Assembly (NCBI GenBank): GCA_963833985.1
Contig: CAWIAD010000002.1
Location: 3,456,001 to 3,520,000, forward strand
Source: an uncultured Planctomycetaceae bacterium
GTDB lineage: Bacteria > Planctomycetota > Planctomycetia > Isosphaerales > Isosphaeraceae
Direction of reading: 5' to 3'
DNA length: 64,000 nucleotides
Shown here in pieces: positions 1 through 64,000 of this stretch. The position numbers and the translations under genes are program-made. How positions within the stretch are numbered: position 1 is the first letter of the stretch; every line of letters starts with the position of its first letter. The notes under the pieces are model-generated. The model was not told the DNA's origin. It was given only the letters and a program-made list of their open reading frames with translations, and did not search any database.

Positions 1-1
1 A

Positions 2-586
2 GTGGACGCCGCCGATCTGCTGGCGTGCGTGGCTCACGCCGCCCTTGGCGATGCGAAGGTGAGCCCGGGGCCGGAACTCATTCGGCAGCCACCGCCGCGC
101 CCCCGCCTGGAGCGCTCATGCAGCGAGCCGGCGCTCGCACGTCTCCTGCCGGAAGCCGCGCGCAACGGCCGCCTGGCCCTCGCCGCGGGGTTGCTCCAGG
201 TCCATGATTTCTGGGAGGCCAGCCACGAGGCCGCGCAGGCTGCCGACGACCTGGGCGAGCGTACCTTCTCGGCCTGGTGGCACGGCATCGCCCATCGCCG
301 CGAGCCCGATCCGGGCAATGCCGCCTACTGGTTTCGCCAGGTGGGCCGCCACCCGCTCTTCGAGGCGATTGCCCGCGCGGCCCGGCCGATCCTCGCGGAG
401 CAGGGCGACGACCGGTGGACCCGGCGGGTGCTTGGCGGCGACACCTGGAATCCCCAGGCGATGATCGATCTCTGCACCGCCGCGCGCCCGGGTTCCTTCG
501 AAGAAGCGCTCGCACGCAAGTTCCAGCGCCTGGAGATGCAGCTCCTGCTTGACGCCACCGCCGCAGCCGTTGCGGGCACGTCCTGA
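2..586 (+). CDS. conserved hypothetical protein (start may lie outside the window)
   Basis: ORF with protein-like motif HDFWEASHEAAQ...WWHGIAHRREPDPGNAAYWFR and GC-rich third codon positions. Confidence 0.7.
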   Translation: MDAADLLACVAHAALGDAKVSPGPELIRQPPPRPRLERSCSEPALARLLPEAARNGRLALAAGLLQVHDFWEASHEAAQAADDLGERTFSAWWHGIAHRREPDPGNAAYWFRQVGRHPLFEAIARAARPILAEQGDDRWTRRVLGGDTWNPQAMIDLCTAARPGSFEEALARKFQRLEMQLLLDATAAAVAGTS

Positions 587-620
587 TCTGGCTCCGGCTC
601 GCGACACCGGCTCGCGGTGA

Positions 621-649
621 TTGACGCGCTATCGGGGCCCCCTTAAGAT
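621..649 (+). promoter_or_regulatory. sigma70-like promoter TTGACG-N17-TAAGAT
   Basis: TTGACG 621-626, 17-nt spacer, TAAGAT 644-649; intergenic, facing the REP element, the IS and acs. Confidence 0.5.
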
Positions 650-740
650 CAATACCGTAGAAATAGCAATAAGTTGAGTGCAGGCAGAGGTTTGTTCCTC
701 GTTCCCACGCTCCGCGTGGGAATGCCGTCTGCGACGCTCT

Positions 741-2391
741 GAGACTGTGAGTTTTCGACCGCACGGCGGGTTTTCCCATCGGCGTGCGTCGATTGATCAG
801 GGGTCGGGGTCGCGGTAGTTCCCCTGCGATCACGTCACCTGTGGGTGTTCTCTCCGCTATCGAGGCTCGAAAATGCCCTCCGCTGCCTGTTTTCTACCCC
901 TTTTTACCTCATCCCTGCCCCTCCGCGACCGCCGCGCGCACGTTCCCCTGGTGCATCAGATTATGCGTGATCGCGTACAGCGTCGCCACGATCCGACATT
1001 TTGTCCGGCCACGCACCGGCATCCGCCAAAGCCCTCTATTACGGCACATCGCGTTAACCCACTCCGCCGTCTGGGCCCGCAGCTTGTAGATCAACTGCGC
1101 CGCCTCCGTGCCCATCCGCTCCCGCCACGCCGCAGTGTTGTCCGTGTCGTGCGGCTTGCGGGCGTACGGGTCTTTGCCCGCCTCCTTCTGCTTCTCCTGG
1201 TCCTTGATCGGTGCATACACCTTGCAGCCACGCTCCTCGACCGCATCAATCGCGTCCAAAGATGCAAACCCACCATCGACAAGCATCTCATCCGGCACGT
1301 CGTTGTAACGCGTCTCCAGTTGATCGAGCATCGGCGGCATTTCCTCGCTGTCGGTGCCGGCGTTGGTCACGTCCACCCCCACCACGATGCCTGTCGCCGT
1401 GTCGGTGGCGAACTGCACGTTGAACGCGGGGCGATAGCCGCCGTCGCTGAAGTTGATGTTCCGCGCCTCCGGATCGGTGGTCGACGCGCCGCGCCTCGGA
1501 CGATTTCTCTTTTCTCCCCTTGTTTCTTTTCTCTTTCTTCTGCCGCAACTCCTCGCAATGGCGTGCCGCCTCCTCGATCCGCGCTTGACGCTCTGCCGCA
1601 GCACGCGCGCAGGCGGCCCGCTGCCGTTTCGACAGTTCGTCAGGGTTGGTTTCAGCCAGTTCTTTGAGCGCCTGGACCTGTGCTTCGGACTCGGCCAGCA
1701 ACTCCTTGAGCCGCTCCCCACTGCGGAAGGAACTTTTACCGGCGTCGGCCCGCACCCGCATGCCATCCTGGGCCACCCGCTCCATGGTGACCAAGCCTTC
1801 GTCCATGAGCGTGGCGACGATCTGGGTGAGCATTTCGTCCCACTTCTCGCCTCCCTGGGAGCGGAAGTCGGCGAGCATGTGGTAGTTCACCGAGACGCCA
1901 CCGCAGAGCCACTGGTAGGCGAGGTGGTTCTTGCAGAGGCGTTCCAGCTCGCGCGCACTGCCGACCCCCTTGAGGGTGGCGAACACCCAGAGCGCGACCA
2001 GCAACCGGGGGTCGGTGGCGTCGCGGCCGACGTGGCCCTCGACGGCCTTGATGTCGGCGAGCCAGGCGTCGTGGTCCAGGCGGCAGACCATGGTCCAGAC
2101 GACGCGGGCCTGAGAGTCGGGATCGAGGCGATCGTCGAGCGAGGTCCAGGTGAATTCAACCTGATCGCGGTGCGGGACCCGAAGCCTGGGTTTGCCCCGA
2201 CCGGGCGTGTTGGCGGCCTGCTCGGGGGTGGGCTCGGGGAGGTTGTCCGGCAGCAGGGGGAGGATTGTCACGGGAGCCTCGCGGGGATGAGTGGGTGCAA
2301 ACGCCAGCAGGACGGAGGGCCATCGCTGTTCTGAATTATATCATGATCACATTTTCAGTACAATGGGGATCTCCGAAAAAATCACAGCCTC
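741..2391 (-). mobile_element. IS1182-family-like insertion sequence (1651 bp)
   Basis: imperfect terminal IRs GAGACTGTGAGTTTTCG (741) and CGAAAAAATCACAGCCTC (ending 2391); TCT direct repeat at 738-740 and 2392-2394; encodes a DDE transposase. Confidence 0.85.
909..2271 (-). CDS. IS1182-family transposase, frameshift at ~1488
   Basis: DPRLLVALWVFATLKGVGSARELERLC (DUF772-like), AQDGMRVRADA, then in a second frame STTDPEAR...PAFNVQ, LVDGGF, YKLRAQTAEWVN. Confidence 0.85.
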
Positions 2392-2660
2392 TCTGCGTCG
2401 ATTGAGCCCGTGCTGAGGCCGGGAAATCCATGGCACGCAGAGCGTCCCGACCGGTGTTCCCACGCAGAGCGTGTGAACAAGTCTGTCGCAAAGCTTTTGC
2501 CCCTTTCTCGTAAACGCTATTTCAACGTTATTGCGCTTAAGTTCCTCATCAAGCGTGCCTCCGCGATGAGCCCTGCGCCTTCGGACGGCCTTCCCGGGTG
2601 TGCGACTCGACGGGCCCGGCCGATGCGCCCATTCCTCTCTCGATCCTGGAGCCTCTGAAC

Positions 2661-4646
2661 ATGTCCCTCGAGGTCAAGAGCGGTTCGATCACGAGCGTCC
2701 TTCAGGAGACCCGGGTCTTTCCCCCTCCGGCCGACTTCGCCCGCGCGGCCCACGTCTCGAGCCTCGAGGAATACCAGGCGCTCTGGAACCGGGCCAAGGA
2801 TGACCCGGAGGGTTTCTGGGGCGACCAGGCGCGGCAGCTCCTGTCGTGGTTCAAGCCCTGGGACCAGGTGATCGACTGGAAGCCGCCCTTCGCCCGCTGG
2901 TTCGTCGGCGGCCAGCTCAACGCCTCGTACAACTGCATCGACCGGCACTGCGAGGGCCCCAGCAAGAACAAGGCCGCACTCATCTGGGAGGGGGAGCCCG
3001 GTGAGCGCCGGGTGCTCCGCTACCAGGACCTGCTGCGCGAGGTCTGCAAGTTCGCCAACGTGCTCAAGAGCCTGGGCGTGGCGAGGGGCGACGTGGTGGC
3101 CATCTACATGCCGATGGTCCCCGAGCTGGTGATTGCGGCGCTGGCCTGCGCCCGCATCGGCGCACCGCACATGGTGGTCTTCGGCGGGTTCAGCGCCGAG
3201 GCCCTTGCCGGCCGGATGCAAGACTGCAAGGCCAAGGTGCTGGTGACCGCCGACGGCGGCTACCGGCGCGGCAAGATCGTGCCGCTCAAGGACGCCGCCG
3301 ACGGCGCCGCGGCACTCTGTCCGGACCTTCAGCACATGGTCGTGTTTCGCCGCACCGGGCTGGACATCCCCTGGTCGCACGGCCGCGATCACTGGTGGCA
3401 CGAGATGACCGCGATCGCCTCGGGCGTGTGCCCTCCCGAGCCCCTGGACAGCGAGCATCCCCTCTTCATCCTGTACACATCCGGTTCGACAGGCAAACCC
3501 AAGGGCATCCTCCACACGACCGGCGGTTACCTGCTGGGGACCACCCTCTCCACGCACTGGGTCTTCGACATCAAGCCGTCTGACACCTACTGGTGCACGG
3601 CCGACGTGGGCTGGGTGACCGGGCATTCCTACCTGGTCTACGGCCCACTCTCGCTGGGTGCCACCTGTGTCATGTATGAAGGGGCACCGAACTGGCCCGA
3701 TGAGGGCCGGTTCTGGCAGATCGTCGAGGATTACCAGGTGACCATCCTCTACACCGCGCCCACGGCCATCCGGGCGTTCATGAAGTGGGGCGAGCACTTC
3801 CCCCGCCGGCACGACCTGTCCAGCTTGCGTCTGCTGGGCACGGTGGGCGAACCGATCAACCCCGAAGCGTGGATGTGGTACTACCGGGTCATCGGCGGCG
3901 GCAAGTGCCCGATCGTGGATACCTGGTGGCAGACGGAGACCGGGGCGATCATGATCTCCCCGCTCCCGGGTGCAACGCCCGCGGTCCCCGGCTCGGCCAC
4001 GCGGCCCTTGCCGGGGATCATCCCGGAGATCGTCACCAAGGACGGCCAGCCCGTGGGACCGAACCAGGGCGGCTTTCTGGTCATCAAGCAGCCCTGGCCG
4101 TCCATGCTGCGGACGCTCTACGGAGACGACAATCGCTACAAGGCGCAGTACTGGAGCGACATCCCGGGGGTCTACTTCACCGGCGACGGTGCGCGGTGCG
4201 ACGAGCATGGCAATTACTGGATCATGGGCCGCGTCGACGATGTGCTCAACGTCGCCGGCCACCGGCTCTCGACGATGGAAGTCGAGAGTGCCCTGGTCAG
4301 CCATCGGGCCGTGGCCGAGGCCGCCGTGGTGGGCAAGCCCGACGACATGAGAGGGCAGGCGATCTCGGCGTTCGTCACCCTGGAATCAGGCTTCGCGCCC
4401 AGCGAGGCCCTCCGCAAGGAACTGCGCGACCACGTCGTCAAGGAGATCGGTGCGCTCGCCCGCCCGGACGACATCCACTTCACCGATGCGCTGCCCAAGA
4501 CCCGCAGCGGCAAGATCATGAGACGCCTGCTGCGGGACATCGCGGCCGGCGTGGAGAGCGGCGGGGACACCTCGACGCTCGAGGACCTCAGCGTGATGGT
4601 GCAGCTGCGCCGCCACGAACAGCAGAAGGCCGCCGAGGAGGAATAG
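2661..4646 (+). CDS. acs: acetate--CoA ligase (acetyl-CoA synthetase)
   Basis: [33 protein letters not shown] motifs. Confidence 0.96.
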
Positions 4647-4709
4647 GCCCCGATCCGGCAAAAGCAAGAAACGCGATCAGAGACGACAACGCACCAAAGG
4701 TGCATCAGG

Positions 4710-5030
4710 TCAGATCGGGTACAGGTTCTTGAGCTTCTTGCGAGCCTCCGCGCTGCCTTTGGACGCTTTGATGAGCGGAAAGGTTTGCATCTTGCCGTCG
4801 ACCTCGAGCCTGAGCTCGCCGCCACGGATGACGGAAGTGGCCACGCGGACGTAGCGCGTCTGACCGTTGGGCAGCCAGACGTGGATGCGCTGGAGGTTGG
4901 GCTTGAAGGTGCGCCGGCTGATGCCGGTCGTCTTCTTGCCGACGCCGCCCAGGTACTTGGCCTTGCCACGCTCGGTCTTGTGGTTGCCGAACGTGGTCTT
5001 CTTGCCGCTGACTTCACATTCACGACCCAT
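4710..5030 (-). CDS. rpmB: 50S ribosomal protein L28
   Basis: MGRECEVSGKKTTFGN...GKAKYLGGVG...RRTFKPNLQ. Confidence 0.93.
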   Translation of the reverse strand: MGRECEVSGKKTTFGNHKTERGKAKYLGGVGKKTTGISRRTFKPNLQRIHVWLPNGQTRYVRVATSVIRGGELRLEVDGKMQTFPLIKASKGSAEARKKLKNLYPI

Positions 5031-5117
5031 GGAAATCTCCTCGCTCGCGACCGCGCGATCCGCCACGGATCGTCTTCCGCCGGCTCGATGCCCGCGCTGT
5101 CGTGCAATCGGTCAAAC

Positions 5118-5324
5118 TTATTTCTTGGCTTTCTCTTTGGCCATCGGATTATGCGGCTTGCTGCGTTGCACGTTGCCGCATTCTTCGACCAGCTCGCACA
5201 CCTTGTGAGGCGGCACGGCGAGCTTGCACTGCGGGCAAACATTCAGGGCAGGAGCGATCAGAAAATCGTGACTCCTTCGTTTCCCTTTTGCTGATATTGA
5301 CTTACGTCGCTTTGGTACGGCCAC
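5118..5324 (-). CDS. rpmF: 50S ribosomal protein L32
   Basis: MAVPKRRKS...RRSH...CPQC...PHKVC. Confidence 0.92.
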   Translation of the reverse strand: MAVPKRRKSISAKGKRRSHDFLIAPALNVCPQCKLAVPPHKVCELVEECGNVQRSKPHNPMAKEKAKK

Positions 5325-5503
5325 GAACGGATTCTCCGAACGGAAATCTCTGGTCTTCCTTGGGTCGAAAAATACTATTATCCGATTCTTTGCCTTGCTT
5401 TCAAGACAGACCCGAGCGAGGCATGGCCATCCTCATCGTCCATCGGGCCATTGACCATGCCACGCCACCCGAGCCCTGGCGGTCCAGGCGGACGACCCGT
5501 TTA

Positions 5504-7016
5504 CTATGCGCCAGACCGGGGCTGCGAGGACTCGGCGGCAAGCGGACTTGGCTCGTCGTCGGATGCCACGGCCAGGTGTGGCTGGGGTTCGAACTGGGCC
5601 AGGTTGGCAAGTGACGCCCGCGCAGCGACTGGAAGGCTGCGCTGGGTCAGCTCGATGACCGCGGCGAGAGTCCAGAGACCGACCGGAAGCGTCGCGTAGT
5701 GGGCGTAGCTGTCGGCCGCGGGCAAGACCCATCCGGCGGGTGGCAGCAGCAAGATCAGGGGATACACGAAGCCGGCCAGCAGCGAGGCCGCGCCGGCGGC
5801 CATGGCGAGGGCAGCGACCAGGTGGCCGGCCTGCTCTTCGAGGAGCCGCCTGAAACCCCACAGGACCTCGGCCATGGAGCCGCGGCTCCAGGCCACAACG
5901 CCGACAAGCCCGATCAACACGAGTGCCGCACCCTGGAAGTCCACCAGGCCCCACCCGAGCTGCCAGCGGATGTACTGGCCGCTTGCTCCCGCTCCAATCC
6001 ATGTGGGCAGGTGCTGCAAGGACAGAAACACGAGGGTGACCAGGTAACGCGCGGGCAAGGCCACCACGCAGGCGAGCATTGACGCGGGCATCAGCTCCAG
6101 TGCCGGGCCGGGATGGAACCGCTCCTCGCCGAGCCGGTCAAAGCCGGCGTTCCGCAACTCGCAGAGGACCCAGGCCAGCAGGTAGCCGTCGCAGATCAGC
6201 ATGATGAGCGGAACGACCAGCGCCTCGACGACGAGGCATCCGCCGAGCGGTAGATCCATGCTGCCGGAGGCGCGGGCGACCAGACGGTAGAGGATGTACA
6301 GGGAGCCGCAGCCCCAGATGACCGTTGACCAGCCGGACCCGCGCTCCTGGCCGAACCTCGAGCTGGCCGTCGCCCGCTCTCCGGCCACATGCCCGATGGC
6401 CGGATCAGCGGGCGGCAACATGCCCGAAGACGCCCGAAACACCAGGTACACGGCGCACAAGAGGAGCGGCAGGTTGTCGGCCAGGCCCGCCACGTCGCGA
6501 AGCGGCGTCAAACCCGCAAAAACGCCCTGCTCGATCGCGAGCTCCAGCCGCTCGCGGGAGCGCGAAAGCAGCAAGAGATCGGCTCGACCCCTGTCGGCCC
6601 TGGCCGCCAGAAAACCAAGGGCCTGGCTGCCAGTCCAGGCAAGCACCGTGAAGGTAATCAGTGTGGAGACCAGCCGCCCCGCGCCAGACGCGGCGGGTGG
6701 CTTGCCGGAGGAGCCTCAGGTGGCCGGGGATGTCGACCAGTTGCCCGAGGGCGCGGCGGGGACCTTGCAGCACGATGGCCAGGAGCAAGAGCGTGCCCAG
6801 CGCGGCCAGCAACACCCACAATCCATCCATGGACGGCAGCATTTCGGGTGAGCTCAGGGTCAATCCCGAGCACCAGCGGCGTAGCGCCAGCGACGCCATC
6901 GCGGCCGGGTTGCCGGCACTCGGGGCCGCACCCGCCGCGCCGGCCGCCCCTGCGGCCTGGCCCGAGGTCGGCCCCGCGGCCTGAGCCCATAACCATGGCA
7001 TCGTCCAGGTGTCCAT
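5504..7016 (-). CDS. multi-pass membrane hypothetical protein, frameshift at ~6690
   Basis: hydrophobic ORFs 6405-7016 and 5504-6646 join as VWR...RLVSTLITFTVLAWTG. Confidence 0.7.
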
Positions 7017-7694
7017 GACCTATCCTGTTCTCAGGAACCGAAACCGCGCGGCTCTGTCACCGCCTGGCACGCCGCTGGATGTCTCGTTGGTCCGGTAAAG
7101 ACAATCTACCGCCCGGAGTCCGAAACCTCTGACGATTGTACTCGGCTCGGACAGACGGGACCAGAGAGTGCCCCCGCTTGCTCAATTTCGGCTTTGCCTG
7201 GACCCGACGGCCAGACCACCCCGGACCAGCAGACGTCAAGGAATACAACTTCAGGGAAGATGTCTTCTTAATCTTCCAGCAATGTTAGACAATCAGCCAA
7301 TCTGGGCGGAACGCGCGTTTTTCTCTGGTCTTTTCTTCCGGGAAAGGGAGCGATAAGACAGAATTCATTTCCGTGATCCGGTAGAATTCTCCATACTGGA
7401 TGAGTTCCGCCCGTGGCTTCCCTGCGCCACATTGTTTCGGGTGCACGGTTGGTTGCCAAGGCCCAGGGCTCGTTGCAGTCGGCTTATTAAGGTTGTTTCA
7501 GGATGCCCGGAGCCTTGATACGGGGCCTCTGGCGGAGGATCCGGCAAGCGGGCTATTTCCTGTGATTCGAGAGGACGGGCTGGATCGGCCCCTGGCCACC
7601 GAAAGTAATGGCGTCCGCGCGCTGGGGTCTCCCTGGCTATCGACATGATTTCCTGCCTCGAACCCTGTCCGAAACCGATTGGGTGCGAATCTCA

Positions 7695-8141
7695 ATGGCT
7701 TCGTCTCAAAACAGCTTGAATGAACTTTCGTTGCTGATGGAATTGCGCCTGGCTTTTGGCCCGGGCACGCGACTGTGGGCGTACACTTCCCGTGAAGAGC
7801 TCTGTTACGACTGGCTTCATTTCAAATCGCGACGTGCCCAGCCGAGTTTTCGCGAATTCGCACTGGGGCTCTACGCACAGGAGAAGGAGCACGCCTTACC
7901 CTGTGCCAGCTCGGTGGCGATGCTGAGACGGATTGCAGCGGTGCTCAGGACGTATCGGATCCGGAGGCAGGAGGCCGGTCCCCAGGGGCCTTCCCGGACC
8001 GCGCACACCAGCCATGGCGCCAAGCCGCACGGTCCCTCCTGCCCACCCTCGATCCCTCCCACGGGAGTGACCACTGCCACGCTCCCGTCCGCGGACGCCG
8101 ATCGTCAGGTGGTGGCGCAGCGCGGCCGGTCGGGACAATAG
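7695..8141 (+). CDS. hypothetical protein
   Basis: plausible globular N-terminal half (LRLAFGPGTRLWAYTSREELCYDWLHF) in an otherwise empty interval; no family recognised. Confidence 0.4.
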   Translation: MASSQNSLNELSLLMELRLAFGPGTRLWAYTSREELCYDWLHFKSRRAQPSFREFALGLYAQEKEHALPCASSVAMLRRIAAVLRTYRIRRQEAGPQGPSRTAHTSHGAKPHGPSCPPSIPPTGVTTATLPSADADRQVVAQRGRSGQ

Positions 8142-8231
8142 CCGTTCGCCAGGCGGCCGCGAGGGCGGAAGACCGTCCGGGTGCTCTGCTCGCGGAGCGC
8201 GCATCCCACCCGGATCGGCATGGACGGGACG

Positions 8232-10310
8232 TCACCGCGACCAGTGGGCGATCCGCCGCACGCTGGGCCGGTAGGCGGCGGGTCGGCTGCGCGCCTGGGA
8301 GAACGTCCGACGGCCCTTGAGGTCGCGCATGGCGACGAGGCAGCCGGCAACCGCCACGGCGGTCGCGAAGGCGAGCCGCGGAGTGGAGCCTTCCCGTGGC
8401 TCTTGCTCATCTGGCGAGGCCTCCCGCACGAGGGGAGCGGCCGGCGGCGGGAGCTCGGCCGCCAGACCAGTCTCCGTCGTCCTGCCGCCTGGAGAATTCT
8501 TCAAGATGGTGGCAGGCACAAGCGAGGGGGCGCCTGGCAACATGACCGTCGCCGCGCCCGGCAGTCGCGGCGCTGCGGCCTTGTTCGGCACGATGGCCGG
8601 CAGCGGACCGCCTCCCATGGGCTCGACGACGTCGATCAGGTCGGCCACCACGGTCCCGGAGCTGAACCGGCTGAACCGGGAATACAGGCTGTCCACAATC
8701 ATCGGTTGGCCAACGGTGCTGGTGGTGCCCGTCGTATCCGACGGCAGGTTGACCATCGCCGGCGTCTCGAACTGGATGGGGTGCGCGGTGGATGCGAACG
8801 GCGAGTGCGCGAGGGTCGTGTTCGGGACGATGGCGATGATCGTTGTCGGGCCCACCGGGATGACGACGATGGTGACGGCCGGGAACGGAACCGGGAAGAT
8901 CGACGACGTGCTGCTCGTCGCGCTGGAACTCGCCGCCGGGCCGCTGGTGCTCGAGGTCTGGTCCAGGTGCGACACGGTCAGGCCTTGCAGCGAGCCCGCC
9001 GGCACGGGCGGCAACGTCAGCAGCGTGCCGTCATGGACTCCCTGGCTGGCCAGGAGCCCGGAGATGATGCCGCCGGCCACCGGTGTTCCCAGGCCGCCGG
9101 GGAGATGAACGCCAGACCCGATGATCGAACTGCTGCTGGAGGCCCCTGCCACGGTGTGGAAGGCGGAGGGAGGCAGGGCGTAAAGGGCAGCCTGGGCGTT
9201 GTGCAGTGCGCCGACGCCCGCGAGGGCCAGGCCCTGGTCGGCCACGGCAATCAGCCCTGCCCACTGGGGTGCCGCGGCGCTCGTGCCGCCCACGGAGAAC
9301 CATCCGGACTGGCCGTTGTCGCGCACGGAGTCGAACACCGAGAGCCCCGTCGCGGGGGCGCCCACCGCGGACACGTCAGGGACGCTGCGCGTGCCAGTAC
9401 CGGAGCCGGCAAGGGCCTGGACAGTGGCCTGGTACGCCGGCGCCGGCTCGTAACGGCTGGAACCGCTGGTGCTGCCCGTCCAGGCGGACTGGCCCGCGGC
9501 ACTCGATCCGCCGCCCGGCGCCAGCGCCGTGGCACCCACCGAGAGCACGTTCGGAGACGACCCGGGGTACGAGAGCCCGGTCCCCGCGCCGCTGTCGCCG
9601 GCAGCGGCGACAAACGTGATTCCGCCGGGCAGTTCGTTACCGCCGATGTGCCCGGCCGGAGTGGTGAACAGGCTGTCGAGCGAGGTCTCGCCCGGGAACT
9701 CGCTGGTGCCCCAGCTCATGGAAACGGCCACCACCCCGCTGGTCGACCGCGCGACGTTAACCGCGCTGGCGAGATCAGCCAGGCTGGCCGATGGCGCCTC
9801 GACCAGGAGCAGGTTGGCAGCCGGAGCCATCGCGTGCGCCCATTCGACATCGAGCGCCGTTTCCAGCGACCAGCCGGGATCGGTCGCCGTTCCCGGCACG
9901 CTGTACGTCGTCAAGGAGGGCGGGGCGGGCAGGCCGTAGGTGCTGTCGAACCGGGCGAGGTCGCTGGCAATGTTGGGATCGTCGTAGGCCACGACCAGGG
10001 CGATGGTCTGCCCGGCACCGTTGCCGGCGACGGCCCCGTTCTGGAAAGTGACCTGGTTGACCCCGTAGGCGTGCTGAACCTGGCTGGGGGAGAGGCCCGT
10101 CGGGTACAGGCTGGAAAACTCAGGCGTGGGGTTGGAGGCCACGCTCGGCTGTGCCATCACGTGGCTGGGATCGAGCCCCGCCAGCGAGAGTAACTGCCTG
10201 GTCTCCAGCCACTCGAGTCTGAGCAGGACCTGCCTGCGGAGGGTTCTCCGGCCGGTTGCCGGGAAACGAGAACGAGTACGCACGCGAGAGGCGAATGGGA
10301 AATGGCTCAC
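8232..10310 (-). CDS. S53 (sedolisin/kumamolisin-like) peptidase with planctomycete-type export motif
   Basis: ETALDVEWAHAMAP, AAAGDSG, GGTSAAAPQWAG catalytic motifs; N-terminal LRLEWLETRQLLS; start codon uncertain. Confidence 0.85.
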   Translation of the reverse strand: MSHFPFASRVRTRSRFPATGRRTLRRQVLLRLEWLETRQLLSLAGLDPSHVMAQPSVASNPTPEFSSLYPTGLSPSQVQHAYGVNQVTFQNGAVAGNGAGQTIALVVAYDDPNIASDLARFDSTYGLPAPPSLTTYSVPGTATDPGWSLETALDVEWAHAMAPAANLLLVEAPSASLADLASAVNVARSTSGVVAVSMSWGTSEFPGETSLDSLFTTPAGHIGGNELPGGITFVAAAGDSGAGTGLSYPGSSPNVLSVGATALAPGGGSSAAGQSAWTGSTSGSSRYEPAPAYQATVQALAGSGTGTRSVPDVSAVGAPATGLSVFDSVRDNGQSGWFSVGGTSAAAPQWAGLIAVADQGLALAGVGALHNAQAALYALPPSAFHTVAGASSSSSIIGSGVHLPGGLGTPVAGGIISGLLASQGVHDGTLLTLPPVPAGSLQGLTVSHLDQTSSTSGPAASSSATSSTSSIFPVPFPAVTIVVIPVGPTTIIAIVPNTTLAHSPFASTAHPIQFETPAMVNLPSDTTGTTSTVGQPMIVDSLYSRFSRFSSGTVVADLIDVVEPMGGGPLPAIVPNKAAAPRLPGAATVMLPGAPSLVPATILKNSPGGRTTETGLAAELPPPAAPLVREASPDEQEPREGSTPRLAFATAVAVAGCLVAMRDLKGRRTFSQARSRPAAYRPSVRRIAHWSR

Positions 10311-10555
10311 CTGCGAACCTCGGTGTTGTAGGTGCAAGATGCTTCGGTGTGGGAATGATGACCGTGCCAGTTTAGACGAAGCAGCCGTTTCGATGAAAGG
10401 AAAAACAGGCAAGTTCCGCGCGGCTCGCCGGCCCGCCTGTCGCGGTCGTGACGTCCGGAGATGTGAGAAGCCGGCCCGATCTGGTATGGTGGTGGCGTGT
10501 CCCGATTTCCGGATCCCTTTCCGGACCAACGTTCACCACGAGACCTGGCAGACTC

Positions 10556-11098
10556 ATGATTCACCCCTGGCACGACGTCACTCCGGGGCACCGCTTGCCA
10601 CAGGAGTTCATCGCGCTCGTCGAGATTCCCATGGGGTCAAGCATCAAGTACGAGCTGGACAAGAAGACGGGCTTGCTGCGGCTTGACAGGGTGCTCTACT
10701 CGGCGGTGTACTACCCGGCCAATTACGGGTTCATCCCCCAGACCTATGCCGAGGACGATGACCCGCTCGACGTCCTGGTACTTTGCCAGGAGCCGCTCTA
10801 TCCGTTGACGCTCGTCACGGCGCGCGTGATCGGGCTTATGACCATGGTCGATTGCGGCAAGCACGATCACAAGATCCTAGCGGTCGCGGTGGACGATCCC
10901 GAGTTCAACAGCTTCAAGGAGGCCGCGGAACTTCCGGCGCACCGGCTGATGATGCTCCGCCGGTTCTTCCAGGATTACAAGATGCTCGAGGGCAAGTCCG
11001 TCGAGGTCGACGAGATCCAGCCCGCCGAGAAAGCCATGCCCATCATCCAGGATGCCCTCCAGCGGTACAGCGAGATCCGGCGGCGGGGGTTCCACTGA
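10556..11098 (+). CDS. ppa: inorganic pyrophosphatase (family I)
   Basis: HPWHD, KYELDK, YPANYGFIPQT, DDDPLDVLV. Confidence 0.95.
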   Translation: MIHPWHDVTPGHRLPQEFIALVEIPMGSSIKYELDKKTGLLRLDRVLYSAVYYPANYGFIPQTYAEDDDPLDVLVLCQEPLYPLTLVTARVIGLMTMVDCGKHDHKILAVAVDDPEFNSFKEAAELPAHRLMMLRRFFQDYKMLEGKSVEVDEIQPAEKAMPIIQDALQRYSEIRRRGFH

Positions 11099-11099
11099 G

Positions 11100-12094
11100 A
11101 TGAGCACGGAGTTAGCAGCCATGCACGCGACGACGGTGCCTGCCAGTGAAGTTGTCAGGCCCTCCGGCAAGCCGCTCCGCGCCGTGGTGATCGGCGGCTC
11201 GGGACAGCTTGGCGGCTGGCTCATGAGGATCCTTCAGGAGCGCGGGCATACGGCCGCTGGAACGTTCGCCACGGTGCCGTTTCCCGGCCTGGTTCCGCTC
11301 GATGCCGGTGACCTCGAGACCGCGGCCGGGTGGGTTCACGCGCAGCGCCCGACGTCGTCTTTTACCCGGCCGGTTTCACCTGGGTGGATGGCTGCGAGCA
11401 GGATCCGGCCAGAGCGTATGCAGCGAACCTGGAGCAGCCGCTGAACCTGGCCAGGGCGGCCGCGGCAACGGGCGCCCGGTTCATCTACTTCTCCACGGAT
11501 TACGTCTTCGACGGCATCTCCGGCCCGTACTCCGAGGAGTCGGCAACTCACCCGCTGTCGGTGTATGGAAAGGCCAAGTACGACGCCGAGCGGGCGCTTG
11601 CCGGCGAGCTGGGCGACGGCCAGCTCACCATCCGCACCTCCTGGGTGTTCGGCCCCGAGCGGCAGGGCAAGAACTTCGCGTACCAGTTGCTGCGCAACCT
11701 GGCGCAGGGCAAGCCCACGGTGTGCCCCTCCGACCAGGTCTCCAGCCCCAGCTACGGCCCGGATGTGGCACGGGCAGCGGTGCTGCTCACGGAAAACGGG
11801 ACGAGCGGGTTGATCCACGTGGTCGGCCCCGAGGTCATGGGCCGGGTTGAGTTCGCGCACGCCATCGCGGCAGCCTTCGGGTACGACGGCCGGCTCATCG
11901 TGCCAAGGTCGACCGCGGAGCTGAACCAGGGGGCTCCCAGGCCGCTTTACGGCGGGCTGCTCACCAATCGCCTTGCCGCGGCGCACCCCGGGACCATGAG
12001 GCCTCTTTCCGAGGTGCTGCAAGACTTCCGCGGCATCCTGACTGATCCCGGGTTCGGCTCATGGGTGCAACCGGTCCCGGGATTTCCGGCGTGA
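11100..12094 (+). CDS. RmlD-like SDR (dTDP-4-dehydrorhamnose reductase family), frameshift at ~11349
   Basis: IGGSGQLG, then WVDGCE, FSTDYVFDG, YGKAK, RTSWVFG, DQVSSPSY in the next frame. Confidence 0.85.
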
Positions 12095-12144
12095 CCGAAG
12101 AACAGGCATGAGCGGCGGCGCTCGCCGGTCGGAGGATCGAGGAC

Positions 12145-13299
12145 TTGGACGCCAAGGTGCTTCGTGTCCCCGAAGACGGGGGGCGCCCTCAACCCGGAGA
12201 ACCGATCGGGCCACAGAAAGACGTGGACGCCCCGGCACCGATCCTGCGTCGCGCGGCCAGCCAGGTGAGCCTGCGTAACCTGACCTTCGTGCTCCTGATC
12301 GCCGCCACCAGCCTGTACCTGCTGGAGCGGCTGGAGCCCGTGTTGCGGCCCCTGCTCATCGCCGTACTGCTCTCTTACCTGTTCCTGCCCGTCTACACCT
12401 ACCTGCGCCGGTCCATGCGGCCGGTCTTCTCGTTCCTGATCATCGTGGTGGCCATCACGCTCGGGCTCCAGGGGCTGGCGCGCATGGTCTACCGGGACGT
12501 CATCGTGATCGATCACAACCTGCCGCGCTACATGACCCGGGTGGGAGAGCTGGAGGAGCGGGTGCGGGAGCTCTCCAAGTCCATCGTGCCCCGGTTTCAG
12601 AAGCAAAGGACCGGCGACTCCAGCGCAGGGTCCGACGACCTGCTCGCCAGCGAACTCTCCCAGCGGGTGGTCCGGGGTGCGGCGTCGGCGTTCCTGACGG
12701 TCTGCCTCGAATCGATCGTGGTGGCGTTTTACATGATCTTCCTGCTGCAATCGGCGTCGCGGCTGCCGGACCGGATTCGCTCGAGCTTCTCGCCGGACCG
12801 GGCGTCCGGAATCCTCCAGGTCACGCAGTCGATCAACAAGGCGATCTCGGAATACCTGGTGGTGAAGGTGAAGGCCAGTCTGCTGGTCGGCATACCCGTT
12901 GGCCTGGCCTGCTGGGGCTTCGGCGTCACCGGCGCGGTGACCTGGGGGGTGATCACGTTCTTCGGCAACTTCCTCCCGTACGTCGGGGCGCTGGTGGCCA
13001 TCGTGCCACCGCTGGTCCTGGCGTTCCTGGAGTTCCCCACGTTCGTGCCTCCCCTGCTGTTTGCCCTGGTCCTGCTGTGCATTCACGGCGTCACGGCGAA
13101 CCTGATCGAGCCGGCGATGACCGGCAAGGCGCTCGGCTTGAGCCCGCTGGTCGTGCTCGTGGGCCTGGCATTCTGGAGCCTGCTCTGGGGTTTCGTGGGC
13201 ATGGTGCTGGCCGTGCCGCTGACAGTCATCTTCAAGATCATCCTGGAGCACACCCCGGCCACCCGGCCGCTGGCCCGGCTGATCTCGGACGACCAGTGA
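12145..13299 (+). CDS. AI-2E family transporter
   Basis: multi-TM; NFLPYVG, NLIEPAMTGKALGLSPLVV, WGFVGMVLAVPL. Confidence 0.9.
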   Translation: MDAKVLRVPEDGGRPQPGEPIGPQKDVDAPAPILRRAASQVSLRNLTFVLLIAATSLYLLERLEPVLRPLLIAVLLSYLFLPVYTYLRRSMRPVFSFLIIVVAITLGLQGLARMVYRDVIVIDHNLPRYMTRVGELEERVRELSKSIVPRFQKQRTGDSSAGSDDLLASELSQRVVRGAASAFLTVCLESIVVAFYMIFLLQSASRLPDRIRSSFSPDRASGILQVTQSINKAISEYLVVKVKASLLVGIPVGLACWGFGVTGAVTWGVITFFGNFLPYVGALVAIVPPLVLAFLEFPTFVPPLLFALVLLCIHGVTANLIEPAMTGKALGLSPLVVLVGLAFWSLLWGFVGMVLAVPLTVIFKIILEHTPATRPLARLISDDQ

Positions 13300-13308
13300 C
13301 GGCAGGTC

Positions 13309-14007
13309 TCAGCCCCGGACCGGCGCGGGCTCGCGGGCGGCTTGCCCGTTCACCAGCAGGCCATCCTCGAGCTCGAAGAGCAGATCGCCCGCGCGGATGT
13401 ACCGTCGATCGTGGGTGACGACGATCAGCGTGCACCCGCGCTCCTGCTGGTGGTGGCGAAGGATCTGGAAGATCTCATCACCGGCCCTGGAATCGAGCTC
13501 GCCGGTCGGCTCGTCCGCAAGGATGAGGAGCGGGTCCTTCACCAGCGCCCGGGCGATCGCCACGCGCTGCTGCTGGCCGCCGGAGAGCTGCGCGGGCCGG
13601 TGCTTGAGCCGGTTCCCCAGCCCGACGTCGCCCAGCAGCTGGATGGCTTTCTCACGCCATTCCGCCCAGTTCGTACCCGGCAAGATCGGGATCAGCACGT
13701 TATCCAGGGCCGACAGGTTGCCGATGAGGTTGAACGCCTGGAAGACGAACCCGACTTGGTCGTGCCGGAACTCGTCCTGCTCGTTTTCCGTCATCGCCGC
13801 GAGGTCGCGGTTGCCGATGAGGACCTGGCCCGAGGTCGGCCGGTCCAGAGCGCCCAGCAAGGTCAGCAGCGTGCTCTTGCCGGAGCCCGAGGGACCGACG
13901 ATGAACGCACAGGAGCCCTGGGGCACTTGAAATGTCACGCCCCGAAGTGCCTCGACCCGGTTTTCGCCCGTGAGATACGTCTTGGCAACATTGATGACCT
14001 CGACCAT
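13309..14007 (-). CDS. ABC transporter ATP-binding protein (LolD/MacB-like)
   Basis: GPSGSGKST, LSGGQQQRVAIARAL, ILADEPTG, VTHD. Confidence 0.93.
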   Translation of the reverse strand: MVEVINVAKTYLTGENRVEALRGVTFQVPQGSCAFIVGPSGSGKSTLLTLLGALDRPTSGQVLIGNRDLAAMTENEQDEFRHDQVGFVFQAFNLIGNLSALDNVLIPILPGTNWAEWREKAIQLLGDVGLGNRLKHRPAQLSGGQQQRVAIARALVKDPLLILADEPTGELDSRAGDEIFQILRHHQQERGCTLIVVTHDRRYIRAGDLLFELEDGLLVNGQAAREPAPVRG

Positions 14008-14046
14008 GGAACCACTCCTCCGGAAATTCAAAAAGGTCCTCGCCGG

Positions 14047-15279
14047 CTAGCGGGTTCCCTTGCGGATGGCCTCCATGGGCAAGAGCCCTGAAGCGTGCCA
14101 GGCCGGGTAGAGCCCGCCGGTCACGCCCATCACCAGGGCCAGGCCGATTCCGAGGAGCAGGTGCAATGGTCTCGCCTCGAGCTGCAACCCGTTCAGGAAC
14201 TGGTTCACGAGCGTCACGCCGGCGATTGCCAGCAGGCATCCCAGCGCGCCAGAGAGCAAGCCCAGGTAGCTGCTTTCCACGAGCACGAGATGGAGCACGT
14301 TCTTCCGCTTCCAGCCGTTGGTCCGGAGGATGCCGAACTCGACGTACCGCTCCATCGTGCTCATGAGCATGGTGTTGATGATGCCGATGCAACCGACGAG
14401 CATCGCCAGGCTGATCACCATGAGCAGGAAAACGTCGAGCTGGTTCATGGTCTGGGTGATATTCACCGCCATGTCGGAGGTGGTGCGGGCCTCTGCCTCC
14501 GGGACGGCCCGGTCGACGGCCGCGATCACCGCTTGTTGCTGCGCTGGGTCTTCCGGCTCGATGAGGAACGCAGAGACCGTCTCGTCCTTGACCCCGAGAA
14601 GTCGCCTGGCGGTGGAGATCTCCATCACAATGATCCGGTCGAGTACCAGGGAGCCGGTCTCGAAGAGCCCCACGATCTCGAACGTTTCATTGGCGATACG
14701 CAGCGAATCGCCAACCTTCCGGGGCTGACCGGGCGCCACGGGGAAATCCCCTGCGGTTTTCTTGCTGATGACGACGCGGTTCTTGCCCGTGTCGCCGGGA
14801 TCGAGAAACCGGCCTCCGCCCTGTTCCGGCGGGATCATGGCCGCGATCAGCGCGGTCTTTTGCAGGCTCAGATGCTGGGGAACGTCCATTCCCTCGATGA
14901 TCTGGGCGTCGAAGATGCCGAAGGACGACCGGGACCGCTGCCCTGAAACCAGGTTCATGGCCGAGCTGGCCAGGATGCTCTTGCCCTCGATGGGCGGGGC
15001 GATCTTCCAGACCTCCGGCGCCACGACGTGAACACCGGGAACCTGGCGGAGCGTTTCCGCCATGCGCGCGGGAAGGTCGCTGAAGATGGGCCCGGGGACG
15101 TTCGCCCGGATCACCAGCACGCCGTGCACCTGTCCCAGCGTGCCCTCCATCAAGTTGCGGATGCCCTGCGAGAGCCCCAGCAGCCCCAGCACACCGAAGA
15201 CGGGAATCGACAGGCCGACGATCGCCAGAACGGTTCGAGATGGCCGCGTCAGGAGATTTTGCCAGGCGAAGCGCCACAT
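14047..15279 (-). CDS. ABC transporter permease (MacB/FtsX family)
   Basis: AWQNLLTRPSRT, periplasmic loop, GIINTMLMSTMERYVEFGILR, YPAWHAS..PMEAIR. Confidence 0.9.
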   Translation of the reverse strand: MWRFAWQNLLTRPSRTVLAIVGLSIPVFGVLGLLGLSQGIRNLMEGTLGQVHGVLVIRANVPGPIFSDLPARMAETLRQVPGVHVVAPEVWKIAPPIEGKSILASSAMNLVSGQRSRSSFGIFDAQIIEGMDVPQHLSLQKTALIAAMIPPEQGGGRFLDPGDTGKNRVVISKKTAGDFPVAPGQPRKVGDSLRIANETFEIVGLFETGSLVLDRIIVMEISTARRLLGVKDETVSAFLIEPEDPAQQQAVIAAVDRAVPEAEARTTSDMAVNITQTMNQLDVFLLMVISLAMLVGCIGIINTMLMSTMERYVEFGILRTNGWKRKNVLHLVLVESSYLGLLSGALGCLLAIAGVTLVNQFLNGLQLEARPLHLLLGIGLALVMGVTGGLYPAWHASGLLPMEAIRKGTR

Positions 15280-15729
15280 GAAGGACCCCCGTGTTCGCAG
15301 GCGCAGACGGATAGCCGCGGCAGAAGGACCGCAAGCGGCTTCCCAGCGGCTACCAGTCGAAGCTGCAAGCGCTGCGCCAAATGAAGCAGCGCCTCGACAC
15401 TGACACCGGGAACGGACGGACCGGCCGGAAGCTGCGCCGAAGTGCCGCGCGCGGCGGGACCTCCACGGGCATTGCCAAGGCCGACGGGCAGAGCTTTTTG
15501 GTCCTCACCTTGACGCCTGGGAGCCCCGGCTCTACAACACGTTCCAGCATTGAGATGCGAGCACTGACGACGCCTTTAGTTCATGTTGCGCCGGCGGATA
15601 GGTTTAGTCCGCCCTGTTCCGGGCGGCCCGCTGGCGGTACAGGTCCGCGGGCCAATGACCTCGGGCGGTCGCCGAGCCTCACAATCGTAGCTTTTCCACC
15701 AGGACGCCTTTCGGCACATCTCCGGAGCC

Positions 15730-17349
15730 ATGAATCGAGTGAAACGGAAGCGGATCGTCATCATCGGGGCGGGGCCCGGCGGGCTGGCAAGCGCGATGCT
15801 TCTGGCCGGGGCCGGTTACGATGTCACCGTACTGGAGCGGCGTGGGCAGGTCGGCGGCCGCACCAGCACGATCGGGGGCGATGGTTTCCGGTTCGACCTC
15901 GGCCCCACGTTCTTCCTCTATCCGAGGGTGCTTGAATCCATCTTCGCGGCGGTCGGGCGGGACCTCCATGCCGAGGTCCCAATGGTCCGCCTGGACCCGC
16001 AATACCACCTCGTCTTCGGCGCTGGCGGCGAGCTCAAGGCCACCCCGGACCCGGCGCGGATGGAAGCCGCGATTGCCGCGATCTGCCCGCACGACGCCGG
16101 CGAGCTCCACAGGTTCATGGCTGATAACCGCGCCAAGATGAACGAATTCCGGCAGGTGCTCGAGTCGCCATTCCTGGGCTGGCGCGATCTGCTCTCCCCG
16201 CACCTCATGAAGGTGCTGCCGATGCTCCGCCCGTGGCTGTCACTCGACGGCGAGCTGCGGCGCTATTTTGACGATCCGCGCATCCGGCTGGCCATGACAT
16301 TCCAGTCCAAGTACCTGGGCATGTCACCCTTCAACTGTCCGAGTCTGTTCTCGATCCTCTCATTTCTCGAATACGAGTACGGCGTCTTCCATCCGCTGGG
16401 CGGCTGCGGCGTGGTCTCGACGGTCATGGCCCGGATCGCACGGGAGCTGGGTGCGACGATCTCGGTCGACGATGAAGTGCAGGAGATCCTCTTCCAGGGA
16501 CGGCGGGCGGTGGGGGTCCGCGCGCGATCGGGCTTGCACCCCGCCGATGCCCTGGTCATCAATGCGGACTTCGCCAGGGCCATGACGCGGCTGGTGCCGG
16601 ATCACCTGCGCCGCCGCTGGAGCAACCGGAATATCGCACGCAAGAAGTTCTCCTGCTCCACGTTCATGCTCTACCTGGGTGTGGAGGGCAGGTATGACGA
16701 TCTCGCGCACCACACCATCTATCTGGCGGAGGACTACCGTCAGAACCTGCTGGATATCGAGTCCCGCCACGTGCTCTCCAGCGATCCGTCGTTTTATGTC
16801 CAGAACGCTTGCGTGACCGATCCTTCGCTGGCCCCGGCCGGCAAGAGCACGCTCTACGTCCTGCTGCCTGTGACGCACCAGCATCCCAACGTGGACTGGT
16901 CCGTGGAAGCACCAAGGTTCCGCGCGCTGGCGCTTGCGCAACTGGCCAAGATAGGTGTGCATGGAGTCGAGACACGGATCGTTCACGAGCAGATGGTCAC
17001 CCCGGCTGACTGGGACCAGCAGTATGAGATCCACCGAGGAGCGACCTTCAACCTGGCCCACAGCCTGGCACAGATGCTCCACCTGAGACCACGAAACCGG
17101 TTCGAGGACCTGGATGGCGTGTACCTGGTGGGCGGAGGGACCCACCCCGGTAGCGGCCTGCCGGTCATCTACGAGTCGGCGCGGATCACCAGCCGGCTGC
17201 TGGGCAACGACCTGGGCATGCCCGTGCCGCTGGATGGGCCGCTCCATGCCTTGCCGGGCGACCGGCCGCGCAGGACGCCCGACGCGCGTGTGGAACAGTT
17301 GATCGAGACGACCGCCGCGCGTGTGGAGCAGTTGATCGAGGTGTCCTGA
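15730..17349 (+). CDS. crtI: phytoene desaturase family (CrtI/CrtN-like)
   Basis: GAGPGGL FAD motif, FRFDLGPT, FQSKYLGMSP, VGGGTHPGSGLP. Confidence 0.9.
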   Translation: MNRVKRKRIVIIGAGPGGLASAMLLAGAGYDVTVLERRGQVGGRTSTIGGDGFRFDLGPTFFLYPRVLESIFAAVGRDLHAEVPMVRLDPQYHLVFGAGGELKATPDPARMEAAIAAICPHDAGELHRFMADNRAKMNEFRQVLESPFLGWRDLLSPHLMKVLPMLRPWLSLDGELRRYFDDPRIRLAMTFQSKYLGMSPFNCPSLFSILSFLEYEYGVFHPLGGCGVVSTVMARIARELGATISVDDEVQEILFQGRRAVGVRARSGLHPADALVINADFARAMTRLVPDHLRRRWSNRNIARKKFSCSTFMLYLGVEGRYDDLAHHTIYLAEDYRQNLLDIESRHVLSSDPSFYVQNACVTDPSLAPAGKSTLYVLLPVTHQHPNVDWSVEAPRFRALALAQLAKIGVHGVETRIVHEQMVTPADWDQQYEIHRGATFNLAHSLAQMLHLRPRNRFEDLDGVYLVGGGTHPGSGLPVIYESARITSRLLGNDLGMPVPLDGPLHALPGDRPRRTPDARVEQLIETTAARVEQLIEVS

Positions 17350-17601
17350 AGGCCGACCACAAGGTGCCAGGCCTTTGCATGCGGCGGGTTCTCCGCAACA
17401 ATCCATCTTATGGGTGAGGCGGGCCGGGTGAGCTTGGCTTGAAAGGGTCGAGTCAGGGACAGCGGCAGGCACGCAACACCTGGGGCGGTTTTCTGACGGT
17501 TGCAGGCAGTTTCTGAGTTTTGCAAGGGGGGGCAGTCTGCGATCCAGGTGAAAACCGCTCTGAGCTGAGACGTCGAGGGGCTGAAGAAGGGAAACGCGGT
17601 G

Positions 17602-19186
17602 ATGGCGAAATCGAGATCGAGGCGGGTGGGAGTGATCGGCGGCGGCCTGGGAGGCCTTGCCTCGGCGTGCACGCTGGCGGCGCGGGGCTACGAGGTCGTG
17701 CTCTTCGAGCGGAACGAGTGGCTGGGCGGTAAGGCCGCGGTCCTCTCGGAAGGTGGTTACCGCTTCGACATGGGGCCCACCATCCTGCTCATGCCCTCGG
17801 TCCTCGAGCGCATCTTCTGCGAGGCCGGACGTGAGCTTGCCGATGAGCTCGACCTGGTTCGCCTCGATCCCCAGTGGCGGTCATTCTTCCCGGACGGCTC
17901 GGTGCTCGACCTCCACGCCGCAACCGAGCCCATGTGCGCCGCGATCGACGCCCTGGCACCCGGAGGCAACGATGCCAGGGGTTATCGGCGTTTTCTCGAC
18001 CTGTCGGCGCGGCTGGATGAGATCTCGCAGCGTTACTATTTCTGGCGCTCGATCGGCTCGGTCGCCGACATGTTCGATCCATCGACCGCGGCGAGCCTCT
18101 CGACCCTGGGCGACGTCGTGAGGATGCGTCCCTGGAGTACGGTCGGCGCGACCATCCGCAGCTTCGTCCGCGACCCGCGCCTGGCCCAGATGCTCGACCA
18201 CTTCACGCAGTATGTCGGCTCGGCGCCGGACCTGTCGCCGGCGGTGCTGTGCGGCATTGCCCACATGCAAACCGGCGAAGGGGTCTGGTATCCCAGGGGC
18301 GGTACCCGGGCCGTCGCCGAAGCGCTGGTCAGGCTCGCCGGCGAGCTTGGTGTCGAGCTGCATTGCGGGACCGGCGTGCGGTCGATCAACATCGATGCGG
18401 ACGCGGGAGTGGCGGGGATCACGCTCGACGATGGCCGGCAGGTCCCGCTGGCAGCCGTCGTCTCCAACGGCGATTCCGTACGCACGCATCGAGAGCTGCT
18501 CGAGGGCACCGCTGCCGCACGTCGGTTCGAGAAACGTCGCCGCTATGAGCCGGCCTGTTCCGGAGTGGTCCTCTACCTGGGGCTTGATCGGCGTTACGAT
18601 CAACTCCTGCACCACAACTTCGTCTTCTCGCGTGATCCTCACGCGGAGTTCGATTCGATCTACCGCAAGGGAGAGCCGGCGCCCGATCCCACCTGCTACC
18701 TGTGCGCTCCGGCCGCCACCGAGCCGGGGGTGGCACCGCAGGGCGGCGAGGCTCTGTATGTCCTGGTCCACACTCCCTACCTGCGGGCAGGACACGACTG
18801 GAAGCGGCTCTATCCGAGCTATCGGCAGGTCATCCTGGACAAGCTGAAGACAACCGCGGGCATGGAAGATATCGAGGACCGTATCCGGCTCGAGGCGCTG
18901 GCTGACCCCGGAGGACATCGACCAGCGCTACCATGTGCTCGACGGCGCCATTTACGGGCTCGCCAGCCATGGCCGCTTCGGGGGCGCTTTCAAGCCTTCC
19001 AACCGCAGCCCCGACGTCCCGCGACTCTACCTGGCCGGCGGCGCGGCCCACCCGGGACCGGGGATGCCCATGGTGTTGATGTCCGGTTGGATCGCCGCGG
19101 ACTCCTTGCACCGGGACGGGCTGGTCGCGCCGGCTCGCGAGCGGCTGGCCCACGCTGCGGCCGCATCGAGCACCAACGGATCATGA
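17602..19186 (+). CDS. second CrtI-family oxidoreductase (CrtP/CrtNb-like), frameshift at ~18895
   Basis: GGGLGGL, FDMGPTIL, DHFTQYVGS, EPACSGVVLYLG; C-terminus GAIYGLASHG...AHPGPGMPMVLMSG lies in another frame. Confidence 0.85.
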
Positions 19187-19234
19187 TCATGACTTACCAA
19201 ACGGCGTGAGACGCACCGCGCCGCGGACCCGGCA

Positions 19235-20146
19235 ATGGTTTTCGGCATGAATCATGTCACGATGGGACATCTGGAACCGGCCGCACGAACGCACACCGTC
19301 CGTTCCCCGGACGGTCTTCGTCCACGGCGGTCGCCATGGCTTTTCCATCTTTTCCGCAAATACAGCCGGCGATACGTGCGGCGCCATTTCCATGCCTTGC
19401 GGCTGTCCCGGAGCGGTCCATCGCCAGGGGGCCTGCCCGGTCCCGTGATCGTGGTTGTGAATCATCCGTCCTGGTGGGATCCGCTTGTCGGACTGGTCCT
19501 CACGGAGCTCTTCCCCGCGGACGTGTGCCATTACGTGCCCATGGAATCCGCCGGATTGAAACAGTATCCGTTTCTCGAGCGGCTCGGGTTCTTCGGAGTG
19601 GAGGCCGGGACCGCGCATGGCGCACGCGCCTTTCTGCAACAGGCGCTGGCCGTCCTGTCGGACCCGTCCTCGGTCCTCTGGATCACGCCCCAGGGAGAGT
19701 TCGTGGATCCCCGGGCCCGCCCCTTGCGGCTCAAGCCGGGCATCGGGCATCTGGTGTGCCGGCTCTGCCCCGTCACCATCGTACCGCTGGCGCTCGAGTA
19801 TCCGTTCTGGAACGATCGCTGCCCGGAGGCCCTGGCGTGCTTCGGCCCGCCGACGATCGTGACGGCCGCGAGCGGCGAGACGCCGCAAGGGTGGACTGCA
19901 CGAATCGCCCAGGCCCTGGAGCACACGCAGGATCGGCTTGCCATCGAGGCCGGTTGCCGCGACCCCGGCGCCTTCGTGACGGTGCTCCGTGGCACGTCGG
20001 GCGTGGGTGGAATCTACGACGCCTGGCGCCGGCTCCGCACCGCGATGCGGGGCGAACGGTTCGACGTCGATCATCAACTCGCCAGTCGAAGCGGTGCCAG
20101 GGCCGGCGGGCCGCTCGGCGAGGGCGGCAACGCGGACACGGCCTGA
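19235..20146 (+). CDS. PlsC-like acyltransferase (carotenoid-cluster associated)
   Basis: NHPSWWD (HX4D motif), WITPQG, VPLALEY. Confidence 0.85.
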   Translation: MVFGMNHVTMGHLEPAARTHTVRSPDGLRPRRSPWLFHLFRKYSRRYVRRHFHALRLSRSGPSPGGLPGPVIVVVNHPSWWDPLVGLVLTELFPADVCHYVPMESAGLKQYPFLERLGFFGVEAGTAHGARAFLQQALAVLSDPSSVLWITPQGEFVDPRARPLRLKPGIGHLVCRLCPVTIVPLALEYPFWNDRCPEALACFGPPTIVTAASGETPQGWTARIAQALEHTQDRLAIEAGCRDPGAFVTVLRGTSGVGGIYDAWRRLRTAMRGERFDVDHQLASRSGARAGGPLGEGGNADTA

Positions 20147-20183
20147 GCGAACCACCTCCCTTCACCTTCGAGCCGGCTTCACC

Positions 20184-21376
20184 ATGCTTGTGCCTCTGGT
20201 TGTGGTTTCATTCCTGTGTGCCCTGGTCCCCGCACTGCTGTTTCGGGCCAATCTCAAAGCCTACGCGCCACCCCCGATTCCCGCCGACCAGGATGAGGAT
20301 CCGCCGTCGATCTCGGTGCTCATCCCCGCGCGGAATGAGGAAAAGTCGATCGCGCGGTGCGTGCGGTCGACCCTCGCCAGTACGGGAGTCAGGCTCGAGG
20401 TTGTCGTCCTGGACGACGGATCGGAAGATCGAACCGCCGCGCTGGTCAGGGAAATCGCCAGCGGCGACGGCCGGGTTCGTCTGGTCTCCGCGCCGGAGCT
20501 GCCGGCAGGATGGTGCGGCAAGCAGCACGCCTGCTGGATCCTGGCGCGCGAGGCTCGTCACCCCTGGCTGGTGTTCCTCGACGCCGACGTGAGGCTGACG
20601 CCCGACGCGCTGGTGCGGATGCACGCCTTCCTCTGGACCACCGGCGCTGGGCTGGCAAGCGGCATACCGCGTCAGGAAACCGGCGCCTTCCTGGAAAAGC
20701 TGCTCATCCCTCTGATCCATTTCATCCTCCTCGGGTTCCTGCCCATGCGCCGGATGAGGCGGAGCCTCGACCCGCGGTTCGCCGCCGGTTGCGGCCAGCT
20801 CTTCATGGCCAGGGCCGAGGACTATCACAGATCCGGCGGCCATTCGATGATCCCCACGACACTGCACGACGGGCTGAAGCTCCCTCGCGTCTTTGCGCGG
20901 CCGGTTACAGGACCGACCTCTTCGACGCGACCGGGCTGGCTGCCTGCCGGATGTACCGCACGGGTGGAGAAGTCTGGTTCGGGCTCGCCAAGAATGCCGG
21001 CGAGGCCCTGGCCGCTCCGGCGATGATCGTCCCCATGACGCTATTCCTGCTCATGGGCCAGGTCTTCCCCGTGATCCTGCTTGGGGCCGGGCTCTGCTCG
21101 TGGCCCGCACCATGGCCTGCCTGGGAATTGCTGACGGCCCTGGCGGCGGTGGCTTGCAGTTATTATCCTCGGCTGGCCGCGGCCCGGCGGTTCCACCTGC
21201 CGCTCTCTGGAGCCATACTTCATCCCCTGGGAACCCTGGTGCTCCTGGCAATCCAGTGGTTCGCGTTCACGCTGAACGCGCTGGGGCGGCCGTCACGGTG
21301 GAAGGGAAGGGCCTACCAGACACCAGGCCGCGCCGCGGCCCCCTTCGCTGAGCGTGAGATCAAGGTCTCCGCCTGA
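20184..21376 (+). CDS. GT2 glycosyltransferase (CrtQ-like), frameshift at ~20895
   Basis: SVLIPARNEE, DDGSEDRT, GWCGKQHAC, FLDADV; CRMY...WFGLAKN...WKGRAY in the next frame. Confidence 0.85.
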
Positions 21377-21448
21377 CCGGCATGCCCAGGCGCAAGACTG
21401 TGCGGAGGCGTCCACCCGGCGCTGGCGATGCAGAGAGCCGCCAAGAAC

Positions 21449-22508
21449 ATGAGCAACAGGCTGACGGTCGTCACGGGTGGCGCGGGGTTCATCGGCAGCC
21501 ACCTGGTGAGCATGCTGGTCGAATCTGGCCACCAGGTGCGCGTGGTAGAGCGTCCCGGCGCCGAGGTCCGCCATTTACCCGCATCGGTCGAGGTCGTCTT
21601 CGCGGACATCCGCGAACGCAAGACACTGGTCGCCGCCATGACCGGTGCGCGTCTGGTCTACCACCTGGCGGCCAATCCCAATCTCTGGGTAAGGGACCGG
21701 AGCGACTTCGAAGCGGTGAACCATCTGGGAACCGTGCACGTGCTCGAGACAGCGCTCGCGGCCGGCGCTGAACGCGTCCTGCATACGAGCACCGAGAGCA
21801 TCCTCACGCGGGCGAACGTGGAGGGAACCGTTGATGAGGATGTCCAGATCTCGGAGGCCGATGTCGTTGGCCCCTATTGCCTGTCCAAGCTGAGGGCCGA
21901 GGCTGCCGCAATGAAGCTGGCGCAGCAAGGGCGCCCTGTCGTGATTGCCAACCCCACCATGCCCGTCGGGCCCGGTGATCGCGGCCTCTCGCCCCCGACC
22001 CGGCTCATCAGCGACTTCTGCCGCGGCCGCCTGCCCGCGCTCATGGACTGCACGCTGAACCTGGTGGATGTGCGGGACGTGGCACATGGGCTGATGCGCG
22101 TTTTCGAGCGGGGAGTGCCCGGCCGGCGCTACCTGCTGAGCGGCGAAAACCTCACACTGGCCGGTCTGCTGACCCTGGTATCAAATTCGTGTAGCGTGCC
22201 CGTGCCGCGCTGGCGCGTGCCGTACGCGGCCGGCCTGGCCGTTGCTTACCTGAGCGAATTGTGGGCAGACCGCGTCAGCGGCCAGTGCCCCAGGGCGACG
22301 GTGACCGGCGTCCGCCTCGCGCCGGATCATGCACTTCGATGCGTCGCGCACCCGCGCGGAACTGGGGCTCTGCCCGCGGCCGGTTGCGAGCGCGGTTGCC
22401 GATGCCGTCTCGTGGCTCAAGGAGACCGGGCACATCAGCATCCCCGGGAACACGAAAACCGCCACGGTGCTGGCGGACGACCGTCCTCTCTGGCAATCAT
22501 GGGAGTGA
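21449..22508 (+). CDS. NAD-dependent epimerase/dehydratase (HpnA-like), frameshift at ~22320
   Basis: TGGAGFIG, YCLSK, NPTMPVGPGD, NLVDVRDVA; C-terminus MHFDASRTRAELG in shifted frame. Confidence 0.8.
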
Positions 22509-23135
22509 TACGAGCAACCCCCGATCCGCAGTCCGGGCACCGGCCCCGATCCGCGAATCCCACACCGCGACGGCACAAGCGCGTCCTGCCTGCCATGGCG
22601 GTTCGGGAACCGTCCGTAATGATTGGTTAACTCGCGTTCTGTCTGCTATGCTCTGTACCCTCTACGTTCTGAAAAAACGACACCGCGGGAGCTGGGAAAT
22701 CATGGCCAGGTCAAAGTAGTGATGCCCTGCTGTGGTACGGTCCGGCCCGCTGCATCGGAGCCGGGCCGCCGGGAGCCGTGGCGGCTGATACCGGCGCAGG
22801 CCGGCAACATGCAGCCAGAGCAGAGCCTCGGTCGCACTGAAACTCCTGTGGCATCACGCTCGAGCGCGCGATCAGGCTCTGCGCCGGCACGGAATCCTCT
22901 GCAAACCGCCGGCGGCTTCTGTCAGTTGCGAGGACGAAATGGTGATGATTCTCAGGGTTAGGCGATTCCCTTACGGTCTCCCCATATTATATTTCCAGAA
23001 GTAGGCTCCGTACCTCGGCCTTCGGTCATCCGGCGGGAAAGGTGACATAGTCATGCAGGAGGCCTGCCGGCAGCATGGTCAATTCTCTCCGAACACCTTC
23101 GAGGCCGGTGCCGGAGAGTCCTGCGAATTTAGTGT

Positions 23136-23165
23136 TTGAATCACCAGAGTTGTGTTGACTATAAT
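23136..23165 (+). promoter_or_regulatory. sigma70-like promoter TTGAAT-N18-TATAAT
   Basis: perfect -10 TATAAT at 23160-23165, about 70 nt upstream of the FHA gene. Confidence 0.55.
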
Positions 23166-23232
23166 GCGTTCAACCTGGCAGTTCGTCTAAGCCAAGAGTC
23201 TGCCACTGGTTTCGTCCACGGGACTTGCCTTC

Positions 23233-23838
23233 ATGACCGCACGACTGGTGGCCCTCGACGAAGGACCTGACATCGTGCTGGATCGAGCCATGGTCGTCGT
23301 TGGCCGGCATCCCGCCTGCGACGCCCGCCTCGATTCGCTTCGGGTCTCCCGGCATCATTGCTGTATGATGCAGGAGAGTGGCGACGTCGTGGTGCGTGAC
23401 CTGGGAAGCACCAACGGGATCCGGATCAACGGACAACGGGTCGAGATGGGAAGGTTAAGACCTGGAGACGAGCTATCTATAGCACATATCCGCTATCGGC
23501 TCGACAACGGACAGGCTCACGACCAGACCCTGGCCGAGCCCGGCGACCCGTTTCCTCTGCCGCCGGGCGGACTGCCGGGCGGACTGCCGGGGTCGGCCCC
23601 GCGTCCCAATCATCTCGGCCCGAAAATCGACGGTTTCCCACCGGACCAGCCACCGCTCGGACCCTTCCCGGCTGACGAGAAAGCGATGGCGGCCGCCGTG
23701 CGAAGGATGCTCCCGTCGGCTCTCGCGGACAAGTATCAGATCAAGGTCATCGTGCAGCTTCCCGAGGAAAAGCCGATCAACGGTGCAGTCCCCTTGCCGG
23801 CGCCCGAGTTACGGGCCTCGGAGAACGTGGCCGAATGA
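23233..23838 (+). CDS. FHA domain protein with Pro-rich tail
   Basis: VGRHPACD...VSRHHC...DLGSTNGIRING. Confidence 0.9.
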   Translation: MTARLVALDEGPDIVLDRAMVVVGRHPACDARLDSLRVSRHHCCMMQESGDVVVRDLGSTNGIRINGQRVEMGRLRPGDELSIAHIRYRLDNGQAHDQTLAEPGDPFPLPPGGLPGGLPGSAPRPNHLGPKIDGFPPDQPPLGPFPADEKAMAAAVRRMLPSALADKYQIKVIVQLPEEKPINGAVPLPAPELRASENVAE

Positions 23839-24274
23839 ATTACCAGCTCGTCCCCGCCGATCAGGGCGTCTCCCCGCCGATTCCCGTGCACCGTCCCGTC
23901 TTGCTCATCGGCCGCCATCCCGAATGCGACTTCCGGATCAACCTTCCCAAGATTTCCCGCCGCCATTGCTGCGTTGCCCTGGCCTACGATCGAATCCTGG
24001 TGCGCGACCTGGGCAGCCACAACGGCGTGCGCGTGAACGGCGCACGGTGCAGGAAGCCATCCTGCACGCAGGTGACGAGGTCGCCATCGGCCCTCTCATC
24101 TACCGGCTGGTGGCCGAACCGGCCGCCCCATCTCCCCCCGCGAGCGGGGGTGCCCGTCCGGCGGCTGCCGGCAGGCCCGCCAGCCCCGTCAAGGCCGCGC
24201 CCGCTCCAGCAGTTGGCCCTGCGCAAGAATCCGAGGACAACGACGTCGACCTCGTCCCTCTGGACGATGATTGA
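23835..24274 (+). CDS. FHA domain protein, frameshift at ~24042
   Basis: IGRHPECD...ISRRHC...DLGSHNGVRVNG; LHAGDEVAIGPLIYRL in the next frame; ATGA overlap with the upstream gene. Confidence 0.85.
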
Positions 24275-24293
24275 CTCACTCCGGCACGGAGCT

Positions 24294-24302
24294 TGCTATA
24301 AT
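24294..24302 (+). promoter_or_regulatory. extended -10 promoter TGcTATAAT
   Basis: TGn-TATAAT consensus; TTGACT at 24271-24276 (20-nt spacer); upstream of the 24534 gene. Confidence 0.45.
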
Positions 24303-24533
24303 TACTTTTGAGCGCCGAATGGTTCGGTGGTCCGCCGTACCGGGGCACGCTCGCGGATCTTGCGATTGAGCGCACTTAATCTCAGGACCAGCGGGCCGTA
24401 TGATTAGTCGATGTGGATCAACGACCTTTACCGGAGCTGGCCGGGTCTGCCCGGAACCGCCAGGTAACTCGGCCGCTGTGTCCGAGGTCCTCGAGCGCGG
24501 GTCACGATCGATCACATCCGAGGGAGTAATTCC

Positions 24534-25661
24534 ATGCACCGCAGGTTGACGTTGGCGTTCTGCATAACCGTCTCGCTGGTCGCGCTCTCGGGCCAGGCGC
24601 GGGCGCAGTGGGGTTATGGCTTCTATCCGTACGGTTATGGCGGCTTTGGATGGGGTGGCTGGGGCGGGACGGCACAGGGCAGCATTGCCCGGGGCCTTGG
24701 TTATTTCAACATGGGCGCCGGCATCTACAACCGGGAGACCGCGGTTGCCAGATCGATCAATACCGACACCATGATTCGCTGGAACCAGTACGTCTACAAC
24801 TCTCAGCTCGAGGCGACGCGGCACTACTTTGCCCGGCGTGACGCGCACCTGGCCCAGGACCGGGATGCGTACAACGCCCTGCTGAAGAGGCTCCAGGAGA
24901 CCCCGAACGCCCACGACGTGCAGAACGGCGACGCGCTGAACGCAGCGCTCGACCAGCTTTCCGATCCACGCATTGGCATCTCCGCCCTGCGTACGGCCGA
25001 CACGACCCTCTCTGCCCGGTCGATCCGCGAGATCCCCTTCCGCAACGCCTCGGAGGCCGTCACCTTCAGCCTGGCACAGCTCAAGAAGTCATCGGAGTGG
25101 CCGGCGGTCCTGCTGGAAACCCGGTTCGCCACCGAACGCAAGGAGTTCGAGGACACGGTCGACCAGATCAACAAGGAAAACAACGAGAGCGAGCAGATCT
25201 CGCCCAGGACGATCACCAGGCTGCGCAACGTCGCCGGCCAGCTCAAGAACAAGCTCGCCATCATGCCGCTGGACGACTCGGCCGAGAACCAGGAAGCTCT
25301 CAAGTTCGTGAAGACCGTGACCGCCCTGGCCCGACTGCTCGAAAAGCCCGAGATCGACGAGGTCCTCAACGAACTGAAGAAGATCGACAAGACCACCGTG
25401 GGTAACCTCCTGGCGTTCATGCAGACCTTCAACTTGCGGTTTGCTCCCGCGAGCACCGCGCGGCAGCGTGCCGCGTACAACGAGCTTTACCCGGTCCTGG
25501 CCCAGACCCGCGACCGCATCCTCGGCGAGGCCAAGCTGGACAACCCCTCGGACAAGGCAAACAAGGCGAAGGTGCATGACTTCTTCTCCGCCATGGACCT
25601 GGACCAGATCGAGGGCAAGAAGAAGCAAGCTCCCGCTCCTCCCGAGCCGCGCCAGCCGTGA
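24534..25661 (+). CDS. secreted hypothetical protein (Gly/Tyr-rich N-terminus, helical body)
   Basis: signal peptide ending ARA-Q; RBS GAGGGAG; strong codon bias. Confidence 0.85.
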   Translation: MHRRLTLAFCITVSLVALSGQARAQWGYGFYPYGYGGFGWGGWGGTAQGSIARGLGYFNMGAGIYNRETAVARSINTDTMIRWNQYVYNSQLEATRHYFARRDAHLAQDRDAYNALLKRLQETPNAHDVQNGDALNAALDQLSDPRIGISALRTADTTLSARSIREIPFRNASEAVTFSLAQLKKSSEWPAVLLETRFATERKEFEDTVDQINKENNESEQISPRTITRLRNVAGQLKNKLAIMPLDDSAENQEALKFVKTVTALARLLEKPEIDEVLNELKKIDKTTVGNLLAFMQTFNLRFAPASTARQRAAYNELYPVLAQTRDRILGEAKLDNPSDKANKAKVHDFFSAMDLDQIEGKKKQAPAPPEPRQP

Positions 25662-26355
25662 CCGGTTCGTGAGCGCATTTGCCGCATGGTCGATCGCATA
25701 CGGGTGCCGCGTGCGCCGACGGCTCTCTATAGCCGCCTCGGTTCTCGCGGCACCTCGGCGCGCCGGGCTGATCACATCAGGAACCGGATCGAGCCAGCAA
25801 CCCGACCTCCGGGTTCAAGCGTCAATTCGCTGGGATCGACCACGCCCGACTGCACCTGGACCTTCCCCGCCATGGCGAAACCGGTTTCGGATCGTGGATG
25901 AATCGCATGTAACGGCCCGGCGCAAGGTAGCCGACGCAAAGGTTCCCCGATCGTCAAAGAGTGCGCGGCGTACTGCAACATTGGGCTCTCTCAACACGCA
26001 AAACAACTCGATGCGGTTGTAAGAATCGTTCTTCGGGGCGGGCACTTTCCCGTGATGCAACCGCCCCCAGGCCGACGCTGGGGATCCAGCGCTTGCCAGT
26101 CCGGCGTGGCGAACGCCAGTGGTTCCCTGGACACGGGAACCGGCTCCACGCGGAAGAGCGGCGGGCGTGGTCTGCCCCGCGACGACCAGCACCGACCATT
26201 CGAAAGAACCCACCACTTCGAACGCCTGGTAGGAAAGTTCACGTCGGCGTGGATGTTCTTCCCTTGTTTGTGTCAAAGCGCCTGATTAGACTCTGGCGGT
26301 CGCACCTCGCGAATCCGTCCCTGTCCCTGCTCGAGTCGCCCGTCGCTGGTAAACC

Positions 26356-27684
26356 ATGGCCGACCCGGTCGATATCCTGTTCGTCTCGGCCAACGCACGC
26401 GCGCTGCCGCAATTGCAGCTCGACGCGGAGTTCCGCGATGTGGAGGAGATGCTCAAGCGATCCGCCTACGGAGGCACCGTCCGGCTCATTCCCGTGCTCG
26501 CGGCTCGCTCGACCGATCTGCTCAAGCGCTGGCTCGAGCACGACCCTGAGGTCATTCATTTCAGCGGCCACGGAATTGCCGCGCAGGGGCTGGTGTTCCA
26601 GAGAGCGGACGGCAACCAGGACGTCCTCCACCCTCAAGTTTTCCTGGACCTGATCCGGGCGCTCCAGGGGAGCGTTCGCGTCGTGGTGCTGAACGCCTGC
26701 CACTCGGACGATCTGGGCAGGAGCGTCGCGGAGGTTGTCGGCTGCGCCATCGGCATGGACGGAGCCATTGCCGACGCGCAGGCGATCGTTTTTTCGGCCT
26801 ATCTCTACCTTGCGCTCGGTCACGGAAGGTCCGTGCGGGATGCGTTCGAGATCGGGCTTGCCGCCCTGAAGCTGGGCGCTGCTGCCGATGATCGTGTCAT
26901 CGACCGGGATCTCGTGCCTGCCGGCTCCGACCCGGCGGGAGGGGCTACAGAGACCTCGATCCCCCGACTCTATTGCCGCCCGGGACTCGATCCGGCGCAG
27001 CTCACGCTCTGCCGGAAGCCAGTGCCCCGGGTCTGGCCGCCCCGCGCCGCGGCGTTGGCTCTGCTCATGAGCCTGCTGGCGATCGTGGGAGTCGAAGCGA
27101 ATGCACGTCGTGCCCGCGTGACGCTCTCGGTACCCAGCCCGGCGGTCCAGGACGAATACCTGCTCAAGGCCACTGTCTATCGCCAGGGACGGTTTGATCG
27201 CCTGCTCGACGCGATCCCCTTGCGGCAGGGCGATGAGATCAACCTCGCCGTCTCCGTCGAGAACGGTCTGCTGCCGTCGCTCTTCTGGTTTGATACCGAA
27301 GGAAAGCTCTATCGATTCGAGTTCGAGCCGGCGGCCGGCGGCGCGGCGGGCACCCGGAGGTATGCCTGGCCGGGACCTGATCGCTATCAGCCTCTGGGCG
27401 GGCCATCTGGTACCGAGCTTCTCCTGGTCTGTGCCACCCGGACCGGCACTCCTTCCGAGGAAGCGGTCAGGGACGCGCTCGCGGGTCCCGCACCCTGGCC
27501 GGAGCTACCCGGCGATTCGATGCTTGTGCTCGAGAGAGACGAGGTTCGGATCGTTTCGCCCCGGGGTCCCTCGGGCGCACCGCAAGTACGTCGTGAAGAC
27601 GCGATCTCCAGAACCCAGCAGCTTCGAAGAGAACTGGCCCGCGCGTTTCCCATGTTCTCCGGTGTTGCATTCCCCCATCGTTGA
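26356..27684 (+). CDS. CHAT domain - TM - DUF4384-like protein
   Basis: ILFVSAN...LQLDAEFR, IHFSGHG, VVLNACHS; hydrophobic segment AAALALLMSLLAIVGV; PLRQGDEI...LFWFDTEG...GTELLLV. Confidence 0.8.
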   Translation: MADPVDILFVSANARALPQLQLDAEFRDVEEMLKRSAYGGTVRLIPVLAARSTDLLKRWLEHDPEVIHFSGHGIAAQGLVFQRADGNQDVLHPQVFLDLIRALQGSVRVVVLNACHSDDLGRSVAEVVGCAIGMDGAIADAQAIVFSAYLYLALGHGRSVRDAFEIGLAALKLGAAADDRVIDRDLVPAGSDPAGGATETSIPRLYCRPGLDPAQLTLCRKPVPRVWPPRAAALALLMSLLAIVGVEANARRARVTLSVPSPAVQDEYLLKATVYRQGRFDRLLDAIPLRQGDEINLAVSVENGLLPSLFWFDTEGKLYRFEFEPAAGGAAGTRRYAWPGPDRYQPLGGPSGTELLLVCATRTGTPSEEAVRDALAGPAPWPELPGDSMLVLERDEVRIVSPRGPSGAPQVRREDAISRTQQLRRELARAFPMFSGVAFPHR

Positions 27685-27746
27685 CTGGCACTCTCCGCCG
27701 GCAGCGTGCTCGTTTCTGCGTCACGGTCGCCCTTGGGAGCAAGCCT

Positions 27747-30700
27747 ATGCCGTCGCGTTGTTCATGGCCACTCGCCGCACGAGTCCTGTCGAGAGGTGTT
27801 CTGCTGCTCGCGATGAATCTCGAACCGGGCGCCAGGAACGCTCTCGCCCAGCCGGGTCCAGCGGCGGAAATGCCCCGGATGGGCGGTGCCCAGGTTGACC
27901 AGATGCTCGCCGCTCAGGCGGAGCAGATCAAGTTCGCTCTGATGACACTCAAGAACGATCCTGAGACGCCCAAAAGTTTGGTCGCCGGTCTCCAGGAACA
28001 GCTCTCGACGAACTATGAAAAGCTGGGAAGGCTTCCAGAGGCAAAGGCCGCCATCGAGGAAGCCATCCAGACCGAGATCGCAGCGCACCAGAACCAGCAG
28101 CACTGGCACCTCGTCAGTGCACGAGCCAGGAAGAAACACGTCGACCTGCTCATGAAGCTCGTCGAACGCCCGGACAAGCGGGATCTGCTCACGACGATCA
28201 AGACCCTCCGGGGGAACGCGAACGACGAGAGCGGAAAGTCCAACCCCGCCGGTTTCGCCACGGGCGTGGAACAGATCGGTGCCATCTACAAGCGGGAGCT
28301 GGGTGATGACGATGCGGTTTACATCGAGAGCCTGGAGGCGAGCGCCGCCACCCGGCTGGCGATCGGTCAAGCCGCGGAGGCCCGCCGTCTCTGCCGTGAG
28401 ATGCTCGACGCCCTGAAGAGAGCAGTCGGCGAGCATCATCCTGAGTATGCGTCCGGGTTGTTCTACCTCTCCCAGACCTACGATCCGCTCACCCAGTACA
28501 ACGTGGTCCGCGACATTCTGCTGGTGGCTCGGTCGGTCTATCAGGAGCAGGGAGTCAAGGAGACGAACCCCGAGCATTTCCAGGTGCTCACCAACCTGGC
28601 GCAGATCGCCATGTCACTCGGAGATGAACGCCAGGCGCTGGAGTGCCTCTCGTCGGCCGCCGCCGTGGCCGCCTGGCTGAGAGAGGAACAGCCGCTGGAC
28701 ATCGCGATGTCGAGCTCGGCCGCCCTGGAGCTGGCCTATGACTACGCGGTGCTCCGTCGCCCGGACCTCGCGCTGCCGTTTCTCAAGCAAAGTCACGACA
28801 TCCTCGAAAAGCTCTCGCCCCTGGAGCGGGTCTCCCCCGAGTATGCGGCCCAGGCCATGCAGTGCGCCCTGGCCTACATGGGAATCCGCTCGTCCGATCC
28901 GGCCGAGCAGGCCAGGATGCTGGCCACCGCCCGGACGCTGTTGCGCAGAGCCTCCAACATCTGTTTCAGTCTCGCGACGGCCGATCCCGCCACGGACTAC
29001 CTGCCGAACATCACGATCCTTGGTTTATTGAATACGTTCGTCGGCGACAAGGCCAACGCCCGCAAGGCCGTGGACCTTGGGTTGGAGCTGTGCAAGAAAT
29101 TCCCGGCGGAAAGAGCGGATTACGAGTGGCAGCTCCAGAGCACGAAGGCGATGTGCCTGCAACTGGATGACCAGTTCGCGGACGCGGAGCAGGCGGCCAG
29201 CCAGGGAGTTCAGTTGCTGCGCAACGACCTGGCGGTCAAGCAGTTTGTCCAGACCGAGGGGCAGCAGCTCGCGCTCCTGGAGTTCAGCCGGGGAACCCTC
29301 GACTACTACCTGAGCCTGACACAGCGGAGCGGCACGCCCGCCCAGAACGTCTATCCTCTGGTCCTGCCATGGAAGGGGTCCGTCTTTGCCCACCAGCGCT
29401 GGCTCAGGCTGATGCAGCAATCGTCGGCCCTGACGAGTCTCTACCAGAAGTGGAGCGGCCTCATCGGCAAGCTCCCGAGCCCGGTCTCGGGACCGGCGCC
29501 ACCGAGCCCGGCGAGCACCGAGCAGATCGAAAACTTCCAGCGCGAGCTGAACGCGCTGGCGTCCAGTATTGCTCCAAGCAACCCGAGCCGCACCATCGGC
29601 ACCACGGTCGAGGAGGTTCAAAAAGCACTGCCGCCCGGTGTGCTGCTCGTCGACTTCCTTGAATATGACAAGGGTTTGCTGCCGAAGGAGTCGATCATGA
29701 ACGCCGCCCCAGTACCCTGGCTGACGGCGTTCCTGGTACGAAACGACGAGGTCACGCGGGTGGAGATCGGTCCCGCCGCTCCCGTTCGCCAGGCCGTGGA
29801 TCAGTGGCGTCAGGCCATCGGAGCCGATCTCGCGGCCAGCCGGGCCCGGGCCGGCCGCGACCCGGGGCAGGCCGTGACGCCCGTGGACCCGGCGGCATGG
29901 CAGAAGCCCGCTCAATGGCTGCATGAGAATGTGTGGAAGCAACTCGGACCGTTCGTGAGAGAGAACGACGTGCTGCTCATCTCGGCCGACGGTGCGCTGG
30001 CGCGGTTCCCGTTCGCCGCCCTCCCCGGCGCGAGCCCCGGCAGGTACCTCATCGAGGATCACGCCATTGCCATGATGCCCGTTCCCCAGTTGCTGCCCGC
30101 GCTGCTGGCCGACGAGGGGAAGTCCCTGGCCGCGGACTCCTTGTTGCTCGTCGGTCACGTCAATTACGGCCAGGTCAAGCGGAAGGCGGGCAATCGCATC
30201 GCTCCAATCAAAGACATCGCGCGCCTTGACCCCGACAGGGCAGGGCTGAGGGCGCCCGCTCCCCTGGCCGACGGCTCGATCGTGTGGGAAGACCTCAAGG
30301 AGACCGACGGCGAGATTCTCAAGATCGGGGCGGAATTCGAGCGGTCCCACGAGCGCGCTCCGGTCCCCCTGCGACTGGACGGGAAGAAAGCCACCGAGGA
30401 AGCCTTGAAGCATCAGGCAAGCCGGTTCCGGTACATCCACCTGGCGACCCACGGCTTCTTCGCCCGGGTGGACGCGGGAGAAGCCGGTCAGCCCGATTCC
30501 GGATTCACGCTCTATTCGCCGTACCTGGTCTCGAAGAAGGTGGGGGGCTGGCACCCCGGCCTGCTCTCCGGAATTGTCATGGCGGGCGCCAACGAGCCCC
30601 AGGATCCGGGCCAGGATAATGAGATCCTCACCGCCCTGGAGTTCGCCACGATCGACCTCCGGGCGACCGACCTGCTGGTGCTCTCAGCCTGCGAAACCGG

Positions 30701-31019
30701 ACTGGGCCCGACGGCCGGAGGTGAAGGACTGCTCGGGCTCCAGCGCGCCTGCCAGGTCGCCGGGGCCCGGACGGTGATTGCCAGCCTCTGGAGAGTTCAG
30801 GACCGGAACGCGCGCTCGCTCATGGAGGACTTCTACGTGAACCTCTGGCAGGGCAAGATGTCGAAGCTGGAAGCCATGCGGCAAGCCCAGATCAGTGCGA
30901 TCAAGGGAGGCCTGGAACGCGGACCAGACGGCGCGGCGCACGCGCGGAAACCGTCCGAGCCGTATCGCGCACCACCGTCTGTATGGGCCGCCTGGATCGT
31001 CTCCGGCGACTGGCGGTGA
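27747..31019 (+). CDS. TPR-CHAT (caspase-like) protein, probably exported
   Basis: TPR-like repeats (GEHHPEYASGL), ISADGALARFPFAAL, IHLATHG, LSACETGLG, IASLWRV, WAAWIVSGDWR; signal-like N-terminus ending ALA-Q. Confidence 0.9.
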   Translation: MPSRCSWPLAARVLSRGVLLLAMNLEPGARNALAQPGPAAEMPRMGGAQVDQMLAAQAEQIKFALMTLKNDPETPKSLVAGLQEQLSTNYEKLGRLPEAKAAIEEAIQTEIAAHQNQQHWHLVSARARKKHVDLLMKLVERPDKRDLLTTIKTLRGNANDESGKSNPAGFATGVEQIGAIYKRELGDDDAVYIESLEASAATRLAIGQAAEARRLCREMLDALKRAVGEHHPEYASGLFYLSQTYDPLTQYNVVRDILLVARSVYQEQGVKETNPEHFQVLTNLAQIAMSLGDERQALECLSSAAAVAAWLREEQPLDIAMSSSAALELAYDYAVLRRPDLALPFLKQSHDILEKLSPLERVSPEYAAQAMQCALAYMGIRSSDPAEQARMLATARTLLRRASNICFSLATADPATDYLPNITILGLLNTFVGDKANARKAVDLGLELCKKFPAERADYEWQLQSTKAMCLQLDDQFADAEQAASQGVQLLRNDLAVKQFVQTEGQQLALLEFSRGTLDYYLSLTQRSGTPAQNVYPLVLPWKGSVFAHQRWLRLMQQSSALTSLYQKWSGLIGKLPSPVSGPAPPSPASTEQIENFQRELNALASSIAPSNPSRTIGTTVEEVQKALPPGVLLVDFLEYDKGLLPKESIMNAAPVPWLTAFLVRNDEVTRVEIGPAAPVRQAVDQWRQAIGADLAASRARAGRDPGQAVTPVDPAAWQKPAQWLHENVWKQLGPFVRENDVLLISADGALARFPFAALPGASPGRYLIEDHAIAMMPVPQLLPALLADEGKSLAADSLLLVGHVNYGQVKRKAGNRIAPIKDIARLDPDRAGLRAPAPLADGSIVWEDLKETDGEILKIGAEFERSHERAPVPLRLDGKKATEEALKHQASRFRYIHLATHGFFARVDAGEAGQPDSGFTLYSPYLVSKKVGGWHPGLLSGIVMAGANEPQDPGQDNEILTALEFATIDLRATDLLVLSACETGLGPTAGGEGLLGLQRACQVAGARTVIASLWRVQDRNARSLMEDFYVNLWQGKMSKLEAMRQAQISAIKGGLERGPDGAAHARKPSEPYRAPPSVWAAWIVSGDWR

Positions 31020-31150
31020 GCCGGCCTGCGCGCCCCGGTTCCAGACCGCTGCGACGGCGGATCGACAGGCGAAACCGAGTTCGCTAGAATGGGACTATTG
31101 TCAGAGGCTGCCGTCCGACAGGTCGCGGATTCGCTTTCGGGAGGCCTTTC

Positions 31151-31933
31151 ATGTCGCCAGGTGACTCCGTCGTTGGCCGGTCGCAACGGCCGTCTCCCGC
31201 GGCCAGCGTCGGCTCGGGTTTCTCGCGGGTCTATCTGTTTTGTCTCAGGGGGCTGGCGGCCGCGGTTGTGACCGCGGGAGTCCTGGAACTGATCCTGGTT
31301 GCCGGGAACGGCATCCTGCTGCTGGGGGAGCTGAGCGGGCCGCTGGGACTGATCGGCATCGTCACGATTCATATGGCGCGGTTCCTGAACAGCATGGTCC
31401 TCGTGCCGCTGAATGACCCCATCATCTTCTGGACTCGATCGGAATGGATGATCCGGACTGCTGGAAGCAGTCGTGAATACTTCGTCGGCATGACGGCCGC
31501 GCACGTTTGCCTAGGAATGCTCAACATCCTGATCGGGTACGGGCTCTGGCTGCGGCGCCCGCGGGCGAGAACCGCGCTGTTGTGGCTCATGCTCATCGCC
31601 GGGGACCTGGCCGCATTTCATGGAGCCGTCCTACTCTTCGGGGGACCGGCCTGGAAGACCTACGGCCTGATCGCGCTGCCGCTGGCGGTGCTGGTGGCCT
31701 TGCCGATCATCGTGTTTCTCATGCTGCCTGGAACGGCCGCCCTGTTCCACGATCACGGTCCGGAGCCAAGAATCGCCCACGGCCGCCGTCCGTGGTGGCT
31801 CTTGTCAATGCAGTTCCTGGCTGGGCTACTCGTCCTGGCTCTGGGTATCGGAGTGTTGCTGCTCTGGCAGCTTGGCCCACTGGTCGAGGTTGCCTGGGCC
31901 GGCACGCACATCGTCGTGGGCTGGACGCTCTGA
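31151..31933 (+). CDS. membrane hypothetical protein
   Basis: several hydrophobic segments. Confidence 0.7.
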   Translation: MSPGDSVVGRSQRPSPAASVGSGFSRVYLFCLRGLAAAVVTAGVLELILVAGNGILLLGELSGPLGLIGIVTIHMARFLNSMVLVPLNDPIIFWTRSEWMIRTAGSSREYFVGMTAAHVCLGMLNILIGYGLWLRRPRARTALLWLMLIAGDLAAFHGAVLLFGGPAWKTYGLIALPLAVLVALPIIVFLMLPGTAALFHDHGPEPRIAHGRRPWWLLSMQFLAGLLVLALGIGVLLLWQLGPLVEVAWAGTHIVVGWTL

Positions 31934-32035
31934 CGAGCGACCCGGCCGGCCGCGATGCCCCGGAGTTGATCGTCTCCCGTCGCCGTGTTAGTCTCGCCAT
32001 GACACTCCTGCTTTCCCCTGGCGAGGCAACGAACG

Positions 32036-32731
32036 ATGAGCACCCTGATCCGCACGACGGCCGCGTCGATCGCCTTCCTGTTCCTGTCGCTGGGTTCCGC
32101 GCAGGCGGGCCCGCCGCAAGGGTCAACCACCTCGTCGAGCGGCTGGCGTGCCCTGTTCGACGGCCGCAGCCTGGACGGCTGGGAGCACGTCGGGCCTGGC
32201 AAGTTCGTCATCGAGGATGGCGTGCTGCGTACCGAAGGGGGCATGGGCTTGCTCTGGTACACCCGCGAGAAGTTCGGCGACTGCGTGCTCCGCGTCGTGT
32301 ACAAGACCGGCGCACCACGCTCCAACTCAGGGGTCTATATCCGGATTGCCGACAAGCCCGGGGATCCCTGGTATGCCGTGCACCACGGCTTCGAGGTCCA
32401 GATTGCCGACGGCGGCCGCTCCCGGCGCGGGACCGGCTCCATCTACACGTTCGCGGACACCGCGGCCCAGCCCGCCAGGGCCGGCGAGTGGAACACCCTG
32501 GAAATCACCCTCAAGGGAAACCAGATCCGCACCGCGATCAACGGCGTGGCCGTGTCCGAGTTCGACTCCAGCGCGCTCAAGCCCCAGCCCACCGAGGCCA
32601 CCGGCGAGGGGGACCCCGCACGCGGACCGCGGCCTCCCTCGGGCTACATCGGCCTCCAGAACCACGACGCCAGCTCGGTGGTCCTCTTCAAGGAGGTTTC
32701 CGTGCGGCCGCTGGCATCGCCGGCACCGTAG
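32036..32731 (+). CDS. DUF1080 (3-keto-disaccharide hydrolase-like) secreted protein
   Basis: LFDGRSLDGW, NSGVYIR, FEVQI, GEWNTLEI, GYIGLQNH. Confidence 0.9.
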   Translation: MSTLIRTTAASIAFLFLSLGSAQAGPPQGSTTSSSGWRALFDGRSLDGWEHVGPGKFVIEDGVLRTEGGMGLLWYTREKFGDCVLRVVYKTGAPRSNSGVYIRIADKPGDPWYAVHHGFEVQIADGGRSRRGTGSIYTFADTAAQPARAGEWNTLEITLKGNQIRTAINGVAVSEFDSSALKPQPTEATGEGDPARGPRPPSGYIGLQNHDASSVVLFKEVSVRPLASPAP

Positions 32732-32765
32732 CGGCCCGTTGCAGGAACAGCCGCAATGGCCGATC

Positions 32766-34418
32766 TCATCGGCCTTGCGCCCGCGACAGAGCGTACTTGC
32801 TGACCTGAAGGTTGTCTTGCAGCGTTTGCTGCCAGTCCTTGTCGTAGAGGTTGGCGTTCTGGCCCTCGACGGGCAGGGCTGGCAGCCACAATTGCGGTTG
32901 CTGTTGCTGGAGCTTCTGGAGGGACACGACGTAGGCGTGCACGTCGGCTTGTCCATTCAGAAAGTCCACGGTCAGCGACTCTGAGACGCGCGGATTGATC
33001 TTGAGCGGTATCCGGCCCGTGAACAGGACGCTGTGGCCCGCGAGCTGCACCTGGTAGGCGGCCTGAGCCAGGCCACGTCCTGCCACGGGAATGGAGACAA
33101 TCGCCGGCCATGAGGCCCGCGGCAGGTCCTCCGAGGACAGCAGCACGGTGCCGGAGGCACAGCGCTGCCGGAGCCGGGCCAGGCCCTCTGGCGCGGCCGC
33201 AACCTGGGGATGCCAGGTGGCGATCAGCTCGTTCAAACCTGCCGTGGAATCAGGATCACACGAGGTCAGGAGCACCCCCGCGGGTGCGATGGGCTCTCGT
33301 CCCAAGCCTCTCAGGCCGGCCTTCACGAACCCGGCCAGGCCCGGCCCGCCGGGAGCATTCACCAGGAACCACCGCGACGAGGCGAAGAAACCGTAAACGG
33401 CCGTCCCCTGAAAATCACCCAGGTAGTACAGGTCGGCAAGAAGCCGCTTGGGCGCGGCGTCCAGAAAGTCCGCTCCGTCGGCCTCGAAGCGCGCCAGTAA
33501 CACCTCCATCTCGCGAATCCCCACGTCCATCAGCGCGGTCCAGCGGTCCTGGGTAAAGCAGGGACTCTGCGGCAAGACGTCCGACGCGGGGTGGCCGGGA
33601 AGCACAAGGTCCGGCGCTTCCATCGCACGCAGCTTGCGCAGGGACGCAAGCATGTCGCGGGCACTTCCCCGGTAGCGGGGCGGCAGGTAGGGCGAGTACG
33701 TTCCCAGCCGCTTCCGCAACGGAAGCGTGGTGTTTTCATCGCCGGCGAGCATCATGATCACATCCCCGGCGAAGAGCACGCGAAGTCCCTGCCGTTCCAG
33801 GAGATAACAGGTGGTTCCCGGTGTATGTCCGGGCGCGGAGATGCACTGAATGCGCACATCTCCAAAAGTCAATGTCTCGCCCCCATTGAGGGCGACGTCG
33901 ATGGTCGTCGGGTGGGGCGCGTCGTGGGGCATGTGGAAGATACTGAAGAAAGCCACACGCGGCGTTCCGGCCCTGAGAATCGCGGCGTCGCCATCCCCGG
34001 CATAGACTCTTGCTCCCGTCGCCCCCCGTAATGATTCCGCACCCCCGCAGTGGTCGGCGTGCACGTGCGTGATCAGGATCGCACGCATTCTTCTCCAGTT
34101 CAGGCCCAGTTCGGCCAGCTCGGACTTGAGCAATCCGGCGTCGCTCTGAAGTCCGGCATCGATCAGCACCAGGCCCTCGGACGTGTCGACCGCATACGCG
34201 GCAGACGGCGCCAGACCGCCGAGCAAGTACACGCCCGGCACGATCCTCATGGGAACCCGACGCAGGGGCGGCACGCCGCCCGCCCGGCACGGGAAGCGAC
34301 GGCCCGTGAAGTACCCGAGCAAGAGCACAAGGAACACGAGCCCCATCAACAGGGCCGCAACACGGCGGGTACGCCGTGCAAGAATCAGCGAGGTCCATGT
34401 TTCCAGCATGTCAGCCAC
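32766..34418 (-). CDS. MBL-fold metallohydrolase with a degenerate second MBL domain
   Basis: LIDAG, THVHADHCGG, PGHTPG, FAGD, LPGH; N-terminal TM. Confidence 0.85.
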   Translation of the reverse strand: MADMLETWTSLILARRTRRVAALLMGLVFLVLLLGYFTGRRFPCRAGGVPPLRRVPMRIVPGVYLLGGLAPSAAYAVDTSEGLVLIDAGLQSDAGLLKSELAELGLNWRRMRAILITHVHADHCGGAESLRGATGARVYAGDGDAAILRAGTPRVAFFSIFHMPHDAPHPTTIDVALNGGETLTFGDVRIQCISAPGHTPGTTCYLLERQGLRVLFAGDVIMMLAGDENTTLPLRKRLGTYSPYLPPRYRGSARDMLASLRKLRAMEAPDLVLPGHPASDVLPQSPCFTQDRWTALMDVGIREMEVLLARFEADGADFLDAAPKRLLADLYYLGDFQGTAVYGFFASSRWFLVNAPGGPGLAGFVKAGLRGLGREPIAPAGVLLTSCDPDSTAGLNELIATWHPQVAAAPEGLARLRQRCASGTVLLSSEDLPRASWPAIVSIPVAGRGLAQAAYQVQLAGHSVLFTGRIPLKINPRVSESLTVDFLNGQADVHAYVVSLQKLQQQQPQLWLPALPVEGQNANLYDKDWQQTLQDNLQVSKYALSRAQGR

Positions 34419-34595
34419 CGCAGGTCGGTCGAGAGTGAGTCCGAATCAATTAAAATATGCCAGGAACGCGGCGCGTCTGATAGACTGTGATGCCGGGCGG
34501 AAGTCCCATCCCGCGTGGATTGGCAGAAAGTTCCAGAGGACGGCGCGTCGCCCTCCTCCGGGAAATCAAACGGCCGCGGTCGGAGGCCTGGTCGC

Positions 34596-35486
34596 GTGAC
34601 CTTGCTGGAAACACACTTGCAGGGAATTCCCAGGCATCAGGGGAAGGTCCGCGACATTTACGACCTCGGTGACCGGCTGCTCCTGGTCGCCACCGATCGC
34701 CTCAGCGCCTTCGACTGGGTGCTGCCGAACGGGATCCCGGACAAGGGACGCGTGCTCACGGGCCTGAGTGCGTTCTGGTTCGGGTTCCTCGGCGTGCCGC
34801 ATCATGTCGTCTCGATGGACGTCGATCAGCTCGGCATCGACCTCGACGCCGAAACACGCGCGTCGCTGCGCGGTCGCTCGATGCTCGTACGCAAGGCGCG
34901 GGTGGTGCCGTTCGAGTGCGTCGTGCGGGGCTACCTGGCCGGGAGCGGCTGGAAAGAATATCGCGCCAAGCGCTCGATTTGCGGCATCCCCCTTCCGGAA
35001 GGCCTGGTCGAGAGCGACCGCATCGAGCCGATCTTTACTCCGGCCACCAAGGCGACGAGCGGCCACGACGAGAATGTCTCCTTCGAGGTGATGGCCGGCG
35101 CCGTGGGCAGAGAGACCGCCGAGACCCTCCGCGTGCTCAGCCTCGAAGTCTACACCAGGGCCGCGGTGCACGCCCGGCAGCAGGGGCTGATCCTCGCCGA
35201 CACCAAGTTCGAGTGGGGGTTCGACGACCGCACCGGGGAGCTGCTGCTGGTCGACGAGGTGCTCACGCCCGACAGCTCGCGCTACTGGTCGCTCGACTCA
35301 TACCGCCCCGGCGGATCGCAGCCCTCGTTCGACAAACAATTCGTGCGCGACTGGCTGGAAACCACGAGCTGGGACAAGGCCAGCCCGCCGCCCGCTCTCC
35401 CCGATGACGTGGTCGCTGGCACACGGCTGCGGTACATTGAAGCCTACGAGCGCGTGACCGGCCAGGCGTTTCCCGGGAATGCCTGA
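34596..35486 (+). CDS. purC: SAICAR synthetase
   Basis: [45 protein letters not shown]. Confidence 0.96.
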
Positions 35487-35536
35487 CCTTGCCGGGGCCG
35501 CCATCGTCTCCTCGAGCTCCCGGCTGGACTGGCGCC

Positions 35537-36697
35537 ATGCTTCGCTACCTGACCTCCGGTGAATCGCACGGCCTGGCGCTGACGGCCATCGTCGAGGGTT
35601 TCCCCTCCGGCGTGACGCTCGATACGGCGGTGATCGACCGCGAGCTGGCCCGCCGGCAGGGCGGTTACGGGCGGGGCAAGCGGCAGAAGCTCGAAACCGA
35701 CCGCATCATCGTCGATGCGGGCGTCTACCACGGCGTGACAACCGGCGGTCCCATGACGCTGCGGCTCGTGAACAACGACGCCAAGCTGGAGCGCCTGGCC
35801 GAGCCGGCAGCGCCCCGGGGCGGCCACATCGACCTCGCCGGCGCCATCAACTACCAGACCGGCATCCGCCAGGTGCTGGAGCGCGCCAGCGCCCGCGAGA
35901 CGGCCATGCGCGTGGCCGTGGGAGGGCTTGCCAGGCTCCTGCTGCGCGAGCTGGGCATCTCCGTCTTCGGCTACGTGGTCGAGATCGGCGGCGTGGCGGC
36001 CCCGCCGGTTTCCCACGACATGGCCCTGCGCGACGTCAGCCCGGTGTACACCCTGAACCCCCAGGCCGACGCGGCGATCGTCGCGGCCATCGACGCCGCC
36101 CAGGCGGCCGGCGACACCCTGGGCGGCGTGATGGAGGCGGTCGTCACCGGCTGTCCGATCGGCCTGGGCAGCCACGTTCAGTGGGACCGCAAGCTGGATG
36201 CCCGGCTGGCGGCCGCGGTGATGAGCATCCAGGCAATCAAGGGCGTGGAGATCGGCCTGGGCTTCGAGGCCGCGCGCCGGCCTGGCTCGCGGGTGATGGA
36301 CCCGTACGCTTACGAGCCCGACCATCCGGACAACGACCGCCGGTTCGGCTTTCGCCGCCCCACGAACAACGCTGGCGGCATCGAAGGGGGAACGTCCAAC
36401 GGCGAGCCGATCGTCATCCGCGCCGCCAAGAAGCCCATCAGCACCCTGGCCGCGCGCGGGCCGTCGGTGAACATGGCCACCAAGGCGCCCGCCCCGGCCG
36501 CGTATGAGCGATCCGACGTCTGCGCTGTGCCGGCCGCGAGCGTGATCGTGGAAAATGTGGTCGCGTTCGAGATCGCAGCCGCAATCGTCGAGAAATATGT
36601 CGGCACCAGCCTCGATGCGATCCGCACGGCAATGTCCGCCATGCACGAGCTGAACCGCGAGCGCCTGTCCCACTGGTCCGATCAGATCGGGGTGTGA
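35537..36697 (+). CDS. aroC: chorismate synthase
   Basis: MLRYLTSGESHG, ERASARET, NNAGGIEGG, ERSDVCAVP. Confidence 0.96.
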   Translation: MLRYLTSGESHGLALTAIVEGFPSGVTLDTAVIDRELARRQGGYGRGKRQKLETDRIIVDAGVYHGVTTGGPMTLRLVNNDAKLERLAEPAAPRGGHIDLAGAINYQTGIRQVLERASARETAMRVAVGGLARLLLRELGISVFGYVVEIGGVAAPPVSHDMALRDVSPVYTLNPQADAAIVAAIDAAQAAGDTLGGVMEAVVTGCPIGLGSHVQWDRKLDARLAAAVMSIQAIKGVEIGLGFEAARRPGSRVMDPYAYEPDHPDNDRRFGFRRPTNNAGGIEGGTSNGEPIVIRAAKKPISTLAARGPSVNMATKAPAPAAYERSDVCAVPAASVIVENVVAFEIAAAIVEKYVGTSLDAIRTAMSAMHELNRERLSHWSDQIGV

Positions 36698-36855
36698 CCG
36701 GGCCTCCGGTCAGGCACGCATTCTCGACCTGGGGGCGAGGCGCTCGGGGCATCGGCCTTCGATCAGTTCACGGCCGCCCTTAAAAAGTAACTGGCTCAGT
36801 TCCCCCGGCCCTGAGGGCGGAGACTGGCGCCCCGCCAGGTCCGGCAAGCCACGAG

Positions 36856-37047
36856 CTACCTGTCCGTGGCTCTGCCGATGATGTACCCGAGAACGGCGCC
36901 GACGGTGAGGCCGCCCAGAATGTGACCGACCGCCTGTTGCATCTGGGCGGTGACGGTGAAGTCATAGCGCTGAGCCGCCGTGATGGCCGCGAATACGACT
37001 CCGATGAGCCCACCGATCCCGGCGAATGACTGAGGCTTGTTCCTCAT
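36856..37047 (-). CDS. small two-TM membrane protein
   Basis: MRNKPQSFAGIGGLIGVVFAAIT...GGLTVGAVLGYIIGR. Confidence 0.6.
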   Translation of the reverse strand: MRNKPQSFAGIGGLIGVVFAAITAAQRYDFTVTAQMQQAVGHILGGLTVGAVLGYIIGRATDR

Positions 37048-37466
37048 CAATTCGATCCCCCGGCGAGGCCGTTTACGAACGCGGAGCCTCGGCGGTTCCC
37101 AACGCCGTTTACCTGAGGCTTCTTCACGCATCCGACCCGAGCCGCCCCGCCCATCCGGGGCGACATGATACACGAAGAGTCACCGATGCGACATGATGTT
37201 CTGGACGGTAAGATATCATGACGCTCGAAACCTCTCAGAGACCACGCCAACGGTCGATCCTTGATAGGCTCGCACGCTGGCCCAGCTCAGCTTTCGCCCC
37301 TGAAGCTTCGTATCGATCCCGCGCGTCGACTCGCTCGATCGCTCGAGCTCGATACCAAGTCTCATTGAGCGAAAAAGCGGTTTGATCTATTCTGCACTGC
37401 GCAGACGTTTCATGACCGAGGACTCTTGCTCTCCTCTGTAAAGATGGAGAGACCAGGGAGGCAAGG

Positions 37467-38801
37467 ATGTTTCCCTTGACCCGGCCCGTCCGCCAGGGGC
37501 TGGCGACAGCGGTGCTCATCGCGTTCACCGTGGTTCCTGTGGGACTGGTCGCCGCTTATGCGTGGCGTATCAATCGTCCCGGGCACATTCGCGACGTCGA
37601 GATTGAGCTTGGCCGCCAGCTCGGCCTCCAGGTCACGCTGGACGCGGTCCGTTATCCCAGGCCGGGCGAGGTGGTTTACCTCGGTATTGTGCTGCGGCAG
37701 GAGGAGCCGCGCAAGAAGGGGCTCGTGGAGATTGCCCGCGCCGGGGTGGTCCGGGCGGTGCGCGCTGACCGTGAGCTCACGCTGCACGTCGAGAACCTGA
37801 AGCTGAGCGGGGAGAGCCCCAGGCAGGCCCTGGCGCAGGTCGGCACGCTCCTGCAAAGGTCCGGCACGCTGCCGTTCGAGCGGGTCAACCTCGCGGCCCC
37901 CGTCTGCGAGCTCGACCTGGGGCATGAGACGCTGCGTTATGGCCTCAGCGAGCTGGCCGGCGAATTCGTGGCCGACCCGGCGCACCCCACGTTTCGTCTG
38001 GCGTACCGCCTTGCCGAGCCCGGCTGCCCGGCGCATTGCGAGCTGGTCCTGAAGCGAGATCGTGACGCCAGCCCCGTGCGCACCCTGCTGGTGCTCAAGA
38101 CGCTGGAAGGGCTGCCGCTGCCGGCCCGGGTGCTCGGTGTCTTCTTCGACGCCGCCGACTGGCTTGGCCCAGGCGCACAGGTGGAGGGCACACTGGCCCT
38201 GTCACAGGCGGGAGGAAGTGACTGGGACGCCGAGTTCCAGGGAAGCCTGATCGATCTGGATCTCTCCAGCCTGGTCGGCAAGAGGTTTCCCCGGCATCAC
38301 CTTGCAGGCACGGCGCGTCTGGTCGTGGAGCAGGCGCGCTGGGGCGACCGGCCGGGCCAGGGCCCAGGCTGGCGCGAGGTTAGCGGAGAGCTGACCGCGG
38401 GCCGGGGGAGTATTGGCGTGAGCCTGGTCCAGGCGCTTTCCCGCGAGATGAAGTTCCGCCTCGCTCCGCGCACCGCGCGGATCGACCCGAACAGGACGGA
38501 CATCGACTTCCTGTCGCTCGGCCTTGGCTTCGCCATGGAGTCCAGCGGGGAGATCCAGATCAGCGGGGCGCTGGGGCACCAGGTGAGCCCGGGTACGGTG
38601 CTCGCCGGCGCGACGGCGCCTCTGGTCTTCGCACCCGCAGGTACCGCCAGCGTTCACGGGCTGATCAAGACGCTCTTCCCCGTGGCAGACTCCGCGCCCG
38701 GGAGCATGGTGCCGCTGACCTCGGAATCGCGGCTCTTGCTCTGCCTTCCCCTCGCCCCCGAGATTGCCGCGAAACCTGGCCGCAGGCTGGGAAGCAACTG
38801 A
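37467..38801 (+). CDS. hypothetical protein, N-terminal TM plus beta-rich body
   Basis: long ORF with RBS GGAGG and strong codon bias. Confidence 0.75.
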   Translation: MFPLTRPVRQGLATAVLIAFTVVPVGLVAAYAWRINRPGHIRDVEIELGRQLGLQVTLDAVRYPRPGEVVYLGIVLRQEEPRKKGLVEIARAGVVRAVRADRELTLHVENLKLSGESPRQALAQVGTLLQRSGTLPFERVNLAAPVCELDLGHETLRYGLSELAGEFVADPAHPTFRLAYRLAEPGCPAHCELVLKRDRDASPVRTLLVLKTLEGLPLPARVLGVFFDAADWLGPGAQVEGTLALSQAGGSDWDAEFQGSLIDLDLSSLVGKRFPRHHLAGTARLVVEQARWGDRPGQGPGWREVSGELTAGRGSIGVSLVQALSREMKFRLAPRTARIDPNRTDIDFLSLGLGFAMESSGEIQISGALGHQVSPGTVLAGATAPLVFAPAGTASVHGLIKTLFPVADSAPGSMVPLTSESRLLLCLPLAPEIAAKPGRRLGSN

Positions 38802-38856
38802 GCGGCTTGAGGACGAGCGCCGGGTGCGGTTGTTTCCAGGGCCGGCGCCCTTGGAC

Positions 38857-39933
38857 TCACTCTTCGGCCTCGGCTTCGGGGGCCCCATTGCCGTTGAGCG
38901 CCGGCGCGGGGCCGGTCCGGGTGGTGATGATCCGGGCGGCGATGTCGTCGGCAAGCTCCGGGTTGTCGCGCAGGTACTGCTTGGCGTTCTCCCGTCCCTG
39001 GCCCAGCCGCAGCTCGCCGTAGTTGAACCACGAGCCCGACTTCTCGACGAGCTTGTCGGCAATGGCCAGGTCGAGGATGTCTCCCTCGCGGGAGATGCCG
39101 TGGGTGTACATCATGTCGAACTCGCACACGCGGAACGGCGGCGCGACCTTGTTCTTGACCACCTTCACCTTGACCCGCGAGCCGGTGACCTCCTCGCCAT
39201 CCTTGACCGGCCCGATCCGCCGCACGTCCACGCGGGCCGAGCTGTAGAACTTCAGGGCCCGGCCGCCGGGGGTGGTCTCCGGGCTGCCGAACATCACACC
39301 GATCTTCTCGCGGATCTGGTTGATGAAGATCAGTATGCACTTAGAGCGCGACACGCCCCCGGTCAGCTTGCGCAGGGCCTGGCTCATGAGCCGCGCCTGC
39401 AATCCAACATGCGAGTCGCCGATCTCACCCTCGATCTCGGCCCGGGGCACCAGGGCGGCCACCGAGTCGATCACCACGATGTCGACCGCGTTCGAGAGCA
39501 CGAGCATCTCGGCGATCTGGAGCGCCTCCTCGGCACTGCTGGGCTGGCTCACCAGGAGCGATTCGATATCGACCCCCAGCCGCTTGCACCACGACGGGTC
39601 CAGGGCGTGCTCGGCGTCGATGAACGCGGCCACCCCGCCGTTCCGCTGGGCGTTGGCCACGGCGTGCAGCGCGATGGTCGTCTTGCCGCTGGATTCCGGC
39701 CCGAACAGTTCGACAATGCGCCCGCGCGCGAAGCCCTTTCCTCCCAGGGCCAGGTCGAGCGACAGCGCCCCGCTCGAGATCCCCTCCACCTCGAGATGGC
39801 TGCCTTCCCCCAGCTTCATGATCGCGCCGGCCCCGAACGTCTTCTCGATCTGGCCGATCGCGTTGTTCAGGGCTTTCATCTCCGCCGACATGGCGGCCGG
39901 CTTGACCTCGGTGGTTCCTTGTCGCTTGGCCAC
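38857..39933 (-). CDS. recA: recombinase RecA
   Basis: [41 protein letters not shown]. Confidence 0.98.
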
Positions 39934-39980
39934 GACACTCGCTCCTTCTCTCGGGTCTTTCTGTACGTTAGATCACTATC

Positions 39981-40606
39981 TTACTTGGTGTTTCGGTTCC
40001 GGTCAAGATGTTGCTCGAGCTTTTTTCCCCGCAGCGGAGCGCTTGCAAGTTGGACGTAGTGCGGACCTTCGGGAGCGAGCGTGGAGGCGAACGTGACGAT
40101 TTCGGTGACGCGGAAGGGTGGGGCGGACCAGTTCGTACGGGAGCCCAGCAGTTCGGTCAGGTCGATGACGGGCGCCTGGCGCCGTTCCTGGCGAATCCGT
40201 CCCAGGGTCACGTGGGGTGTGAAGTGCCGTTCATCGGGCCGGTAGCCGGCCGCGGTCACGGCGCGGGCGACGGCTTCCTGAAGCTCGTGGAGAGAGGGTC
40301 CGGCCACCGTAGCCAGCCCGACCCAGAGCACGCGCGGCCGCGCGGCGCGGGGAAGGCCCCCACGCCTTGCGGCTTCAGCTCCAGCGGGGCGAAGGGTTCG
40401 CAGGCCGCCGCCACGGCCTTGCACACGCGGTTCAGGTCGATGTCCTGCACATCGCCCAGGAAGGCGAGCGTCATGTGGAAGGGGAGGGCTGTCGACCAGC
40501 GCGCGGCCGGAACCCTGGGGGCGAGTGCCGACTGCAATCGGGTGAGTTGCTCACCGGTGGAAGCGGGTAGCGGGATCGCGACGAATGTTCGAGTGCTTCT
40601 GGCCAT
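39981..40606 (-). CDS. thpR: RNA 2',3'-cyclic phosphodiesterase (2H family), frameshift at ~40345
   Basis: RTFVAI, FHMTLAFLG and FTPHVTLGR (two HxT motifs); directly upstream of recA. Confidence 0.88.
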
Positions 40607-40661
40607 GAGCGGCGAACCAGGCTGCCGGTCAAAACGGCGCTGAGGCGAGACGCGAGACGCG

Positions 40662-41114
40662 TCATTGAGCTGGGATACCCTCGATGGTGAATTCCTCGCC
40701 AATCCGGTCGCGCAGCCGGCTCAGAGGCGTTGAGGCTGTCTCGTCGTCCATGTATTTGAGGACTTCATTGGGCTTGATTTGAATGATCAGCTTCAAGCCA
40801 TTCCTGTGCATGTCACGGGGGTCATAGTCGGCAACCAGAAAGCCCGACATCGGGTTTCCCTGCTGCGTGAACGCCAGGGAGAGCGTGCCTTTTCCGGTCC
40901 CGGTCATACCGACGTTCCGGGTCTCACCGGGCGCCAGATGGCCCGCGCCGATGCGGCTCCCCTCGAAGGAGACCACCAGGTCGTTGATGGGCGTCTGGCC
41001 CATGTTGGTGATCTCCACGCTCGTCCTGACGGAGTCGGAGAGCCGCACCACGGCCTCGATTCCGACGGCGAGAACGACGGCAACGATCAGGCAGATCCGG
41101 ACTCGGCGCGACAT
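40662..41114 (-). CDS. hypothetical membrane-anchored protein
   Basis: N-terminal TM followed by an Ig-like beta segment. Confidence 0.7.
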   Translation of the reverse strand: MSRRVRICLIVAVVLAVGIEAVVRLSDSVRTSVEITNMGQTPINDLVVSFEGSRIGAGHLAPGETRNVGMTGTGKGTLSLAFTQQGNPMSGFLVADYDPRDMHRNGLKLIIQIKPNEVLKYMDDETASTPLSRLRDRIGEEFTIEGIPAQ

Positions 41115-41206
41115 CCCAGGTCCCTCCAGTTTGACTTCTACAACAGGATCGCTCCGCGCAGGGCTGAGAGCAAGATGAAACCTGGAGCGGGGCGCGGAAA
41201 CCGCGG

Positions 41207-41858
41207 CTACCGCGCCAGGCCGGCGCGGAGGATCCGCAGGTAGTTCGAGCGGGCGATCGGCCGCGCACCCAGGCTCAGCATGTGGCTGCTGGGGACCTGG
41301 CAGTCGATGAGTACGGTCCCCTCCGAATCCAGCCGGCGCACCAGGGCCGCGAGCGCCACCTTCGAGGCATCGCTCTGGAGATGAAACATCGATTCACCGC
41401 AGAAGCAAGAGCCAGTGCGCACGCCGTAGATCCCGCCCACGAGGCTCCCCTCACGCCAGCTTTCCATGCTCTGCGCGTGGCCCAGTTCGTGCAGCCGGAT
41501 GTAGGCGCGCTGCATCTCGCGGGTGATCCAGGTTCCGTCCTCATGTTTTCGCGGCACCTGCGCAGGCCTCGATGACGCGGGCGAACGCGGTGTTGTACCG
41601 GGTCTCGAAGCGGCCCTGCTCGATCGTGCGTTTCAGCCTGCGCGAGAGCCGCAGCTCACCGGGGAAGAGGACGAAGCGTGGATCCGGCGACCACCAGAGG
41701 ATCGGTCCTCCCGCCTCGTACCAGGGGAAGATGCCCTCGCGATAGGCGGCCAGCAGCCGGTCCGGTTCGAGATCGCCGCCCATGGCCAGCAAGCCGTCCG
41801 GCTCGGCCAGGCCGGGGGGAGGGAAGACCGGTTCGGGGCCCAGGCGGAAGACCGGCAT
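41207..41858 (-). CDS. aat: leucyl/phenylalanyl-tRNA--protein transferase, frameshift at ~41560
   Basis: [52 protein letters not shown]. Confidence 0.92.
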
Positions 41859-41909
41859 GGCGGTCCTCGATGTTCGTGAAGCAGCCGCGGCGAACCGCCG
41901 CGGCGAGGC

Positions 41910-42887
41910 TCAGCTCTTGCCGCGGGCTCCCTGCCTGAGCTGCTCGATCTCGGGTGAGGGCCCGTAGTTTTGCAGGTAACGAGCCACGAACTCGTCGATC
42001 GTATACGTGTGCTCCTGGGTTCCAGGATGCTCGATGGCGTGAACCGCGGTCAAGGCCGCCACGCGCCCGACCACGGGCCAGGAGAAGCCGCGGCGCAGGC
42101 CCATCACGAACCCGGCCCGGAAGGCGTCGCCCGCGCCGGTGGGGTCCACCACCTTGGTGGGCTGAGCAGGGGGGATCTCGTGCTCCTGCCCGTCCACCGT
42201 GATCAGCGCTCCGGCCTCGCCGCGGGTCATGACCGTGACCGGCACCAGCCTGCGCAGCTCCGGCTCGGAAAGGCCCATTTTCTCGGCCATGAGGCCGAAC
42301 TCGTAGTCGTTGCCGGCCAGGATTCTGGCCCCCCGGCATCCCTCTTGCAGCTCGGCCCGGTCCATGCGGGGCAACTGCATGGATGGGTCGTACAGATAGG
42401 GAATTCCGGCCGCCGTGCATTCCGCGGCGTAGCGGGCGATCGCCCTGGGGTCGTTCGGGGCGATGATCACCAGGTCCTCAGGCGTCACTTTCAGGTCGTG
42501 CAGCGACACGCTGGCCGCGTGGGCCATCGCTCCGGGATAGAAGGCGCTGATCTGGTTGTCTTGAAGGTCGGTATTGATGAAGCAGGAAGCGGTATGCTCG
42601 CCGCTGATCACCTTGATGGCCGAGGTGTCCACGCCCTTGCCGTCGAGCCAGGCCCGGTAATCGGCGAAGTCGTCGCCCACGGTCCCCACGACCACCGGCC
42701 GTTCGCCCAGGAGGGCCAGGTTGTAGGCGATGTTGGCCGCGGTTCCGCCCCGCCGGCGCGTGAGCGAATCGACCAGGAACGACACGGACAGAACGTGCAT
42801 CCGATCAGGCAGGATGTGGTCGCGGAACCGCCCCGGGAAGACCATGATGTAGTCGTAGGCGATGGAACCACTGACAAAAATGCGCAT
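41910..42887 (-). CDS. PfkB-family kinase (adenosine kinase-like)
   Basis: SGSIAYD, GGTAANIAY, NDYE, DPTGAGDAFRAG. Confidence 0.9.
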   Translation of the reverse strand: MRIFVSGSIAYDYIMVFPGRFRDHILPDRMHVLSVSFLVDSLTRRRGGTAANIAYNLALLGERPVVVGTVGDDFADYRAWLDGKGVDTSAIKVISGEHTASCFINTDLQDNQISAFYPGAMAHAASVSLHDLKVTPEDLVIIAPNDPRAIARYAAECTAAGIPYLYDPSMQLPRMDRAELQEGCRGARILAGNDYEFGLMAEKMGLSEPELRRLVPVTVMTRGEAGALITVDGQEHEIPPAQPTKVVDPTGAGDAFRAGFVMGLRRGFSWPVVGRVAALTAVHAIEHPGTQEHTYTIDEFVARYLQNYGPSPEIEQLRQGARGKS

Positions 42888-42916
42888 GGACTGGTCCTTG
42901 AACGTTCCCCTCCGCG

Positions 42917-44412
42917 TCAGGTTGCGGAGGGCTTGGTACCGAGCATCACGAGCGTCTCTGCGATGCGGGCCCGGCAGGTATCCCGGCCCAGGATGAACAG
43001 GCAGTCGTAGAGGCCAGGGCCGACGCCCTGCCCGGTGGTCGCCACGCGCAAGGGGTTCACCACGTCGCCCATCTTGCGGCCCGACCGCTCGGCGTATTCG
43101 TGCACGGCCTGCTCAAGCGTTGCCAGGTTGTAAGGTTCCACCTCGGCCAGGACCGCGTCCAGCTCGGCGAGCATGCCAGGCACGCCCTCCTTGCGGAGCC
43201 GCTTCTTCACCGCGTCCGGATCGTGGGTCAGTTCCGCCGTGAAGAAGAACCGGCCCAGCTTGACGATATCGGAGAAGGTCTTCAGCCGGTCGCCGAGCGC
43301 CAGGATGACCGCCTCGATCTTCGCCCGCTCGGCGTCGGTGGCCGGGTCGGCAACCAGGCCCGCGCTCTTCAGAAAGGGGATCACTCCGGCGACCTTGCGG
43401 TCGAGCGGGAGCATCTTCATCCACTCGCCCTCGATCCAGAACAGCTTGTCCTGGTCGTGGCTGGCCGGCGAGCTGTTGACTCGCTCGAGCGTGAACTTCT
43501 CGATCAGCTCGGGCCGCATGAAGATCTCCTGCGTACCGTCATAGCTCCATCCCAGCCGCGCCAGGTAGTTGAGCACCGCGTCGGGCAGGTAGCCGCGCTC
43601 GATGTAATGGTGCAGGTAAACGAGCACGCCCTTCTTTTCGTACTCCTCGATCTTGCGCTTCGACATCTTCGCCTTCGACCCCGGCTCGGCCACATAGGGA
43701 ACGTGAGCGAACGCCGGCAGGGCGGCCCCGAGCGCCTCGAAGACCAGGAGCTGAGGGAACGTATTGGAGAGGTGCTCCTCCGCGCGGACGACATGCGTGA
43801 TCTGCATGGCGATGTCGTCCACCACGCTGGCGAAGTTATACAGCGGCGAGCCATCCGGCCGGACCACCACGAAGTCGCCGATCTCATCGGTGGAGAACGA
43901 AACGTCCCCCTTGATCAAGTCGTGGACCACGAGGGTGCGCCCCAGGGGAACCTGGAACCGCAAGGCATAAGGCCGGCCCTCGCTCGCATAGCGGGCTTCT
44001 TGCTCGGGCGCCAGCGGCAGCCGGCGGAACCGGTACGCGCGTTTGCGCGCTCGGCAGCGGCCTTCTCGGCGGCTCGCTCCGGCTCCGTGCTGTAGTCACG
44101 ATAGACGTGGCCGGAGGCGACCAGGCGCTCGACGGCCGCGCGATAGTGATCAGCCCGTTGCGACTGGTAGTACGGACCATGCGGACCACCCCTGTCCGGG
44201 CCCTCGTCCCAGTCGATACCGATCCAGCGAAAGCCGTCCAGAATCTTCTGGACCGCGTCCTCGACGTGCCGCTCCTGGTCGGTGTCGTCGATCCGCAGCA
44301 GGAACTGTCCCCCCGAGTGCCGGGCCAGCAGCCAGTTGAAGAGGGCCGTCCGCACACCGCCAATATGAAGGAAGCCTGTGGGACTGGGAGCGAAGCGGGT
44401 GCGTACGGTCAT
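42917..44412 (-). CDS. gltX: glutamate--tRNA ligase, frameshift at ~44046
   Basis: [35 protein letters not shown]...GP. Confidence 0.95.
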
Positions 44413-44876
44413 GGGGCGTCTTCGAGAGCCTCGGGCAAGTCGTTGACAGCCAGTAGCTTGCCTGCATGAGGCGGCCTGGCGGAATGCGAATCGGCGTCGC
44501 CGAACTGGACTCACGATAGGATCTGGGGCCGTGGCTGTCAACGCACCGCGCGGGCAAGCGGTGCGCAGCACTTCACTCACACCCGGCGAACCAGATGCCC
44601 GGCAGCCGGCGTTCTCTTCCACGCGCTCCCTGCGCCGGCATGTGCGCTGTCCGCCGGGCTAACCCCCGCGGTCGGAGACTCACGTCCGCTTCGCATCGAT
44701 GTTCCAGTGCAGGCGCTGGAGGGGTTCCGCGTTCCGCGAGCGCCGCGGACAATGACTGGCTTTCGCAGGGGGTTGCGCGGTACCTTCTTCCGGTCACATG
44801 ATCGCCGGACTGCGCGGGATGCCGATCGGGCTGATGCGCGCTGCGATACGGCTTCCTGTAAGCCCAGGAGAGTGCG

Positions 44877-45455
44877 ATGATCAGGATCTTGCTCGGCGGC
44901 GTTGTCGGGGGAATCGTCCTCTTCTTCTGGGGATTCGTGGCGCACATGCTGCTTCCCCTTGGAGAGCTGGGCCTGAAGACCCTGCCGAAGGAGGACGACC
45001 TGGTTGCTGCGATCAAGAAGGAGGTCGGCGAACCGGGGCTGTACTTCGTGCCTGGAAGAGACATGAACAAGTCTCAGTCCCAGGAGGAGATGGAAGCGTA
45101 CATGACGAAGATCACCAGCGGTCCTTACGGCTTCATGGTACTTTACCCCAACGGGCGCGACCCGTCCCTGGGGAAGCGCTTGCCCATCGAGCTTGGAACC
45201 AACATCGTCTGCGCTCTCCTGGCCGCCATCCTCGTGTCTCAGATCCGTCCCGGTTTCCCGGTGCGGGTGACGTGTGTGACCCTCGTCGGCATTCTCGCCT
45301 CCGTCATGACCCTGGTGCCCTACTGGAACTGGTACGGCTTCCCGACCGATTACACCCTGGCCCAGATCGCAGAGAATACCATTGGCTGGCTGCTGGCGGG
45401 TGCTGCGCTCGCCCTCATCGTACGCAGCCCGACCATGAAGCCGGAGATGGCTTGA
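44877..45455 (+). CDS. membrane hypothetical protein
   Basis: four hydrophobic segments, YWNWYGFP motif, RBS AGGAG. Confidence 0.8.
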   Translation: MIRILLGGVVGGIVLFFWGFVAHMLLPLGELGLKTLPKEDDLVAAIKKEVGEPGLYFVPGRDMNKSQSQEEMEAYMTKITSGPYGFMVLYPNGRDPSLGKRLPIELGTNIVCALLAAILVSQIRPGFPVRVTCVTLVGILASVMTLVPYWNWYGFPTDYTLAQIAENTIGWLLAGAALALIVRSPTMKPEMA

Positions 45456-45489
45456 TTGGTGATGCCGGGGTCCGCGTCGGAGTCATCTC

Positions 45490-46008
45490 ATGCAGGTCCA
45501 ATCCGCCCTCAAGTCTCAGTATCATGCGGCGCTGAAGACTCTCCGTGAGGCGGTCGACAGGTGTCCGGACACAATGTGGTCCCACTCCGACGACGGCTCC
45601 GCCCCGTTCTGGCGTGTGGCCTACCACACGTTGTTCTTCACGCACCTGTACCTCCAGCAGGAACAGAAGGCGTTCACGCCCTGGTCAAGGCATCGCAACG
45701 AGGCGCAATACATCGCCAGCGTGCCCTGGGAGGACCACCGTCCGCCGAAGCCGTGTGAGCCGTACACGCGCACGGACATTCTGGAATACTGGCGGGAGTG
45801 CGATGACATGGTCGATGCCGGCATCGATGCCCTGGACCTGTCGGCCCCACAGTGCGGCTTCCCCTGGTACCAGATGTCGACCTTCGAGCACCAGATCCTG
45901 AACATCCGGCACGTCCAGCATCACGCGGCCGTGCTGTCGAGCCGGCTGCGGCGAGCGGCCGGCATCGCGGTCCCCTGGGTCGGCCGCGGATCGCCATCCG
46001 AAGAGTGA
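45490..46008 (+). CDS. DinB family protein
   Basis: CPDTMW, FWRVAYHTLFF, NIRHVQHHAA. Confidence 0.8.
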   Translation: MQVQSALKSQYHAALKTLREAVDRCPDTMWSHSDDGSAPFWRVAYHTLFFTHLYLQQEQKAFTPWSRHRNEAQYIASVPWEDHRPPKPCEPYTRTDILEYWRECDDMVDAGIDALDLSAPQCGFPWYQMSTFEHQILNIRHVQHHAAVLSSRLRRAAGIAVPWVGRGSPSEE

Positions 46009-46181
46009 ACGGACCGGTCTTCTCGACGTCCACGGACCCCGGGGGCAGCGATCGCTGCAAGCCGAAGAGAGACTCCATCGAGGTTGCGGGCGGCGGTCCA
46101 TGGGCTGGTCCGGTTTCCGCCCCGGCCACGGCCTGCCTCGTGAAACCGGCGTTCATGGAATTCCGAAAGGCCCTGATCAAG

Positions 46182-46916
46182 ATGAGTGTTCAACCCGCGC
46201 AGGACGGTTCAAGCCAGCGCCATCGGCTGGATCATGGAAGGATCATCGAGTGTGCCGAGACGCTGGCGCGGCGCGTGAGCGATCGCCTGCCGCAGAGCCA
46301 GCTCGCGGAGCTGGCCCACGAACTGCTGCGGATCGCCCGCGTCACCGACGCGCGCGCCAGGCAGGCGCGGCAGCCCATCTACACGATCAGGGCCGCCTGT
46401 GCCGGGGCGATCGTCGTCTGCCTGTCGGCGTTCGGTTATCTCTTCTGGCATGTTCGTACGCGCTGGGAGTTCGCCACGATCACGGAGCTGTTCGAGGCGA
46501 CCGATGCCGGTTTCAACGTCCTGGTGATGCTTGCAGGCGCGCTCTGGTTTTTGGTCACGCTCGAAAACCGCGTGAAGCGAAACCGGGCCATGGCGTCTCT
46601 TGGAGAGCTGCTCGACCTGATCCACGTCATCGATCTCACGCAGATCTACTACACGCCGGAGCTTTACCAGGACGAAACCCTGCCGGCACGCAGCCCGTTC
46701 TCCTTCGACCATACCTATCTGCTGTTCTGCACGGAGATGCTCGCGGTGATCCGCAACCTCGCTCCGCTGTACGCCAGGGGGAGCGTGAGCGACTCGATCT
46801 GGCGAGCGGTCTCGGAAGTCGTGATGCTGGCCAACGCCATCGAGGATCGGCTCTTCTCCAAGGCCGAGGTCGTTCGCCTGGCTACGGCGGCGGCGAGGGT
46901 CACGGAGACGAGCTGA
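46182..46916 (+). CDS. membrane hypothetical protein
   Basis: two TM segments, LIHVIDLTQ and YLLFCTEML motifs; start codon uncertain. Confidence 0.7.
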   Translation: MSVQPAQDGSSQRHRLDHGRIIECAETLARRVSDRLPQSQLAELAHELLRIARVTDARARQARQPIYTIRAACAGAIVVCLSAFGYLFWHVRTRWEFATITELFEATDAGFNVLVMLAGALWFLVTLENRVKRNRAMASLGELLDLIHVIDLTQIYYTPELYQDETLPARSPFSFDHTYLLFCTEMLAVIRNLAPLYARGSVSDSIWRAVSEVVMLANAIEDRLFSKAEVVRLATAAARVTETS

Positions 46917-47036
46917 GGCGCGTTGGATTCGGCGATCGGGCCCCTGAGCCGGCAGTCTGTCGAACGGCGCCGCGGTGCCGCGCTTCATCGTTCTGTGCCG
47001 GCACGGCGGGAAAAGCGGGCTGGCCGAATGGTGCTT

Positions 47037-47777
47037 TCATGCGGTTTCTCCTGCCCCGGGGCGGTCGAGCGCTGACCATCCAAAGTTCAGAAGCGGCAGC
47101 GCGGCCTCGGCGAACCCGGCGATTTCCTGGATCAGGCGTGGCCGGCCCAGGATATCCTCGGAGAGGGGCCGCTTGACGACGAAGGACCTGAGCTTCACGT
47201 TCTCTGCCGCGGGACCGTCCGCAACGTGCTCGAAGCCGCGCGGCAGGCGCTTCAGAGCGTCTTCGCGGCCCAGCGTCAGCCGGGCCTTCCGGAGCGCTTG
47301 CTCCACCCGCTGGAATTCGTCCGGAGAACCGGCGATCGACCGCCGCAGGGCAAGGAGCGGCCCGGCCTCCGGGCAGTAGAAGCCGGCCGCGGTGAACGAC
47401 CCCTCTGGCGCGACGTGAATGTAGAGCAAGCCTGGAGAGCTCTTGGATCCGTCGCGCGTGAGCACCGCGCCGGCGTGGGTCTTGTAGGGGCTCTTGTCGC
47501 TGGAGAAGCGGACGTCGCGGTGGATCCGGAAGATCGACCGCTTCGGATCGCCGATCAAGGGGATGTCTCGCCGCGCGAGCTCTGCCGCCAGGGCCGTGAC
47601 GAGCGCCGCCATCGGCCGCTGGACTTCCTGTTCGTAGATCGCCTGGTGCTCCTGAAACCACGCCCGGTCCTGGTGCAGGGCGAGGTCGTGGAAGAACCCT
47701 AATGCCTGCGGGGCGAATCCCTGAAACGGCTCCGGCGCGTGGTCGGCTGGTGCGGGCTTGCTGGGCGTGCGAGGCAT
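47037..47777 (-). CDS. DUF2461/TIGR02453 family protein
   Basis: FRIHRDVRFSSDKSPYKTH, LKRLPRGF. Confidence 0.9.
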   Translation of the reverse strand: MPRTPSKPAPADHAPEPFQGFAPQALGFFHDLALHQDRAWFQEHQAIYEQEVQRPMAALVTALAAELARRDIPLIGDPKRSIFRIHRDVRFSSDKSPYKTHAGAVLTRDGSKSSPGLLYIHVAPEGSFTAAGFYCPEAGPLLALRRSIAGSPDEFQRVEQALRKARLTLGREDALKRLPRGFEHVADGPAAENVKLRSFVVKRPLSEDILGRPRLIQEIAGFAEAALPLLNFGWSALDRPGAGETA

Positions 47778-47796
47778 GCGCGTGCTCCCTCAAAAC

Positions 47797-47824
47797 GTGG
47801 GCGGCCAGAAGTGGGCGGCCAGAA
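47797..47824. repeat. 14-bp perfect tandem duplication GTGGGCGGCCAGAA x2
   Basis: read directly from the sequence. Confidence 0.85.
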
Positions 47825-47855
47825 GAATGATCCTAAATAGGTCCACACCACCTGG

Positions 47856-47914
47856 AAAGTGGGACAGCCGCCCTCGGCTGTCGTTCCCAGCCGAGGGCGG
47901 CTGGGCCACACTTT
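47856..47914. repeat. GTGG-type REP-like hairpin doublet
   Basis: GTGG + GACAGCCG-CCCT-CGGCTGTC palindrome; AGCCGCCCTCGGCTG / CAGCCGAGGGCGGCT perfect 15-bp inverted repeat. Confidence 0.7.
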
Positions 47915-48192
47915 CCCGTTTCCAAGCTTCTATTTAGCGGAACGGAGACGTGATCGCCCGTCCCGGGCGCGGGCAAATAGACGAAAACCCGTTCGATGAA
48001 GCGGCGTGCCCGCGGCCCGAATTGACCGATCGCTTCCCCTCAATCCCGGCAATCGCCAATAATAAGAGATCCGGACAGGCGAACATGATGGCAAGGAGAT
48101 CGGATTGCGCGCGAAGATTTGCCTGCGGACGATCTCTGGTGTTCCAATCATTCAGGGCGTCGACGACATCGCGAGCAACGGGAGCCCCTGAC

Positions 48193-49863
48193 GTGTCTGA
48201 CGGTGAAGGCCTCAAGCGAGTTTACGGGATTGACCTGGGAACGACGTACTCGGCCATCGCGTACGTGGACGAGCACGGCAAGGCGGTGATCGTCCCCAAC
48301 CAGGAGAGCGAGCGGATCACGCCCTCGGTCGTGCTTTTCGACGGCGACAACATCATCGTGGGCAACACCGCCAAGGAGTCGGCCAAGGTCGAGCCGCACC
48401 GGGTCGTCTCGCGCATCAAGCAGCACATGGGCGACCCGAATTTCGTCTTCCAGTACTCGGGGCAATCGTTTGGCCCCGAGGACATCTCGTCGTTCATCCT
48501 CCGCAAGGTGGCGGGCGACGCCCAGATCGTCACCGGTGAGGCGATCACCGACGTCGTCATCACCTGCCCGGCCTACTTCGGTACGCCCGAGCGCGAGGCG
48601 ACCGCCAACGCCGGACGCCTGGCGGGGCTGAACGTGCGCGCCATCCTGAATGAGCCGACGGCGGCGGCCATTGCCTACGGCCTGGAGCAGGGGGAGGACC
48701 AGACGGTCCTGGTGTACGACCTGGGCGGAGGCACGTTCGACATCACGATGATCGAGATCAAGGATCGACTCATCCGCGTGATCTGCACCGGCGGCGATCA
48801 TCGCCTGGGAGGCGTGCTCTGGGACGAGGCCATCGTCATGTACCTGGCCGAGCAGTTCCGGCAGCAGACCGCCGAGGAATCGGACCCGCTGGACGATCCG
48901 GAAGTCCTCAATGACCTGTTCCTCCAGGCAGAGCGCGGCAAGAAGACGCTCACCCAGCGCGAGAAGGCGCCATTCCGGGTGACCCACGCCGGCAAGCAGG
49001 CCCGCGTCGAGCTCGACCGCCCCAAGTTCGAGGAGATCACGCGGCACCTGCTGGACCGCACCGTCGAGCTGACGCGCGAGATGCTTGCAGACGCCCGTAC
49101 CAAGGGCCACACAACGTTTGACAAGGTCATCCTGGTGGGCGGAGCGACGCGCATGCCTCAGGTCAATGACCGCCTGGTCGCCGAGTTCAATCTTCAGCCC
49201 GAGATCTACGATCCCGATGAGGCCGTGGCCAAGGGTGCCGCGCTCTACGGGCTGAAGGAGTCGCTGCACGACGAGGTCCAGGAGATTCTCGCGAGCCGCG
49301 AGCTGGGCCAGGCCGGCGTCACCGGCCCGATCGACCTGAGCGACGTCCCCGAACAAGCGGTCGCCGAGGCGCTCGACCACCTGGAGAAGCAGCTCGGGTT
49401 CACGCTCACCGGACCGGTGCGCGAGCTGGTGGGCACGCGCATCGTGAACGTCCTGTCCAAGAGCCTGGGCGTGGTGGCGCGCGACCAGGAGAGCCGGGAC
49501 GTGGTCGTCTACCTCTTGCCTCGCAACACCGAGGTGCCCATGGAGCGGATGAGCGACTTCGGCACCGACGCCGACAACCAGTCGGCCGTTGACATCCGGG
49601 TCATGTCCGGCGAACGCGACAGTACCGAGCCGGCGGACTGCCAGGAAGTCGGCGTCGCCACGCTCAACCTCCCCGAAAAGCTTCCCGCACGCAGCCCCAT
49701 CCGCGTCAAGTTCGCCATCAACCAGGACGGCCGCCTGAACGTCTCGGCCGTGGACCTGACTGCCGGCGGCTCGATCGACGTCGAGTTCCAGACCGAGGCC
49801 GTGATGAACGCCGAGCAGGTCGAGGAACGATCCACGGCGCTGCGGTTGTTGACGGTGTCATGA
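48193..49863 (+). CDS. Hsp70 family protein (non-housekeeping paralog, no helical lid)
   Basis: [43 protein letters not shown]; ends soon after the beta substrate-binding domain; GTG start with GGAG RBS. Confidence 0.92.
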   Translation: MSDGEGLKRVYGIDLGTTYSAIAYVDEHGKAVIVPNQESERITPSVVLFDGDNIIVGNTAKESAKVEPHRVVSRIKQHMGDPNFVFQYSGQSFGPEDISSFILRKVAGDAQIVTGEAITDVVITCPAYFGTPEREATANAGRLAGLNVRAILNEPTAAAIAYGLEQGEDQTVLVYDLGGGTFDITMIEIKDRLIRVICTGGDHRLGGVLWDEAIVMYLAEQFRQQTAEESDPLDDPEVLNDLFLQAERGKKTLTQREKAPFRVTHAGKQARVELDRPKFEEITRHLLDRTVELTREMLADARTKGHTTFDKVILVGGATRMPQVNDRLVAEFNLQPEIYDPDEAVAKGAALYGLKESLHDEVQEILASRELGQAGVTGPIDLSDVPEQAVAEALDHLEKQLGFTLTGPVRELVGTRIVNVLSKSLGVVARDQESRDVVVYLLPRNTEVPMERMSDFGTDADNQSAVDIRVMSGERDSTEPADCQEVGVATLNLPEKLPARSPIRVKFAINQDGRLNVSAVDLTAGGSIDVEFQTEAVMNAEQVEERSTALRLLTVS

Positions 49864-49874
49864 AGGAGAAAGGA

Positions 49875-50018
49875 ATGTCGACCGCGGAGACCGCAGCTTT
49901 CATACGCGATGACCAACCCGGCACCGACACCCAGTGGGCCAGGGCCCTCCGGCAATGGGTGCGCGAAACGATCCTGCGGCGGGCACGATCCGCCGACCAG
50001 GGGTCCAGGAATCCATGA
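49875..50018 (+). pseudogene. internally deleted Uma2-family remnant (47-aa mini-ORF)
   Basis: MSTAETAAFIRDDQPGTDTQWARALRQWVRETILRR resembles the C-termini of both Uma2 genes ([38 protein letters not shown]); strong RBS; ATGA overlap with MNT. Confidence 0.65.
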
Positions 50019-50383
50019 CATCATCCCTGGCGGGGCAACTCGACGAGATCATCCGGCGCCTCGTTGCTGAGCTTGATCCGGATCGTGTCATGCTCTTCGG
50101 GTCGCACGCGTGGGGCCATCACGCCGAGGACAGCGACGTCGATCTTCTCGTCATCATCCCGGAGACGAAGGAACCTTCCGCATCGCGGGCTGCCCGGGCC
50201 CACCGCTGCTTGCGGGGCATTCCCCTTGCCATGGACCTGATCGTCAAGACGCGACAGGAGATGGACCGCTTCGGCGGCGTCGCGGGTTCCCTTGAAGCCG
50301 AGATTCTCAGCCGGGGAAAGGTTTTGTATGGACGAAGCGAAACGAGAGCTCGTGCAGAGCTGGCTCCGCAAGGCCGTCCATGA
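50015..50383 (+). CDS. minimal nucleotidyltransferase (MNT) 1
   Basis: LFGSHAWG...DSDVDLLV. Confidence 0.9.
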   Translation: MTSSLAGQLDEIIRRLVAELDPDRVMLFGSHAWGHHAEDSDVDLLVIIPETKEPSASRAARAHRCLRGIPLAMDLIVKTRQEMDRFGGVAGSLEAEILSRGKVLYGRSETRARAELAPQGRP

Positions 50384-50741
50384 CCTGAAGGCGGCCGGAT
50401 TGCTGGGCAAGAGCGACCCTCCACTCCTGGACGCGGCATTGTATCATTGTCAGGAAGCCGCGGAGAAAGCACTGAAAGGGTTTCTGGTCTACTTTGACCA
50501 GAGAGCGGGTCAGGTTCATGACGTTGGTCTTCTTCTGGAGCAGGCCGGGTCGATTGAACCGGTGCTCGCGACCTGGCACGACGCGGCCGATCGCCTCACT
50601 CCGCTCGCAGCCATGTATCGATACCCGATTTCATGGGACGAGCCTTTGCCGGAGCAATTCGAGGAAGCCTACCAGGATGCGGAGACGATCGTCAGACAGG
50701 TCCTCACGTTCTTACCCGGTGTCGTCCGTCCCGAGGCCTGA
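50328..50741 (+). CDS. HEPN domain protein 1
   Basis: WLRKAVHDL, YHCQEAAEKALK, HD, YRYP; overlaps MNT1. Confidence 0.9.
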   Translation: MDEAKRELVQSWLRKAVHDLKAAGLLGKSDPPLLDAALYHCQEAAEKALKGFLVYFDQRAGQVHDVGLLLEQAGSIEPVLATWHDAADRLTPLAAMYRYPISWDEPLPEQFEEAYQDAETIVRQVLTFLPGVVRPEA

Positions 50742-50843
50742 AAAGGAACCCGACCATGGCAACCGCCCTTGAGACTGCGGCCAGAACCGGCGCCGGCGAA
50801 CAACGCGTGCTCATCCGCGGGGTCGGCTGGCAGGGCTACCAGG
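50605..50843 (+). repeat. 239-bp direct repeat copy 1 (HEPN1 3' end + Uma2 5' end)
   Basis: matches 51627-51865 with about 3 mismatches. Confidence 0.92.
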
Positions 50844-51460
50844 AACTGCTGCGGATGGTAGGAAACCAACCGGTTCGCCTTACCTACGACCGGGGAGAAG
50901 TGGAGCTCATGTCGCCGCTGTACCGGCACGAAAGAAATCGCACACGCCTGGCTCGAATCGTCGAAATCCTGGCCGAGGAGTTGGGCATTCCCCTCATTGC
51001 CGCCGGTTCGACCACTCTCAATCGCGAGGACCTCGATCGCGGTCTCGAGGCAGACGCCGCGTTCTACCTGGGCGATCTGACGCGGATCAAAGACCGGGAT
51101 GAGCTTGATCTGGAGTCTGACCCGCCACCGGACCTTGCGATCGAGATCGAGATCACTCACTCTGTACTCAGCAGACTGGGTATCTACGGCGCGCTCGGTG
51201 TTCCCGAAATCTGGAGGTTCGACGGCAAGATCTTACGAATCCTCGCTCGCCAGGCGGACGGTTCTTATCGTGAGGCCCCCGGCAGCAAGTTCATGCCCTG
51301 GTTCTCGATCGCTGAGATCGCTCAATCCATGCGGCTCGAGGAGGACCGTGACGACAGCCAATGGGCTCGAGCGTTCCGAGCGTGGATCGCAGAGGTTGTG
51401 GCGCCGCGACTCAGGCAGGTCGACGATGATCGCACAGGGATTGCCAACGTGAGTACCTGA
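50756..51460 (+). CDS. Uma2 family endonuclease 1
   Basis: [48 protein letters not shown]. Confidence 0.92.
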
Positions 51461-51461
51461 C

Positions 51462-51626
51462 ATGTCTACCTTCGTCGGCATTGACCTGGGCACCACCAAC
51501 TCCGTCGTGGCGTATCGCAACCGCTACGGCCGTCCGGAGGTGATCGCCAACCGCGAGGGGCAGAACATCACGCCGTCGGTGACCTACTTCGGCAGTTCAC
51601 CCCTTCACTCAAGTCGGCGAGGCACA
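51462..51626 (+). repeat. hsp70-vWA 5' fragment copy A (133 bp) plus 32-bp tail
   Basis: 51462-51594 matches 53651-53783 with 2 mismatches; tail GTTCACCCCTTCACTCAAGTCGGCGAGGCACA shared with copy B. Confidence 0.95.
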
Positions 51627-51865
51627 TCGCAGCCATGTATCGATACCCGATTTCATGGGACGAGCCTTTGCCGGAGCAATTCGAGGAAGCCTACCAGGAT
51701 GCGGAGACGATTGTCAGACAGGTCCTCACCTTCTTACCCGGTGTCGTCCGTCCCGAGGCCTGAAAAGGAACCCGACCATGGCAACCGCCCTTGAGACTGC
51801 GGCCAGAACCGGCGCCGGCGAACAGCGCGTGCTCATCCGCGGGGTCGGCTGGCAGGGCTACCAGG
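51627..51865 (+). repeat. 239-bp direct repeat copy 2 (truncated HEPN1 3' end + Uma2 5' end)
   Basis: matches 50605-50843. Confidence 0.92.
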
Positions 51866-52452
51866 CTCTCATGGAAATGGTGGCCGAACAGCCGCTCCGG
51901 CTCACCTACGATCAGGGAGATCTTGAGCTGATGTCGCCCTTGTTCAAGCATGAGCGCCATCGATGTCTCCTGGCCCGGATCGTGGAAATCATCACGGTTG
52001 AACTTCAGATACCGAGGCTCACCGCGGGGTCGACAACGCTGAAACGACAGGACCTTGACCGCGGACTGGAGGCCGACGCGGCGTTTTACCTGGGTGACCT
52101 GTCGCGCATCTCCAACCGGGATGATCTCAACCTCGATGTGGACCCACCACCCGATCTCGCCATCGAGGTCGAGATCACGCGATCGGTACTCAGCAGGCTA
52201 GGAATCTACGGGGCCCTGGGTGTTCCAGAGATCTGGAGATTCGATGGTCGAACGTTACGGATTCTCGAACGGCAGATCGATGGATCATATCAGGAAACCA
52301 CGACGAGTAAGGTATTACCCTTTGTTTCTGTCCATGAGATAATGCAATTGGCGACAGAGGACCAACCGGACGAGTCTCGCTGGGAGCTAAGCGTGAGGCA
52401 GTGGGTCCAGGATGTCGTCTTGCCCAGGCTCCCTCGGGACGGGAGTGAATGA
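51778..52452 (+). CDS. Uma2 family endonuclease 2
   Basis: same N-terminus as Uma2-1, diverged body; [26 protein letters not shown]. Confidence 0.92.
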
Positions 52453-52460
52453 CCTCGGCC

Positions 52461-52625
52461 ATGTCCACCTTCGTCGGCATTGACCTGGGCACCACCAACT
52501 CCGTCGTGGCGTATCGCAACCGCTACGGCCATCCGGAGGTGATCGCCAATCGCGAGGGGCAGAACATCACGCCGTCGGTGACCTACTTCGGCAGTTCACC
52601 CCTTCACTCGAGTCGGCGAGGCACA
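52461..52625 (+). repeat. hsp70-vWA 5' fragment copy B (133 bp) plus 32-bp tail
   Basis: 52461-52593 matches 53651-53783 with about 5 mismatches; same tail as copy A (1 mismatch). Confidence 0.95.
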
Positions 52626-52678
52626 CGAGATCACCCAATGGGCGCACAAACCGGCAGTTGAGGAGCGAGAAGCTGACG

Positions 52679-53047
52679 ATGAGTGAACCGACCTGCGAAC
52701 CACTGGCCGAGATCACCCGGCGTCTGGTGGCCGAGCTCAATCCGGATCAAATCATTCTTTTCGGCTCGCGCGCGTGGGGACATCCCCGGGAGGATAGTGA
52801 TTACGATCTCTTCGTGGTTGTGCCTGAGGGTGGAATCGACGCGCTTCATCTCGCGGTCAAGGCGCATGAGTGCCTGAGCGACCTGGGCATCTCGAAGGAT
52901 GTGCTCGTCAGTACTCGGGAGAGGTTCGATCGCTTCAGTCGCGTCCCAGCTTCGCTGGAAGCGAAGATCCGCAGTCGAGGACTGGTGCTGTATGGACGAG
53001 GCCAAAAGGGAGCTGGTTCAACAATGGCTACGCAAGGCGTCGCATGA
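52679..53047 (+). CDS. minimal nucleotidyltransferase (MNT) 2
   Basis: ILFGSRAWG...DSDYDLFV; RBS GAGGAG. Confidence 0.9.
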   Translation: MSEPTCEPLAEITRRLVAELNPDQIILFGSRAWGHPREDSDYDLFVVVPEGGIDALHLAVKAHECLSDLGISKDVLVSTRERFDRFSRVPASLEAKIRSRGLVLYGRGQKGAGSTMATQGVA

Positions 53048-53408
53048 TCTGATCGCGGCTCGATCGCTCTCCCGAACAGAGCCGACTGTTAGGGACGTGG
53101 CGATTTATCATTGCCAGCAAGCGGCCGAGAAGGCCCTGAAAGCCTTTCTCGTCTTCAACGATCGGGAACCCGACCTGACTCACGATGTCGATCGACTCCT
53201 CGTTCAGGCTGCGGCCTTGAACTCCTCCTTCGCGGCGAGTCGACCGGCCGGCAGACGACTAACACCCTATGCAACACTGTATCGATATCCAAGTGGGAGC
53301 CTGGAGCCGAGCCTGGAACATCTCAACGAGGCTTTGCTTGATGCAGCCTCGATCTTCGATCAGACTCTTTCTTTCCTACCGGTGGACGTTCACCCTGACA
53401 GGGTTTGA
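52992..53408 (+). CDS. HEPN domain protein 2
   Basis: WLRKASHDL, YHCQQAAEKALK, THD, YRYP. Confidence 0.9.
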   Translation: MDEAKRELVQQWLRKASHDLIAARSLSRTEPTVRDVAIYHCQQAAEKALKAFLVFNDREPDLTHDVDRLLVQAAALNSSFAASRPAGRRLTPYATLYRYPSGSLEPSLEHLNEALLDAASIFDQTLSFLPVDVHPDRV

Positions 53409-53632
53409 TCGTGCTGAATGACCAGGATGGGTGCCGAAAAGAGACTGGTCAAGGGTTCGCTCATGTTCACTACCTTTTCTCACTTGACGGTCCAGGACGA
53501 CCGGCGCCAACACGCCCAAGCGACCTGGCGATTGTTTGCCCGAACTGTCACGCGATGATCCGTCGAGGGGGAGAGAACAGGCCCCTCGCAGGTCCTATTC
53601 CGGCGTCCCACGCAGACCCCTCCAAACACTGA
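53405..53632 (+). pseudogene. McrA-like HNH endonuclease C-terminal remnant
   Basis: GQGFAHVHY...SDLAIVCPNCHAMIR resembles the HNH pattern GF.HVHH...DL..VCPNCHAM.H; N-terminal part missing and His positions substituted. Confidence 0.7.
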
Positions 53633-53650
53633 GGTTTTGTCGAGTCTTCC

Positions 53651-55747
53651 ATGTCTACCTTCGTCGGCATTGACCTGGGCACCACCAACTCCGTCGTGGC
53701 GTATCGCAACCGCTACGGCCGTCCGGAGGTGATCGCCAACCGCGAGGGGCAGAACATCACGCCGTCGGTCATCTACTTCGGCACCGATCCGCCCGCGGTG
53801 GGCCAGGAGGCCAAGGAGTGGGCGCGGCTGGGTGACGCCGAGATCGCCAGCTTCTTCAAGCCGCACATGGGCTCCCCGCTCTACCAGCTTCAGTTTCACG
53901 CCAAGACTTACTCGGCCACCGATCTTTCCACGTTCGTGCTTGCCCGCCTCAAGGCCGACGCCGAGCAGGCGCTTGGCCAGGACGTCGACCGCGCCGTGAT
54001 CACCGTGCCGGCCTACTTCGGCGACGCCCAGCGCAAGGCCACACTCGAGGCCGGCACTGCCGCCGGGTTCCAGGTGCTGCGCATCATCAACGAACCCACC
54101 GCCGCAACCCTCGCTTACGGCCTGAACCGCAACGGTCCGGGGAGTGAGACGGTGCTCATCTACGACCTGGGTGGTGGCACCTTCGATGTCACGGTCGCCC
54201 GGATCGCGGCCGAGGACATCACCGTGCTGGCCACGGCGGGCGACCACGACCTGGGCGGCAAGAACTGGGACGACCGCATCGCCACCTTCCTGGCCGAGCA
54301 GTTCGCCGCGCGCACCGGGTTCGATCCGCTCGACGATCCGGTCGCACTGAACGAGGTGCTCGTCCGCAGCGAGCAGGCCAAGTGGGCGCTTTCGGAACGG
54401 ACGACGACCCGGATCACGCTTCAGCTTGGCACCCGGCGGGAAAGCTTCGAGCTGGCGCGAACCGAGTTCGAGGCCATGACGTTCCCGCTCATGGACCGGA
54501 CGCGCCGGCTCACCGAGGAAGCGCTGGCCGAGGCCCGGCTGGACTGGCATCGCCTGGATGGCGTGCTGCTGGTGGGCGGATCGACCCGCATGCCCATGGT
54601 CCGCTCCTACGTCTCGGAGATGGCCGGCAAGCCACCCCGGACGGGAGTGAACGTGGACGAGGTGGTCGCGCTGGGCGCGGCAGTCCAGGCGGCCATCGAG
54701 GTCGGCGAGCCGATCGGCGACGCCGTGCCGAAGTTCACGCTCGCGTCGGGCGGTACCCGGGTGGCTGCCGCGCAGCCGGCCGCGCGCCGGGTCACCGACG
54801 TCATGTCGCATAGCCTGGGAACGGTGGCCATCAGCGCTGACGCCTCGAGCTACGTCAACGACATCCTGATCCGCCGCAACATCCCCATTCCGGCGCGGAA
54901 CACGAAGACCTACATTCATGCCACGCACGGCGGGGCCAATAACCGGCTCGAGGTCTTCCTGACCCAGGGCGAGAGCACCTCCCCGCTGGACTGCACCATC
55001 CTCGGCAAGTACGTCTTCACGGGCATCCACGCCACCGACGCCGAGGTGAAGGTGGACGTGGGCATTTCGTATGACGTCAATGGCGTGGTGCAGGTCCAGG
55101 CGCAGCAGCGCGACACGGGCCACAGCCTGGCCCTCGCGGTCGAGCCGGTTCCGGACGACCTGTCGTGGCTGGGCCAGCCGCCCGAGTTTGCCGTCGTGGG
55201 TGAGCCACAGCGGATCCGCGTGTTCCTGCTCATCGACGTCTCCTCGAGCATGATCGGCCAGCCGCTCATCGAGGCTCAGACGGCAGCCGCGGAGTTCCTC
55301 GAGCGCTGCGACTTCACCACCATGGAAGTGGGTTTGATCTCGTTCTCGAGCCTGGTGGCGCTCCAGTGCGCGGCGACGAGCAACGCGCGCAGGCTGCACG
55401 CCGCGGTTGGCCGGCTCGAGGCGGAAGGTTCGACGAACCTCACCGACGCCCTGGAGATGGCGCGCGGACAGCTTGTGGCCAGCGACTGGAAGCGGTACGT
55501 CGTGATCCTCACCGACGGCTATCCCGACGCCGCCGAGAGTGCCGTCGAGCAGGCCTTGGCGGCGCGCGGCCAGGGGATCGAGATCGTTGCCATCGGCACC
55601 GGTGAGGCCGACCGCGATTACCTGAGCCGCCTGGCCAGCAGCGAGCGGGCGTCGATCTTCGCCCGCAGTGGCGAGCTGGTGCAGACGTTCGGGCATATCG
55701 CCCGGATGATCGCCGAGGGAGGCCGCGGCCTGCGGGTGCTGACATGA
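53651..55747 (+). CDS. Hsp70-vWA fusion protein
   Basis: [38 protein letters not shown]-terminal vWA with MIDAS DVSSSM...T...ILTDG. Confidence 0.92.
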
Positions 55748-56661
55748 CGCGGACCGCCCCGGCGCCCAACATCGTCCAGGCTCCGCCGCGACCGCGGCCC
55801 CGGTCCGCCGCCCGCTCGGCCAGCCTGCGGCAGGCGTACGACCTGGCGCTCGCCGGCGCGATCGGCGCCCTGTTCGGGCTGTACCTCTATGTTGAGCTGG
55901 TGCAGGCCGAATCCGTCTACGTGCGCGATGCCCTGGCCGGAGGCATCATCGGCGGGTCGATCGGCTGTTTCCTGTCGGCCTGGGGGCCGTTCCGCGATGG
56001 CGCCTGGCACAAGCTCGCGCGCGCCGTGTCCTGGGGAGTGCCGGCGGCCGCGGTGGGCGGAGCGATCGGGCTCGTGGCCGGCGAGCTCGTCATCGGCCTG
56101 CTGCGGGGGGGCCTGCTGGGCCGTGCCTGTTCCTGGGCCGTCCTGGGGCTGGGCATTGGCCTGGGCCAGGGCCTTGCCGAGCGGTCGCGGCAACGTCTTG
56201 TCTTCGGACTCATCGGCGGCGGGCTCGGCGGCTTCGTCGGCGGTTACTGCTTCGAGCTGCTGCGGGTCGCGCTGGGCAACCGCTACGACCTGGGCCAGGC
56301 CGTGGGCATTGTCATCCTGGGCGGCGGGCTGGGCCTCTTCCTGGCGCTCGTGGAGCAGGCCTTGCGGAGGGCCTGGATCCAGGTGCAGAGCGGTCGACAA
56401 GAGGGCCGTACGTACCTGCTGGCGCACCGGCACTGCCGGCTTGGCCTGGACGAGCGGGCCGAGGTGGGCCTCTTCGGCGATCCGGAAATTGCGCGCCAGC
56501 ATGCCGAGATCGAGGCCACGCCCCAGGGATTCATTTTCCGCCACCTGGCGGCGCAGCGGTCCTCGCGGCTGAACGGGAAGCCGGTCACCGGTCCGGAGCC
56601 CTTGCACGACGGCGACCGGCTGGAGCTCGGCAAGACTACCCTGCTGTTCCGACAGCGCTAG
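55744..56661 (+). CDS. multi-TM protein with C-terminal FHA-like domain
   Basis: Gly-rich TM helices, then LFGDPEIARQHAEI...LNG...LHDGDRLELG; ATGA overlap. Confidence 0.85.
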   Translation: MTRTAPAPNIVQAPPRPRPRSAARSASLRQAYDLALAGAIGALFGLYLYVELVQAESVYVRDALAGGIIGGSIGCFLSAWGPFRDGAWHKLARAVSWGVPAAAVGGAIGLVAGELVIGLLRGGLLGRACSWAVLGLGIGLGQGLAERSRQRLVFGLIGGGLGGFVGGYCFELLRVALGNRYDLGQAVGIVILGGGLGLFLALVEQALRRAWIQVQSGRQEGRTYLLAHRHCRLGLDERAEVGLFGDPEIARQHAEIEATPQGFIFRHLAAQRSSRLNGKPVTGPEPLHDGDRLELGKTTLLFRQR

Positions 56662-56670
56662 CGAGCGGAC

Positions 56671-58182
56671 ATGGCAAGCAGGCAAGACCCCACTCACTGG
56701 ATTCTCGAACTGGCCCGCGGCCGGGAGATCGGGCACCGGTACACCCTCGCCAGCGGCGACACCGTGCTGGGCAACGACCTGGCCGGCGCGGCCGGGTTTG
56801 ATATGTCCGGGCAGGAGCCGAGCTCTCCCCGGCGCATGGCCGGCCGGCATGCCTGCCTTACCCTGGCCGGTGGATCACTCGGCATCCGGGACATGGAGAG
56901 CCCCGGCGGCACCTTCGTGAACCGCCAGCGCCTGCTTTCCGGCCAGACGCGCGCGCTCCAGCCCGGCGACGTGATCCAGATGGGCGGCATTCAGCTCGTC
57001 GTGAAGCGGGAAGCCGCGTCCCCGGCACCTGCGCCATCACCCCCGCCCGTGCCGACGCCACTCCAAGCAGAACCGCGACCGCAACGGCAACCAGAACCGC
57101 CCACGCAGGCCAAGGCCGGCCCGCTTGCCGTGCCGTTCACGATACAGGGCGGTCCCACGTGCCGGAGCTGGGATGATTTCTTGACGATCTCGGCCCAGCG
57201 CTGGAGCGTCATGCGGGACGAGCTGACCTCGGGCCGCATCGGTGCGCACCTGAGGCGGGCGGGCCGTACCGACCTGGTCCCGCGTCTGGACCCGGCACTG
57301 TCGGCCGACGAGCAGCTCGACGCCTGGCTGGCGCAATTGCCGGCGAGCCGGTCCAGTGCGCCGGAGCTCGAGGTGCATCCGCCGTTGTTGATCGTGAAAG
57401 GCCCGGGCGGCGGGGTGATCCGCAAATCGCTGCGCGTCACCAACGTCGGCTACCGGCTCTTGCGGAGCACGGCGCGCATCGAACCGCCAGCAAGCACGAA
57501 CCTGCGGATTGGTGCCGAGCTCGCCTCCAGGAGCTTCGCCACCATCGACTCCACCGACCTTCCTGTTGAGATCACGCTCCCGGAACGCGGTGAGACCGCG
57601 GCGCTGGGCTTGGTCGTCATCGACAGCAATGGCGGCACTCAAAAGGTGGAGGTGCGCTTCGAGCGTTCCGTCGCCGGTTTCCTGCCGGCCGACGCGTTCC
57701 CTGCGACCGCAGCGCCCGACCTGCTCGCGGGAACCCGGCCCCTGGGCGAGCGGGTGTCTGCGCAGCCCTTTGTCCGCCGGCTGATCGTGCTGCCGATCGT
57801 CCTGGTGGTCTTCCGGTTGCTGGTCCTGGCGGCGGGACAGATCCCGATCGGGACCCCGAACGCCGGCGGGTTCGAGCCGCGCCTGGGCTCGCTGGCGCTG
57901 GTGCTGGGTGCCGTGGGGGCGGTCCTGGCCAGCACGCGGCAGCGCGCCGGCGGCGATCGTTTGGCGTGCGGGTTCAGCGGTGCGATCGCCGGAGTGCTGG
58001 CCGCGGCCATCGGTTTCGCCGTGGTCCGCGGCGTCGAGGCGACGCTTGGCAGTTGGGCCGGCTCGCCGGTCGCCGCACTCGCGCTCTGGGCGGTGATGGG
58101 GCTGCTCATCGCGCTGGTCTCGTGGCTGGCTTTTCCACCGGCCCCAGCGCTTTCCGCGCTTCCACCGGAGCCGCAACCATGA
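56671..58182 (+). CDS. FHA - Pro linker - Ig-like - TM protein
   Basis: MAGRHACL...DMESPGGTFVN...LQPGDVIQMG; LRVTNVGYRLL beta domain; C-terminal TMs. Confidence 0.85.
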   Translation: MASRQDPTHWILELARGREIGHRYTLASGDTVLGNDLAGAAGFDMSGQEPSSPRRMAGRHACLTLAGGSLGIRDMESPGGTFVNRQRLLSGQTRALQPGDVIQMGGIQLVVKREAASPAPAPSPPPVPTPLQAEPRPQRQPEPPTQAKAGPLAVPFTIQGGPTCRSWDDFLTISAQRWSVMRDELTSGRIGAHLRRAGRTDLVPRLDPALSADEQLDAWLAQLPASRSSAPELEVHPPLLIVKGPGGGVIRKSLRVTNVGYRLLRSTARIEPPASTNLRIGAELASRSFATIDSTDLPVEITLPERGETAALGLVVIDSNGGTQKVEVRFERSVAGFLPADAFPATAAPDLLAGTRPLGERVSAQPFVRRLIVLPIVLVVFRLLVLAAGQIPIGTPNAGGFEPRLGSLALVLGAVGAVLASTRQRAGGDRLACGFSGAIAGVLAAAIGFAVVRGVEATLGSWAGSPVAALALWAVMGLLIALVSWLAFPPAPALSALPPEPQP

Positions 58183-59243
58183 CAATCAGAGCCATCACGG
58201 CAAGTCTGCTGGCCGCACTGGCCCTCGTGGCCTGCACGGGGTCAGCCGGCGCGGCGTGGGACGAGGAGCCACCCGATCGCGGTGTGGCGAACCAGCCCGG
58301 CGAGAGCACGGTCGTGGTGACGGGCGCCAGCCAGCAGCAGTTTCCCCGCATCGCCGTTCAGTTCGAGGTCCGCCAGCCCGATGGCTCGTTCCTGCTCGAC
58401 GCGACGCGCAACGAGTTCCGGGTCACGGAGGATGGCAAGGACGTCGAGGTGCTCGACTTTCAGGCACCCCGGACCAGGGAATCCATTCCCACCACGATCG
58501 TACTGGTCGTCGATCACAGCGGCAGCATGGAGCAAGAGCACCGGATCAGCTCGCTCAAGGAGGCCGTCATTTCGTTCCTGCAAAAGGTGCCCGAGGGCTC
58601 GCGGGTGGCCGTCGTCGGCTTCAGCTCGGAAGTCCGCGAGCTCTGCCCGTTCACGACGGACCGCGCGCAGGTCGGCCGATCCGTCAATCGGCTCAGGCCG
58701 GGAGGTGCCACCCGGTTTTACGACGCCGTCTCGCACGCGCTGGGGATGCTCGACGAGCAGACCGGACGACGGGCGGTGCTTGCCCTCACCGACGGGGAAG
58801 ACACATCCAGTGAGGACGATACGATCGAGACGGCCATCGCCAAGGCGCAACGGCTGGGATTGCCGGTCTACACCCTGGGCCTTGGCACCGAGGAAGAGAT
58901 CGCCAGCGCCGACCTGCGCCGCCTGGCCACTTCCACACGCGGCCAGTATTACCCGGCGCACAACGCCGACCAGCTCAAGACCATCTACGAGACCATCGCC
59001 GCCCGCATCGGCGCCGGTTACACGCTGGTTTACCAGAGCGACCGGCGTCTTCCTGACGGCACGCTGCGGCCCGTGAAGATCTTTCATCGCGGCAGCCAGA
59101 AAGCGGGCGAAACGGAAGTCTTCATACCCGGCATGGTGGTCCCCGCGGGTGGCTGGTCGGGTCTCTTCCTGGCGCTGCTGGCACTCCTGTCAACGCTCGC
59201 GCTGCTTCCATCGTGGACGAAACGACGCGGTGGAACTCGTTGA
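58179..59243 (+). CDS. exported vWA domain protein with C-terminal TM anchor
   Basis: signal peptide, FRVTEDG, MIDAS DHSGSM...T.FYDAV...LTDGED. Confidence 0.9.
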   Translation: MTIRAITASLLAALALVACTGSAGAAWDEEPPDRGVANQPGESTVVVTGASQQQFPRIAVQFEVRQPDGSFLLDATRNEFRVTEDGKDVEVLDFQAPRTRESIPTTIVLVVDHSGSMEQEHRISSLKEAVISFLQKVPEGSRVAVVGFSSEVRELCPFTTDRAQVGRSVNRLRPGGATRFYDAVSHALGMLDEQTGRRAVLALTDGEDTSSEDDTIETAIAKAQRLGLPVYTLGLGTEEEIASADLRRLATSTRGQYYPAHNADQLKTIYETIAARIGAGYTLVYQSDRRLPDGTLRPVKIFHRGSQKAGETEVFIPGMVVPAGGWSGLFLALLALLSTLALLPSWTKRRGGTR

Positions 59244-59290
59244 GATCGAGCTTCGGCCGACCCGCGAGGGCATTCTGACGGGGGCACGGC

Positions 59291-61150
59291 ATGGGACCGC
59301 GACGTCATCTGGCTCGCTGGCTCCGCCTCGCCATGATCTCGGCGACTGGTGCGCTTTTGATCCTGAGCCTGATGCTGCTTCCGGACCTGGCGGGATTTCT
59401 TCCCCGTGTGATTCGCAACCACGCGCTGGAATGGTCGGCCCTGGCACTCGTGCTGGCATTGTGGCGGCTGCACGTTGTCACCTTGGCTCAACCGCCGGAT
59501 GATCCCGCGGCTGCGCGGCTGCGCCGGTTGTTCGCGGGTCTCGATTCGCTTTCCGCCTTCGTCCTCGATAGCGGGTTCGTCGTCCTGCTGGGCATCATGG
59601 CCGCGGCGATGCTGGCGAGCTGGATCCCCCACTACTTGACGTGGCCCTGGAGCCGCGACGCAGACAGTTACGCCACGCTCGCCCTGTCCTGGGATGCGGG
59701 CGTCCGGCCGTACCGCGATATCCTCTTCTATAACTTCCCCGGGCACGTTTACTTGCACTGGCTCATCGGCCGGACCTTTGGCTGGGGGCGGACTGTCCCG
59801 TTCTACGCGGTGGACGCGACGGCCCTGCTAGCGCTCGGTGCGGTTCTCCTGGCCTGGAGCCGGCGCGCGCTGGGACGCTGGCTGCCGGGTCTGCTGGGGT
59901 ACGTCGTGTTCCTTGGCTTCTACCTGGGCCGAGATTTCGAGCAGGTCGCCCAGCGCGACTGGCATACGTCGCTGGCCGCGGCCCTGGCGCTCTTGACGCT
60001 GGAGGCCTGGCCGCGACGCGCCGGGCTCTGGGCGGCGGCCCTGCTCACGGCCCTGGCGCTGACCATCCGGCCTCACGCGGTGCTGTTCTTGCCGGCGCTC
60101 GTCGCGGCCGTGGTCCAGCGTCCTCGACCCTGGCAATCCCTTGCGGAATGGATCTCAGTGCTCGTGCTCCTTGTCGCGCTCGGGTTCGTGCCGGTGGCGG
60201 CGCAGGGGTTGCTGCACGACCTGGTACGCAACCTGAGAGTCGCCAGCTACGGCGGTCCTTACAACAAGGCGACTCTCCCCGGCGCGCTCGAGATCCTCGC
60301 CGCCGAGCTGAGCGAGCCCTGGACGCTGCTTCTGGCTGGCTCGCTGATCGTGCTCTCCTTTGCGGGCCGGGAACGCATCCGTCCCATGGCGCGGACCTGG
60401 CTGCTTGCCCTGGGAGCAGCCATCCTGTACCGGACGGTTCATCCCCGCCAGCACGCCTACCTGGCGCATCCGCTGGTTCTCTTCAGCTCCATCGCCCTGG
60501 CGTTGCTGGTGGACAGCCTGATCGCGGCGTCCTGGCCTGGCCGGTCCGTGCGCGCGCTCGTGCTGCTGGTGCTCTTCCTCGAAGCCTTTCCGGGCGTGCC
60601 GCAGTTCTGCGATTCGCGCGCCAGTATCGAGGCCATCGGGCCGCTGGTTCGGGGCGAGGAGCCCGCCGACCCTCCCCCCAGTGTTCGCTATCTCTGGTTC
60701 CAGCCCGTGGCGTGCCCCTACGAGTGGACCGACTACCGCGACACGCTGAACTACCTGCGCCGAACCACGAGTCCGGCCACCGAGATCGCCAACGTGCTCA
60801 AGCAGCCTCCGTTTCCTGCCATCAATGGGCCGGTGGGCCGGCTTTCGCCGTTCCATGCCGACTCGGGCATCTGCTGGATGTGGCTGGTGGACCTGGATCT
60901 GGAGATCCCCTTCGCCGAAGCTCTGGAACGCACGCCGGATTCGGTGGTCGTCTGGTCGCCCGCCGAGGTGAACCTGCCGACCCGCCTGCGGCTCGAGCGG
61001 ATCACGGAGGTGATCCTCCACTTCTATCGTCCCGCAGCGCGGTTCGGCGCGATCGAGGTCTGGACGCGTCAGCCGGATGTGGACAGCGGACGGACGCCGG
61101 TTGCGGGGAATCCGGGCTCCTCGGGGACGCTTCCACCGGTCCAGCAGTAG
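59291..61150 (+). CDS. polytopic membrane protein, GT-C glycosyltransferase-like (paralog 1)
   Basis: many TMs; WPWSRDADSYATLALSWDAGVRPYRDILFYNFPG loop motif. Confidence 0.75.
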   Translation: MGPRRHLARWLRLAMISATGALLILSLMLLPDLAGFLPRVIRNHALEWSALALVLALWRLHVVTLAQPPDDPAAARLRRLFAGLDSLSAFVLDSGFVVLLGIMAAAMLASWIPHYLTWPWSRDADSYATLALSWDAGVRPYRDILFYNFPGHVYLHWLIGRTFGWGRTVPFYAVDATALLALGAVLLAWSRRALGRWLPGLLGYVVFLGFYLGRDFEQVAQRDWHTSLAAALALLTLEAWPRRAGLWAAALLTALALTIRPHAVLFLPALVAAVVQRPRPWQSLAEWISVLVLLVALGFVPVAAQGLLHDLVRNLRVASYGGPYNKATLPGALEILAAELSEPWTLLLAGSLIVLSFAGRERIRPMARTWLLALGAAILYRTVHPRQHAYLAHPLVLFSSIALALLVDSLIAASWPGRSVRALVLLVLFLEAFPGVPQFCDSRASIEAIGPLVRGEEPADPPPSVRYLWFQPVACPYEWTDYRDTLNYLRRTTSPATEIANVLKQPPFPAINGPVGRLSPFHADSGICWMWLVDLDLEIPFAEALERTPDSVVVWSPAEVNLPTRLRLERITEVILHFYRPAARFGAIEVWTRQPDVDSGRTPVAGNPGSSGTLPPVQQ

Positions 61151-61162
61151 TGAGCCGAAGGC

Positions 61163-63038
61163 ATGATGACCCGGACGAAATGGAGGCACTGGCTACGCAT
61201 GCTGCTGGCGGCGGTTGCGATCGCGCTGGCGGGCGCCGGACTGATGATCGTTCCGGACACGATCCGGTTGTGGCCACGCTTCCTCCGCGACCATCCCCTG
61301 GAATGGCTATGCCTGGGGCTCGTGATCGCGTTCCAGCAGGCCAGATCGCACGCGCGGTCCCGGCCGCTCGATGACCCGGGAGCCGTCCGGCTGCGCGGGT
61401 CTCTGGCCCGGCTCGAAGAATCTCAGCGGCCGCGCCTTGAACGGGGGATTCACGGTGGCCCTGGCCATCCTTATTATCATCCTCCTGGCAAGCTGGATCC
61501 CCCATTACCTGACCTGGCCCTGGTGCCGCGATGAGGACACCTTCGCCACGCTCGCCCAGTCGTGGGACGCCGGCATCCGACCGTATCGCGACATTCGCGC
61601 GTATAACTTTCCGGGCCATATCTATCTGCACTGGCTGCTCGGCAAGGTTCTGGGGTGGGGACACACGGCGCCCTTTTACGCCGTTGATGCGTCCGCGGTG
61701 CTGGGGCTGGGCGTGGCGCTGGTGTTCTGGAGCCGGCGACGACTGGGAGGATGGCTGCCCGGCCTGCTGTCCTTCGTGGCGTTCCTTCAGTTCTATCTCA
61801 GCCGCGAGTACGAGCAGGTCGCCGAGCGTGACTGGCACGCGACGCTCGCAGCCGTCCTGGCGATCATGACGCTCGAGGCATGGCCGCAGCGACCGGCCGT
61901 CTGGCTGGCCGCGGCGCTGGAGGCGGCAGCCGTGACAATCCGTCCCCATGCCATCTTCTTCCTGCCCGCGATCGCCTCGGCCCTCATGGAGCGGCGCCGG
62001 CCGCGCCGAGGGCTCGCCGAGTGGGGCCTGGCGTTCACCGCGTTCGTCGCCCTGGCCTTCGCGCCGCTGGTGATCGACGGATTGCTCGACGACCTGATCC
62101 GCGGACTCCGCGTTGCCGCGTACGGAGGTCCCTACAGCAAGGCCTCTCTGACCGTGGCCAGAGAGGCGCTTGAGCTCGAGCTGCGTGATCCCTGGACAAT
62201 CTTCCTGGCGGCGTCGCTGATCGTGGTCTGGGCGTTCCACCGCCTTGTCGGCCGTCCCATGGCGCGGACCTGGCTGCTCGCCCTGGCAGCCGCGATCCTT
62301 TACCGGACGGTTCATCCGGTTCAGCATGCGTACCTGATGCATCCGCTGGCCCTGGTGAGCGCGATGGTCCTGGCCCTGCCGGTCGCCTCATTGCTTTCCC
62401 TGTCCTGGATTGCGCAGCCGGTGCGCGCGCTGCTGATCCTGCTTCTTTTCCTAAAAGCCTTTCCCGGTCGGCCCTTGAACTGCGATCCGGGCGACAGCCT
62501 GCGCGCGATCGTCTCGATAGCGTGCGGCCAGGACCCGGAGGCTCCGCCCTCAGGCTGCCGCTACTTCTGGTTCCGGCCGAAGGCGTGCAATTACGAGTGG
62601 CGTGACTACTGCCGGACGCTGGCCTACCTGCGGCACACCACCAGTCCGGCGACCGAGATCGCCAACGTGCTGCGGCTCCAGCCGTTTCCATCGCTCAATG
62701 GGCCGGTGGGCCGGCTTTCGCCATTCCGGGCGGAATCCGGGATCTGCTGGATGTGGCTGATCGACATCGACCTGGATGGTCCATTCGCCGAGGCCCTGGA
62801 AAACACTCCGGATTCGGTGGTGGTCTGGTCGCCCGATGAGGGTGATCGCCAGCCGCGCCTGCGGCTCGAGCGGGTCTCGGCGGTGATCCGGCGTTGCTAT
62901 CGTTTCGACGCCCGGTTCGGTGCCATCGAGGTGTGGAGGCGATCCGCTGCGGACGAAGCCGCGCGAACTCCAATGCCCGGCAGCCCCGCGGCATCGGGGT
63001 CGAGCCCGCCCGCGATCGCAGTGCCACCCCGACGATAG
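61163..63038 (+). CDS. polytopic membrane protein, GT-C glycosyltransferase-like (paralog 2), frameshift at ~61397
   Basis: colinear with paralog 1 (WPWCRDEDTFATLAQSWDAGIRPYRDI); removing one G after GCGC restores RLRGLWPGSKNLS in register with paralog RLRRLFAGLDSLS. Confidence 0.75.
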
Positions 63039-64000
63039 CGCGCGATCCACTCCACCCGTTCGGCCGGATCATAGCGGATGTACGCCGTCCGCTCGAAGAA
63101 CGTCACACCCCAGTCGCAGGCCACCTTCCACGCCTTCGCATCCATGCCGAACCGCGCCGCGCACCGGGCTGGGTCGAGCTTCGGTGCCGGTGTGGCATCG
63201 GGCCAGCCGAACGCCCCACGCTGCTTCAGTGATTCGAGAATCGCTTGTGCCAGTGCCGCGTGGCCGCGCACGCTGGGGTGCATCGCGTCCAGAAAGAGCG
63301 TGTCGCCGGGAATGCCGCTGGGGCTCGCGGCCTCGAGCACGGCCTGGCCGTCGACCAGGATCGCTTGCGGATGACGCGCGGCCACCTCGCGATAGACGTC
63401 CTGGAAGTCGCCCGGGCAGCGCATCGGCAGACCGTCATGGTCCCTGGCCGCGCGGAAGTGCCGGCCGGCTTCGGCAAGCTCTCCGCTCTGTTCGAGGAGG
63501 CGGCCAAGACGGTAATGCGCCTCCGCAAAACCAGGCTGGTCGGCGAGCAGCTCCCGGTAGAGGCCGACCGCCCCGGAGGGATCGGTTTGCTCGGCGCCGC
63601 GCACGGCGAGGAACCTCCGGGTGAACGCCTCGCGCCCGGCCTTCGCGGTTGCGGCGGGCAGGCAGGAGCGATTGGGCTCGAACCCCGCGTCGTTGCCCGG
63701 GGGAATGAGCAGCACGGCGAGCGTGCCGATCTGCTCGCAGTGTGCCACGATCGCCTCCAGCCGGCGCTGGAATTCGTGGAGCTGGAAGGCGTACTCCTCG
63801 GGCGTGACGGCCGGCACGTCGACGAGCTGCCGCGTGACCTCCGGCGGCGGTGGTTCGCCCAGCCCGTTGGCCTCGATGGCGTCCTGAATCAGACCGCAAA
63901 GCGGCGAACAGCTGCCCGCGAGCCTGCGCAGGATCTTCCGCGGCCGCGAGGGAATCTCATCCAGGTAATGATCCACCGAACGAGACCAGCGGTAGCGGTA
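62897..64000 (-). CDS. SGNH-hydrolase-like / TPR protein, 5' end outside the window
   Basis: TPR (PGFAEAHYRLGRLL), ARDHD..PMR, LFLDAMHPSVRGH (DxxH). Confidence 0.75.
   Translation of the reverse strand, partial: YRYRWSRSVDHYLDEIPSRPRKILRRLAGSCSPLCGLIQDAIEANGLGEPPPPEVTRQLVDVPAVTPEEYAFQLHEFQRRLEAIVAHCEQIGTLAVLLIPPGNDAGFEPNRSCLPAATAKAGREAFTRRFLAVRGAEQTDPSGAVGLYRELLADQPGFAEAHYRLGRLLEQSGELAEAGRHFRAARDHDGLPMRCPGDFQDVYREVAARHPQAILVDGQAVLEAASPSGIPGDTLFLDAMHPSVRGHAALAQAILESLKQRGAFGWPDATPAPKLDPARCAARFGMDAKAWKVACDWGVTFFERTAYIRYDPAERVEWIARYRRGGTAIAGGLDPDAAGLPGIGVRAASSAADRLHTSMAPNRASKR

Follow-up and report, generated by a model that had tools for sequence, protein, structure and literature searches.

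How does an operon come to hold a row of unrelated small genes at one of its junctions when nothing close by appears able to insert them? This question is raised by a locus in the window, by which we mean the whole stretch of 64,000 nucleotides analysed here, from an uncultured planctomycete of the Isosphaeraceae. There, nuclease-like and TA-like genes lie between two Hsp70 genes, hsp70-A and hsp70-vWA, interspersed with partial copies of the start of hsp70-vWA.

Anatomy of the array

The array is framed by two conserved flanks, hsp70-A upstream (48193..49863, Pfam HSP70) and the intact hsp70-vWA downstream (53651..55747, also matched in Pfam), both on the + strand. It begins with a Uma2 remnant (49875..50018, + strand) that matches the first ~20 and the last ~125 nt of slot Uma2 genes from relatives, indicating an internal deletion by which a gene start was fused to the end of a 'b-type' slot Uma2. 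This is followed by MNT1 (50015..50383), a minimal nucleotidyltransferase (Pfam NTP_transf_2) with an intact GSX10DXD motif, by the class II protein HEPN1 (50328..50741, PF05168), which lacks RX4HXY and is nearest to the single allele of the relative G005 (68%), and by Uma2-1 (50756..51460), which exceeds the PF05685 cut-off and corresponds to the PADLOC candidate PDC-S17 (E=1.7e-34), with no solved structure found to be related to it by sequence. The first hsp70-vWA start stub (51462..51594) runs into the truncated, decayed 3' end of a Uma2 gene (tail copy 1, 51595..51626) and a 3' fragment of HEPN1 (51627..51763), which is the left flank of a second tandem unit. Uma2-2 (51778..52452, over the PF05685 cut-off) has ~85 nt at its start in common with Uma2-1 and a body that is ~70% identical; the second stub (52461..52593) and another decayed Uma2 3' end (tail copy 2, 52594..52678) then lead into MNT2 (52679..53047; NTP_transf_2, GSX10DXD intact), which is 50% identical to MNT1 and 69% to an allele of G007. 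The class II HEPN2 (52992..53408, PF05168; 53% identity to HEPN1, 76% to a G007 allele) and an HNH-like remnant (53405..53632) complete the cargo, every module of which is on the + strand and the GC content of which is 0.604 versus 0.661 and 0.682 for the flanking genes. The remaining operon (55744..59243, + strand) consists of membrane-FHA, FHA-membrane and vWA genes, its first junction being invariant in relatives; when 300 further genomes from the phylum were searched (E<=1e-25), the vWA part of hsp70-vWA had no match. These data confirm the arrangement reported in the initial annotation, with hsp70-vWA starts at 51462, 52461 and 53651 and Uma2, MNT-HEPN and HNH-like cargo between them; the module identities given there held for MNT, HEPN and Uma2, all over their Pfam cut-offs, and more weakly for the HNH remnant, which fell below it (E=0.047).

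Against the intact gene, stub copy 1 matches at 131 of 133 positions (2 differences) and copy 2 at 128 (5 differences). Each continues into a 32-nt tail, with 1 difference between the two tails; the tail is the beginning of the decayed Uma2 3' end, the pairwise local score being equalled by none of 1000 shuffles. By genome-wide blastn the 133-bp start occurs in the three local copies only, and elsewhere there is a 44-bp match to another hsp70-like start. Positions 50605-51626 and 51627-52625 form a tandem pair of ~1 kb, in which the 240 and 166 bp duplicated on either side are 98-99% identical versus ~70% for the Uma2 body; the joint of this pair, from tail copy 1 to the HEPN1 3' copy, has no microhomology. 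The stubs fold no better than shuffles (z=+0.25 and z=-0.21), and when eight stretches were searched for attC-like folding, a good fold was obtained for one (z=-3.05), though not for the equivalent stretch at copy 2. Hairpins centred on joints were also considered and not accepted (9 joints, P ~0.06-0.09 versus position-shuffled joints).

The cargo is likely carried on the operon transcript; a scan for promoters and terminators, a weak test, gave 0 promoter-like and 2 terminator-like sites, not above chance. Its role is likely defence or selfish persistence. For the slot cargo 'defence/TA' is a family-level label, because the slot HEPNs belong to class II (PF05168, not PF01934 or PF08780) and RX4HXY is present in 0 of 14 of them; of the marks of type VII TA systems (class I HepT/MntA), the MNT motif GSX10DXD is present and the HEPN motif RX4HXY is not, and the slot MNT has GSX10DXD but scores below the NF047752 cut-off.

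The junction is a variable slot across the family

Across the family, a variable set of small, swappable nuclease-like and TA-like genes occupies the slot between hsp70-A and hsp70-vWA. The gap between the two genes ranges from 6 to 4973 bp and exceeds 300 bp, with cargo inside, at 63 of 87 loci; the remaining 24, at 300 bp or less, are empty sites of relatives, none from the same species as the genome that contains the window (G000). At neighbouring junctions more than 300 bp was found in 0 of 77 loci (hsp70-vWA/FHA1) and 3 of 56 (FHA1/FHA2). Among the 87 slots Uma2 was present in 36, HEPN in 16, PIN in 8 and two membrane families in 10 and 9, with no antisense match of slot cargo; five junctions hold unrelated genes (DeaD helicase and others), reversed in the three inspected. 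Named isolates have empty, single and double slot alleles, Singulisphaera and Aquisphaera insulae (loci L199, L213) being among those with an empty slot, and the patchy cargo across genera could be explained partly by ancestral presence and loss.

Gene-start copies were found in the relatives G006, G007 and G003 and in 8 of 16 metagenome loci, a survey that is genus-biased by design and whose contigs are partly near-copies of counted genomes (L156/L159 with G005, L158 with G006). Comparison of the junction across relatives, which had been suggested as a check, thus revealed both cargo turnover and gene-start copies, the latter in some relatives. Among at least 24 multi-module genome junctions, clear stubs were seen in three, which belong to a single genus; outside that genus there was no clear stub and one borderline 16-mer, in G116. 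At this low frequency the stubs are not required punctuation, and we regard them as scars that may not be the anchor; in the scar-free multi-gene arrays, which are the majority, we assume that the scars have eroded. The earlier proposal of recurrent addition, exchange and erosion of cargo at the junction, with no dedicated recombinase nearby, is supported; its view of the gene-start copies as regular cassette punctuation is not, as the copies are infrequent, decay and vary in length.

The cargo lineages are faithful to the locus. When 121 genomes were searched, 19 of 26 HEPN1 matches lay in the slot (14 relatives and G000), all at 47% identity or more, and the remaining 7, at 41% or less, lay outside it. 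In a tree, 54 slot Uma2 proteins separated with support 100/100 from 9 Uma2 paralogs of G000, a genome with 62 Uma2 matches, and two slot Uma2 types, a and b, fell on separate deep branches. Uma2-1 and Uma2-2 of the window are sisters (99/92), a grouping aided by their common N-terminus, and in a quick tree HEPN1 clusters with G005 and HEPN2 with G007. Judged by the separate branches of a and b and by the HEPN groupings, the stacked partners are old lineages and not local duplicates.

An allelic series of single and stacked slot alleles

Near-identical metagenome contigs provide single alleles and their combinations, since L160 carries allele a, L161 allele b, L149 a+b, and L154 a+b plus a truncated MNT, with both flanks included in L149 and L154. 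At the a+b joint a 56-bp hsp70-vWA stub is joined directly to the final ~30 bp of hsp70-A, a configuration partly seen too in L146, L147, L153 and G003. In L149, L154, L156/L159, G005 and L161 hsp70-A is nearly the same (differences at only 3-5 of 300 nt), but the slots hold four different contents. Between L161 and L149, the body of hsp70-A differs at 3 of 300 positions versus 8 of 30 in its tip, all synonymous (Fisher p=2.5e-7), and in relatives the last ~25 nt of hsp70-A travels with the cargo allele. The moved unit is a whole slot allele including the hsp70-A 3' tip, not a free cassette.

Seven stub lengths were found (18, 20, 30, 32, 52, 56 and 133 bp), and substitutions accumulate in the stubs. 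All stubs start at the start codon, for the reason that the cargo ends there. The two joints with a known donor have a microhomology of only 2 bp each, and the one joint for which both parents are visible lies within ~7 bp of the end of a/b homology in hsp70-A. This position fits hsp70-A as the anchor, with the stub as the far end that was too short, and the earlier suggestion that the conserved hsp70-vWA start serves as the homology anchor may not hold.

Similar scars exist at other loci. G000 has a second slot at a DUF362 / 4Fe-4S membrane gene junction, where a 145-nt gene-start stub is fused to a Uma2 3' tip and the gap varies from 27 to 2128 bp among 20 relatives. At fabF, hsdS and a peptidase gene, PIN or HigBA modules are flanked by duplicated gene ends, and no Uma2 was seen there. 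Local direct repeats surround 9 of 27 PIN and 9 of 61 Uma2 genes versus 3.1% of random intervals, an enrichment that we set aside as main evidence, many of the repeats being REP/MITE-like or Uma2 tandem repeats.

Mechanism and rival explanations

The statement that no integrase or transposase lies near the array agrees with the scan: none of these families matched among the window proteins covered (sets of 17 and 29; 56 ORFs called), and the nearest of 13 tyrosine-recombinase matches in the genome is ~170 kb away. In G000, which is 96% complete, no integron integrase passed the TIGR02249 cut-off (best 98.9 of 265 bits). Among host functions, recA lies ~10 kb upstream of the array, and dprA and two Ku genes are present; the comEC match is split across two frames, so natural transformation may have been lost in G000. 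There are 24 reverse-transcriptase matches in the genome, with nothing tying them to the slot.

We consider it probable that slot alleles are stacked in tandem by host recombination, through one homologous and one illegitimate joint, leaving hsp70-vWA stubs as scars. The usual route would be scarless, two crossovers, located in the flanking genes, exchanging the slot for DNA of a close relative. If an incoming fragment ended only 18-150 bp into hsp70-vWA, that arm would be too short to recombine; the short side would be joined illegitimately, the resident allele would be kept, and the array would grow. Later deletions and stub-stub recombination could then erode or collapse it. Stacking might proceed by one-step homology-facilitated illegitimate recombination, which leaves 3-8 bp of microhomology at the joint, by a circle, or by duplication followed by replacement. 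An illegitimate joint close to the border of a homologous anchor, as the one-step route would give, fits the 56-bp joint, and the 1-kb pair of the window has duplicated sequence on both sides. For this pair the last two routes fit equally, and in G007 two HEPN alleles have 51 identical terminal bp, an arrangement more simply explained by duplication-then-replacement than by one-step insertion; a same-cargo tandem intermediate was seen in none of the loci examined.

Could the array instead have arisen without any import of alleles, by local tandem duplication and then ordinary divergence and decay? The two halves of the 1-kb pair are repeated in tandem and the two Uma2 proteins of the window are sisters, but the contrast between nearly identical flanks of non-coding and pseudogene sequence and a divergent Uma2 body, the closer affinity of HEPN1 and HEPN2 to alleles of other genomes and the separate existence of single a and b alleles refute this for most units, and as a general account it is most improbable. 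We give equally little credence to an assembly chimera of strain variants: the source may be a metagenome, but the copies carry private substitutions and unique joints, the assembly has two contigs without N, and independent assemblies have the same joint type, one joint recurring in six records. A site-specific recombinase encoded elsewhere that, as in integrons or islands, inserted cassettes at an att site within the start of hsp70-vWA, each cassette supplying a replacement gene start, would suit the tyrosine-recombinase matches, the uniform origin of the stubs at the start codon and the small, same-strand cargo. This reading is nonetheless very unlikely, given that the stubs decay, have seven lengths and no common core and fold no better than shuffles, that no integron integrase passed the cut-off, and that the same scar occurs at an unrelated gene, in the DUF362 slot.

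It is likewise unlikely, if somewhat less so, that Uma2 proteins act as free-standing homing-type nucleases of the chromosome, each lineage bound to a single operon junction, and that they carry TA and defence modules into an integron-like array that forms without an integrase. Such a Uma2 would cut alleles lacking it near the hsp70-A tip or the hsp70-vWA start and be copied in by break repair, the stubs being products of mis-repair. In favour of this, the Uma2 lineages differ from slot to slot, Uma2 or a remnant was seen in every slot array with stubs, Ku is present, and the synonymous differences in the b-linked hsp70-A tip are as an immune target site would have. Against this, the slot also shows turnover of MNT-HEPN, PIN and membrane-protein alleles where Uma2 is absent, the gene-end duplications at fabF, hsdS and the peptidase gene flank PIN/HigBA modules, empty alleles persist, and the nuclease role of Uma2 is a prediction, with no solved relative found. 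If true, the homing reading would explain the old puzzle of lineage-specific Uma2 expansions.

Relation to known systems

Integrons carry small, TA-rich cargo on one strand, in variable order and likely under one upstream promoter. The description of this locus as integron-like is apt as regards its variable, small, same-strand cargo; the slot differs in having no IntI found, no attC-like fold and no fixed crossover, the breakpoints varying with stub lengths of 18-133 bp.

Insertion with long target duplication, for which Nobusato 2000 is also cited, has features that the window array displays: its 133-bp repeat exceeds 30 bp and is confined to the three local copies, the insert has no mobility gene by Pfam, and relatives supply empty sites in the 24 short junctions, along with the single-allele contigs L160 and L161. 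In this process, defence-type genes are flanked by long, variable direct repeats without a mobility gene (Furuta, Abe & Kobayashi 2010, PMC2853133), as here; the cases given there are single RM insertions, whereas the window shows repeated stacking at one operon junction, with a gene start as the repeat, Uma2/MNT-HEPN/PIN cargo and visible intermediates. For Vibrio cholerae T6SS effector-immunity and Rhs/CDI orphan arrays, which were compared with integrons and lack an integrase, homology-facilitated illegitimate recombination next to commoner clean homologous replacement is proposed (Kirchberger 2017, PMC5361080). The slot resembles these arrays in having no integrase found and in the recombination route proposed; there, however, part of the toxin gene is the anchor and retained immunity genes give selection, whereas the slot is flanked by two separate Hsp70 genes and its cargo consists of unrelated stand-alone modules. 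Hotspots of horizontal transfer between core genes, 27% of them without integrases and transposases, are attributed in one survey to double homologous recombination in flanking core genes (Oliveira 2017, PMC5635113). Turnover by this route would be alike, but those hotspots are statistical and species-level, whereas the slot lies within an operon, is family-wide, has its own cargo lineages and stacks.

As to the cargo, class II MNT-HEPN pairs (PF01909/PF05168 with GSX10DXD), a strain-variable pair inside an operon in Thermus and paralog cassettes formed by Uma2 are described (Yao 2020, PMC7641770; Makarova 2009, PMC2701414); the passages dealing with these modules give no insertion mechanism, and in the slot the HEPN subfamily is confined to one locus. 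An Hsp70/GrpE theme is part of the account of GAP1-N2 GTPase conflict systems (Kaur 2020, PMC7159879), and distant relatives of the Hsp70 pair (44-46%; L254, L258) neighbour GrpE, a zinc-ribbon/FNIII protein and DO-GTPase matches; in the window, by contrast, FHA and vWA genes come after the pair, and no GrpE, FNIII protein or zinc-ribbon GTPase was seen adjacent to it. No paper on the hsp70-A/hsp70-vWA locus was found in a search of mostly open-access main texts. We regard repeated stacking with visible intermediates as new; integrase-free hotspots, long target duplication and T6SS arrays were already known.

How small TA-like and Uma2 genes enter operons without the help of transposases has generally been deduced from single scars. 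In this slot, near-identical sequences range from empty sites through single alleles to double and triple stacks and eroded remnants, from which a cycle of stacking and collapse may be read, and the slots offer a bounded place in which to mine candidate defence genes in planctomycetes, among them class II MNT-HEPN, Uma2 and two unnamed membrane families.

Copies of the hsp70-vWA start in the window array

As the initial annotation had stated, the window has three copies of the opening 133 bp of hsp70-vWA, at 51462, 52461 and 53651, and a genome-wide search found no further copy of this start elsewhere in G000, the window's genome (10.16 Mb in two contigs). One of the two dead copies, or stubs, differs from the intact gene at 2 positions and the other at 5, while the aligned starts of 18 relatives each show at least 9 differences, which indicates that both stubs derive from the window's own lineage. 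Pfam bore out two MNT, two HEPN and two Uma2 genes as cargo, the HNH remnant being a weak match, and the tail described behind each stub was present but is actually what remains of a Uma2 3' end after decay (a local score equalled by 0 of 1000 shuffles). The tandem pair at 50605-51626 and 51627-52625 has near-identical flanks around a Uma2 body of ~70% identity. At the stub/tail joints (51578-51601 and 52577-52600) the sequence forms an imperfect hairpin, with 8 of 10 pairs counted by eye, that takes in the two positions at which both stubs depart from the intact gene; over nine joints the hairpin effect was not significant. Elsewhere, the window carries two tandem paralogous membrane proteins of ~70% DNA identity without Pfam match (59291-63038) and a glutamyl-tRNA-synthetase-like gene, identified by reading its translation, broken over two frames (42917-44622, minus strand).

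A family-wide slot with cargo of its own

We searched 121 family genomes, took 95 junction regions between hsp70-A and hsp70-vWA (the slot) and located both flanks in 86, giving 87 junctions with the window. The expected cargo turnover was evident, with gaps ranging from 6 to 4973 bp and exceeding 300 bp in 63 of 87. The two operon junctions that follow surpass this length in 0 of 77 and 3 of 56 cases, respectively; the fourth frequently holds one extra gene (25 of 51). In a tally that leaves 5 of the 87 junctions without an assigned family, we counted Uma2 (36), HEPN (16), MNT (15), PIN (8), AF2212-like (8) and two membrane families (10 and 9), while ParE and an AAA ATPase turned up a single time each; none of the matches to these families was antisense. 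Among named isolates, four Singulisphaera and Aquisphaera insulae have an empty slot; Paludisphaera carries one Uma2, Tundrisphaera two and Tautonia a zinc-ribbon membrane gene. Recurring cargo without Pfam or PADLOC match includes a ~340-aa membrane-anchored protein (locus L066:4883-5893), a ~220-aa zinc-ribbon membrane protein (L079:7168-7830) and, upstream of PIN, a 412-aa protein with an AF2212-like C-terminal segment (L032:4532-5767).

HEPN1 had 26 matches in 19 of the 121 genomes; all 19 at 47% identity or more lie in the slot, and all 7 at 41% or less lie outside it. Likewise, 54 slot Uma2 split from nine G000 paralogs with support 100/100 in a tree leaving out other genomes' non-slot paralogs, some of which reach 48-50% identity. 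HEPN1 clusters with the allele of relative G005 and HEPN2 with one of those of G007. Judged from these sequences, the cargo belongs to the locus, and the partners stacked in one slot are old lineages.

The slot HEPNs are class II, with RX4HXY in 0 of 14, a class whose toxicity is left open by Yao 2020 (PMC7641770), and the slot Uma2 matches the PADLOC candidate PDC-S17. Distant Hsp70 pairs are accompanied by GrpE, zinc-ribbon/FNIII protein and DO-GTPase matches, a neighbourhood similar to one of the themes that Kaur 2020 (PMC7159879) gives for predicted conflict systems. Their junction varies too: two hold an ~880-aa gene, another has a third Hsp70, and one is empty; the ~880-aa gene is uncharacterised and 55% identical between two Bacteroidota loci (L254:2344-4974 and L258:2302-4962), L260 being the empty one. 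We would only infer a defence role for the operon and its cargo.

Intermediates and the unit that moves

A metagenome pattern scan gave 16 slot loci, 8 of them with a stub. The two slot versions, alleles a and b, each with its own Uma2 lineage, occur singly (Uma2 a in L160, Uma2 b in L161) and stacked: L149 has Uma2 a, a 56-bp hsp70-vWA stub joined to the terminal ~30 bp of hsp70-A, and Uma2 b. L154 has all of this plus a 52-bp stub and a truncated MNT. The hsp70-A genes of L149, L154, L156/L159, G005 and L161 are only 3-5 of 300 nt apart, yet the slots have four contents, and between L161 and L149 8 of the 30 terminal nt of hsp70-A differ, all synonymously. Near-identical bodies with four contents and a divergent tip indicate that the unit that moves is the entire slot with its flanking gene tips.

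With stubs of 32 bp (G006), 18 and 30 bp (G007) and 20 bp (L151), seven distinct lengths are known across window, genomes and metagenome loci. Stubs gather substitutions, and since some are common to G006 and L150, not all stubs are independent. Gene-start copies did not hold up as a general array feature: of at least 24 genome junctions with several modules, 3 show clear stubs, and these 3 belong to a single genus. In relative G003 (92% complete, 600 contigs), a Uma2 a-stub-Uma2 b block lies beside unrelated genes (L111, contig 434, 1987-3330), away from any Hsp70 operon, with a CHAT/caspase-like region on one side and a transposase-like ORF on the other; the queries used found no orthologue of either Hsp70 there.

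Mechanism of stacking

The comparison with an integron holds for the outcome, which works like one, and not for the machinery: no integron integrase in G000 matched over the cut-off, the closest tyrosine recombinase is ~170 kb off, and we found neither an attC-like fold nor a fixed joint among stubs. Together these results speak against site-specific recombination. At the two joints whose donor can be seen, 2 bp are shared. recA, dprA and Ku are present in G000 (two Ku genes are adjacent), and its comEC match is split over two frames by a frameshift or sequencing error (G000:C2:3102822-3103702). The usual event would be clean slot replacement through two crossovers, and stacking would arise when one recombining arm is too short, which would account for every stub being below 150 bp although hsp70-vWA is 2.1 kb. 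The start of hsp70-vWA had been proposed as the homology anchor; the 56-bp joint instead sits within about 7 bp of the end of a/b matching in hsp70-A and thus favours hsp70-A. Duplication followed by replacement, or a circle, also fits the window's tandem pair and a 51-bp HEPN tip common to the two HEPN alleles of G007, and all of these routes would rely on host enzymes.

Other slots in G000

A repeat scan of G000 gave a second slot of the same design (L162, G000:C2:5463500-5469400, minus strand) between DUF362 and a 4Fe-4S membrane gene. Its order is DUF362, three Uma2, a stub of 145 nt of the 4Fe-4S gene start fused to a Uma2 3' tip, DUF433-DUF5615 and the intact 4Fe-4S gene; the end of DUF362 is also present as a 24-nt copy. 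In 20 relatives this slot has gaps of 27-2128 bp and Uma2 types of its own, and no clear stub. The stacking-slot design is not unique to the hsp70 junction within G000. A third operon slot is probably L102 (G000:C2:1948900-1955100, minus strand), with DUF444 (yeaH), a 142-aa gene without known identity, four Uma2 and spoVR.

Copies of gene ends or starts also surround PIN modules at fabF (340 bp, L165), hsdS (106 bp, L166) and a GTPase (464 bp, L163), HigBA at an M28 peptidase (~90 bp, L097) and a Hint-domain ORF at selB (93 bp, L168), and comM has a 182-bp copy of its own 3' end around ParE and a transposase (L167). After dprA (L164, G000:C1:1163100-1169400) its 3' end is repeated twice, and unrelated cargo, a redoxin and a PEP-CTERM protein, lies between the two copies; dprA and comM are DNA-uptake genes. 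Genome-wide, G000 has 62 Uma2, 27 PIN and 24 reverse transcriptase matches, many of the last repeated and split.

In kind this is already known, the closest precedents being long target duplication (PMC2853133), integrase-free hotspots (PMC5635113) and Vibrio T6SS arrays (PMC5361080). What is new is that stacking is repeated at one operon slot found across the family, where the cargo is locus-bound and intermediates are visible.
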